From: a virus
Taxonomy: Duplodnaviria; Heunggongvirae; Uroviricota; Caudoviricetes
Virus record (IMG/VR): IMGVR_UViG_2541047883_000004
DNA length: 42,149 bases
Direction: 5' to 3' (one strand)
In this document: piece after piece, positions 1-42,149 of the stretch
Layout: every line of letters starts with the position of its first letter
Numbering within the stretch: position 1 is the first letter of the stretch
Notes under the pieces: generated by a model
Databases searched by the model: none
What the model was told of the DNA's origin: nothing
Seen by the model: the letters and a program-made list of their open reading frames with translations, nothing else
Translations under genes and position numbers: made by a program

Positions 1-2586
<2,586 letters not shown>

Positions 2587-2589
2587 TCA

Positions 2590-3237
2590 TCAGCGACCAA
2601 TCACCACAACCTGACCACCATCCCCTTCGTCTGCCGTGCTGATCTCCTGAGAGACCACCCGCGACCCCACGCGCATTTCACCGTACAGAACGGGCAGAAC
2701 ATTGCCCTGGGCAACCATGTTATCCAGTGAGGAGAAATAGGTGTTCTGTTTGCCGTTATCTGTACTTGCTGCCGTGGGCGTCCTGGCTTTCGGTGCCAGC
2801 ATCTGCGCCACTCCGCCCAGGATCATACTGGCCCCTGCCGCATACATACCCGATACAGCCGCGGCTCCCAGCCAGCCCACAGGGTTCCACCATGCCACCG
2901 CAATCAGCGCCGCCCCCAGCACCACCTGAAACACACCGCCACTTTTAGCTCCCGCCAGACGCGGCACGATGTGGATCACGGCACCATTTGCCAGCGGCTC
3001 ATTAAGACGGGCAGACAATTCGGTTTCACCGGCATCACGCCCGGCAATGCGTACCTGGTACCAGCCGTCGCTCAGTTTCTGACGAAACGCCGGGATCTGC
3101 ATGGCCAGCGCCCGGATGGCTTCGGACCCCGTTTTCACTCGAAGGTCGATGCGGCGGCCAAATCGTTGTAAATCCCCGTAAAGGCAGATGCGTGCCATGC
3201 CCGGTGACGCCAGAGGGAGTGTGTGCGTCGCTGCCAT
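2590..3237 (-). CDS. I: Tail assembly protein I
   Basis: 215-aa translation (MARICLYGDLQRFGRRIDLRVKTG ... GQVVVIGR) matches lambda gpI as recalled. Its stop overlaps the J start (ATGA). Confidence 0.9.
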   Translation of the reverse strand: MAATHTLPLASPGMARICLYGDLQRFGRRIDLRVKTGSEAIRALAMQIPAFRQKLSDGWYQVRIAGRDAGETELSARLNEPLANGAVIHIVPRLAGAKSGGVFQVVLGAALIAVAWWNPVGWLGAAAVSGMYAAGASMILGGVAQMLAPKARTPTAASTDNGKQNTYFSSLDNMVAQGNVLPVLYGEMRVGSRVVSQEISTADEGDGGQVVVIGR

Positions 3238-3878
3238 TTGTCGGTATACCTCTCTCGTTTGCTCAGTTGTTCAGGAATATGGTGCAGCAGCTCGCTGTCA
3301 CCACAGTAAATGGCGGCATGATTCGGCACCGATGAACCAAAACAGCACAGCAGCACATCGCCCGGCTGCGCCGCTGACAACGGCACCTGATACAGCCCTG
3401 TGGCCTCCAGATTATCCAGATAGAGATTCTGACCGTTACGCCACCAGTCATCCTCGCGATGAAAATCCGGCATCTCAATCCCCGCCAGATGGTAAGCATC
3501 CCGGAACAGCGTGTAACAGTCCGTCACCCCGTGCTCAAAGCGCCGCCCGGAAAGATGTGGCACACAGCGGAACTTGTGAATCGCTCCCCGGCAAACCAGC
3601 CACCACGGCAAATCACTCTGCACCTGCAGCCGCCGGTCGGTCTCACTCAGCCAGGGCATACCACCGGGGTGGCTGTGGACCAGCGCCACAATCTCACCCT
3701 GCATCTCTGCCCGCAGCCAGTCCTCCGGCGACATCCGGAAATACTCCTCCGGCTCACCGGAGATATTCACGCAGGGAAAATATCTTTCCCCCTCCGGTGT
3801 TCTCACCACGAAGCCGCACGACTCCGCTGGCGCACATCGCCGGGCGTGCGCCAGAATCGCTGATTCTGTCTCTGTCAT
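3135..3878 (-). CDS. K: Tail assembly protein K (JAB/MPN plus NlpC/P60-type)
   Basis: 247-aa translation with HSHP metal motif and conserved Cys/His; sits in the lambda K position between L and I and overlaps the I start. Confidence 0.8.
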   Translation of the reverse strand: MTETESAILAHARRCAPAESCGFVVRTPEGERYFPCVNISGEPEEYFRMSPEDWLRAEMQGEIVALVHSHPGGMPWLSETDRRLQVQSDLPWWLVCRGAIHKFRCVPHLSGRRFEHGVTDCYTLFRDAYHLAGIEMPDFHREDDWWRNGQNLYLDNLEATGLYQVPLSAAQPGDVLLCCFGSSVPNHAAIYCGDSELLHHIPEQLSKRERYTDKWQRRTHSLWRHRAWHASAFTGIYNDLAAASTFE

Positions 3879-3883
3879 GGGAT

Positions 3884-4582
3884 TTACTGCGAAAGTTTGT
3901 TAATGGAAAGGAAGCCGCCAAAGTTGCCGACATTATTGCGGAACTTACAACCACTCAGGCATTTGCTGCATTTATCCTTCGTGATATCGGACGTCGGCTG
4001 GTCATATTCATCCGCGACCGCCGGACCGTGATAACCGCACTCATCACCGCGATAGGTCCAGGTGCAGGTATTAGCCAGCATGATGCGCCCCGGAAAAACA
4101 GCACCGTCCGTTTCCGTCGGCGTGGACAGTACAAAAGAGGCACTGACCGCGCTCAGTTCGCTGCACTGCTCGATGCGCCAGCGGCTGATCACCTCCTGCT
4201 CCGGATCGGCGTCACTGTTTCCGTTGACGAAGTTCACCGCATCCAGAAAACGGGCGTAAACCTTACGCCTGACCACCGTTCCGCCGACCAGACTCTGCAG
4301 GTCTTCCGCCATCCCGGTGACCATTCCGTGCAGGTTAGAAACCGTCAGTGTCGGACGGGCAGCACTGCCCTTGCCGTTCAGTTCAAATCCCGTCCCCTGA
4401 ATGGGGTATGCCTGATACTGCCGCCCCTGCCAGGTAACCGGCTCACCTTTTTCGTTCTGCTCATTACAGAAAAAATAACGTTCACCACCGACCTCTGTCA
4501 GATCGATTTCCCAGAGCACCACCTGGGCTGACTGAGTGAGGCGTGTCGTCTCATGATGTGTTTCCTGTGGAATATCCTGCAT
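3884..4582 (-). CDS. L: Minor tail protein L
   Basis: 232 aa, same length and position as lambda gpL; Cys cluster near the C-terminus. Confidence 0.85.
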   Translation of the reverse strand: MQDIPQETHHETTRLTQSAQVVLWEIDLTEVGGERYFFCNEQNEKGEPVTWQGRQYQAYPIQGTGFELNGKGSAARPTLTVSNLHGMVTGMAEDLQSLVGGTVVRRKVYARFLDAVNFVNGNSDADPEQEVISRWRIEQCSELSAVSASFVLSTPTETDGAVFPGRIMLANTCTWTYRGDECGYHGPAVADEYDQPTSDITKDKCSKCLSGCKFRNNVGNFGGFLSINKLSQ

Positions 4583-4591
4583 CAGAGCCTC

Positions 4592-4921
4592 CTATGCCAC
4601 GACCTGTTCAAAATCTGCCGTTATGGTTACCCACAGCGCCCCCACGCTTGCCGACCATTTACGACAAACCACCCTGATCGGTTTCCAGTCATAAGGTGGC
4701 GTCCACTGAAATGCACGGACGCCACCGTGCCGTTCCAGAAAGGCTTTTAAAGATGGGTGTTCACATTTACGAACACGTATCGTCACGCTGTAAGTCGACA
4801 ACTGGTTATTCAGTCCCGCCGCACGACGCTGTTCATAACCATCGTCCAGCTTCACTGTCACCACTTTCGGCTCTGATACCACATTCATATCCGGGCGCAC
4901 TTTCCAGTGAAACGTCTCCAT
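4592..4921 (-). CDS. M: Minor tail protein M
   Basis: 109 aa, lambda gpM length and position; the start overlaps the H stop. Confidence 0.85.
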   Translation of the reverse strand: METFHWKVRPDMNVVSEPKVVTVKLDDGYEQRRAAGLNNQLSTYSVTIRVRKCEHPSLKAFLERHGGVRAFQWTPPYDWKPIRVVCRKWSASVGALWVTITADFEQVVA

Positions 4922-6172
4922 TACCGATATGCTCCACTTAACCGACCACCATCACGGGCCTGCTGTTGCATAAAGTCCGCTGCCGCTTTTTTCCCGAGGT
5001 CATAAACCGCCTTCAGGGCAGCCGGACCTATCTGCCCGTTCGTGCCATCGTTATTGATCTCGATGTTGTACTGCGGGGAAAACATCGCCATACCTGAACC
5101 CCCAATATCCGCCACAACCCCCAGCTTACCGTCAGCACCACGACGCAATGGCAGAATGGCTTCAGGTCCCGCTTCCCCCATCACACCCGCGCCTTTTGCA
5201 AAAGCAAAAAACGTCGGACGGTTAACCACCGTGCCACTGTAACGACTCAAATCAGCAGACTGATAAATCCCCCCATTGGCATTCAGGGAAAGGCTGCTGA
5301 GATCAAATCCCAGTACACTGCCAATCCCTTTTATCGATTTCATCATGGTTGCCTGCGCCAGGATTTTCGCCATATCTGACAGCACAGAAGAGGTGAAGGA
5401 TTTGAAATTGAGTTTGCCGGTAGTGACAAAAGTTGCCAGGCCATTTCCCATGTTGCTGAAGGCTGACGAGAACACCTGTTCTGCTGTTTCTGCCGTATTA
5501 TCTGCATCCACGGTAAAATCCTGAAATGCACGCAGGACTCCGTTTTTCCAGTTACCCTGCACAACTTCAAGCTGTTGCCAGTAACGGCGATTCTCATTCA
5601 GTTGTCGGTTCAGGCTCTCCGTCAGCGCCTGCTCGGCCTTTCTGTAGTCATCCGTGTTATATGTCCCTTTCTGCTCACTATCCCGCCTCAACTGCTCCAG
5701 CTGTTGCTGGTATTTCTGGCGAAGACTCAGTTGTACCTGATATCGCTGTCGCTGCTGATCACCCATACCCACCGTGGCGATATCCAGGTCATGTTGCTGA
5801 CGCTGAGCGCGCTCTTCTTCAGCCAGTTGACTGGTCAGCTGAATTGTTTTTTTCTTCAGCTCGTTGAGTGCCGTCTGTTTCTGAAGCTCCTGCTGTTTTA
5901 CATCCAGCAGCGTCAGTGCCTGAATCAGTTCATCTTTACGGGCCAGCACACTCTTTTCATCTGCCGTCAGTTTTTTCCCGTCCAGGTCGCTGATGCGCTG
6001 CTGCAGAGCCAGGAGCTGTTTATGCGCTTCTGTCATCCTTTCCGTGGCAATGCCTGCTGACTGTCTGGCAGCAGCAATCTGTCCTTCCACCTGTGCCTGT
6101 TGCTGACTGTACTGCAGCAATAACCGGGTGGCCTCATCATTACGGGTTTCGCGTGTTTTTTTCTTACCGGAT
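4921..6172 (-). pseudogene. H: Tape measure protein H, C-terminal fragment (split by IS insertion)
   Basis: The frame stays open upstream of the ORF-finder start up to the IS junction (... GKKKTRETRNDEATRLLLQYSQQQ ...). The C-terminus (NNDGTNGQIGPAALKAVYD ... RDGGRLSGAYR) resembles the lambda gpH C-terminus. Confidence 0.85.
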
Positions 6173-6265
6173 TATGAGACGACAATAACTCAGTCCGCCT
6201 GGCGCCGATTATTCTGGCCGGTTTTGTAACCTGAGTGTCATTTACATGATCCAACAGGAAATGGC

Positions 6266-7765
6266 GTGACGCTCAATACTTCTCAGGTCAGTTACTATAT
6301 GACTCAGCGTAAGAAAGGTATAACTCAGCATATCTCGGCCATGAAGGCTGGTATCTCAGTCCGTTCTGGTCGTCGGATCGAAAAAGGAGAGTGGGCAAAA
6401 AACAGTGTTCGGCACTGGCGCACACGCAAAGATCCTCTGGAAGCTGTGTGGGACAGCATGCTTGTTCCTCTGTTGAAAGAGAGGCCGGCTCTGACACCAA
6501 CAACTCTGCTGGAGATGCTACAGGATAAATATCCCGGCCAGTACCCCAACAGCCTTCGAAGAACAATGCAACGGCGGGTCCGCGAATGGAAGCTACAGTA
6601 TGGTGCAGAGCAGGAGGTCATGTTCCGCCAGCGACATCAGCCCGGTCTGCGAGGTCTGTCGGACTTTACTGAACTGAAAGGTGTAGTTGTCACCATCGCC
6701 GGTAAGTTGTTGGCGCATAAGTTGTATCACTTCCGTCTGGAATGGAGCCACTGGAGCTGGATGCGGGTTGTGCTGGGTGGTGAGAGCTTCTCTGCTCTGG
6801 CTGAAGGTCTGCAGGAAGCCCTCGGACAACTGGGCGGAGTGCCGGTAGAACATAAAACGGACAGCCTGAGGGCAGCATGGAAACAACAGGGCGAAGATGG
6901 ACGCCGCGAGCTGACTGAGCGTTATGCTGCTCTCTGTCAGCACTACGGAATGCAGGGCGTACACAATAATGCCGGTCGGGGCCACGAAAATGGCTCGGTT
7001 GAAAGTGCCCACGGACATCTGAAAAGGCGTATCTGTCAGGCGCTGATACTGCGGGGCAGTAACGACTTCAGCACCATAGAAGAATATCAGGCCTTCATCA
7101 CTCAGCAGGTTATGCGGCACAACCGTAACAATCAGGATCTGGTCAAGGAAGAACGTCTTCATCTGAAACCGCTGCCGCTTCGTCGCAGTGCTGACTATGA
7201 TGAGCTGACTGTGAGGGTTAGCCGCAGCAGTACCATCAATGTGAAGCACGTCGTCTACAGCGTACCTTCCCGGCTTGTAGGTCAACTGTTACGGGTCCGG
7301 TTATGGGACGATCGTCTGAGCTGTTACGTTGGCAGCAGCGAGGTCATGAGCTGCCCACGTGTCAGACCAGAAAAAGGGAAGACGCGGGCCCGTCGTATCG
7401 ACTTCCGACATGTGATCGACAGTCTGGCAAAAAAGCCCGGTGCGTTCTGCCATGCAACGCTGAGAAATGACATCCTGCCAGACGATGAATGGCGGAGGCT
7501 GTGGCGTCGCTTATGTAATCATCTGGAACCCGACATGGCAGGCAGGCTGATGGTACATGCTCTGAAACTGGCTGCAGGATACGACGATATCTCAGTCGTG
7601 GCAAAAGGTATGGAGCAGATGCTGAATACCCCGGGAAACGTGGATCTGCACCGGCTGATGCGCTTCCTGGGTATAAAGGAAAAGGCGTTGCCGGTAGTCA
7701 ATGTGAAACAGCATAACCTGAGCAGTTATGAGCAACTACTGCGTGGCAAGGGAGGTTCGCAGTGA
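6266..7765 (+). CDS. istA: IS21-family transposase IstA (GTG start)
   Basis: 499-aa translation with N-terminal HTH and an integrase-type catalytic core; immediately followed by an overlapping istB, the typical IS21 arrangement. Confidence 0.85.
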   Translation: MTLNTSQVSYYMTQRKKGITQHISAMKAGISVRSGRRIEKGEWAKNSVRHWRTRKDPLEAVWDSMLVPLLKERPALTPTTLLEMLQDKYPGQYPNSLRRTMQRRVREWKLQYGAEQEVMFRQRHQPGLRGLSDFTELKGVVVTIAGKLLAHKLYHFRLEWSHWSWMRVVLGGESFSALAEGLQEALGQLGGVPVEHKTDSLRAAWKQQGEDGRRELTERYAALCQHYGMQGVHNNAGRGHENGSVESAHGHLKRRICQALILRGSNDFSTIEEYQAFITQQVMRHNRNNQDLVKEERLHLKPLPLRRSADYDELTVRVSRSSTINVKHVVYSVPSRLVGQLLRVRLWDDRLSCYVGSSEVMSCPRVRPEKGKTRARRIDFRHVIDSLAKKPGAFCHATLRNDILPDDEWRRLWRRLCNHLEPDMAGRLMVHALKLAAGYDDISVVAKGMEQMLNTPGNVDLHRLMRFLGIKEKALPVVNVKQHNLSSYEQLLRGKGGSQ

Positions 7766-8517
7766 GCAATATCCATCACCTTGAACGCAGCCTGCGTAAA
7801 CTACGCCTGACACGAGTTGGAGCTGAATGGCACGCTCTGGAAAAACGAGCACTGGCAGAAGGCTGGACACCATCGCGCTATCTTCTGACGCTATGCAATG
7901 AAGAACTCCTGTGGCGCGAGAGTGAAAAACTGCGTCGTTATAAAAAGGAGGCCCGGTTGCCAGTTGCCAAAACGCTAAGCGAATACGACTTCAGTCAGGT
8001 GCCGGAACTGAATGGAGCTCAGTTCCGGCAACTCTGTGAAACGACAGACTGGGTTGATGCAGGAGAAAACGTTCTGCTGTTCGGAGCCAGCGGGTTGGGG
8101 AAAAGCCATCTGGCGGCAGCGATCGTGGATGGCGTAGTAGGCCAGGGCTACCGGGCCCGGTTCTACAGCGCAGGAGAGTTGTTGCAGGAACTACGTAAAG
8201 CCAGAGCGCAGTTGAAACTGAATGAGCTGCTACTGAAACTGGATCGCTACCGGGTGATAGTGGTGGATGATCTTGGCTATGTCAAACGCGACAGCGCCGA
8301 AACGGGAGTACTGTTCGAGTTAATAGCGCATCGCTATGAACGTGGGAGCCTGGTGATAACCAGTAACCATCCGTTCAGCATGTGGGGCAGCATCTTCGTG
8401 GATGAGACTATGGCGGTGGCGGCGGCAGACCGGCTGATCCATCACGGATATATGTTCGAACTGAAAGGTGAAAGCTACAGGAAAAAGACAGCGAAGGCAG
8501 TAACAAGCGCGACTTGA
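7762..8517 (+). CDS. istB: IS21-family ATP-binding helper IstB
   Basis: 251 aa with Walker A (GASGLGKSH) and Walker B (VIVVDDLGY); start overlaps the istA stop. Confidence 0.85.
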   Translation: MSNIHHLERSLRKLRLTRVGAEWHALEKRALAEGWTPSRYLLTLCNEELLWRESEKLRRYKKEARLPVAKTLSEYDFSQVPELNGAQFRQLCETTDWVDAGENVLLFGASGLGKSHLAAAIVDGVVGQGYRARFYSAGELLQELRKARAQLKLNELLLKLDRYRVIVVDDLGYVKRDSAETGVLFELIAHRYERGSLVITSNHPFSMWGSIFVDETMAVAAADRLIHHGYMFELKGESYRKKTAKAVTSAT

Positions 8518-8582
8518 TGTCGCACTGAAGGGTGCGGCCAGTATAGTTGGCGCGAGTCGGCAAAACTAGTTGACGTCTAATA

Positions 8583-10402
8583 CCGGATGCCAGGGCTTTC
8601 TCGTAACGTTCATTTTCACGTTGTATCGCCGCATCCCTGACAGCCTGATCGGCGTACTGCATGGCATTAATACGCGCAATTTCACGCTGATGTCGTGCAG
8701 CTTCCGTTTCATTCATCCGGTTCAGTGCAGCATTTTCAGCATTACGGCGTTTCTGTTGCTCCTGATAATTCCGCTCTGCCTGCTCTTTTGCATCCTGCAA
8801 ATCCTTCTGGCGTTTTTTCTCCTGAAGATCGTTAAGACGCTGCTGATCGTATTCAACCTGAGAAGATGATGCCGTCCAGGGGAGTCTTTTCGCCCGCGAC
8901 ACTTTCTCCTGCAAAGTGGCAATCTGCGCATCCAGCGAATCTTCACGACCAATATTCATGGCCGCATCCCAGAACTGCTTCCACCAGTCAGACAAAGTTT
9001 GCAGCGTACTGCCCAGCGCATTGAGGTTATTATCAATATCCGCAGTACGCCGACCGGTTTCCTCTGCCAGTGCAGACATGGCTATCCGTGCCGCATCACT
9101 GGACCGCCCCTGCTCTCCAAGGACGCGTATCTGCTCAAGCTGAGTGGCAGTAAGAAAATGCAGCTCATTGTCCAGAGACTTCGCGGCATTTACAGGATCA
9201 TCCTTCAGCCGCTTAAACTGATTTATGGTATCGCTGACCGACTGGCCAACCGATCGCTCCATCTGTGCGGCAGCTCTCGCCACCATACCGATATCGTTTC
9301 CACGAAATGCACCACTCCCCACCACCTGAGCCAGCGCACCGGCTGCAGCATGTTGCGTGATACCATTCCCGGAAATAGCACGACTGAGCGTCCACAGCTG
9401 CCCGGCAGTGACTCCGGCATAATGCCCCGTCAGCGACAGCTGGCGGTTAAATTCTTCCCCCTCCTTCTGACCGTCATACCAGGCTTTACCCAGACCATAG
9501 ACGGCCGCGGTAATACCGCCAATAACCCCGCCCAGCATCATGCCTTTCGGTGACATCAGTGTGTCTATCCATCCGGCACGGTTAGCCAGCGTTATCCCGG
9601 ATCCCCTCAGCGCCCCTAAATTGCCGCGGGCCAGTTCACCTATCAGAACGCCTATCTCCTGGCGGGCCGCTGCACTTTTCAGACCCAGCGAATGCGTGGC
9701 TTTTCCTGCCCGCTCCATTTTGCGGATATACACTTCTGCAGCACTGCTTACCCCCAGCTGGGCAGCCCTGGCACGAAGCAACTCAGAAGAAGAAAGATTC
9801 TGGCGGGTTGCCTGCTCTTTAAGCTGACGGATAAACGCCACTTTCTGTCGGGTAGCCTCTGCCTCAGCCTGCGTAAGAACACGGGTTTTCGCCGTAACCT
9901 CAGAAATCAGCGCCAGATAATCCTGCTGACCAATCCCGCCACTGTTTCTGGCCTGTCGGATCTGCTGCTGAATACGCTGTAATTCCTGCAGCCCCGCACT
10001 GGCCTGTTTCACACTGTCAATCTGACGATAAAACGCAGCAGCCGCTTTATCCTGAGCCTCCGCCAGAGCGATGGCCTGCGCCTGTTCCTCGCGCATTTTC
10101 TGGCTCAGTGCCTCCATGCGCTGGCGGGTTTTCTCCACCTCGCGGGCCATGCGTTCATGAGCCTGTGCGTTCTTCTCCACCGTCTGCGCATGGACGGATG
10201 CGGCTGTTGCAGCCGAAGAAGCTGCCTGCGTTGTCTGCCGGGCGGCCTGAGTCTGACGCTCCATAAAACGCTGCATACGGGCAGAAGACCGTTCTGCATC
10301 GCTGGCTGCACCATTCAGAAGGTTTTTGATACGGGGAATTTCATTTTTAAACTCTGCCGCATCAATCCCCAAATCAATGACCAGGTTGGCTATCTGGTCC
10401 AT
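8583..10402 (-). pseudogene. H: Tape measure protein H, N-terminal fragment
   Basis: Start MDQIANLVIDLGIDAAEF at 10402 with SD GGAGGTG. The frame reads ... ERYEKALASG up to the IS junction; the ORF-finder tail beyond 8583 is IS sequence read through. Confidence 0.85.
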
Positions 10403-10703
10403 AACGCACACCTCCGGAAATACCTTCCCCAAGATGCATCAGTTCTTCGTCCGTTCGCTCCGGTATCCCGTTCTCTTCCGGTAAAAGGCTGAAATCAGCC
10501 ACCGCAGCATCACTGCTGCCGGACACCATTCTCACGATCAATGCCTTCAGCGAGGCAAACTGCGCATCCATCCACACATCACTGAAGCTCTGCATCCGGA
10601 AATAATCGCCCCACTCACCAAGCTCAGTGGCCGACATTTCCGACAGCATCCGCCGCCAGTCTGCCCGCCGGAACTCCCGGGCAAGCCGCATGACAAACTG
10701 CAT
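10374..10703 (-). CDS. T: Tail assembly chaperone T segment, expected to be made as a G-T fusion by -1 frameshift
   Basis: This ORF is in the -1 frame relative to G and is open across the G 3' end. Position and arrangement match lambda G/GT. Confidence 0.65.
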   Translation of the reverse strand: MQFVMRLAREFRRADWRRMLSEMSATELGEWGDYFRMQSFSDVWMDAQFASLKALIVRMVSGSSDAAVADFSLLPEENGIPERTDEELMHLGEGISGGVRYGPDSQPGH

Positions 10704-10711
10704 TTCCCGCG

Positions 10712-11101
10712 TCAGGACTTTTCCGGCGTCAGCGCCTCATGCTCATCATCCACGGCATTATCAATGGCCCCCATACCGCTCAGCGACAGAACCATCTCCG
10801 CCCCCGCACCCAGGGCATCATACGACCATGTTGTAATAACGGATGCGCAAAGCGTCTCTACATCCTTAGACTGATCCGCATTCCACAGTGAGCGGGAAAC
10901 CAGCCAGGCATTGATATCCATCCCCATCCGCAGAAAAGCAATCTGTCGTTCAGCCTCCGGCAGTTCTCCCTCCACGGCATCAAACTTTGCCGTTCGCTGC
11001 TGAACAAACGTCAGATATTCAATTCTCTGCAGCCCGGACAGCTCACTGAGCACCACGGACTGTTTTTCATAATTAAACGTGTCCTGTTTCAGAAACATCA
11101 T
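10712..11101 (-). CDS. G: Tail assembly chaperone G
   Basis: Start MMFLKQDTFNYEKQ with SD GGTGGAG. Lambda G position between V and T/H. Confidence 0.75.
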   Translation of the reverse strand: MMFLKQDTFNYEKQSVVLSELSGLQRIEYLTFVQQRTAKFDAVEGELPEAERQIAFLRMGMDINAWLVSRSLWNADQSKDVETLCASVITTWSYDALGAGAEMVLSLSGMGAIDNAVDDEHEALTPEKS

Positions 11102-11112
11102 GTTCTCCACCT

Positions 11113-11138
11113 GCAAAAAAGCCCCGCATAACCGGGGC
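11113..11138 (-). terminator. Rho-independent terminator between V and G
   Basis: Minus strand reads CCCCG-GTTATG-CGGGG followed by CTTTTTT. Confidence 0.6.
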
Positions 11139-11158
11139 AAATGATGAGTATCGTCCTG

Positions 11159-11902
11159 TTAACCTGCTGCGCTGACAGTCACCGCAGTCACAGCCACAAA
11201 ATTCCCGTCAGCGGTCATGCCCACAATGCTGACACTGCCCTGCTTCACGCCTTTTACCGTGGCCACAAGTCCGTTCAGGGTAACCGTGGCAGTCTGTGGA
11301 TCTGACGAATGCACACTGATCGCTTTGTCACTGGCTCCGTCAGGTTTTACTGTAAAGGTCAGCGTGGTGGTTGCTCCCACTTTTACATTGGCAGACGCCG
11401 GTGATACTGTCAGCCCGGTAACGCTCACGGTTTCAGTGCCTTCCTCTGCCAGATACGGACGCCCCACACCGCTGATTTTCACAGTGCGGGTCATCACGTC
11501 TTTTGAGGCAATGGTTTTACCCAGTGAGCTCAGCCAGCCACGGAAAACATCAACAGTGCCGTTGGGATATTTGATACGAAACGCGCAGACTTCACCGGAG
11601 TCGAACAACTGAACCAGTTTTTTCTGCCCGCTGTCACCCGGACGCCAGGCCAGCGTCGCCGAAGTATCACCAACGGATTTCTGCCCCTGGGTTGTCGTTT
11701 TCCAGTCTGCATCTTCATCATCGAGATAAGTGTCATCTTCTGCATCAGCGGTCATTTCGCCAGGTTGCAGATCCTTCACCATCGCAAGACGCAGCCAGTC
11801 AGTGTCCGACAAAGGGTTCGCAAACGCATCGCCGTTGCCGGTATACATCCAGAACGTCGTCCCCGCACCTTTCGTCTTTGCCAGTGGATTTGGTGTGGTC
11901 AT
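11159..11902 (-). CDS. V: Major tail protein V with C-terminal Ig-like (Big_2-type) domain
   Basis: Start MTTPNPLAKTKG at 11902 with SD AAGGAGG. C-terminal Thr/Val-rich Ig-like repeat region as in lambda gpV. Confidence 0.85.
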   Translation of the reverse strand: MTTPNPLAKTKGAGTTFWMYTGNGDAFANPLSDTDWLRLAMVKDLQPGEMTADAEDDTYLDDEDADWKTTTQGQKSVGDTSATLAWRPGDSGQKKLVQLFDSGEVCAFRIKYPNGTVDVFRGWLSSLGKTIASKDVMTRTVKISGVGRPYLAEEGTETVSVTGLTVSPASANVKVGATTTLTFTVKPDGASDKAISVHSSDPQTATVTLNGLVATVKGVKQGSVSIVGMTADGNFVAVTAVTVSAAG

Positions 11903-11912
11903 TACCACCTCC

Positions 11913-12326
11913 TTAATTCGTGTACGTGATCTGGTACGTGATTTCCGCCATCGCCCAGGTGGCCATCTCATTATCACGTTGATAGTTAAAACCGAGTGGG
12001 TTCAGGGTGTCGATGAGTCCGGAAAGTGCCGGTACATCATTCAGGGCCGGGAAAATGGTGCTCTCCATCCACATATCCAGCTCTGAATCCGGTGCCTGTG
12101 CCCGGATGAAGACGGCAATATGCAGAACAGCCTGCCAGTCATCTTCATCCGTCATTTTTCCGGTGTACTGAGCATCACTCAGCCACACCGCCACGGCAGG
12201 CAGTTCCTGCGCATCAATAAATGCCGGAAGCCCGTCAAAAAACGTGGCGCTGTCTCCACACTGTTCCCGAAGGCGTGCCAGTACGACCTGGCGGATTTGT
12301 GTATGTCGGTTCATCGGGTCAGCCAT
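11913..12326 (-). CDS. U: Tail terminator protein U
   Basis: 137 aa with motifs ATFFDG, PAVAVWL and DSELD-WMES that match lambda gpU as recalled. Confidence 0.85.
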   Translation of the reverse strand: MADPMNRHTQIRQVVLARLREQCGDSATFFDGLPAFIDAQELPAVAVWLSDAQYTGKMTDEDDWQAVLHIAVFIRAQAPDSELDMWMESTIFPALNDVPALSGLIDTLNPLGFNYQRDNEMATWAMAEITYQITYTN

Positions 12327-12901
12327 AACCTCAGTTGTTGTTTCAGTGCATACCCCAGCTGTTTCGGCATTTCCGCAGCAATGATGTGGTCGCGGGCATC
12401 TTCAAATGCCTGTGTCAGCGGTCCGGACAGCGGGATTTTCACTACCTCCACAGGAAGACGATTTTTTCTTGGCCTGCCCTGATGGTCATGCCCTGTTGCA
12501 AAACGCGCTTCAGGAAGACGCCTCAGAACATGCCAGCGGCCATTCGCCAGTTGCTGAACAAATGCCCCCCGGAAAAAGTATTTTCCCACTCTCAGTCCTT
12601 CACCAGCACGCCGCCGTGTTGTGTTCAGTTTGATGGCGGGCAGATTGCCCCGGTTAACGCGGATCCTGGCCGTCATTTTTCCTGACGGACTGGCTTTAAA
12701 CACCCGGACACGCTGACGTACCAGTTTCAGGGGGATCCCTTTCACCTGGTTATCTCCCGCAACGGTATTCCCGGCAACCTGCCGGGTGGCAACCGAGACC
12801 GCTTTCTGTGCCACACGGTTTATCGCCCATGCGCTGGCCTGTGGCACCATACGGGTATCAAGGCTGTTCAGATTGCGGATGGCATTCTCAAGCCCCTTCA
12901 T
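12311..12901 (-). CDS. Z: Tail completion protein Z
   Basis: 196 aa in the lambda Z position, upstream of and overlapping U. Confidence 0.7.
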   Translation of the reverse strand: MKGLENAIRNLNSLDTRMVPQASAWAINRVAQKAVSVATRQVAGNTVAGDNQVKGIPLKLVRQRVRVFKASPSGKMTARIRVNRGNLPAIKLNTTRRRAGEGLRVGKYFFRGAFVQQLANGRWHVLRRLPEARFATGHDHQGRPRKNRLPVEVVKIPLSGPLTQAFEDARDHIIAAEMPKQLGYALKQQLRLWLTR

Positions 12902-12912
12902 CCCACACCTCT

Positions 12913-13188
12913 TTACTCAATAAAGATCATTGGCTTACCGTTAAAGCGTTCATGCCGTGTGACCGTCCATTGTTGTCCGTCATAAACAACGCGATCCCCG
13001 CGCCGTGGGCGGTATCCCGAAGAAAACACCACCAGAGAGACCGCAGGTCCGGACAGAGCATTCAGCTCTGCCAGTGTTTCTCCCGGGATCACAGTCATAT
13101 CGACATCATTAATCGAGGCTGTCTTTCCCATCTTTCTGACCGTGATCGCATCCATACGCGCTGCCAGCCGGGAAAAGGGATCAGACAT
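12913..13188 (-). CDS. Head-tail connector protein (FII-like)
   Basis: 91 aa in the FII position (between head genes and Z), with an RRGD motif reminiscent of lambda FII. Confidence 0.5.
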   Translation of the reverse strand: MSDPFSRLAARMDAITVRKMGKTASINDVDMTVIPGETLAELNALSGPAVSLVVFSSGYRPRRGDRVVYDGQQWTVTRHERFNGKPMIFIE

Positions 13189-13504
13189 TGAGTTTTACCG
13201 GCACTTCTTCTGCACTGGTTCCGGCATCTGCCCAGACAACCCCGACCAGCGGATCAGAGCCGCTGTTAGTCAGCTGAACTTTTCCGGACTTCAGATAAAC
13301 CTTCTTACCCGTTTTCATGTCATCCGTTTTCAGCTTAGGCAGCATAAACACACCTTCGGTCATGCCGTCGCCTGTTTCACCCTGTGGAATATCGGTCAGC
13401 GCCACCGCAAAAACATCACCCACCTGCACCAGCTCTCCGCTGCTGATGGCTGCACTGGCAACAATCGCCACCGTTTTTCCTTCTTCTACAAAATTCTTTG
13501 CCAT
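13181..13504 (-). CDS. DUF2190-like head protein (possible decoration or head-completion protein)
   Basis: Start MAKNFVEEGK at 13504 with SD GGAGA; Gly/Val-rich small protein directly downstream of the capsid gene. Confidence 0.45.
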   Translation of the reverse strand: MAKNFVEEGKTVAIVASAAISSGELVQVGDVFAVALTDIPQGETGDGMTEGVFMLPKLKTDDMKTGKKVYLKSGKVQLTNSGSDPLVGVVWADAGTSAEEVPVKLNV

Positions 13505-13548
13505 AACTGTCTCCGCACAGCCCCGTTCAGGGGCTGATTTCAGGTACA

Positions 13549-13572
13549 AAAAAAGCCCTTACGGGCCATCAG
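13549..13572 (-). terminator. Rho-independent terminator after the capsid gene
   Basis: Minus strand reads GCCC-GTAA-GGGC followed by TTTTTTT; a second stem-loop (CAGCCCC-TGAA-CGGGGCTG) lies at about 13521-13539. Confidence 0.6.
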
Positions 13573-13590
13573 AGTTGTTGTCTGCGACGT

Positions 13591-15549
13591 TTACGCCGTA
13601 CATTTCACCAGACCGCGGTGATCAACTGGCGCGACACCGGCGTCAATACGCACTTTCGTTGTCACGCCATCCACACTGAAGCCCTCCATCTGATCAATAT
13701 ATGGCGTATCCACACCGTTGAGATAAGCCACTTCAATCGTATCGGAGCCTTTTGACGCAGCCAGGTAGAAGGTGGTCTGGCTGTTATCATCAAGACGAGG
13801 CTCTGCAATAACGGTCGCAAAATCTTTCACCGGGTTAATAATACCGGCGTTAATGTCAGCCCCCTTGACACTTGAGGAGCGAATGACCTGGTTAGCAACA
13901 GACTCCATCGCCGTCGGTACCAGTACGAACGCAGGACGAATATTCAGATGACGCTCCCCCTCTTTCTGAACGCGCATCAACTGGCGGGCTTTATCCAGCG
14001 ATGCCACGTCCATTGCAGCGCTCTCCAGTACGTTTGCATGTTTCGCTTTATCGAACAGACTTACATTATCTGTGGAGATTTTCGGGTTAGACGTCAGAAT
14101 GGCATAAACCAGATCGGCAATAGTGGATTTCGCCGCACGGCCCAGTTTCATCGGGACATCGGTCAGCATATTCAGATCATCATTGATAATGGCCTGACGG
14201 GTGATACTGAACAGCTCGCCATAGGTCGCCAGTGCAATAGTGGCCTGTTTATCTCCGGTGGTGACGTATTTATATTCCGCCCCTTCACGCACCTGACGCA
14301 GAGCACTGAAGCCCCCCATACCCACACGATGGGCAATTTTAAAATCAGACAACTGACCTTTCCGCGTCCATTGTTCATAGGTTTCAGGAGCATCTTCCCA
14401 GCCCTGCAGAATGGCTTTGTTCGCAACATCCAGCAGAATATTACCGAAGTCAGACGTACTGTGGGTGAACGCCGCACCGACCATCTGCATCGGGTTATAA
14501 CCGGAAACCCCAATACCCCGTTCAGTCAGTGACATACGGGCATATTCACGCAGGGTCATCCCGTTGTAGACATTATCACGTTCGGTTTTTTCAAATCCGG
14601 CACGCGCCATCAGCGCCTGGCGGATCCCGTCCCCCACAAAATTACCGTTACCAGCATAAATATGAGCCGGTGTATTTTTATTGGATGGCGTGGACTCGCG
14701 CCCCATCTCGTTCAACAGCTTTTCGCGGGCCTGCTCCAGCGAACACTCAGGATCGGCAAGACACTGAGCCTGCAGCGTCTGATAACGCCCGCCAAACATG
14801 GCAAACAGATCATTAATACCGTTTACACGCGCTTTTTGCTCTGCCAGTACCTGCGCACGGATACTGTTTTCATCCACCACGGGTGCTGCTGCCTGCACTG
14901 GCGTCCGGGAGGCTGCAGGTTCATCATCCTGTACGCGTGGAGCACTGTTGCGTGGCGGAGTAATCATGTTTCGAATGGATTCCGGCATCTTTTTAAATTC
15001 CTCTGTACGTTTTGACTGAATACATGCCATTGCCTTAACGGCTGGCGTCACCTGATCAGCAAATCCATGTGCCAGACATTCGGCACCGGACATCCAGGTC
15101 TCATCCGCCAGCATGGCAGCAATTTCATCGGTGGTTTTCCCGGTTTTCTGTGCATAAGCGGGTAACAGAACCGCCTCAACCTTATCGAGCAGGTCGGCAT
15201 AGGTGCGCATGTCCTCCGCATCACCGCCCGTAAAGCCAAATGGTTTATGAATCATCATGAAGGTGTTTTCCGGCATAATGACCGGGTTTCCCACCATCGC
15301 AATGACCGACGCCATTGACGCCGCCACACCGTCGACATAAACGGTAATGGACGCACCATGTGTTTTCAGCGCATTAAAAATGGCGATGCCTTCAAAGACA
15401 TCGCCACCCGGTGAATTGATATGGAGATTAATGTGGGTGATATCGCCCAGTGCATTCAGATCACTGATAAACTGCTTCGCTGTAACACCCCAGAAACCAA
15501 TCTCGTCATAAATATAAATATCCGCGTCACTCTGGTGACCAGCCTGCAT
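13591..15549 (-). CDS. Prohead protease (ClpP/S14 family) fused to major capsid protein
   Basis: The N-terminal part has ClpP-like active-site context (GVAASMASVIAM with Ser; MIHKPFGF with His). The C-terminal roughly 400 aa is capsid-like. Start MQAGHQSDADIYIYDEIG lies 14 nt after the portal stop. Confidence 0.8.
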   Translation of the reverse strand: MQAGHQSDADIYIYDEIGFWGVTAKQFISDLNALGDITHINLHINSPGGDVFEGIAIFNALKTHGASITVYVDGVAASMASVIAMVGNPVIMPENTFMMIHKPFGFTGGDAEDMRTYADLLDKVEAVLLPAYAQKTGKTTDEIAAMLADETWMSGAECLAHGFADQVTPAVKAMACIQSKRTEEFKKMPESIRNMITPPRNSAPRVQDDEPAASRTPVQAAAPVVDENSIRAQVLAEQKARVNGINDLFAMFGGRYQTLQAQCLADPECSLEQAREKLLNEMGRESTPSNKNTPAHIYAGNGNFVGDGIRQALMARAGFEKTERDNVYNGMTLREYARMSLTERGIGVSGYNPMQMVGAAFTHSTSDFGNILLDVANKAILQGWEDAPETYEQWTRKGQLSDFKIAHRVGMGGFSALRQVREGAEYKYVTTGDKQATIALATYGELFSITRQAIINDDLNMLTDVPMKLGRAAKSTIADLVYAILTSNPKISTDNVSLFDKAKHANVLESAAMDVASLDKARQLMRVQKEGERHLNIRPAFVLVPTAMESVANQVIRSSSVKGADINAGIINPVKDFATVIAEPRLDDNSQTTFYLAASKGSDTIEVAYLNGVDTPYIDQMEGFSVDGVTTKVRIDAGVAPVDHRGLVKCTA

Positions 15550-15562
15550 CCTGAACCAGGAA

Positions 15563-17071
15563 TTATTCTTCGGACTGGTCGTCGGTGTGCTGCGGCTCCT
15601 GTCGTTTCGTTGCGGCACTGCTGCCTCCTTTATCACTGGCCGGATCGGTATCAAATACCAGATCCAGCTTGCGGTTTTCATCAATTTCTGCCTTGCGCCG
15701 ACGTTTGACATCATCCGGATTACGACCACCTGCACGTACCCAGTCTGATTCTGTCGCCGCTCCACCACGAATCTGAATTTTCCAGGCCTCAGCCTCCTTA
15801 ACAGGGTCAATCCACGGCATCACCGGTCCGGAATACACCGCGGTATACAGTGAAGAACGGTCAAGATCGCGGGGTAGCCTGATAACACCGGATGCCACAG
15901 CCTGTTTCAGCCAGGCACGATACATCGGGCGGGTGACGGCACCAATAAACCAGTCCTGCAGGATCAGGTAGCCATCAGTGGATTCAACCAGCTCCTGACG
16001 CTGGGCGCTGTAAGTGCCGTTATAGTTGCGCGCTGTACTGGAAAAACTCAGACGACTGCCCGCCGCCACGGCACGCAACTGACCATTACGAAAAGTTTCA
16101 AGGTTAGGATTGGGGCGATCCGACTTCACCATTCCGATTTCTTCGCCGGGTTTCAGATCGTCGTAAATAATGCCTGGCTGAATGGTAAGCTCGCGTTCAT
16201 TCTCCTTGCTGTCATTACCATCCGTTTCATAGCTCTGTCCGTCGCCTTTGCGGATGTACATCCCCAGAGCAGCAGCGATCCTTGCTGCAGTCAGCTCAGA
16301 ATCTTCATATTCTTTCAGGGCACTGAGGCGGATCAGCACACCGGACAATAAAGACGTCCCGCGCATCTGGTGCAGACGGCGAACAAATTTAAGATGCAGC
16401 ATTCGCTCTGCATCCACTTCTTTGGTTTCCATCTGCCGTCCGGATACAGGACGACTTTTATACACCAGATATTTTTCGGGACGCCCCCAGTCATCAACAA
16501 ACACGCCCTGATTCAGCCTGTTGCTCTCATCACTGGTCATGGGAATAAAGTCTGGCTCGAGTGCCTCCAGCCAGAAATGAACACCGGCAGAAGGCGTCAG
16601 GCTGTTTATGCGCCCGGAAACCATCTGGGCAAACACCTCACCATCGCGCAGCCAGGTACGCAGCATCAGACGTTCCAGCATCGGACGGGTAAACTGCCCG
16701 GTAACTTCCGGACTGACAGACCATTCACTCCATCGGGTGCGTATCTCCGCTGCCAGATCACGGGCAATGGCCCCATTGCGTAATACCGGATGTGGCTCGA
16801 CAATAATCCCGTTTTTCCCCACCACCCGTTCTTCCAGCTTGTCAAATACACCAATGACCAGATCGTGGTTGTTATCAAGGTAACGGGCCTGCTCACGTAA
16901 CGACACGGCCCCGTAGAGGCTTAACTGGTCGGCAGTTCGGTTTTCCCGCCGGGCTTTGTGTGTCCGCGTCGTTTTTACGGCCTCATAAGCCTGGATCACC
17001 GCCCGGGAACGCAGCCTTGCCGCTTTCCATCCTGGTGAAAAAACGCCAATCACATCATCAAGAATTGCCAT
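15563..17071 (-). CDS. Portal protein (lambda gpB family)
   Basis: About 502 aa from MAILDDVIGVFSPGWK. The ATG overlaps the W stop (TGATG). Located between W and the protease-capsid gene. Confidence 0.85.
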   Translation of the reverse strand: MAILDDVIGVFSPGWKAARLRSRAVIQAYEAVKTTRTHKARRENRTADQLSLYGAVSLREQARYLDNNHDLVIGVFDKLEERVVGKNGIIVEPHPVLRNGAIARDLAAEIRTRWSEWSVSPEVTGQFTRPMLERLMLRTWLRDGEVFAQMVSGRINSLTPSAGVHFWLEALEPDFIPMTSDESNRLNQGVFVDDWGRPEKYLVYKSRPVSGRQMETKEVDAERMLHLKFVRRLHQMRGTSLLSGVLIRLSALKEYEDSELTAARIAAALGMYIRKGDGQSYETDGNDSKENERELTIQPGIIYDDLKPGEEIGMVKSDRPNPNLETFRNGQLRAVAAGSRLSFSSTARNYNGTYSAQRQELVESTDGYLILQDWFIGAVTRPMYRAWLKQAVASGVIRLPRDLDRSSLYTAVYSGPVMPWIDPVKEAEAWKIQIRGGAATESDWVRAGGRNPDDVKRRRKAEIDENRKLDLVFDTDPASDKGGSSAATKRQEPQHTDDQSEE

Positions 17072-17283
17072 CAGAACCTCGCCAGCCGGTACCCGGGATG
17101 CCCCCGTCGTCGTGTAATCAGAGCCGCAAGGCGGCGCTCCCACTCCTGCCGTCCCTGCCGGATCTCAGATAAGTTTTCCATGGTCATCTGCTGACCATTA
17201 AAGGTGACGGATTTTCCGTCCAGCACCGCCATTTCAGCTTCCGTATAACGCTGAATCATGGCTTCGATATCATTCTGGTTCAT
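17071..17283 (-). CDS. W: Head-tail joining protein W
   Basis: About 70 aa ending RRRGHPGYRLARF, similar to lambda gpW. Start MNQNDIEAM has SD GGAGG at 6-nt spacing and overlaps the terminase stop (ATGA). Confidence 0.75.
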   Translation of the reverse strand: MNQNDIEAMIQRYTEAEMAVLDGKSVTFNGQQMTMENLSEIRQGRQEWERRLAALITRRRGHPGYRLARF

Positions 17284-19379
17284 AACCATCCTCCGGAAGT
17301 CAGCCAGGGGTTAACATCGTTAGTTACTGTTTTCTTCCGTTTTTGTTTTTTAACAGGCGTGGATACCGGTTCCGGTGAGGGTGACGGTTCGGTACTGTCC
17401 GGGACACACTCCAGCCAGGTTTCCCGGCTCGCCCACTCCGGTGCATCCGGCCAGCGGATCTTTTCGTATCCATGCAGAATGACCAGAGCCTCGGCATACA
17501 CCATCAGGTCAAAAGCTTCGTTGGCACCGCGACCCGGCTTACTCCATTTCCCGTCACTGCTCCGCTCTTCATACGTCAGTTCGTCGTAAAACCAGCTCCC
17601 CAGCCAGTCAGGGAAATGCACATAGCCGGGACCTGGCGAGTCACGCCATAACGCGTTATTCACCCGGTCTTTCAGTGCATCCGTCTGAAGAAGCCAGAGC
17701 GGCACATCACCTGCGGCCTGCGCCCGTCGGCCCGTTCGTCCGGTGTTATCAGGGAATGTACGGGTGATCAGTTTTGCGCGCCGGATGCTGTCGCCCTTAA
17801 ACAGGTAAATACGTTTACCAAGGCCATCACGACGGCAACGACGCCAGAATTTATAGGCATTATCAGTGACCCCGTCTTCACCGCCGGAGTCCACCGCCAT
17901 TGCCATCAGTCGCATTTGTTGAGAAGGATCGGAGGCCAGCGGCCAGCTTTTATGAAAAACATCCGTCAGCAGGACATCCCAGTCTTCCGGATAGCTGGCC
18001 GGATCAATTCGCTGGCTCTCCCCGTCGCAGTCACTGCGCAATGACTGCGTGATATTGTAACGATCAATAATCCAGCGTTCGCCACGACTGCCATAGCCAG
18101 TTACCTGAACCACAAAACGGCGATGACGTCCCGCCTGAACATCCACTGTCGCCACAAGGAAATTAACGCCATCCGGCACACTGCAGGAAGGAACTGGCTC
18201 TGCCCGCTGCTCAAGCAGTTCACTTTTTCGTTGCTCCATGCTGGCACGAGGAAGATAAGGCAATCCCCAGTCGGTGTTGATAACCGCCCTGAGTGTTTCT
18301 TCGCTTCCTGTCGCTTCATACTCCTGTTCTGCAGTCAGTAATTTGTAAACCAGTTGCGCCCAGGTCTGATACGCAGCAGCTGGCCCTTCCATCCAGAAAC
18401 TGGCGATACGGGAGCGGCGCGGTTCACCGGAAACGTTGCCGTTACGATCAATGACCTGACCTTCACGCAACCAGACTCCTGCACTATTGAGCTCACGCTT
18501 TTTCTCCGCAGTGATAATGCCGCTGCAGTGCGGGCAAAGTAGATACGCCGCCTCACTGGCTTTAAAGGGATCCGGTTCATTACGGTAGCCGGTCATGGCA
18601 TCCATAGCTGGCTGAAAATATTCACCGCAGTGCGGACATGGCCAGTACCAGCGGCGGCGGTCACCACGATTGTAAAGGGAAAGAATACCAGTCGTCGGTG
18701 GCGCTTCATGAGGCGACTTACGTCGCCATTTGCTGTCGCAGATGTCACGTCCCGGCGAGCTCTCCACCAGAGTCATCCCGGCGGACATAAATGTGGTGGT
18801 ACGTTTTGAGGCCAGGGAGAAACCATCACCCTCGCTGTCGATATTCTCCGGAAAACGGTCGTAATCGGTTAAGGCGACAAACCGGTAATCCGACGACGAC
18901 ATAATGTTGACCGAGGGCCAACCAATTTTAAGGAACGAGCCATCCCTGAACGTCTTATCATGGACATTATTGTCGTTACGACGTGGACTCATTCTTTTCT
19001 TTACCGCCGCACTGCTTCTGAACGTTCTGTCGAGGCGCTTTTTAGAATGCTCGCGGGCCTTATCTTCGGTCATCTGCACAACGAGCATGTCCGAAGGATC
19101 GCAAACGATGGTATAGACAATCCATCCATCGATCAGACCAATGGTCTTCCCTGTTCGCGCAGGACCAACAAAAATCACCGCATCGTATTCACGCGATGCC
19201 AGGCAGTTCATGGGCTCAATGATGTAGGGTGTCAGTTCAGGATCCCATGGCACCGAGTTACCAGCCCCCTTGGGAACACGCATGAATTTTTTAACAGCCT
19301 CCGAAATCGGCATGCGACGTGGTGGGGAAAATCCTGCCGATATGTCCCTTCCCAAATTTCGGGCTGATGAAAAACCCAT
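17280..19379 (-). CDS. A: Terminase large subunit (lambda gpA family)
   Basis: 699 aa with Walker A-like GPARTGKT, a CPHCG zinc motif and a C-terminal nuclease region; sits between Nu1 and W. Confidence 0.85.
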   Translation of the reverse strand: MGFSSARNLGRDISAGFSPPRRMPISEAVKKFMRVPKGAGNSVPWDPELTPYIIEPMNCLASREYDAVIFVGPARTGKTIGLIDGWIVYTIVCDPSDMLVVQMTEDKAREHSKKRLDRTFRSSAAVKKRMSPRRNDNNVHDKTFRDGSFLKIGWPSVNIMSSSDYRFVALTDYDRFPENIDSEGDGFSLASKRTTTFMSAGMTLVESSPGRDICDSKWRRKSPHEAPPTTGILSLYNRGDRRRWYWPCPHCGEYFQPAMDAMTGYRNEPDPFKASEAAYLLCPHCSGIITAEKKRELNSAGVWLREGQVIDRNGNVSGEPRRSRIASFWMEGPAAAYQTWAQLVYKLLTAEQEYEATGSEETLRAVINTDWGLPYLPRASMEQRKSELLEQRAEPVPSCSVPDGVNFLVATVDVQAGRHRRFVVQVTGYGSRGERWIIDRYNITQSLRSDCDGESQRIDPASYPEDWDVLLTDVFHKSWPLASDPSQQMRLMAMAVDSGGEDGVTDNAYKFWRRCRRDGLGKRIYLFKGDSIRRAKLITRTFPDNTGRTGRRAQAAGDVPLWLLQTDALKDRVNNALWRDSPGPGYVHFPDWLGSWFYDELTYEERSSDGKWSKPGRGANEAFDLMVYAEALVILHGYEKIRWPDAPEWASRETWLECVPDSTEPSPSPEPVSTPVKKQKRKKTVTNDVNPWLTSGGWL

Positions 19380-19387
19380 TATTCCTC

Positions 19388-19915
19388 CTAGAGACTCTCT
19401 CCTTCCTCATCAGGAATTAATTCAGCAGCACAAGCCTCGTAGGATTTTTCCTGAAGAGTGTATCGCAGGTCATCAATGGCCTGCTGTACAACGCCGACGG
19501 CCTGAGGAGTCAGAGCGCAATCGCGTTCAAGAACATCCGGAATTGTCTCCAGAACCTGGACGACAGCCTTTCTCATGGACGAATAGACGATGACTACTTC
19601 ATCAACTGGGATGAGTTTTCGCTGCTCCTTTTCCAGCTTGATCCTTTCATTTTCAGACTGGTACCAGTCCTTTCTCTCTTTCGGCTCCATACGGGATGGA
19701 TCATGAACAGAGTCTGCTCCCTCATGCTTCACACTAAACAGGGCGGGCCCGACATGCTGCAGGGCGTAAACGGGGTTCCCCCTGACAGTCGCAGCCACAG
19801 GAGTGTTGGCCGCGAGGAGCCGTTTTTTTACTGTGTCCCGGTGAAGCCCAAAGGCCTCGGCGATTTTAAAAACACTCCAGTAATAAGCATCACCGATCCC
19901 GCTCACATTTGACAT
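19388..19915 (-). CDS. nu1: Terminase small subunit (Nu1-like, wHTH)
   Basis: Start MSNVSGIGDAYYW with SD GGAG; N-terminal HTH; immediately downstream of the cos site on the minus strand. Confidence 0.75.
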   Translation of the reverse strand: MSNVSGIGDAYYWSVFKIAEAFGLHRDTVKKRLLAANTPVAATVRGNPVYALQHVGPALFSVKHEGADSVHDPSRMEPKERKDWYQSENERIKLEKEQRKLIPVDEVVIVYSSMRKAVVQVLETIPDVLERDCALTPQAVGVVQQAIDDLRYTLQEKSYEACAAELIPDEEGESL

Positions 19916-20089
19916 AAGCAACTCCATCTGGCAGGTGAAAATCAGGTTTATTTATATATTTCAATTAATTGCAAACTGGTCTAATGACAGGAAGAAAAAA
20001 ATATTGTACAGGTGAAAAGGGAAATAACTTTTAATTATCAATAAATTACCAAACATGCTGCCGCCGCCATGGAAATGCAAAAACTAGCC

Positions 20090-20125
20090 TTTTTCCGCGA
20101 CGCTCCCGCCCCGTGGCAGGGCCCC
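20090..20125 (-). other. Cohesive-end site cosN (lambda-like)
   Basis: Minus strand reads CACGGGGCGGGAGCGTCGCGGAAAAAGGC, against lambda cosN TACGGGGCGGCGACCTCGCGGGTTTTCGC as recalled. An A/T-rich cosB-like spacer (19928-20090) separates it from the nu1 start. Confidence 0.6.
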
Positions 20126-20477
20126 CCACTGGGAGGACCCGACAGCCTGACAACCGTGACGAGCATCTTTAACAGAGCTTTACATAATGGCATGGGGATA
20201 ATTCAGAAGGACATCACAGCATGCCCACACAAATTAGTGTGAGTGTCCTGTTTCTTACTACGCGCAGGACTGACGAGCATGAGGGGAAAATACGAGAACC
20301 GAAATGCCTTATCTTCAGAAATGCAGCCGGCATCCGAACTGGACGATATTGTAAATTCACCTAAATACGAGGCATTGCTGTAGTTGAATTGCATTGCTGT
20401 ATTAGCCTGACAGTGACAGAATACGATATTGACTCTGTCACTTGTGAAATGGTCAGAATGGTTAGCAGTTATGGTGA

Positions 20478-20684
20478 TCAGTCAACCACCAGGGAATAAT
20501 CCTTCGTATTCTTATCGTGCTTTACTAACGCGGCCTCAATTGCCCTGAATGCTTCCAGAGACACTTGATGTTCTATACATGCAATTACAACATCCGGGTA
20601 ACCCATCGAAATGGTGCTATTAAGCATAGTTTTTACACGAACCTGCTCCTGGGAGGGGGCATCAGTGTATTGATCTTTATGCAT
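20478..20684 (-). CDS. Hypothetical small protein near cos
   Basis: 68-aa ORF only; no recognised motif. Confidence 0.3.
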
Positions 20685-20977
20685 TTTGTCGCTCCATGCG
20701 TTTGCTCTTCACTTACGGCTAAAAATATAACGTCAAATCACTCAGCATGAAAGAGTTAAAGATTCAGCGCGTTTCCCTTACATAATCTGTCGTTTGTATT
20801 CTCATCAGGCATACCGGAAAGACTAGGTATTGTCACACAACCAATACCATCGACAATCGAGATTTATACCTATTCGGTAATGTTTAAATATAACAAAACC
20901 CCGTAAAAACGAGGTTTATGGGTAATTTGTATTGTTGAATAGCATCTGATGAGAAATTGATGCTAATACTAAACAGA

Positions 20978-21151
20978 CTAGATTAAATCAATCTTGATAT
21001 CATAGCTTTCAAGACCAGTCATTTTTTCCCGTGCAGTAAACTGGATACTGGTAACTTCTTTCCCGGTCTTTTTCTTAAGCTCAATGATTTTTTTTGTTAT
21101 ATATTCAGAAATATCTGCTTCTGTTTTTGTTTTTAACTCTTCAATGTTCAT
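20978..21151 (-). CDS. gnsB: GnsA/GnsB-family protein
   Basis: 57 aa MNIEELKTKTEADISEYITKKIIELKKKTGKEVTSIQFTAREKMTGLESYDIKIDLI, near-colinear with E. coli GnsA/GnsB as recalled; SD GAGG. Confidence 0.7.
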   Translation of the reverse strand: MNIEELKTKTEADISEYITKKIIELKKKTGKEVTSIQFTAREKMTGLESYDIKIDLI

Positions 21152-21323
21152 CATTTCCTCTTTTAGTCTGTTATGACTTTCCTGGTACACAGTAGTGTCA
21201 ATTATATGGAGCAAACGTATAAAAGATAAGATGAAACATCGCAATAATCAACATACGACGGTCTAAATTTCACACAAACAGATAAAGATGATTATCATTT
21301 ATTATCAATGCATTAGAATCAAA

Positions 21324-21554
21324 TCAATTCAAGAGTCTCATTGCTGCTTCCAGAATTTCTTCTGAAGTTACATGTCGATCCGCTGCTACATAAATGATTT
21401 TATGATCTCCGGTCAGAGATGGAAACCCTGCAGCCATTACAGTGAGGTGTGTTGTTTCGCCATTTGGATATTCACGCATGATGGTGTTAACTCCGGTCAT
21501 CACTGGCACTACCATTGCTGGTTCAGAGTTAAAAAAAACTATTATTTTTTTCAT
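21324..21554 (-). CDS. Small conserved prophage protein (YnfN-position)
   Basis: 76-aa ORF in the slot occupied by ynfN in Qin-like gene order (csp - ynfN - gnsB). Identity not verified. Confidence 0.4.
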   Translation of the reverse strand: MKKIIVFFNSEPAMVVPVMTGVNTIMREYPNGETTHLTVMAAGFPSLTGDHKIIYVAADRHVTSEEILEAAMRLLN

Positions 21555-21592
21555 AATGTTACCGTATTATGTGAGTATCCATCGACTAGACA

Positions 21593-21621
21593 CTAAGAAA
21601 AAAAGCTCCCGAAGGAGCCTT
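21593..21621 (-). terminator. Rho-independent terminator after the csp unit
   Basis: Minus strand reads GGCTCC-TTCG-GGAGC followed by TTTTTTTCTT. Confidence 0.6.
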
Positions 21622-21626
21622 CATTT

Positions 21627-21842
21627 TCACTTTCTTAAATCTAACGATAGACGGCTAACATTTAAGTATTGTGAAATATTATCAAATGTAATCATCATTG
21701 ATTTACAAAAGATACATTTTGCCCCGAAAGGATTCCTGTCAGAAACATCAAAAGATGATGTTCTATACTGAGAACCATGGCAACACGGGCATCTAAAGTG
21801 AATATGGTTTGTAATATTATCTACCTCAAAGTGCCACAACAT
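21627..21842 (-). CDS. Possible zinc-ribbon small protein (CPCC ... CIFC)
   Basis: ORF with four Cys in ribbon spacing, ending directly before the terminator. It overlaps the csp 3' end, so the start is uncertain. Confidence 0.3.
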
Positions 21843-22038
21843 GAACAGCCGCGGGGCCTTTAGGTCCGTTCTCAATACCAAATTCGACTTCCTGATTCTC
21901 AGTTAACGTTTTGAAATCGTTGCTCTGAATAGCTGAGAAATGGACAAACACATCTTTGCTACCATCTTTCGGCGTGATGAAACCAAAACCTTTTTCAGGG
22001 TTAAACCATTTCACTAAACCAGTCATTTTGTTAGACAT
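21826..22038 (-). CDS. cspI: Cold-shock protein, CspA family (CspI-like)
   Basis: [38 protein letters not shown] ... with RNP1/RNP2 motifs; long AT-rich 5' leader (22042-22400) typical of csp genes. Confidence 0.8.
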
Positions 22039-22401
22039 CATTATTACCTTTTGAAGAAGTTAGCCCTTGGGCAGAATGGTCCGAAAAAAAATATCAGAGA
22101 GAAAAACCAACAAGGAAATCTCAAGAGGTACAAATAATAAAATTATAACAATGACTGCTTCAGATAATTTTGTAACAAACCAGAACACCATTAACGCATG
22201 ATTAACCAACCATAGCAAGGATTACTTTTGTAAAGAAAAACACACGAATGAAACAATAGCTTTATTTATTAATAAAACGTGTCATTCTGTCTAATGACCT
22301 TTTATCTTACCCTTAAGATTTCAAGGATTTTGACTCATGGAAGAGTCCTTTTTATTTAAATTTCACATTCAGCGCTAAAAATAATCCGATTTAATATTAA
22401 T

Positions 22402-23429
<1,028 letters not shown>

Positions 23430-23542
23430 GGATATTTATCAGGATTTATCGGCTTCAAATCCCCGGATATGTTAAATCTTACCTCACCAGTGATGGGCAC
23501 TGGCGGGAGGAGGATGTCAATCTGATAAACACAGAGGCGACT

Positions 23543-23803
23543 ATGGATTACACAAATCTACCTAAACAAACTTTTGCTGATTTAATCGCACTCAGGCAAG
23601 CAGTCGTAGCTCTAATCAACTTGTTGCCGGAGAAGGAAAAGGAATTAGTTAAAGCGCTTCTTAACAGAACTGCCGCCGATTTTTCATCATATCCACTGAC
23701 AGATGACCTTGCGGACCTTCCTGAATTAATTGCAGCGTCCGCCAATAAGCTTACTGAAGAGATTTACCCTCCTCAAAAATCTTCACAAAATTCCTGCGAG
23801 TAA
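23543..23803 (+). CDS. Hypothetical acidic helical protein, antisense to the late operon
   Basis: 86-aa ORF with SD GAGG; convergent with, and overlapping by about 50 nt, the 190-aa minus-strand ORF. Confidence 0.3.
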   Translation: MDYTNLPKQTFADLIALRQAVVALINLLPEKEKELVKALLNRTAADFSSYPLTDDLADLPELIAASANKLTEEIYPPQKSSQNSCE

Positions 23804-24302
23804 CTTCAATGCAATAATCGTAAAACGCCGCAAACTGCTCATCGCGGCGTTTTTTTTCATCTTCAGAAGGAATCAGCACCGACAATTTTTTATTCAGATC
23901 AGCGACGCTGCCCTCCAGTTTTTCAATGGGCGATTCAATATCATCTTTTTCTGACCGCAATGCCGTCGGTGGCGTCTTCAGAGAACCAGTAATTCTTCCC
24001 GGTAGCTTTCCTTTGTAGGTTATCCACACATTCTGCGCCTCTAAAATTATGGGGCGCTTTTCCGGCGACTGCTCATCCCCTTCACATAACCCGGCAGCAA
24101 CATCCAGGAAGACCTGTCTGATGCTCCTTCTGGCTGCTGCCTCATAAAACTCCAGCGCGGCACCTTCAACACGGTCCAGCGAGATGTCCAGGTCAAAAAT
24201 TTCACCGTCAAAGTGTTTTTTGTCCCGTAAGGCTACAGTTACCGCCACTTTATTCTCAAAATTGCGAACTCCTTTCACAACCAGTTCATAGTCTTGAGTC
24301 AT
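23751..24302 (-). CDS. Hypothetical protein inserted between holin and endolysin
   Basis: About 183 aa from MTQDYELVVKG; the ATG lies 5 nt after the holin stop. Acidic, no TM segment, no motif I recognise. Confidence 0.5.
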   Translation of the reverse strand: MTQDYELVVKGVRNFENKVAVTVALRDKKHFDGEIFDLDISLDRVEGAALEFYEAAARRSIRQVFLDVAAGLCEGDEQSPEKRPIILEAQNVWITYKGKLPGRITGSLKTPPTALRSEKDDIESPIEKLEGSVADLNKKLSVLIPSEDEKKRRDEQFAAFYDYCIEVTRRNFVKIFEEGKSLQ

Positions 24303-24306
24303 TGGA

Positions 24307-24522
24307 TTACTCTCTTCTCGCAACCTTACGCCTGTCTTCTTTAATCTTGAAATAAAGGTTTGTCAGATACGTCAGCATGCCAAATACCAGACTACCCAAT
24401 ACACCTATTGCCGCCCACTGTGAGGGCGTGACTTTATCGAGCAACTGTAAAAACCAGTAGCCAGCACTGCCTGCAGAGGTGCTGTAGGCGATGCCCGTTG
24501 TTAACTTATCCATGGATTTCAT
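24307..24522 (-). CDS. S: Class II holin / pinholin (phage 21 S-like) with dual-start motif MKSM
   Basis: 71 aa [71 protein letters not shown], near-colinear with S21/EssD as recalled; SD GGAGGTG. Confidence 0.85.
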
Positions 24523-24613
24523 AGCCTCACCTCCGCAGATAACGGATGGTGTACACGGTTTGGTTCGAAGAAGGAAAGAAGTTACATTAGCGTAAGGCCC
24601 GAACATCTATTCA

Positions 24614-24646
24614 AAAAGAAAAACGCCAGCAATTATTCTGGCGTAG
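24614..24646 (-). terminator. Rho-independent terminator after the AraC-family gene
   Basis: Minus strand reads CGCCAG-AATAATTG-CTGGCG followed by TTTTTCTTTTT. Confidence 0.55.
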
Positions 24647-24712
24647 CTAAAAATATCGTATAATCTTACACTTCAAAAAATAACTTTATAAAATGCCATC
24701 ACATCATATCTT

Positions 24713-25426
24713 CTAAGAAAATCTTGATAAATATTGGTGCGGAGGCACACCAAAATATCCTCTAAAAACACTTACAAAATATGATGCATTGTCATACCCG
24801 CATATTCCCGCCACCTTGCCGACAGTATGGTTACTGTAGATCAATAATCTTTGCGCCATCATCATTCGTTCTTCAAGAATTAATTTACTAAACGATAATC
24901 CTTCGTCTTTTAATTTTCTTTTTAACAAACTCTCGCTCATATATAATCTTGAAGATATATCACAAAGTCTCCATGACGCTGAGATATCCGAGTGAATAAT
25001 AGCCTTAACTTTACAACCTAAGCTATTAAGACTTCCGAACAAAAAACTTTGCACTATTTTCTCTGAAGATAAGACAGCAAGACATGCAAGTGATATTTGA
25101 TTTCTAACTACATCCACGGTTTTGCTATCACAATTCAAGCATGCAACCAAGTTCCTTAACAATGAAAAATCTTCACATTCTACTATCAAGTATGACGGAT
25201 AAAACCTTCTTACAGAAAAAGGTGAGAGTGTGTAGTTTTTAAAGAAATCATTAACTGTTTTCTCCTCAACATCTACGATCATTAGATGATCTGTATTTGA
25301 CGAAAAAAGATCTTTTAAATTGTATTCGATGAGGACAGCACTTCCTTTTTTAAACAAAATATCTTCTTTACCAATTCGGACACCAAACGAGTTCAACACC
25401 AAAATGACAGAACATATGTATGGCAT
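24713..25426 (-). CDS. AraC-family transcriptional regulator (AppY-like)
   Basis: N-terminus MPYICSVILV resembles AppY (MDYVCSVVF) as recalled; C-terminal AraC HTH (... GICGYDNASYFVSVFRGYFGVPPHQY); SD GGTGG. AT-rich codon usage. Confidence 0.8.
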   Translation of the reverse strand: MPYICSVILVLNSFGVRIGKEDILFKKGSAVLIEYNLKDLFSSNTDHLMIVDVEEKTVNDFFKNYTLSPFSVRRFYPSYLIVECEDFSLLRNLVACLNCDSKTVDVVRNQISLACLAVLSSEKIVQSFLFGSLNSLGCKVKAIIHSDISASWRLCDISSRLYMSESLLKRKLKDEGLSFSKLILEERMMMAQRLLIYSNHTVGKVAGICGYDNASYFVSVFRGYFGVPPHQYLSRFS

Positions 25427-25832
25427 ATTATCCACCTGATATCACTGGGGTTACACCAGGTAAGTATAGGTGGAAAATCAATATTCGCCAGTTCAACAAT
25501 AAGGAAAATCTCATTGCATCACAACTATAAAACCATGTGTTTAACTCACAAAAAACAAATCATTAAACTAATCTGTTATATTATAATAGCTGCGTGCAAT
25601 AATAATATTATATACTCTTAATATTCACTTGAAATATCTTCATATAAAAACAGATTGAATAAAATCTTTTGGGGCTGGTATGTTTACCAACATTAAATTG
25701 CATCTCAATGTTTTCTTCAGCGTGAACAGGATTTTTATACAAACTGACACTATGGGTATCATAGTGTAGTTTTTACGATTGTAAATATCCTGCATACAGG
25801 AACTCATCACTTTCAGATGATATCGCATACAG

Positions 25833-26792
25833 TTAATTCACCATCAGTCTTAGAGCCAGTTCTTCCGGATAGGGATCGAAGTAATTCTGTGTAAGCAAGT
25901 AATCATTAGGATACTCACCCAGATAATGCTTCAGCAGAGTCAACGGCGCAAGAAGAGGCAATGTGCCAAAGCGATAGTTAAGTATAACCTCGGTCAACTC
26001 TTTACGCTGGCGTGTACTTAAGTAATTACTAAAATACCCCTGTATATGCATCAGCACATTCGTGTGATTTTTACGTGATGCAGGTTTTCTGAGAATCGCC
26101 ATCAGCTTATCACGATACACCTCAAAGTATGATTCAAGGTCCGCCCACTCGTGTATTGCAGCCACAAATGGTCCCATATCTTTATAGCCTGCCTGACTAT
26201 GCGCCAACAACTGAAGCTTATAACGACTATGAAAAGCTAATAACTCTCTTCTTGATAATTTCTCCTTGTAAAGGTGATTGAGCTCATGCAAAGCAAAAAC
26301 TCTTTCAACAAAATTCTCACGAAGCACTGGATCATGTAATCGCCCATCCTCTTCAACCGGTAGCCAGGAAAACTTTTCCATCAAAGTGCTCGTAAATAGT
26401 CCCACTCCATCTTTACGACCTCGATTACCATTTTCATCATAGACACGCACGCGCTCCATGCCACAGCTGGGAGATTTAGCACAAACCACAAACCCCGATA
26501 CATCCTTTAATTTGTGCATATAAGAACGACTAAACTCTGTCATTCTCTCTGTCACATCCTCATTCTGGTCGTGGCTGAAACACATCCGTATATTTCCTTG
26601 CTTCGAGCGCACAAGACGTAGAGCAGGACGCGGAACTGGCAGCCCTATAGCCATTTCCGGACATACTGGTCTGAATGTTACCCATTCCACTAATTTGTCC
26701 ATTAAAAAGTCAGCTCTTTTGTGACCACCATCAAAACGAACAGCAGAACCGGCCAAACAACCGCTGATTCCAATCACAGGTTTTTTTATCAT
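25833..26792 (-). CDS. DUF523 (TudS-like Fe-S) plus DUF1722 fusion protein
   Basis: N-terminal GISGCLAG, VCPE and SPSCG Cys pattern as in DUF523/thiouracil desulfidase proteins; the C-terminal half is DUF1722/YbgA-like; SD GGGAGG. Confidence 0.65.
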   Translation of the reverse strand: MIKKPVIGISGCLAGSAVRFDGGHKRADFLMDKLVEWVTFRPVCPEMAIGLPVPRPALRLVRSKQGNIRMCFSHDQNEDVTERMTEFSRSYMHKLKDVSGFVVCAKSPSCGMERVRVYDENGNRGRKDGVGLFTSTLMEKFSWLPVEEDGRLHDPVLRENFVERVFALHELNHLYKEKLSRRELLAFHSRYKLQLLAHSQAGYKDMGPFVAAIHEWADLESYFEVYRDKLMAILRKPASRKNHTNVLMHIQGYFSNYLSTRQRKELTEVILNYRFGTLPLLAPLTLLKHYLGEYPNDYLLTQNYFDPYPEELALRLMVN

Positions 26793-26984
26793 ATCCTCCC
26801 CCTTGACTAATTCATTAACACATAAACTGTGTAGTGCACGGAATAAATTGCCTTTCTGACGTCATCACTGACAATTTTTCTGTTATGGACTATTCCTAAT
26901 ATAGTATGAAAGTTCTTTAAGTGATCGGTCGTAATCATCTATCTTTCATACTTACTCTCAACTATCAAAAGTACAGGATTGATT

Positions 26985-27509
26985 ATGAAGTTATGGCCTG
27001 TGTTGACTGGCATTGCACTCTCTTTCACTCTTATAGCATGTAAGGCCCCGACACCACCTAAAGGTGTGCAGCCGATTACAAATTTTGACGCCAACCGCTA
27101 CCTCGGAAAATGGTATGAAATAGCTCGCCTCGAGAACCGGTTCGAACGTGGTCTGGAGCAGGTCAGCGCTACTTATGGAAAACGGAACGACGGAGGGATT
27201 CGTGTACTTAACCGTGGATACGATCCAACGAAAAATAAATGGAGCGAGAGCGAAGGTAAAGCATACTTTACTGGAGATACTAAAACTGCAGCGTTGAAGG
27301 TTTCGTTTTTTGGCCCCTTCTATGGTGGCTATAATGTAATCAAACTGGATGATGAGTATAAGTATGCTCTTGTTAGTGGTTCGAACAGAGAATACCTATG
27401 GATTCTGGCAAGGACCCCAACTATTCCAGATAAAGTAAAAGCAGACTATGTGCGAACCGCTCAAAAGTTGGGATTCAATGTCAATGAATTATTATGGGTT
27501 AAACAATAA
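26985..27509 (+). CDS. blc: Outer-membrane lipocalin Blc homologue
   Basis: Lipobox LIAC; motifs NFDANRYLGKWYEIARLENRFERG and KVSFFGPFYGGYNVI match E. coli Blc as recalled; SD AGGA. Confidence 0.85.
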   Translation: MKLWPVLTGIALSFTLIACKAPTPPKGVQPITNFDANRYLGKWYEIARLENRFERGLEQVSATYGKRNDGGIRVLNRGYDPTKNKWSESEGKAYFTGDTKTAALKVSFFGPFYGGYNVIKLDDEYKYALVSGSNREYLWILARTPTIPDKVKADYVRTAQKLGFNVNELLWVKQ

Positions 27510-27534
27510 AATCCCTACCCGAAATGATACTTAT

Positions 27535-27565
27535 TAGAAAAAAACCAGCCTTTGGGGAGGCTGGC
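27535..27565 (-). terminator. Rho-independent terminator, candidate tR' of the late operon
   Basis: Minus strand reads CCAGCCT-CCCCAA-AGGCTGG followed by TTTTTTTT, about 100 nt downstream of Q. Confidence 0.6.
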
Positions 27566-27574
27566 TAAATCAGG

Positions 27575-27664
27575 AAACAAGCTGTTATATGATAATAACT
27601 ACGTTGCGATTCCAACATTTAAAATGTTAGACTAATGACAATCAGACAGCAACTTTTCCTTTAA
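27575..27664 (-). promoter_or_regulatory. Candidate late promoter PR' / qut region
   Basis: Position only: AT-rich segment between the Q stop and the tR'-like terminator. No promoter hexamers confidently assigned. Confidence 0.35.
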
Positions 27665-28042
27665 TTATTTCGAACAATCAGCATCCATCTCCAATCGGAG
27701 ATCCAATACCATCAGCATGCCCTCCACTACGCCCTCAGCTTTCTGGAGCATCCTGCCAACCCAACAATCAGATCGCCCATGCTTACGTGCAAGCGCCATA
27801 AAAGTCATGCCGCCGACATAATAGTCCACCAATAAACCATGTAAATCGCTGTTGTTTTTTCTCAGGCGAGCCATACATTCACAAATGATCATCGCGTCAT
27901 CGTCACAGCATTGCGGACGAGATCTTACTTTTGAAGGAATTAATCCCTTAAAACCAGCGGCAATGGACGACCAGGTCACATCTTCATGATTATTAGCCGC
28001 CCATGCCCCCCAACGCTCAAGAACCATCTGAATATCACGCAT
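27665..28042 (-). CDS. Q: Late antiterminator Q (QuuD / phage 21-82 type)
   Basis: [35 protein letters not shown] ... [12 protein letters not shown], near-colinear with E. coli QuuD as recalled; SD GGAG. Confidence 0.85.
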
Positions 28043-28059
28043 CAACTTACTCCACAAAA

Positions 28060-29148
28060 TTAGGCCAGCACACCAATTGCCAGCGCGCGATCGATAAATC
28101 GAAAAATCAGCTCCAGTTGGGAGCCATACTTCTCTTCAAATGCCACGGTATCCGTATGCAACTCGTCGTGATGCTTTCTGCACAAAGGCAACACAAAGAG
28201 ATCATGTGCTTTGGTTCCCATTCCGCCCTGCCCGTGACCAATCAGATGATGCGGATCGTCGGCTGGCATCCCGCAGCAAGCACACGGCTGTGTCTTAACC
28301 CAGCGTGTGTATTTCTCCTTAACCCAACGGTGACGTTTAGGCAGCTTCATGAAAGATTCCGGAGACTCTGGATCAACGGTGATGCTTACCACCGTCTTTT
28401 CCTGTGGTGGTTTTTGTTGCTGGTGGGCGTAAGGCAACGGTGCAAGATTTTTTGTGCGTTGTTTCAATATGCTGGTGGCGGTCTGCTCTCCCGGTACGAT
28501 GTCGCTCTCGCGGTACACCGAGCAGATTTTTTCCGCTGGTAATCCCAGCGAACGACGTAATACCGCTTCCGGTAGCGCGTCCGCCACCTGATTGCGGAGC
28601 GCCCACCAGGATAATTCAGCCAGAGATAATTCACGCTCCTGCGTACCGCTTATTGCGTGACCGATGACGTCAATCATCCATGCTGACAGGTTTTGATGAG
28701 CAAGTTGCTCGAGTGATTCGGATGTCTGGTCACGCAGTTGGTTGTCGCAGTGCCAGCACAACACCATTGCGCCGGTACCATAACGGTGAATGACGGTTTC
28801 GCTGTGATGATAATCGCCGTGCGGCCACTGGCAGGATTTAATATGGCGCAACAGCCAGTCAGACAATGCACCAGCACCACCAGCAGCACGAATCACCCGT
28901 GCGTTACTGAAAAACGGCAGCAATGTTTTGTCTTCCACCAGCGGCTGGCGAACGGCAGGAACGACCCCGGACGGCAGATTACGCATGCTTTTCGGTTCCG
29001 GCTCCACCAGTACCCGGGTATTGTGGAATACCGGCATGGATTCACGGCCTAGTTTAAGGACCACCAGCCCAAGCTCTGGCACCAGAACAGGTCTAAGTAA
29101 TACCCGCACGTTACCTCCAGATCCGTTGCTGGAAAGTGCGGGACGCAC
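28060..29148 (-). CDS. YdfU-like DUF968 protein (Cys/His-rich C-terminus); start uncertain
   Basis: C-terminal CACCG ... [10 protein letters not shown] ... CRKHHDELH motif cluster; sits directly upstream of Q as ydfU does in Qin. An internal start at 29037 is an alternative. Confidence 0.55.
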
Positions 29149-29389
29149 GTGGTGGGCGTTCGGAATAAGGCAGCCTGACAGAGATTATCCAGTGCCGATA
29201 GTCGAGACTGAGAGCTTTCTTAACCTCGAACCCGCGCCTGCGGTAAGAATGAATCAGCCATTCGGCCTGTTCTTCAGTGCATGGGGGATGCTGGTACCAA
29301 TCAGATTTAAATGCGTGAGAGCGCCGCCCGTGCCTGCTGGCAAAGACGGCAGAATCATCAGAATTGTGTAATTTGGTATCGTGCGCCAT
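29111..29389 (-). CDS. Hypothetical nin-region protein
   Basis: 92-aa ORF only. Confidence 0.35.
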   Translation of the reverse strand: MAHDTKLHNSDDSAVFASRHGRRSHAFKSDWYQHPPCTEEQAEWLIHSYRRRGFEVKKALSLDYRHWIISVRLPYSERPPRASRTFQQRIWR

Positions 29390-29462
29390 CGGTTGTCTCT
29401 GCTGGCGCAGCAGGTGCCAGTTGTTCAGGCTGGCCTGTGGATTGTAAACCAGAATACGTAAA

Positions 29463-29487
29463 ACAAAAACCCGCCGAGGCGGGTATG
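29463..29487 (-). terminator. Rho-independent terminator after the HTH-peptidase gene
   Basis: Minus strand reads ACCCGCC-TCG-GCGGGT followed by TTTTGTTTT. Confidence 0.6.
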
Positions 29488-29495
29488 AATGAGAA

Positions 29496-30641
29496 TTATT
29501 TTTGTTTTATGGTAAATGAAATAACATTGTCAGAATGAATCATATCTGATTCTTTAAATCGTGTAATTGCAGATAACTCATTTAAGGGAAGAGCAAAGAT
29601 ATCAGTTAACTCAGTTACCTTTATGATTGAATGCTTATCAAGAAGTAAAAGTAACTTATTAAGTAACTCAGGCTCTTCTTTTGGGATTGCATCATCTAAC
29701 GGCTCCCTACGATGGAATGGCGCTAATTGCTTAAATATATAGCTTTTCTGATTATCGCTGATTAACTTAAGGCTATGACTCCTCATGGCAATACTACCGA
29801 TAGATGTAATCCAACGTAGTTTTAATCGTTCTAACGCTGATAAATTTGGACTATAAAATTCACGCCCGAAAGTGGTGGCTGGCATTAAAAAGCTGGAGGC
29901 AAAATAATCGGCCTGCAACTCCACCAGGTCGAATAATTCTTTATCATTCAGGTAGTCATCCTCCACTGCCCTATGCATAATTAAATGGCCAAGTTCATGA
30001 GCAAGACTAAATCGCATGCGAACAGCCGTCTTCGAGCTATCTAACATAATTAAAGGCCGCCCATTATGCCAGAACGAAAAGGCATCAACTTTCTCACCAG
30101 AAGGTAAATGAGAAACCACGATTCCTTTATTTTCAACAAGTCTAGTTAAATTGAGTATTGGACCATCACCTAACCCCCAAAAACGCCTTAATTGGGTGGA
30201 CATATCCTCAATATCAGATAGAGACAGAACCTCAAAATCAATAATATCGAATTCAGGCAGAACCACATCTGGTAATTGAGCATATTTTAGACATTCATCC
30301 AATATTAATGCCGCCCAACGCCCACGTGTTTTCCCTGTAACTCGAGCCTTTTTGGTCGCAGTTGAACGACTTCTAAAATGAATCGCCCCCTCCAGAGATG
30401 GAGAAGCACTGGAGGCTAAGAAAAATCGTTCTGGAAATCCTAACACCTTGGCTATTGCAGAAAGTGTATCAGCAGAGGGAGACTTCAACCCCTTCTCAAA
30501 TGACGAAATAGCTTGTCTTGAAATATTGAGCACTCTGGCAAGTTCAGCCATCGTCAACCCTTTTGCCTCTCTTGCCTCCTCAAGGCGACGAGGATTAAAC
30601 GATTTATCAGTAAATGGTGTTTGTGCGATATTCATGCTCAT
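29496..30641 (-). CDS. XRE-family HTH fused to ImmA/IrrE (M78) zinc metallopeptidase
   Basis: N-terminal HTH (GLTMAELARVLNISRQAISSFEKG); HExxH motif HELGHLIMH with downstream ELQADYFASSF typical of ImmA/IrrE. The ATG overlaps the stop of the upstream gene (ATGA). Confidence 0.8.
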   Translation of the reverse strand: MSMNIAQTPFTDKSFNPRRLEEAREAKGLTMAELARVLNISRQAISSFEKGLKSPSADTLSAIAKVLGFPERFFLASSASPSLEGAIHFRSRSTATKKARVTGKTRGRWAALILDECLKYAQLPDVVLPEFDIIDFEVLSLSDIEDMSTQLRRFWGLGDGPILNLTRLVENKGIVVSHLPSGEKVDAFSFWHNGRPLIMLDSSKTAVRMRFSLAHELGHLIMHRAVEDDYLNDKELFDLVELQADYFASSFLMPATTFGREFYSPNLSALERLKLRWITSIGSIAMRSHSLKLISDNQKSYIFKQLAPFHRREPLDDAIPKEEPELLNKLLLLLDKHSIIKVTELTDIFALPLNELSAITRFKESDMIHSDNVISFTIKQK

Positions 30642-31252
30642 GATTGCTGTGATTTAATTATTTGTTCGGTAAGAATCTTGATTTTATCTTCAATCTCAGA
30701 ATCCACATTTTCTGCTTCAACTTCTACCATCGTCATAATTGGTAAAGACTCAGTATAAAGAATCCCGTAATTATCCGAAGAAGGAACAGTTAAATTCAGT
30801 TTGGACAAGTGCTGATTACTGCCATCATGTAACATATAAACATGTCCACCAGACGCTCTCCCATCCAGGGAGTCGGCATTTTCATCCCCAAAATTCAATT
30901 CATAATTTTGATTAGCGTAAACAGCTCTATACAATGCCTGCTTAGGAAGTGGCGCATTACCCGATAAATGATGTGCCGTCATTTTCCAGTTGTTCGAGTG
31001 AATCGCAATGTGTTTACAATTTTTAGCAGCATTGCTACCGACTTCAAAATCCAGCCCCACACGCTTAGCCGCATTCTCAAGCAATGCATCGGCATAAAAC
31101 CAGCGCAAATATGACTGTGCTTGAGCCCAAAAAGAACCAAACTCTTTTGCCTTCATATGCGAATGAAGATAAGCCTGTGCTAACGCGATCGAAAGCTCTT
31201 TGCGGCACTCCTTGTCATATGCTTCTAACAACTGTTGAGATAAATTCTGCAT
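30638..31252 (-). CDS. Hypothetical 204-aa protein, first gene of the cassette
   Basis: ORF with SD AAGGA and its own candidate promoter (TTGACA boxes at 31270-31310, minus strand). No TM segment or motif I recognise; AT-rich codon usage. Confidence 0.6.
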   Translation of the reverse strand: MQNLSQQLLEAYDKECRKELSIALAQAYLHSHMKAKEFGSFWAQAQSYLRWFYADALLENAAKRVGLDFEVGSNAAKNCKHIAIHSNNWKMTAHHLSGNAPLPKQALYRAVYANQNYELNFGDENADSLDGRASGGHVYMLHDGSNQHLSKLNLTVPSSDNYGILYTESLPIMTMVEVEAENVDSEIEDKIKILTEQIIKSQQS

Positions 31253-31327
31253 GACCGTAATATCCTTGTTGTTTTGGTGTCAACCATATTTCCATTTAAC
31301 ATCGACTTTGTCAACCAGGTAGATGCT

Positions 31328-31351
31328 AGAAAAACCCGCCGAAGCGGGTTA
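31328..31351 (-). terminator. Rho-independent terminator after hok
   Basis: Minus strand reads AACCCGC-TTCG-GCGGGTT followed by TTTTCT. The core is 19/20 identical to the terminator at 29465-29484. Confidence 0.6.
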
Positions 31352-31418
31352 AGCGCGGGTGCATTGAGGATGCCTGACTCATCAGAGGTGGCGAGGGATT
31401 TCTCCCCCGCCTAGTCTC

Positions 31419-31574
31419 TTACTCCTCAGGTTCGTAAGCTGTGAAGACAGCGACCTCCGTCTGGCCGGTTCGGATTCGTACCTCGCAGAGGTCTTTCCTC
31501 GTTACCAGTGCCGTCACTATGACGGTTAAACAGATGACGATCAGGGCGATTAACATCGCCTTTTGCTGCTTCAT
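31419..31574 (-). CDS. hok: Hok-family type I toxin
   Basis: MKQQKAMLIALIVICLTVIVTALVTRKDLCEVRIRTGQTEVAVFTAYEPEE, colinear with Hok (... [28 protein letters not shown]) as recalled. Confidence 0.85.
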   Translation of the reverse strand: MKQQKAMLIALIVICLTVIVTALVTRKDLCEVRIRTGQTEVAVFTAYEPEE

Positions 31575-31640
31575 AGCCTGCTTCTCCTTGCCTTCCGGCA
31601 CGAAAGAGGCTAACCTACATGTGTCTAGCATGAAATTGGC
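31560..31640 (+). ncRNA. Candidate Sok-like antisense RNA region over the hok leader
   Basis: Position only, from established hok/sok organisation. Promoter and 3' end not identified in the sequence. Confidence 0.25.
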
Positions 31641-32197
31641 CTCAGATTAATGTTAAGCGTCTTGCAGGACGCGTAATGTTAACTGGGGCTTTTCTCTATC
31701 TGCCGTTGGTGTTCATGCCTGAGGCAGATAGCCTCAAGCACCCGCAGCAATTCTACTTAACTCACGTCACCTCGCCAATATAAAATCAATCAGAAAGGCG
31801 ATCCGTAAGAACAACAGCAAGACAATAAATTGCCATTACAGCCGCAATAGCTAGCGCACATTTGAGAACCAGCACGACAACCTCCTGAATTGGAAGTACA
31901 CCAGTCCTGATAAATATGAGGCTGTCTCGTCAGTGATTCAATACAACTATTGGGTATAGTTTCTCAGATTTTTTTCTGTGGAAATTGGACACAACACCCG
32001 CTCACCACCAGCACTTCTTTAAACACACCTAGTCAGGATCCCGCCTGACCTTTTATAACACGTAACTGTTAACTGACAGGCAATAGCCTGTCGGATATTA
32101 CAATGTCAGCTCTTGGTGCGAAGCTGTCGCACTAATTCTGTGAGCGAAGAACGGACATTTTCATTGTTGATACAGGATACATTGAAGTAGTCAACCA

Positions 32198-32446
32198 ATG
32201 GCTTTTCGCATAGTCTATATTCCAGCTGCAACAGTTACTAATGATATTGCTATATTTGCGGATCATCTTGAATCTTTTTTGTCTGAAAACTGGGTAGAAT
32301 GGGGTAAGGCCTGCAACGAAATTGAAGCACTTACAGGAATCAATCTCTCAAAAAATCAACTAGCTTACCGAACAGCAACTATCAATGCTAAAGGCAACGT
32401 ACCAGAAATGCTCGAGACTATTCTTGCTAAATCTGCTGGGCGATAA
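32198..32446 (+). CDS. Hypothetical protein
   Basis: 82-aa ORF in an AT-rich accessory stretch. Confidence 0.3.
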   Translation: MAFRIVYIPAATVTNDIAIFADHLESFLSENWVEWGKACNEIEALTGINLSKNQLAYRTATINAKGNVPEMLETILAKSAGR

Positions 32447-32599
32447 GCACGAGTGAAGATACTGTTCCAAAAGCCTTCTATTCAATAAATTACGAAGTGC
32501 TAACTAACCGACTATGTACAGAGCAAATCACCTTGAATTGCTCTTGATTGAATGGTGAAGAATTATGAGGGTGATAGTCCTTCCCACCCTCAATTAAAA

Positions 32600-32827
32600 T
32601 TAAAGGTATTTACGTGAGAAATTTTTCTTAACCACACTACTAATAAAACTATTTAGCCCATGCCCAGCCTGGGCTAACTCTTTCATCCTAGAGACCGTTG
32701 AAGCCCCTGGTTTTGTAGAATCGTAAACGTATTTCCATCCATCTTTAAACTGTACTGTGATAGCATCTGGAGTAATCTCATAAAACACTATACCCGAATT
32801 ACCGCCTTTATTAGCATAAGCTGGCAT
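32600..32827 (-). CDS. KTSC-domain small protein
   Basis: 75 aa with a Y-x-Y ... F pattern resembling KTSC domains. Confidence 0.4.
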   Translation of the reverse strand: MPAYANKGGNSGIVFYEITPDAITVQFKDGWKYVYDSTKPGASTVSRMKELAQAGHGLNSFISSVVKKNFSRKYL

Positions 32828-33067
32828 TTTTTATCCTTATTAAATTATAGCAGAAAGTTGCTACACTCTAGTCATATGACCCATGCTAAACCTAATTGTT
32901 GAGCTAAGTCATAATTTCGATCATTTGATGAATGTAAGTTATTTGACAGGCAGAATTAACCATACACTGTAATGTCCGTTTTTGGTACAAAGATGCCAAT
33001 CACACTAGTTCTAGTCTTATGCAACCGAAGTGTCAATTAATATCTGAACTAATGCTCTTTAATCTCG

Positions 33068-33493
33068 TCATTTCAATAAATACCAAACATTTCCCTGATA
33101 AAATGCCAGTATGCGCTGCATAACTTCGCTCTTCCGGCACTCGCGACAGATTATGTTTAGACGACTGTCGTAGCGACGTATTTCTCCGTCAGGTAATGAC
33201 CAGATAAGGTCCGGATCAACCACAGATGTTTTTTTCTTCAGCTTTGCCCTTGAGAGTTTTTTGCGGGCATTTTGCCAGTCCTTACGAGCCTGTTCAGACG
33301 GGAATAATCCGTAACCAGAGTTGTATACATCGCCGCTGGCAACCAGCTCTCTGGCGAGAGTGCTTATGTAATACCTTGATGCACCGGTTTTAGCCTCCAG
33401 AGCCCGTAACGTCTCGCGACCACTCAGACGTACAAGTTCAACAACCTGCCCCTTAATTTTTTCTCGCTCTTCTTGTGTAAAAACTTTTGCCAC
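33068..33493 (-). CDS. HTH-containing hypothetical protein downstream of the replication gene
   Basis: 141 aa with a probable HTH (TGASRYYISTLARELVASG) and a basic central region; not P-, DnaC- or DnaB-like. Confidence 0.45.
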   Translation of the reverse strand: MAKVFTQEEREKIKGQVVELVRLSGRETLRALEAKTGASRYYISTLARELVASGDVYNSGYGLFPSEQARKDWQNARKKLSRAKLKKKTSVVDPDLIWSLPDGEIRRYDSRLNIICRECRKSEVMQRILAFYQGNVWYLLK

Positions 33494-33533
33494 AAGTCCT
33501 CCTGAAAATTACCTCATGACCTGAAATACACAC

Positions 33534-34610
33534 TTACCCCCTGAAGCCCGGTGGAATTTCGGTATCCGGTTCAGAAATATGATTCACACAACGCTGGTTG
33601 TTCGTACCGCTTACCGGGAGCAACCAGGGGTTTTCAAAATTCCGGTCCGGTCCAAAAAACGTCGTCGCTCGCTGAACAAATTCCGTTCCCGTTTTCCCGG
33701 TAGCCGCCAGGTATCTTGCGTAACGCCTCACGCCATCCAGCATGGCCTCTGGTGGCACCCCCTCGCGTAATCTGGCCTTCCAGGCACTGAAAGCGGATTT
33801 CTTCGGGTTTGCCCCGGCACGCAACGGGTATTCCCGCCAGACCTGTTCGAACACATCAGGATAATCCACTCGTCCCACAGGCTGCCCGGTGTTTTCCGGG
33901 ACTACCCGATCGGCTTCCCGCTGAATGGCGGAATCGGCTTCAGGCTGCTGAAGTTGGTGTGATTGCTCCTGCCTTGCGGTCATCACCTGCTGCACAGCGC
34001 CCGAATCGGCTTTCAGCGCATACGCTGAATCGGCTTCCGGTGTCGTGCCTGCTGGCTGACCAAGATTGACGGTCTGAACATCCCCTGCCTGGTTCGCGGC
34101 GTTTTTTACGCCATGGACCATAGTGTTTTGATCTTCTTGATCTGTATCTTTATCTGTATCTTTATCTGTCGTGACTCGTCGTGACATGTGCGTGACATTT
34201 CGTGACTCGCCGTGACAATCGCCATTTTGTTCCCGCTTTCTTTCCCTCTCTCGCTGCGCCCTCTTGCGCTCTGCCGGAGATTTTGCGGTTTGCGAAATAT
34301 TACCGTTGTCCTCTTTCAGCACCTGGCGTTTTTCCCATCCAGTGATTAAATCACCATCAAGTACCCGCCCCTGCATCGTCTGCAAAATTGAATCAATTAC
34401 CTCTTCTGTCACGTCGAGCGCACTTGCCAAATCTTCTGTCGTGACATCAATGTGACCTCGCGTGACATTTCGTGACGCGCTCACCAGGAGGTGGATATAC
34501 ACTGCCATCACTGTTGCAATTGGCTGCCCTGACACCCTGGCAATTGTTCGCCACTTAGGGTCATTTGGCATGTCATGCCATAATCTGAGCCAGGCGTTAG
34601 CCATACTCAC
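33534..34610 (-). CDS. Putative replication initiator (O-like) with internal iteron arrays
   Basis: 358 aa in the lambda O position (after the cro and cII-position genes). Periodic GTCACG repeats lie inside the gene, as iterons do inside lambda O. Family assignment by position and architecture only. Confidence 0.5.
   Translation of the reverse strand: MSMANAWLRLWHDMPNDPKWRTIARVSGQPIATVMAVYIHLLVSASRNVTRGHIDVTTEDLASALDVTEEVIDSILQTMQGRVLDGDLITGWEKRQVLKEDNGNISQTAKSPAERKRAQRERERKREQNGDCHGESRNVTHMSRRVTTDKDTDKDTDQEDQNTMVHGVKNAANQAGDVQTVNLGQPAGTTPEADSAYALKADSGAVQQVMTARQEQSHQLQQPEADSAIQREADRVVPENTGQPVGRVDYPDVFEQVWREYPLRAGANPKKSAFSAWKARLREGVPPEAMLDGVRRYARYLAATGKTGTEFVQRATTFFGPDRNFENPWLLPVSGTNNQRCVNHISEPDTEIPPGFRG
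34127..34216 (-). repeat. Iteron-like array: 12-bp tandem repeat ATCTGTATCTTT x2.5, then 5 x CGTGAC at 10-11 bp spacing
   Basis: CGTGAC copies at 34170, 34180, 34191, 34201 and 34211 (plus strand), read directly from the sequence. Confidence 0.6.
34436..34477 (-). repeat. Second iteron-like cluster: 4 x (T/G)CGTGAC or TGTGAC at about 10 bp spacing
   Basis: Copies at 34441, 34452, 34462 and 34472 (plus strand). Confidence 0.5.
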
Positions 34611-34675
34611 CTCTTCTGATACCGAATCTTTTTACTCACGAGTTGCCGGAAGCGATTCGATATGGCTATTGTCAG

Positions 34676-35101
34676 TCAATGTACTGCCACAGCATTTCCA
34701 GCCGGGCCACCACGGTTCATCTGATTGAAACCGGCGATTGCCACTGCGACAAAATCATCAGCGTCTCTCACCAGTCGCTCCCGCGTCTCCACCAGCTCCC
34801 GAAAATAAGCTGAACTGTGGCTGCGCATTCTGGCCACCAGCAAAGGTGGCATTGCCTTTTCGATCGCTGGTAACAACGCCTGAATTTTTTCAACTGCATC
34901 AGGGGTGTCTTTCTCTATCCAGCGGAAAATTTTCTGGGTATTGCGAGCCAGGGCTTCCGGATGGCTGTCGTCGTACAGTTTAGGAAACGTCATACCCAAC
35001 TCAAAATAAGCCTGGGTTATTCCAGCTGCCGGAACTTTTTCGCCATCAGGACGTGCCCAGGCATTCATCGCCATGCGGATGTGTTCATGCTTGATTTTCA
35101 T
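34676..35101 (-). CDS. YdaT-like protein (cII-position gene of Rac-type immunity regions)
   Basis: Start MKIKHEHI, as I recall for Rac YdaT; directly downstream of the cro-like gene. Confidence 0.55.
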   Translation of the reverse strand: MKIKHEHIRMAMNAWARPDGEKVPAAGITQAYFELGMTFPKLYDDSHPEALARNTQKIFRWIEKDTPDAVEKIQALLPAIEKAMPPLLVARMRSHSSAYFRELVETRERLVRDADDFVAVAIAGFNQMNRGGPAGNAVAVH

Positions 35102-35327
35102 GAATCCCCCCTTGGTTAGAAGGCGGATTATGATCAGAACCGGGAATGACAACCGTCGGTATGTGTAACTCATATTTGAGCGCCCCGGCAGTGACTGCCT
35201 GAATTAGCAACGCCCATTTCCACGGAACGTCTTCCCCCCACATGCTGACTGTGGTTTTTGACGTTCCTAGAGCGGCGGCTGTTTTAACAACTCCGCCAAA
35301 ATAGCCTAATACTTCTGATTTTTTCAT
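35085..35327 (-). CDS. cro: Cro-like HTH regulator (YdaS-like)
   Basis: MKKSEVLGYFGGVVKTAAALGTSKTTVSMWGEDVPW; SD-less but divergent from cI across an operator-rich intergenic region. Confidence 0.7.
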   Translation of the reverse strand: MKKSEVLGYFGGVVKTAAALGTSKTTVSMWGEDVPWKWALLIQAVTAGALKYELHIPTVVIPGSDHNPPSNQGGIHENQA

Positions 35328-35420
35328 GATTCGCTCCATAAAACTGAACGCCAAAAGTTTAATAATCAAAACCAAAGAAAGTCAAGAAACAAAACCATCT
35401 GTGTTTTAAAATCAAAACAT
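35328..35420. promoter_or_regulatory. Right operator/promoter region (OR, PR, PRM candidates)
   Basis: Palindromes GTGTTTT-N6-AAAACAT (35401-35420), AAAAC-N7-GTTTT (35390-35406) and AAACT-N11-AGTTT (35339-35360). The cI ATG overlaps the last operator. Confidence 0.55.
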
Positions 35421-36057
35421 GAACAAGCAAACAATATCTGAACGCATAACCCAACGTATGCATGCGCTAAACTTGAAAGGCAAAGACCTTGTCAATGCCA
35501 CTGGCGCATCAAAAGGCTCCGTAAGTCAATGGATGAACGGTGGAGGAGCGCCGTCCTCGCGTTACATAAGCTCACTGGCAAAGATATTGAAAGTAAACGA
35601 AAATTGGCTTCTTAATGGAGGAGAGTTAAATACAGGTGATTCGCTTGATCTATCTTTACCGCCGATAAAAACGGTTCCGCTACTATCACTTCAGCAGGCA
35701 GCAAGCTGGAGTGATTATATGAAAAATTCCTCAATAACCTCTTGTGTGCAGCTTGTCGGAGAAATCCCGGCCAATACCTTTGCTGTTGTTCTAGAGAGTG
35801 ACAGTATGTCGACATCTGGTGGTGGAGTTTCCATCCCAAATGGTTCAACAGTTTTTGTTGATCCCGATCGAATCGTACAACCAGGAAATATTGTCCTTGC
35901 CTTACCCAAAGGGACCACAACGCCTGTCATTCGCAAACTGGAGATAGAAGGGCCGGATATTCTTTTAGTCCCCACGAATCCTCGCTACCCTTCAATTATG
36001 CTGGATGATCTATCTTGCATATTGGGAGTATGCTTTAAAATTCAACAAGATATTTAA
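35419..36057 (+). CDS. cI: CI-type repressor (N-terminal XRE HTH plus C-terminal S24 LexA-like autopeptidase domain)
   Basis: HTH (LKGKDLVNATGASKGSVSQWMNG) and a C-terminal S24-like domain with Ser (DSMS) and Lys (VIRKL) context. Confidence 0.8.
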   Translation: MNKQTISERITQRMHALNLKGKDLVNATGASKGSVSQWMNGGGAPSSRYISSLAKILKVNENWLLNGGELNTGDSLDLSLPPIKTVPLLSLQQAASWSDYMKNSSITSCVQLVGEIPANTFAVVLESDSMSTSGGGVSIPNGSTVFVDPDRIVQPGNIVLALPKGTTTPVIRKLEIEGPDILLVPTNPRYPSIMLDDLSCILGVCFKIQQDI

Positions 36058-36119
36058 CCAACCTCATCTATTTGATTAACTGTATGCCATCGTAGTGATG
36101 GCGTAACAGCTGCCTGCTT

Positions 36120-36172
36120 AAAATGTTTTGATAAAAAAACATTGACCTTAAATGTTCATTTTTCTAAACTTC
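36120..36172 (+). promoter_or_regulatory. Left operator/promoter region (OL, PL candidate)
   Basis: Operator palindromes ATGTTTT-N6-AAAACAT (36123-36142) and AACATT-N7-AATGTT (36139-36157), same half-site as at OR. Candidate -35 TTGACC (36142-36147) and -10 TAAACT (36165-36170) with 17-nt spacing. Confidence 0.5.
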
Positions 36173-36268
36173 ATTCATTCCCTCACCCCGCCCCACAGAA
36201 TGCAGGGCAATACTTCGAGTTACCAGGCAGTGGTCAGGGGTTAAGTAGCCAGCCCGAGGCGTAAGAAC

Positions 36269-36505
36269 ATGACGGCAGGGTTCAACTTTAATAACTATGC
36301 AGCAGGTTTTTGTTCCGCTACCCCGGCGTTAAGGGGAAATGAGGTCAGCATGGATACTATCGATCTTGGCAACAGCGAATCTCTGGTGTACGGCGTGTTT
36401 CCCAACCAGGACGGCACGTTCACCGCGATGACGTATACCAAAAGCAAAACGTTTAAAACCGAAAATGGTGCCCGTCGCTGGCTGGAAAGAAACTCAGGTG
36501 AGTGA
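36269..36505 (+). CDS. Hypothetical early-left protein
   Basis: ORF only; first ORF downstream of the PL candidate; not N-like. Confidence 0.3.
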   Translation: MTAGFNFNNYAAGFCSATPALRGNEVSMDTIDLGNSESLVYGVFPNQDGTFTAMTYTKSKTFKTENGARRWLERNSGE

Positions 36506-36506
36506 T

Positions 36507-37082
36507 ATGGATTTCGACACAATCATGGAAAAGGCTTACGAAGAATACTTCGAAGGCCTTGCCGAAGGCGAAGAAGCTCTCAGCTTCAGTGAGTTTAAAC
36601 AGGCCCTCAGAATAAGAATGTGCTCTCACAATGACGCGGAGCACAAATATGAGAAGCAAAATCAGACCGCAGAAAATTTTGTTCTGGAACCCGGAGAAAC
36701 GCTTTTCAAAATTCCCGTTACGTGCCCCATTTGCGGTTTTACATCAGAAGAACTTGACGACTCCTGTAACAATCAGGAAACAACCAAGTATGTCGAAGAT
36801 GATACCGAGTGCGCACGAAGAACGATTATATCCACGAGTCCAAACTCCAGGACCAATAAATCTCACTTTGAGAGGGTGATTAATCCACTCCCCCAAACCA
36901 ATAAAAAAGATGCCGGAGGACAAAAAACCCAATGGAACAACGGGATATCTGTCAAAAAAAGACGTTCCATTAAAGACAAACAACGCAGCGCCAACAACTG
37001 TAAGCGCTTTATACCAGTAATCAATTTTCATGTTCTTAAGCGGATTTATTGGTGGTTGCGACATTGCTTAATGAATCCTTAA
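36507..37082 (+). CDS. Hypothetical protein with zinc-ribbon-like CPICG motif
   Basis: Start MDFDTIMEKAYEEY with SD GGTGAG, 1 nt after the preceding stop. Confidence 0.4.
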   Translation: MDFDTIMEKAYEEYFEGLAEGEEALSFSEFKQALRIRMCSHNDAEHKYEKQNQTAENFVLEPGETLFKIPVTCPICGFTSEELDDSCNNQETTKYVEDDTECARRTIISTSPNSRTNKSHFERVINPLPQTNKKDAGGQKTQWNNGISVKKRRSIKDKQRSANNCKRFIPVINFHVLKRIYWWLRHCLMNP

Positions 37083-37568
37083 AACTGTGGTGATTTTAAG
37101 GATACCACCTCGCCTGACGTGGTTAAAAGCAGGCACACAACACGAAAGCGCACGGCGAAGTTCGTCTCACTGTACGGTGTCGTTAAATTTAATTCGACCG
37201 TGCGCTTCCGGTTGTGGCAACCCGCGAAATGGCGCGGCGGTAAGTATGGCGGGGTTATTCCTTCCCCGTTGAGGACACCGGGTTGTCAGGTTGACCATAC
37301 GCTTAAGTGACAACCCCGCTGCAACGCCCTCTGTTATCAATTTTCTGGTGACGTTTAGCGGTATCAGTTTTACTCCGTGACTGCTCTGCCGCCGTTTTTA
37401 AAGTGAATTTTGTGATGCGGTGAATGCGGCTGAGCGCACGCGGAACAGTTAAAACCAAAAACAGTGTTATGGGTGGATTCTCTGTATCCGACGTTAATTG
37501 TTAACTGGTTAACGTCACCTGGAGGCACCAGGCACTGCATCACAAAATTCATTGTTGAGGACGCGATA

Positions 37569-37757
37569 ATGAAAACGTTATTACCAAACGTTAATACGTC
37601 TGAAGGTTGTTTTGAAATTGGTGTCACTATCAGTAACCCAGTATTTACTGAAGATGCCATTAACAAGAGAAAACAAGAACGGGAGCTATTAAATAAAGTA
37701 TGCATTCTTTCAATGCTGGCCCGTTTACGTCCGATACAAAAAGGATGCTGGCAATGA
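37569..37757 (+). CDS. Hypothetical small protein
   Basis: Start MKTLLPNVNTSEG with SD GAGGA. Confidence 0.4.
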   Translation: MKTLLPNVNTSEGCFEIGVTISNPVFTEDAINKRKQERELLNKVCILSMLARLRPIQKGCWQ

Positions 37758-37945
37758 ATACAGCATTTGCACTTGTTCTGACAGTTTTTCTTGTTTCCGG
37801 AGAACCAGTTGATATTGCAGTCAGTGTTCACAGGACAATGCAGGAGTGTGTGACTGCAGCAACCGAACAGAAAATTCCCGGTAACTGTTACCCTGTCGAT
37901 AAAGTTATTCACCAGGATAATAACGAAATCCCGGCAGGTCTTTAA
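37754..37945 (+). CDS. Hypothetical small protein with signal-peptide-like N-terminus
   Basis: Start MNTAFALVLTVFLVSGEP overlaps the upstream stop (ATGA). Confidence 0.4.
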   Translation: MNTAFALVLTVFLVSGEPVDIAVSVHRTMQECVTAATEQKIPGNCYPVDKVIHQDNNEIPAGL

Positions 37946-38038
37946 AACAGTTCCGTAATAAACATCCGATTTCATTCTTATATGCCAGCAATGGCAGGGA
38001 TTTGTTCACCCTTAAATCTGTCATGAGGTTAAAACAAA

Positions 38039-40510
38039 ATGAGTAAAGTCTTTATTTGCGCCGCCATTCCGGACGAACAGGCAATAAAGGAAGAAGGTGC
38101 AATCGCTGTAGCCACTGCCATTGAAGCCGGTGATGAACGTCGCGCCCGCGCAAAATTTCACTGGCAATTCCTGGAACATTATCCGGTTGCTCAGGACTGC
38201 GCTTATAAATTTCTTGTTTGCGAGGATAAACCCGGTATACCCCGCCCTGCCCTCGATTCCTGGGATGCTGAATATATGCAGGAAAACCGCTGGGATGAGG
38301 AGTCTGCTTCCTTTGTCCCGGTTGAGACTGAATCAGATCCGATGAACGTCACTTTTGACAAGCTGGCCCCTGAAGTACAGAACGCTGTCATGGTTAAGTT
38401 CGACACATGTGAAAACATCACCGTTGATATGGTGATTAGCGCGCAGGAATTGTTGCAGGAAGACATGGCAACATTCGACGGACATATCGTTGAAGCGTTG
38501 ATGAAAATGCCAGAAGTTAACGCCATGTATCCGGAGCTTAAGCTGCATGCCATCGGGTGGGTTAAACATAAATGTAATCCTGGAGCTAAATGGCCCGAAA
38601 TTCAGGCAGAGATGCGCATCTGGAAAAAACGTCGCGAAAATGAACGCAAGGAAACCGGAAAATACACGTCTGTTGTTGATCTCGCCCGCGCCAGAGCCAA
38701 TCAACAGCACACTGAAAATTCAACAGGAAAAATCAACCCGGTCATTGCTGCCACTCATCGCGAATACAAGCAGACATGGAAAACACTGGATGACGAACTG
38801 GCCTACGCTCTCTGGCCTGGTGATGTGGATGCCGGAAACATTGACGGCAGCATCCATCGCTGGGCAAAAAATGAAGTTATCGACAACGACCGCGAAGACT
38901 GGAAGCGTATCTCGGCATCAATGCGCAAACAGCCTGATGCCCTTCGCTACGACCGCCAGACTATTTTTGGCCTTGTCCGTGAACGTCCGATCGACATTCA
39001 CAAAGACCCTGTGGCACTGAACAAATACATTACTAAATACCTGACTACAAAGGGCGTGTTTGAAGATGAAGGAACAAATCAGAGCGCAACTGATACTCTC
39101 TCGTCGCCAGTACCAGAAACTGATGCAGTGGAAACGGCAATTCCGGGCAACGAAAAAACTGAATGCAAAGTGGAAGTCGAACCATCTGTAGAGCGTGAGG
39201 GGCCGTTCTACTTCCTCTTTACCGACAAGGATGGCGAAAAATACGGTCGCGCAAACAAACTTTCTGGTCTGGATAAGGCGCTGGCTGCCGGGGCTACTGA
39301 AATCACGAAAGAAGAATATTTCGCCCGCAAAAACGGTACATACTCAGGTTCACAACAAAATACTGGTGCATCTGACACGACCGCACAACCAGAGCCGGTA
39401 AAAATTACCGCTGACGAAGTAAACAAAATTATGCAGGCAGCCAATATCAGCCAGCCTGACGCCAATCAGTTGCTTGCTGTATCACGTGGTGAATTTGTTG
39501 CAGGGATTAGCGATCCGAATGATCCGAAATGGGTGAAGGGGATTGAAACCCGCGATTCAGTGAACCAGAACCAGCAAGAAACGGAACAGAACGACCAGAA
39601 AGCGGAACAAAACAGCCCAAATGCGTTACAAAACGAGCCAGAAACGAAACAACCTGAGCCAGTAGCGCAACAGGAAGCGGAAAAAATCTGCACCGCCTAC
39701 GGTCAGACCGGCGGCGGCAACTGCCCTGAATGTGGTGCGGTGATGGGCGACGCAACATACCAGGAAACATTCGATGACAAGAACCAGGTTGAAGTTCAGG
39801 AAGACGATTCGGAGAAAATGGAAGGCGCTGAACATCCACACAAGGAGAATGCTGGCAGCGCTCAGGACCACGCCAGCGATAGTGAAACTGGCGAGACGGC
39901 AGATCCCTTAATTACGGTGAACGGTCATCACGTTATCACATCCACCAGCAGGACGTGTGACCATCTAATGATCGACCTTGAAACCATGGGAAAAAATCCT
40001 GATGCCCCGATTATCTCAATAGGCGCAATATTTTTCGATCCACAAACCGGAGATATGGGACCGGAATTTAGCAAGACCATAGATCTGAATACTGCTGGCG
40101 GAGTCATTGATCGTGACGTCATTAAATGGTGGCTGAAGCAATCACGTGAAGCGCAGTCTGCCATTATGACCGATGAAATCCCGTTAGATGATGCACTGTT
40201 ACAATTGCGGGAATTTATCGACGAAAACTCCGGTGAATTTTTTGTTCAGGTCTGGGGAAATGGAGCCAACTTCGACAACACGATTTTGCGCCGTTCATAC
40301 GAACGGCAGGGGATCCCCTGCCCGTGGCGTTACTACAACGATCGCGATGTACGCACAATCGTTGAGCTGGGGAAAGCCATAGACTTCGATGCCAGAACGG
40401 CTATTCCATTCGAAGGTGAGCGGCATAATGCACTTGATGACGCCCGTTACCAGGCAAAATACGTTTCAGTTATCTGGCAAAAACTGATCCCGAGTCAGGC
40501 TGATTCTTAA
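38039..40510 (+). CDS. RecE-N-like protein fused to a C-terminal DnaQ-like (DEDDh) 3'-5' exonuclease domain
   Basis: Central segment LLAVSRGEFVAGISDPNDPKWVKGIETRD resembles Rac RecE as recalled. The C-terminus has DEDDh motifs (MIDLETMG ... HNALDDARYQ) rather than a PD-(D/E)XK RecE nuclease. Confidence 0.7.
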   Translation: MSKVFICAAIPDEQAIKEEGAIAVATAIEAGDERRARAKFHWQFLEHYPVAQDCAYKFLVCEDKPGIPRPALDSWDAEYMQENRWDEESASFVPVETESDPMNVTFDKLAPEVQNAVMVKFDTCENITVDMVISAQELLQEDMATFDGHIVEALMKMPEVNAMYPELKLHAIGWVKHKCNPGAKWPEIQAEMRIWKKRRENERKETGKYTSVVDLARARANQQHTENSTGKINPVIAATHREYKQTWKTLDDELAYALWPGDVDAGNIDGSIHRWAKNEVIDNDREDWKRISASMRKQPDALRYDRQTIFGLVRERPIDIHKDPVALNKYITKYLTTKGVFEDEGTNQSATDTLSSPVPETDAVETAIPGNEKTECKVEVEPSVEREGPFYFLFTDKDGEKYGRANKLSGLDKALAAGATEITKEEYFARKNGTYSGSQQNTGASDTTAQPEPVKITADEVNKIMQAANISQPDANQLLAVSRGEFVAGISDPNDPKWVKGIETRDSVNQNQQETEQNDQKAEQNSPNALQNEPETKQPEPVAQQEAEKICTAYGQTGGGNCPECGAVMGDATYQETFDDKNQVEVQEDDSEKMEGAEHPHKENAGSAQDHASDSETGETADPLITVNGHHVITSTSRTCDHLMIDLETMGKNPDAPIISIGAIFFDPQTGDMGPEFSKTIDLNTAGGVIDRDVIKWWLKQSREAQSAIMTDEIPLDDALLQLREFIDENSGEFFVQVWGNGANFDNTILRRSYERQGIPCPWRYYNDRDVRTIVELGKAIDFDARTAIPFEGERHNALDDARYQAKYVSVIWQKLIPSQADS

Positions 40511-40582
40511 TGTTCAACTGTCGCCGGTTGTGACTGGTATTCTGCAACCGGCGCTCGTCTGATGTAAGAGATAAAGAAATCG

Positions 40583-40834
40583 ATGAGCGAAGTAATCATG
40601 ATTGTCTCTCCCGGCAAATGGGTATCCGAAGAGCAGTTAATTGCGCTGAAAGGAATAAAAAAAGGTACGTTAAAAAAGGCCCGGGAAAAATCGTTTATGG
40701 AAGGAAGGGAATATAAGCATGTCGCTCATGACGGTATGCCATGGGATAACAGTCCATGCTTTTACAACCTGGAAGAAATTGATCGCTGGATTGAGCGCCA
40801 GGCATCAGCGAGACCAAGACGTCATCTTACTTGA
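40583..40834 (+). CDS. xis: Excisionase-like protein
   Basis: 83 aa directly upstream of int; the motif WMEGREYKHVAHDGMPW resembles prophage excisionases. Confidence 0.6.
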   Translation: MSEVIMIVSPGKWVSEEQLIALKGIKKGTLKKAREKSFMEGREYKHVAHDGMPWDNSPCFYNLEEIDRWIERQASARPRRHLT

Positions 40835-40868
40835 CTAAAAGCCACACTAACTAATGAGAGAGGTTGAA

Positions 40869-42149
40869 ATGAAATATCCGACAGGCGTGGAAAACCATGG
40901 AGGGAAATTACGTATCTGGTTTGTTTATAAAGGCGTAAGAGTCAGGGAAAATCTGGGGGTTCCTGACACAGCAAAAAACAGGCGCGTTGCAGGTGAACTA
41001 CGCGCCTCTGTTTGTTACGCAATAAAAACTGGTGTTTTCGACTATGCAAAACAGTTTCCCTCCTCACGCAATCTGGAAAAATTTGGTGAGGCCCGACAAG
41101 ATTTAACCATAAAAGAACTGGCTGAAAAATTTCTGGCACTGAAAGAAACTGAAGTCGCCAAAACATCACTCAACACATACCGTGCCGTCATCAAAAATAT
41201 CCTGAGCATAATCGGTGAAAAAAATCTTGCCTCATCGATTAATAAAGAAAAATTACTGGAGGTTCGTAAAGAGCTACTGACTGGATACCAGATCCCCAAA
41301 AGTAACTATATTGTTACACAACCAGGGAGATCGGCTGTAACTGTAAATAATTACATGACAAATCTTAACGCCGTGTTCCAGTTTGGTGTTGATAACGGTT
41401 ACCTGCCAGATAATCCGTTTAAGGGGATCTCGCCATTAAAGGAATCAAGAACCATTCCGGATCCTCTTTCGCGGGAGGAATTTATCCGTCTTATCGATGC
41501 GTGCAGAAATCAGCAAGCAAAAAATTTATGGTGTGTTTCTGTTTATACTGGCGTTCGCCCTGGTGAGCTGTGTGCACTTGGATGGGAGGACATAGATCTG
41601 AAAAATGGAACAATGATGATCAGGAGAAATTTAGCAAAAGACCGTTTCACGGTACCAAAAACACAGGCGGGAACCAATCGGGTCATTCATCTTATTAAGC
41701 CAGCAATCGACGCTCTCCGGAGTCAGATGACATTAACGAGACTGAGCAAAGAGCATATCATTGATGTTCACCTCAGAGAGTATGGCAGAACAGAAAAACA
41801 AAAATGCACCTTTGTTTTTCAACCTGAAGTGTCAGCGAGAGTAAAAAATTATGGTGACCATTTTACCGTTGACTCAATAAGGCAGATGTGGGACGCAGCG
41901 ATAAAACGTGCCGGACTCCGCCATCGAAAATCATATCAGTCGAGACATACTTATGCCTGCTGGTCGCTGACAGCTGGTGCTAACCCGGCATTTATAGCAA
42001 ACCAGATGGGCCATGCAGATGCGCAAATGGTATTTCAGGTATACGGAAAATGGATGTCTGAAAACAATAATGCACAGGTAGCTTTGTTAAATACACAGTT
42101 AAGCGAGTTTGCCCCAACCATGCCCCATAACGAAGCAATGAAAAATTAA
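40869..42149 (+). CDS. int: Tyrosine integrase (lambda Int family); the stop coincides with the window end
   Basis: Start MKYPTGVENHGGKLRIWF with SD GAGAGG; C-terminal catalytic signature (R ... HTYACW ... MGHADAQMVFQVYGKW with Tyr). Confidence 0.85.
   Translation: MKYPTGVENHGGKLRIWFVYKGVRVRENLGVPDTAKNRRVAGELRASVCYAIKTGVFDYAKQFPSSRNLEKFGEARQDLTIKELAEKFLALKETEVAKTSLNTYRAVIKNILSIIGEKNLASSINKEKLLEVRKELLTGYQIPKSNYIVTQPGRSAVTVNNYMTNLNAVFQFGVDNGYLPDNPFKGISPLKESRTIPDPLSREEFIRLIDACRNQQAKNLWCVSVYTGVRPGELCALGWEDIDLKNGTMMIRRNLAKDRFTVPKTQAGTNRVIHLIKPAIDALRSQMTLTRLSKEHIIDVHLREYGRTEKQKCTFVFQPEVSARVKNYGDHFTVDSIRQMWDAAIKRAGLRHRKSYQSRHTYACWSLTAGANPAFIANQMGHADAQMVFQVYGKWMSENNNAQVALLNTQLSEFAPTMPHNEAMKN

Follow-up and report, generated by a model that had tools for sequence, protein, structure and literature searches.

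Predicted repressor and Cro operators in the immunity region of a CP-933O-type lambdoid prophage

The window analysed here, a stretch of 42,149 nt, is an intact Qin-type lambdoid prophage adjoining rspB, in which a cI-like repressor gene and a cro-like gene are divergently transcribed (Table 1). The repressor is identical to AAG56160.1, annotated as 'repressor of prophage CP-933O' in E. coli O157:H7 EDL933, and its PDB matches are lambda cI and the N-terminal domains of the 434 and P22 C2 repressors; the Cro-like protein matches P22 Cro (1rzs, E 3e-8). The catalytic pair of the S24 domain is present, with Ser129 (in SDSM) and Lys173 (in IRKL) aligning with lambda Ser149 and Lys192. At the position of the lambda Ala-Gly cleavage bond the aligned residues are Ala94-Ala95, followed by Ser96, and they are invariant in four variants; because this bond is Ala-Ala, direct SOS cleavage of the repressor is not assured. 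A CP-933O tail-fibre gene is upregulated 32-fold with ciprofloxacin (PMC11125564), an observation that bears on cleavage only indirectly. The operators described below sit on the sigma-70-like promoters PR and PL. Judging from sequence, PR would start near 35349, upstream of a candidate cro Shine-Dalgarno (GGAG, 35337 to 35334), and PL near 36177. PL is the counterpart of Qin dicBp, which has been described (PMC10448788). The region is AT-rich, at only 29-34% GC, and none of OR, OL, and the PL leader matched an Rfam family.

Table 1. Features of the predicted switch region (positions in the 42,149-nt window; functions of sites and promoters are predicted)
Feature	Coordinates	Strand	Remarks
Immunity-specific segment (cro, OR, cI, OL/PL)	35107..36183	.	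Flanks are DNA common to heteroimmune prophages
cro-like gene	35085..35327	-	80 aa, P22_Cro family; Pfam PF14549, E 1e-15; RefSeq CDS coordinates
PR candidate	-35 TTGACT 35385..35380; -10 TAAACT 35361..35356	-	18-nt spacer; promoter scan, 9/12
OR1-like operator AAGTTTAATAATCAAAACCA	35355..35374	.	Perfect core 35357-35372; covers PR -10
OR2-like operator AAAGTCAAGAAACAAAACCA	35378..35397	.	Good half CAAAAC; other half is PR -35 (AGTCAA)
OR3-like operator GTGTTTTAAAATCAAAACAT	35401..35420	.	Perfect palindrome 35402-35419, ending on cI start codon
Candidate PRM -10, TAAAAT	35407..35412	+	6 nt before A35419, in centre of OR3; putative function
cI-like repressor gene	35419..36057	+	212 aa, N-terminal HTH and S24 peptidase domain; Pfam HTH_3 and Peptidase_S24
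Hairpin 3' of cI stop codon	36080..36109	+	-16.5 kcal/mol, z -2.7; without T-run
OL2-like operator ATGTTTTGATAAAAAAACAT	36123..36142	.	Core 36125-36140; abuts PL -35
PL	36142..36170	+	-35 TTGACC, 17-nt spacer, -10 TAAACT; promoter scan, 9/12
OL1-like operator ATGTTCATTTTTCTAAACTT	36152..36171	.	Core GTTC-N8-AAAC 36154-36169; covers PL spacer and -10

A preliminary description of this DNA had proposed that one 20-bp palindrome, ATGTTTT-N6-AAAACAT, stands at both OR and OL. The OL copy is exact (36123-36142, ATGTTTT-GATAAA-AAAACAT), but the OR copy (35401-35420) reads GTGTTTT-AAAATC-AAAACAT, so that only the 6-bp arms TGTTTT/AAAACA are perfect in both. The proposed overlap with the cI start codon holds, since the resulting 18-bp palindrome (35402-35419) covers the A of the ATG, whereas the OL copy, which was thought to overlap the PL -35 element, abuts it instead, its final T doubling as the initial T of TTGACC (36142-36147). 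The imperfect palindromes said to flank each copy are real, at 35355-35374 and 35378-35397 in OR and at 36152-36171 in OL; OR holds three sites rather than one with vague flanks. The shared operator core is GTTT-N8-AAAC, within predicted sites of 16-20 bp, and the best half-site reads ATCAAAAC(A). The OR sites are in register, with centres 23 bp apart, compared with 29 bp between the two OL sites. The left half of 35378-35397 is poor, and a scoring matrix derived from the remaining sites ranks it 37th of 84,260; 36152-36171 is the best non-training site in the window under a symmetrised matrix trained on three sites, but its 7/8 core match alone is at chance level across the window, as are one-mismatch core matches generally. 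A fourth OR site in the 23-bp register (35332-35351) was rejected as a poor match at positions that vary in relatives, as was a palindrome AACATT-N7-AATGTT at 36138-36156, where most relatives have AAAGTT. No third OL site was found upstream of 36123, where the DNA is G+C-rich and without a core match.

Could such sites be chance palindromes of AT-rich DNA, with PR and PL alike merely through TTGAC(T/C) and TAAACT and with GTTT/AAAC arms read by no repressor? The 29-34% GC of the region, the identical -10 hexamer TAAACT in both -10-proximal sites, and the chance frequency of one-mismatch cores would all fit such a reading. Against it, a search of the 42 kb for TGTTTT-N6-AAAACA with up to one mismatch finds just two copies, both perfect, at OR and OL (expected number 0.23; 3 of 100 shuffles reach two). 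The core GTTT-N8-AAAC occurs at four places in the window, three of them in the intergenic regions flanking cI (35357-35372, 35403-35418, and 36125-36140). We also shuffled only these two intergenic regions in a composition-matched test, corrected for multiple looks by allowing any 4-bp palindrome with a spacer of 4-10; three copies were reached in 17 of 2000 shuffles (about 0.8%), and two copies of a palindrome with 5-bp arms in 14 of 2000. Furthermore, the best palindromes (35402-35419 and 36124-36141) lie off the PR and PL hexamers.

Comparison with heteroimmune prophages bears on the same question. By blastn, homology to three heteroimmune relatives, L095, L096, and L097, stops at 35106 and restarts at 36174-36184, so the swapped segment is about 1.08 kb long and contains the operators of both OR and OL; operators and repressor have been exchanged among these relatives as a single module. 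The motif comparison with Rac and other heteroimmune lambdoids that the preliminary description had suggested finds a distinct palindrome in each relative at both of these positions, on similar promoters: GGTAAC-N4-GTTACC in L095, TACCCATGGGTA in L096, and TAGGC-N3-GCCTA at the RacR locus L097, the last in agreement with footprinted RacR operators (PMC9638921). The distance between OL and OR is only about 0.72 kb. We think it very probable that this region serves as the genetic switch of a lambdoid prophage of the Qin type with CP-933O immunity, with the repressor and Cro as the predicted site binders.

Sequence conservation within the immunity type points the same way. Word-indexed protein searches with the whole repressor or its N-terminal domain returned near-identical proteins only, scanning GTDB species-representative genomes yielded no true relative, and a first viral scan gave only loci 99-100% identical, which served for polymorphism and not for footprinting (viral loci numbered none for P0072 and one for P0075). 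Among same-immunity relatives whose cI shows 83-89% identity, variation is concentrated outside the cores, at 18 of 43 positions, and touches only 2 of the 48 positions within them (Fisher p = 2e-5); the recognition helices of cI and Cro are both invariant. In diverged relatives the spacers are altered and the sites spared: the core of 35355-35374 and the site 35378-35397 are invariant, and 36123-36142 is conserved in L003 despite changed flanks. Because the sites overlap -10 and -35 elements, part of this conservation could reflect promoter function.

The core also co-varies with the recognition helix. In a sister family (P0058), whose repressor is 40.6% identical overall and has the helix ASKGTVSQW where ours has ASKGSVSQW, 28 of 29 distinct loci have perfect GTTT-N8-AAAC cores beginning at -16 and -62/-63 relative to the ATG, and in 27 of the 29 a perfect core ends exactly at the repressor ATG. 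Between the two perfect OR cores lies AGTCAAG-N5-AAAC, the same middle-site design as here, and the spacers between sites vary freely. At the sister PL two sites flank the -35, one upstream of TTGAC and one a perfect GTTT-N8-AAAC ending in the -10, spaced 33-34 bp compared with 29 bp here; the sister half-sites are GTTTAAT or GTTTGAA, compared with GTTTTGA here. GTCAAGAA plus a half-site is seen in more distant relatives too, and where the helix is a different one, VNRVTVTGW, the layout is the same but the palindrome is another. With this co-variation and the module-specific palindromes set beside the shuffles, chance and promoter likeness are a very improbable account of the sites. Every computational test run (promoters, module boundaries, conservation, helix co-variation) agrees with repressor and Cro operators, and we are almost certain that the CP-933O-type repressor and Cro bind the two matching palindromes. 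A literature search found no publications on this module or on CP-933O operators.

Two further readings assign the palindromes to other molecules. First, YdaT, a CII-like protein, or a host factor might bind the sites in place of cI and Cro. The cores hold TTGAT(T/A), half of the published site TTGATT-N6-AATCAA, with TTGATT within 35355-35374 and 35401-35420 (on the - strand) and TTGATA in 36123-36142, and the YdaT of this prophage is closely related to the CP-933P YdaT that has been crystallised (E 1e-78). However, the full TTGATT-N6-AATCAA is absent at OR and OL, and its only near-match (35091-35108) falls at the cro/ydaT junction, the location of the main YdaT site in CP-933P (PMC9986795). 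Moreover, ydaT is not part of the immunity-specific segment, and heteroimmune prophages whose OR and OL lack TTGATT share the gene, so a YdaT site would not be expected to track cI type; we judge binding by YdaT or a host factor to be highly unlikely. Second, the palindromes could act as RNA hairpins, either a terminator or a translational element, given that 36118-36147 folds better than shuffles (-5.7 kcal/mol, z -4.4). Yet the stems are weak (-3.6 and -5.7 kcal/mol), all A-U or G-U, without G+C stems or T-runs, two of the four sites folded give no fold, and 36123-36142 and 35401-35420 lie upstream of the PL start and the predicted cI start, respectively, which makes an RNA role barely credible.

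Returning to repressor and Cro as the binders, in the mechanism that we infer, including protein-site pairing and order, cooperativity, looping, transcription start sites, and SOS cleavage, the two proteins would each bind GTTT-N8-AAAC sites as dimers. The -10-proximal sites 35355-35374 and 36152-36171 are likely the primary repression sites: repressor bound there, aided by neighbouring sites, would shut PR (cro, ydaT, and replication genes) and likewise PL (ydfABC, dicF, dicB, exonuclease, xis, and int). Cro, or excess repressor, on 35401-35420 would shut cI transcription, and the cI mRNA made from PRM would most likely begin at the A of the ATG and so be leaderless.

Different gene callers place the cI start at different codons. 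An in-frame TAA at 35407-35409, 12 nt upstream of the ATG, makes a start codon farther upstream impossible, and in relatives the stretch 35419-35458 carries synonymous changes, which favours ATG 35419 as the true start. The operator-cI junction, TGTGTTTTAAAATCAAAACATG, consists of TAAAAT, 6 nt, and the ATG, without a Shine-Dalgarno, and the TAAAAT-ATG junction is invariant in 91 loci. The repressor ATG is tied to the end of the last operator similarly in L140, L141, and P22, and leaderless transcripts have been mapped experimentally for paaR2 (PMC8630535) and racR (PMC9638921). A leaderless cI mRNA starting at A35419 is plausible. Alternatively, the operators may be real but the cI mRNA not leaderless, with an AU-rich leader lacking a Shine-Dalgarno transcribed from farther upstream, either from within cro or from a PRE-like promoter that depends on YdaT and lies near the cro/ydaT junction. 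A + strand promoter-like site does lie inside cro (35284-35313), an OM-like YdaT site is found at 35091-35108, and in CP-933P the repressor operon can also start from PRE (PMC8630535, PMC9986795). The candidate PRM also has no recognisable -35, and the middle operator would occupy its -35 region. On the other side stand the TAAAAT placed exactly 6 nt 5' of A35419, the absence of a Shine-Dalgarno in every family member, the coupling of the ATG to the third operator's end (in the 27 of 29 sister loci and in L140, L141, and P22), and the mapped leaderless starts in sibling prophages. PRE-type and leaderless PRM transcripts can, moreover, coexist, as in lambda. On balance we consider a cI mRNA that is not leaderless somewhat unlikely.

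If a leaderless start at A35419 is accepted, the geometry of PRM has a consequence for regulation. The predicted PR and PRM starts are 70 bp apart. The centre of the middle site (35387.5) lies at -31.5 from A35419, so that the site would cover the PRM -35 region (AAGAAA, 35384-35389) rather than lie near -42 and adjoin a weak -35 as in lambda, a comparison that rests on the predicted start; at -31.5, self-activation of the lambda type is not predicted. The PRM -10 would fall in the central stretch of the third operator, where a dimer bound to the two outer half-sites would not normally make contact. A middle operator made of the PR -35 plus a half-site, with the PRM -10 inside the third operator, is conserved in a broad clade of P22-Cro-type prophages that spans the GTTT-N8-AAAC family and a GTAGGAT-N2-ATCCTAC family. 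That the switch works without lambda-style self-activation is a possibility that we regard as rather doubtful. If it were true, the logic of lysogen maintenance would differ, with repressor synthesis governed solely by how RNA polymerase competes with repressor or Cro for one composite element, and immunity specificity within the GTTT-N8-AAAC clade would be set by half-site positions 5-7.

Among known switches, P22 immC shares with this prophage a P22_Cro-family Cro, a C2-like repressor N-terminal domain, three OR sites, -10-proximal sites at PR and PL, the PL -35 TTGACC, and, with the P22 OR operators placed from published sites, a third OR site that abuts the c2 ATG. It differs in that C2 is only about 28% identical to the repressor here, its operators are 18-bp sites of the ATTTAAG...CTTAAAT type, its PR -35 lies between OR2 and OR3 rather than forming half of the middle site, and PL leads to the N-like gene 24 instead of the ydfABC-dicF-dicB operon. 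CP-933P of O157:H7 has the same prophage backbone and a near-identical YdaT, together with a short divergent intergenic region of equally spaced repeats, strong sites alternating with one-half-conserved sites, and a PL with related operators, all as here. Its repressor gene has been shown to be leaderless (PMC8630535). However, PaaR2, which heads a toxin-antitoxin operon, and YdaS, an XRE-type HTH protein (PMC8630535, PMC9986795), are unrelated in type to the cI and P22-type Cro here; the half-site GTTTAGTAA and the 18-bp repeats (GTTT-N10-AAAC) of the published consensus (PMC8630535), on which this comparison rests, differ from the half-site GTTTTGA and the core GTTT-N8-AAAC here; and there are four repeats, compared with three at our OR. 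Rac shares flanking DNA, both on the ydaT side and in the leader that follows PL. Three inverted repeats are present there, with O1 on the lytic promoter and O3 overlapping the racR ATG, and its strongest racR promoter gives a leaderless transcript (PMC9638921), but its operator, (T/A)TAGGC-N3-GCCTA(T/A), is unlike GTTT-N8-AAAC and RacR is a different, non-S24 repressor.

Qin of E. coli K-12 occupies the same chromosomal locus by rspB and has the same downstream ydfA-ydfB-ydfC-dicF-dicB-ydfD operon, and operators have been reported in its dicA-dicC intergenic region and at dicBp (PMC10448788, PMC3441716). DicA has 135 aa, lacks an S24 domain, is not mitomycin C-induced, and is controlled by the antirepressor Rem (PMC10448788, PMC3441716), whereas this prophage is intact and encodes a LexA-type repressor of full length. 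The OR centres here lie at -15.5, -38.5, and -61.5 from the predicted PR start, and those of lambda lie at about -17, -41, and -64, a spacing of 23-24 bp compared with 23 bp here. Both repressor genes lack a Shine-Dalgarno. The PR and PRM starts are 83 bp apart in lambda, compared with the predicted 70 bp, lambda has three OL sites to the two found here, and this prophage has neither a rex gene nor a recognisable N gene.

We regard the operator prediction as sound but ordinary, since the layout is the classic one of lambda and P22, and understanding of lambdoid switches is unchanged by these results. CP-933O-type modules are common, occurring in 1042 of 5426 complete E. coli genomes (match covering at least 80% of a 1.4-kb query), with O157:H7 EDL933 among the carriers, and with the module in about a fifth of these genomes an operator map should be useful to experimenters: it indicates the bases whose mutation should lock the prophage on or off, the prophages expected to be mutually immune, and the place to seek the cI transcript start. 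The fusion of the repressor ATG to the last operator in the relatives examined offers a reusable annotation rule where current pipelines make inconsistent start codon calls for these repressors, and the same GTTT-N8-AAAC core recurs in a sister family sharing nearly the same recognition helix. At the other end of the repressor gene, the hairpin downstream of the stop codon may mark the end of the cI transcript; in relatives its stem is kept and its loop is variable, and relatives carry canonical terminators at this position.

The region around cI appears to be an ordinary P22-like genetic switch of the lambdoid kind; its predicted operators fall in two clusters about 0.72 kb apart. This type of switch is already known, here with an experimentally uncharacterised immunity specificity, and our literature search for operators of this immunity module found no paper. 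A preliminary description had predicted operators at both OR and OL, and module position, conservation and co-variation with the recognition helix all support that prediction; to it we add a five-site map, the module boundaries, a GTTT-N8-AAAC rule that applies across the family, in which the last operator runs into the start codon, and a predicted geometry unfit for lambda-type self-activation.

Predicted switch elements and other annotated features of the prophage
Feature	Position	Strand	Details
cro-like gene	35085-35327	-	80-aa ORF, P22_Cro family
OR site 1	35355-74		covers PR -10
OR site 2	35378-97		PR -35 (AGTCAA) and one good half-site (CAAAAC)
OR site 3	35401-20		ends on cI start codon
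PR	TTGACT 35385..35380; TAAACT 35361..35356	-	18-nt spacer; promoter scan
cI-like repressor	35419-36057	+	212-aa ORF, HTH_3 and Peptidase_S24
First OL site	36123-42		last base is first T of PL -35
Second OL site	36152-71		covers PL spacer and -10
PL	TTGACC 36142-47; TAAACT 36165-70	+	17-nt spacer; promoter scan
DicF sRNA	37343-37394		Rfam, curated (gathering) threshold
sok antitoxin RNA adjoining hokD	31569-31743	-	Rfam, curated (gathering) threshold
cspA-type thermoregulator 5' UTR	21780-22196	-	Rfam, curated (gathering) threshold

Read directly, the first OL site is exactly the palindrome originally described, ATGTTTTGATAAAAAAACAT; its OR counterpart, GTGTTTTAAAATCAAAACAT, is also palindromic, with G rather than the proposed A as its outer left base. 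The cI start codon does overlap a predicted operator: a perfect 18-bp palindrome, TGTTTT-N6-AAAACA (35402-35419), has the A of the ATG as its last base. Allowing at most one mismatch, this motif occurs in just two places in 42 kb, here and within the first OL site (expected 0.23; two copies reached in 3 of 100 shuffles). The flanking palindromes also reported are borne out by an unguided repeat finder, which linked 35357-72 to 35403-18 (88% across 16 nt), 35361-74 to 35384-97 (86%), and 36151-69, as an inverted copy, to 36125-43 (79%). The common core, GTTT-N8-AAAC, is found at four places in the window, including 35357-72, 35403-18, and 36125-40. The palindromes could in principle reflect only chance or similarity among promoters, but this is contradicted both by their co-variation with the recognition helix (see below) and by the shuffle tests, including a stricter one, limited to the two AT-rich intergenic regions and open to all 4-bp palindromes with spacers of 4-10, in which three copies were reached in 17 of 2000 shuffles. 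Read instead as RNA hairpins, the palindromes give weak A-U stems (-3.6 and -5.7 kcal/mol), and two of the four sites folded gave no fold at all.

With a symmetrised scoring matrix trained solely on OR sites 1 and 3 and the first OL site, the second OL site is the best remaining site of the whole window, and OR site 2 ranks 37th of 84,260 positions with an oriented matrix. Taken alone, a 7/8 core match such as that at 36154-69 is at chance frequency across the window; we predict an operator there because of its position and the comparisons with relatives. OL is polymorphic at 36149-36153, reading TTAAATGTTC in the window and in roughly one locus in four and TGAAAAGTTC in most loci, the former being nearer the operator consensus. 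In five related loci (L004, L005, L049, L052, and L093) the A-run at 36133-36139 within the first OL site is one A shorter, altering the half-site spacing; in three of them the repressor is also truncated (178 or 187 aa), as would be expected if the prophages were decaying.

Relatives of the same immunity type (loci L003, L089-91, and L094; repressor 83-89% identical) carry intergenic substitutions between the sites, at 35328-53, 35373, and 35397-400; 2 of 48 positions vary in the cores versus 18 of 43 outside them (Fisher p = 2e-5); the presumed recognition helices of cI and Cro are both invariant. An exhaustive HMMER search with the cI N-terminal domain recovered a sister family represented by P0058, which shows 59% identity over that domain (40.6% overall) and has the recognition helix ASKGTVSQW, against ASKGSVSQW in cI. 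When 29 distinct upstream regions (from loci L099-L139 plus the window) were compared, perfect GTTT-N8-AAAC cores started at -16 and -62/-63 from the repressor ATG in 28; in the sister family AGTCAAG-N5-AAAC lies between them, and the inter-site spacers are free to vary. On the 3' side of the sister genes a terminator is followed by GTTT-N8-(A/G)AAC, TTGAC, and a perfect GTTT-N8-AAAC that has the -10 as its 3' end, an OL layout common to the sister family and the window. More distant relatives, from phages Lys8385Vzw and YeP1, combine a different helix (VNRVTVTGW) with a different palindrome (GTAGGAT-N2-ATCCTAC). The layout is unchanged, with GTCAAGAA and a half-site making up the middle site and the third site ending at the ATG (CCTAC-ATG). 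P22, with its OR operators placed at the published sites, likewise has its third site against the c2 ATG, and its PL -35, TTGACC, is the same as here. P0058-type repressors (216-218 aa) form a sizeable family on IMG/VR viral contigs, with half-sites GTTTAAT or GTTTGAA versus GTTTTGA in the window, and share the operator-ATG fusion.

Three heteroimmune prophages (L095, L096, and L097) have flanking DNA in common with the window. Homology extends as far as 35106, where cro ends and ydaT starts, and picks up again at 36174-36184, where PL is predicted to start, which places both clusters inside an exchangeable immunity module of ~1.08 kb. The motif comparison with Rac and other heteroimmune lambdoids, proposed at the outset as a check, showed that the palindrome at the two cluster positions differs from relative to relative: GGTAAC-N4-GTTACC in L095, TACCCATGGGTA in L096, and TAGGC-N3-GCCTA in L097, a RacR-type locus. 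The last matches the RacR operators identified by footprinting and comparison (PMC9638921), validating our reading of the other loci. The OR and OL sites might alternatively belong to YdaT, whose published site is TTGATT-N6-AATCAA (PMC9986795), but ydaT sits outside the module, and the sole near-match, TTGATTTTCATGAATCCC (35091-35108, two mismatches), is at the cro/ydaT junction rather than at OR or OL. The main YdaT site of CP-933P, OM, has the same position, and 35091-35108 may be a PRE-like control point. Primer sequences of the CP-933P paper match the ydaT start of the window. Heteroimmune prophages, K-12 Rac among them, have the ~165-nt PL-ydfA leader (36184-36349) at 92-97% identity, and L139 has part of it. 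The leader matches no Rfam family and has an RNAalifold structure of -38 kcal/mol, almost without covariation; it might serve in processing, antitermination, or control of translation of the dicBF-type operon, or it might extend ydfA at its N-terminus (ORF from 36269).

An in-frame TAA at 35407-09 leaves ATG 35419 as the sole possible cI start. From there to the next ATG (35458), changes among relatives are mostly synonymous, indicating a coding stretch, which lines up with helix 1 in the 434 and P22 repressors; conservation supports the predicted 212-aa form. Annotated versions start at three codons (112, 200, or 212 aa): RefSeq has 112 aa from ATG 35720, missing the entire DNA-binding domain, GenBank phage record ON470612 has 200 aa from ATG 35458, and the protein cluster contains 112-, 174-, 199-, and 212-aa versions. 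Such inconsistency fits a gene without a ribosome-binding site. No Shine-Dalgarno sequence precedes ATG 35419, TAAAAT (35407-12) lies 6 nt ahead of A35419, and the cI transcript is probably leaderless from that base. Experimental mapping has shown leaderless transcripts of CP-933P paaR2 (PMC8630535) and of racR (PMC9638921), and in Rac operator O3 overlaps the racR ATG as the third OR site does that of cI. Directly after the cI stop is a hairpin (36080-36109; -16.5 kcal/mol, z -2.7), its stem invariant and loop variable among ~90 loci, with no T-run after it; the corresponding position is occupied by canonical intrinsic terminators in heteroimmune and sister-family relatives.

The OR 20-mers start 23 bp apart, with centres at -15.5, -38.5, and -61.5 relative to the predicted PR start near 35349, close to those of lambda (about -17, -41, and -64). 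The PR and PRM starts, however, are 83 bp apart in lambda and a predicted 70 bp here, so the centre of the middle site falls at -31.5 relative to the predicted PRM start, where there is a weak -35 region (AAGAAA). Activation from -42, as in lambda, is thus not expected.

The window, 100% identical to E. coli Ecol_316, is a complete prophage adjoining rspB, with hokD, ydaT-like, cro, cI, ydfA, ydfB, dicB, ydfD, an 823-aa exonuclease gene, xis, and int. This neighbour, the gene content and DicF identify it as an intact relative of K-12 Qin, with PL as the counterpart of dicBp (PMC10448788). The repressor is identical to AAG56160.1, annotated as that of prophage CP-933O of O157:H7 EDL933, and 1042 of 5426 complete E. 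coli genomes match at least 80% of a 1.4-kb module query; among characterised repressors the nearest are P22 C2 and phage 21 cI, at only ~28-30% identity. Ala94-Ala95 of cI aligns with the Ala111-Gly112 cleavage bond of lambda, Ala94-Ala95-Ser96 (35698-35706) is invariant in four diverged variants, and the catalytic pair Ser129/Lys173 is intact. Since the cleavage position is Ala-Ala while the catalytic pair is present, direct RecA-stimulated cleavage is plausible but unproven. A CP-933O tail-fibre gene is up 32-fold with ciprofloxacin (PMC11125564), which supports such cleavage only indirectly.

Follow-up and report, generated by a model that had tools for sequence, protein, structure and literature searches.

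A conserved four-way-junction RNA upstream of DicF in Qin-like prophages and its possible role in early-operon transcription

Known RNA elements and the dicBF-type locus

The put RNAs of the lambdoid phages HK022 and HK639 bring about factor-independent suppression of termination via the beta' zinc-binding domain. In Bacillus, EAR (eps-associated RNA) is a pseudoknotted RNA of ~120 nt within an operon; no dedicated protein is needed for it to promote read-through of the terminators further downstream. The put RNA acts untethered, stays on the polymerase after being cut, and sits 5' of terminators (PMC9378689).

DicF is located within a "long untranslated region" (PMC5069750). Its 5' end is a product of RNase E, and its 3' end results either from termination, which gives a 53-nt form, or from an RNase III cut of the read-through transcript, which gives a 72-nt form; in vivo, the DicF terminator yields both termination and read-through (PMC5069750, PMC9438474). 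DicF itself, its terminator and its processing, as well as the sequence similarity of phage P1 to dicF, belong to what is known already.

Here we analyse a phage-derived stretch of DNA of 42,149 nt (the window). The position of DicF followed by dicB and ydfD indicates a dicBF-type early-left operon of a Qin-like lambdoid prophage, and the assignment of 37083-37370 to the untranslated leader of this operon is well supported. The genes around the leader are the following:

35419-36054: repressor of the S24 cI type (Pfam)
36350-36502: YdfA/DUF1391 (Pfam)
37569-37757, + strand: dicB (Pfam DicB at 37569-37754, 7.8e-38), expression of which needs passage of the DicF terminator
37754-37945, + strand: ydfD (DUF1482; Pfam at 37754-37942, 3.7e-25), with the same need to pass the DicF terminator

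This arrangement resembles the dicBF region of K-12 Qin, which has DicF, dicB and ydfD downstream and ydfA upstream of the same junction RNA (described below). The window differs from K-12 Qin in lacking ydfC, in having an extra 191-aa ORF and an opposite-strand ORF before the leader, and in its repressor, which is of the cI/S24 type, whereas K-12 Qin has DicA. In other genomes, ydfC (72 aa) is annotated here and represents an insertion of ~375 nt without a counterpart in the window; the alignment with a ydfC-bearing locus (L002) places the insertion point between 37122 and 37123, upstream of the conserved core. The E. coli genome Ecol_316 has a 100% identical stretch, for which RefSeq gives ydfA, a ydfB fragment, dicB, a DUF1482 protein and an exonuclease, with no annotation from the ydfB fragment to dicB. 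The junction element of the window lies ~1 kb from the predicted pL and is not adjacent to it, and the promoter scan called no sigma-70 promoter just 5' of the leader (about 37065-37100). A weak GATACC/-35 pattern can be seen by eye there in three lineages.

The 3' part of the locus contains these features:

37342-37394, + strand: DicF sRNA (Rfam RF00039 at 37343-37394, 64.8 bits with the gathering score at 48, covering model positions 1-52 of 52)
37343-37352, + strand: DicF seed UUCUGGUGAC
37358-37363 / 37387-37392, + strand: DicF terminator hairpin, with the T-run TTTTT at 37395-37399
37393-37563, + strand: long hairpin after DicF, with a ~30-bp stem 37393-37422 / 37533-37563

The RNA is DicF both by its covariance score and by the presence of a rho-independent terminator with a U-run in a dicB-type operon. 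Its position matches that of the annotated K-12 dicF (1649382-1649434), and dicB begins 175 nt further downstream. The long hairpin beyond, which covers the dicB Shine-Dalgarno sequence (37557-37561), has a fold z-score of -5.0 (0 of 200 shuffles as stable) and overlaps a sub-threshold match to STnc100 (34.5 bits, where the gathering score is 47). Judging from the processing data of PMC5069750, its stem is probably the RNase III substrate that yields the 72-nt DicF.

An earlier note, made from the sequence alone, had described the region 37083-37370 as a GC-rich and hairpin-dense non-coding stretch, and proposed a structured sRNA, a nutL/tL-type antitermination-termination region or a recombination site. 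The rise in GC is real, amounting to 0.555/0.550 in 200-nt windows at 37100-37399 as compared to 0.37-0.45 in the flanks. The overlapping ORFs are indeed short (61 and 63 aa on the + strand, both with GTG starts, and 57 aa on the - strand), and neither of the + strand ORFs has a Pfam match. As a whole, the sRNA and termination parts of the earlier interpretation stand, while its nutL and recombination parts find no support. The last 28 nt of the region are the 5' part of DicF (Rfam RF00039), the end of which (37394) lies 24 nt past 37370, the GC-rich core forms a structured RNA that is conserved and covaries, and the DicF intrinsic terminator lies just beyond 37370.

Architecture and conservation of the junction RNA

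The four-way junction with a pseudoknot was first proposed from the comparison of 23 representatives. In the window it has the following parts:

37211-37325, + strand: conserved four-way-junction RNA (~120 nt; covariance-model match at 37207-37333)
37211-37218 / 37318-37325, + strand: helix P1
37222-37226 / 37233-37237, + strand: helix P2, with the loop AAAUGG
37250-37254 / 37264-37268, + strand: helix P3, a hypervariable hairpin with the stem kept
37280-37288 / 37308-37316, + strand: helix P4, with a conserved 19-nt loop (37289-37307)
37244-37249 / 37295-37300, + strand: pseudoknot GUAUGG/CCAUAC, its second strand lying inside the P4 loop

All inverted repeats named in the earlier note are present: CCGCG 37222-37226 / CGCGG 37233-37237 with the loop AAATGG; CGGGG 37250-37254 / CCCCG 37264-37268; GGTTGTCA 37281-37288 / TGACAACC 37308-37315, which the repeat search gives as 9 nt at 100%; and, further upstream, CGCACGG 37149-37155 / CCGTGCG 37198-37204, which extends to 13 nt at 92%. 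In the window and in the homologues of cdtI, F1055 and Izhakiella, the MFE fold of the isolated core consists of P1-P4. The folding energy by itself is weak evidence, with z = -2.46 for 37083-37400 on the + strand and an insignificant z = -0.53 for the 131-nt core. The structure is supported by conservation and by compensatory base changes across homologues.

The comparison with homologues, which the earlier note had suggested as a check, did reveal compensatory changes. Among 56 distinct sequences, including metagenome variants, 94.7% of cells pair, against 35-55% with slid partners, and changes on both sides occur in 15 pairs and 66 cells, against no more than 8 pairs and 25 cells with slid partners; the sequences are related, and the cells are not independent events. 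A plain MAFFT alignment gives 92.5% of pairing cells against 34-51% for slid partners, with both sides changed in 11 pairs against 0-6. In the model R1 alignment of 71 distinct sequences, 95.7% of cells pair and 13 pairs change on both sides; two of these three alignments were fitted to the model. Covariation is present in P1, P3, P4 and the pseudoknot, and absent from P2 in all sequences. Helix P4 is wholly recoded with compensation in Izhakiella (GGGUAACCA/UGGUUACCC) and in the metagenome contig L211 (GGAUCACCA/UGGUGAUCC), and P1 is recoded in cdtI-type phages and L211. The single variable pair of the pseudoknot changes from U-A to C-G in the phage P1 lineage and, separately, in two Qin-type sequences. 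G-U cells outnumber A-C cells (83 vs 36), which points to the + strand transcript as the structured molecule and speaks for RNA over DNA; the recombination site finds no support.

The joining segment J2/3 (GGCGGUAAG) and the 19-nt loop of P4 hardly vary across a range that extends from E. coli to Erwinia, Izhakiella and phage P1, an invariance partly imposed by the retrieval patterns, which fixed GGCGCGGCGGTAAG and GGTTGACCAT, or the P4 loop, and held 24-29 positions invariant. Element lengths vary by 1, 2 or 4 nt among close relatives, with 127, 128 and 131 nt being common. The covariance model R1 built from the element scores 146 bits in the window, where this is the single match, without a second copy in the rightward operon. 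Two roles considered for the P3 loop, as an anti-Shine-Dalgarno sequence and as a pseudoknot partner of GAGGA (37271-37275), were rejected: the loop is not conserved in L109, phage P1, L211 and L269, and in the second case the partner varies in them as well.

Upstream of the junction, the leader contains the following elements:

37112-37134, + strand: putative leader hairpin H1 (GCCUG 37112-37116 / CAGGC 37130-37134; read from the sequence)
37132-37158, + strand: segment A, the 5' strand of a long upstream hairpin (RNAduplex, MFE folds)
37195-37218, + strand: segment B, the 3' strand of this hairpin (inverted repeats, MFE folds, RNAduplex)

H1 is the start of the leader block common to other lineages, with homology beginning from about 37099, and the insertion point of ydfC in other genomes falls within it. 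Counterparts of H1 with altered stems (GCUGG/CCAGC, CCUGG/CCAGG) were found by eye in L189 and cdtI. The AU-rich hairpin at 37075-37103, partly inside the region described in the earlier note, is lineage-specific and remains outside the conserved unit.

The final 8 nt of segment B (37211-37218) are the 5' arm of P1, with which the CACAAC of segment A (37136-37141) pairs; because these nucleotides are common to both structures, P1 cannot coexist with the full A:B hairpin. The RNAduplex energy of A:B is -34.3 kcal/mol as compared to -20.7 +/- 2.7 for shuffled B. When the larger region is folded, the MFE structures contain A:B rather than P1. The duplex occurs in every lambdoid lineage at -26 to -35 kcal/mol, its inner helix being recoded with compensation, and it is absent in phage P1, where transcription begins just upstream. 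Pairing of B with A', a copy of A past the terminator, was rejected for the window (-22.7 vs -22.9 for shuffles), although F1055-type lineages could plausibly form it, at -20 to -29 kcal/mol.

Distribution and comparison with known families

The 127-nt core is present in 4315 of the 5426 complete E. coli genomes (~80%), in up to 8 copies per genome, and no annotation lies beneath it in any of the E. coli matches listed. In K-12 MG1655 it occupies 1649247-1649373, 8 nt 5' of the annotated dicF, where it is unannotated and has an identical model score. An exact-pattern scan with one genome per species revealed the core also in Escherichia albertii, E. ruysiae, Shigella, Citrobacter, Trabulsiella, Erwinia tracheiphila and Izhakiella.

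A BLAST search with the core gave 63-65 phage records, which represent several contexts. In mEp460, HannyBb, Tritos and other Qin-like phages, the core is located 5' of DicF and dicB. In cdtI, 2H10, Ayreon, the Stx2c phages and Salmonella phage F1055, cI is followed by the core after a few hundred nt, and Rfam makes no DicF call beside it. In phages P1 and P7 it begins about 25-45 nt past the annotated C1-controlled Pban promoter and heads the ban operon (tRNAs, tciABC, ban). The P1 copy has no DicF seed, and Rfam does not call DicF there either. The core is on the early-operon strand in every annotated context, and it is a separable module that occurs without the DicF seed. The P1 records (AF234172, AF234173) mark a "dicF-like region" at 68791-68892, so the similarity of P1 to dicF was noticed earlier; this region overlaps the 3' half of the junction and the following terminator, and the annotation concerns similarity only, with no structure, 5' half or function.

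By its setting, the element is similar to put of HK022 and HK639: both are cis-encoded structured RNAs of the early operon in N-less lambdoid phages, lying past a repressor-controlled promoter and ahead of terminators, and in both some unpaired nucleotides are conserved. In the case of our element, no N-like protein was found among the early-left ORFs of the window (by Pfam), mEp460, cdtI, 2H10 and F1055. The architectures are different, put being a ~70-nt RNA of two stems with a V shape and the element a 115-nt junction with four helices and a pseudoknot; moreover, the element is present in one copy per phage, in the left operon, unlike the putL/putR pair of HK022. For a direct comparison, putL and putR of HK022 were located from the residue numbering in PMC9378689, and the putL-like RNA of HK639 is annotated. 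With filters off, model R1 did not match the put sites of HK022 and HK639, and model R2, which was built from three put RNAs and recovers them at 76-95 bits, found nothing at E <= 10 in the window or in five element-bearing loci. A few short strings common to the element and put can be picked out by eye (CGAA.GGCGCG, CCAUGCG, GGGUU..CAGG.UGA), and they are not evidence of membership because the covariance models are negative both ways; homology to put was therefore rejected. Rfam makes no put call in HK022 either.

EAR belongs to another phylum and has no match with the element in sequence or structure (no Rfam family at E = 10), so that the likeness is that of logic only. In general, the search of Rfam 15 over 37100-37340 gave no family at the gathering score, nor at E <= 10 with permissive filters, and ARAGORN was negative for tRNA and tmRNA across 36900-37700. 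A tRNA-like cloverleaf was also considered and rejected because the sizes of the arms and loops do not fit and a conserved CCA is absent.

Termination at DicF and possible functions of the junction

A hairpin with a T-run is located within 150 nt 3' of the element in 79 of the 80 distinct flanks (median distance 61 nt), while the same test on random stretches is positive in 146 of 600. The terminators behind the element have at least seven unrelated sequences, and their T-runs lie 18-110 nt from the model end; the stems of the cdtI-type terminators resemble the DicF stem, and the ban operon of phage P1 has a strong terminator 150 nt into it. The exception without a terminator is L211, the most divergent member. 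The element has no conserved complementarity to either terminator arm in 15 lineages (z from -2.2 to +1.5, with shuffled arms as a control), and so lacks the pairing of a sensor domain with a terminator arm that is typical of a riboswitch or attenuator. This argues against a classical hairpin-swap attenuator and in favour of an action on the polymerase. The GGCGGUA of J2/3 was considered as a mimic of the terminator 5' arm and rejected, being insignificant across lineages and missing in phage P1. A simple scan revealed no excess of terminators further downstream in the window (6 found vs 5.0 expected), and thus the need for a processive action is unsupported.

We suggest, with a probability of roughly 40%, that the element is a cis-acting leader RNA which lets the polymerase pass the DicF terminator. 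The folded junction would act in cis on the polymerase that has just made it, lowering termination at the next intrinsic terminator. Unmodified complexes would stop at the DicF terminator and give the 53-nt DicF, while the modified ones would go on to transcribe dicB, ydfD and the recombination genes; cleavage of these read-through transcripts at the long RNase III stem may later give the 72-nt DicF. In its logic, the mechanism would be that of HK022 put or Bacillus EAR, operating in N-less phages through a structure unrelated to both. Segment A, which rivals the P1 3' arm for the P1 5' arm, could set the share of actively folded transcripts. Antitermination in cis fits the existence of both terminated and read-through DicF products, the terminator in the P1 ban operon, the lack of hairpin-swap complementarity and the precedent of put; since put stays on the polymerase when cut, the RNase III-type duplexes that bracket the unit are compatible with this mode as well. 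What speaks against antitermination is that the full A:B hairpin, which is the first to form in transcription and dominates the MFE folds, would block helix P1. The lack of similarity to put in both directions, the missing terminator in L211, the distance of ~1 kb from the predicted pL, the insignificant z-score of the core and the fitting of alignments to the model, with positions fixed by the retrieval patterns, also count against it. A broader and more doubtful proposal is that the junction may represent a third, structurally independent class of nascent-RNA antiterminators, after put and EAR, which would bind the E. coli polymerase, pass the first early terminators in N-less lambdoid phages and P1 ban, and set the split between termination and read-through that gives DicF in most E. 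coli strains.

Other explanations place the function of the junction in RNA processing or in sensing. Perhaps the junction serves as a domain for processing or stability, or is a stable RNA in its own right, with no effect on termination; we regard this as unlikely, though it is the closest competitor. As the 5' body of a terminated leader, it would protect or position the tail for RNase E and RNase III and so release DicF-type sRNAs or, alternatively, it would bind a host factor and act in trans as a stable RNA. This would agree with the fact that the element and the terminator travel together in almost all lineages, that the tail between them is an sRNA (DicF) in the Qin type, with DicF-like terminator stems in the cdtI type, that long RNase III-like duplexes are present on both sides (A:B and 37393-37563), and that cleavage of DicF by RNase E and RNase III is documented (PMC9438474, PMC5069750). 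However, the tail is not conserved, being the DicF seed, an unrelated sequence or almost absent, while the junction loops are near-invariant, which a mere scaffold would not need; besides, L211 has the junction without a terminator, and no stable junction-sized species is reported in PMC9438474 and PMC5069750. Slightly less probable is a conditional attenuator, in which binding of a metabolite or of a host or phage protein would shift the balance between P1 and A:B and so alter termination, or processing or translation of the downstream genes. The riboswitch-like pattern of conservation, with covarying helices and fixed junction and loop nucleotides, the two conserved and mutually exclusive helices on the P1 5' arm, and the terminator directly 3' of the element would agree with such a device, which is in turn disfavoured by the missing complementarity to the terminator arms, by the variable distance to the terminator (T-run 18-110 nt from the model end), by the P1/P7 junction, which lacks the A:B competitor, and by the lack of an Rfam riboswitch match or of a ligand theme among the gene functions.

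The two remaining explanations are far less probable than those based on processing or sensing. A lambda-type nut site, at which boxA and a boxB-like hairpin recruit N and Nus factors, was suggested by a boxA-like (A/G)UGCUCU(C/U)U just 5' of helix P1 in cdtI/F1055-type lineages, which also have a hairpin with a purine-rich loop further upstream. We consider it highly improbable, as the corresponding string of the window is GUGCGCUUCC, base-paired with segment A, while a true boxA is CGCUCUUA-like and single-stranded. Since the segment covaries with A as a strand of a helix (UGCUCUC:GAGAGCA, GUGCGC:GCGCAC, CGCUCUU:AAGAGCG), what is conserved is the pairing rather than the boxA sequence; the boxA-like string occurs only in lineages other than that of the window and is a helix strand there, and the absence of N-like ORFs from the window and four related phages further deprives the nutL idea of support. 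Least probable of all is that a GTG-start, Arg-rich ORF (37087-37272 or 37119-37310) codes for a protein, in favour of which one could mention only that the 37087 frame is open in 42 of the 56 homologues. The 37119 frame is open in just 15 of them, Pfam is negative for both, and neither RefSeq/PGAP nor the curated K-12 record has an annotation at the locus; in addition, the lengths of the element differ by 1, 2 or 4 nt among close relatives, substitutions in helices are compensatory, and the DicF literature describes a "long untranslated region" here (PMC5069750). A protein-coding gene across the region, which the earlier note had named as a possible refutation, was not found: ydfC is an insertion upstream of the core and is absent here.

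Significance of the junction for prophage early control

We found no description of the structure or function of the junction in Rfam 15, in the RefSeq annotation (the curated record of K-12 among it) or by full-text searches of the literature, although an older description at the sequence level is possible. Since the element is present in ~80% of complete E. coli genomes including K-12, as well as in active lambdoid phages and P1/P7, its role is directly testable in standard strains.

DicF is one of the bacterial sRNAs that have been known for longest, and the dicBF operon has effects on cell division, metabolism, phage resistance and EHEC virulence. A complex conserved fold stands right before the decision point at which transcription either stops at DicF or runs into dicB. 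If this fold acts on the polymerase, it would represent a new structural solution to RNA-only antitermination and give a handle on the early control of prophages. If it has no such action, the junction would still represent an unannotated family of structured RNAs that merits a public covariance model.

Leader 5' boundary and the absence of ydfC

The conserved leader of the early-left operon is preceded in the window by two overlapping candidate reading frames and a short hairpin:

36507-37082 (+): predicted 191-aa ORF, matching PHROG 35040 (function unknown) over its full length
36744-37064 (-): predicted 106-aa hydrophobic ORF overlapping the 3' half of the 191-aa ORF
37075-37103: AU-rich hairpin with a perfect 10-bp stem, ATCCTTAAAA / TTTTAAGGAT

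Only the first 34 aa of the 191-aa ORF are YdfB-like, and the RefSeq annotation here is limited to a ydfB fragment. The opposite-strand 106-aa ORF has no match in Pfam or PHROG. The AU-rich hairpin, located between the stop of the 191-aa ORF and the conserved leader, lies at the breakpoint of homology with ydfC-type loci. The window itself is devoid of ydfC, which in the loci carrying it lies in an insert of about 375 nt (ydfC at 2060-2278 in the ydfC-bearing locus L002), and the corresponding insertion point is 37122/37123. An imperfect direct repeat, TTAAAAGCAGGCA / CTGAAAGGTCAGACCA, occurs on both sides of this insert, suggesting that ydfC was gained or lost by recombination within the leader.

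Element copies and leaders in other lineages

The four-way-junction element has a further copy (2982-3300) in locus L145, from a record named Actinobacillus phage vB_Apl-pPE4. Its 5' half, comprising the 5' arm of P1 and some of P2, is replaced, and the block 3' of the element, including the terminator, is duplicated in tandem; the neighbouring ydaT, DicA-like, Kil and exonuclease VIII genes look enterobacterial. The exact element pattern also matches contigs in Gram-positive MAGs labelled as Bacillota, Veillonella parvula and Collinsella (L015, L016, L020), but these contigs seem to be prophage DNA of enterobacterial origin that was binned wrongly. In the Massilia match (L010), the remainder of the element is missing by eye, and this match is probably due to chance.

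At five loci, in phage F1055 (L005), Trabulsiella (L021), Erwinia (L023), Izhakiella (L024) and L200, the loop of the terminator hairpin contains a Shine-Dalgarno sequence and a start codon, located 10-110 nt 3' of the element. The frame opened there, which in Trabulsiella, for instance, reads MFYRGTALFTQ*, crosses both the 3' arm of the terminator and the T-run, and therefore its translation could melt the terminator.

The leaders of the F1055/cdtI type harbour tRNA look-alike fragments, each within a long hairpin: GGTTCGATTCC is T-arm-like and CGGGCTCATAACCC resembles the tRNA-fMet anticodon arm. They are located between A and B, the two strands of the long hairpin upstream of the element, in L005, L172 and L189, and 3' of the terminator in L004 (cdtI), L051 and L172.

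Other structured RNAs and the stem adjoining DicF

Further RNA elements were found in the window and in cdtI:

31569-31743 (-), window: sok antitoxin RNA of a hok/sok-type module (Rfam, 114.7 bits)
21780-22196 (-), window: cspA-type 5' UTR thermoregulator (Rfam, 112.8 bits)
40-228 (-), cdtI: adjacent C4 antisense RNA (RF01695) and isrK RNA (RF01394)
37393-37422 with 37533-37563 (+), window: stem of about 30 bp (fold z = -5.0)

The C4/isrK pair belongs to the rightward region of cdtI, and the junction to the left operon of the same phage.

The hairpin at 37393-37563 adjoins the DicF terminator on its 3' side and is overlapped by a sub-threshold match to STnc100 (RF02076; 34.5 bits, gathering score 47). 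Probably, its stem is the RNase III site yielding the 72-nt DicF, the form cut from the read-through transcript. The dicB Shine-Dalgarno sequence (37557-37561) lies inside the 3' strand of this stem, which may also act as a gate on dicB translation.
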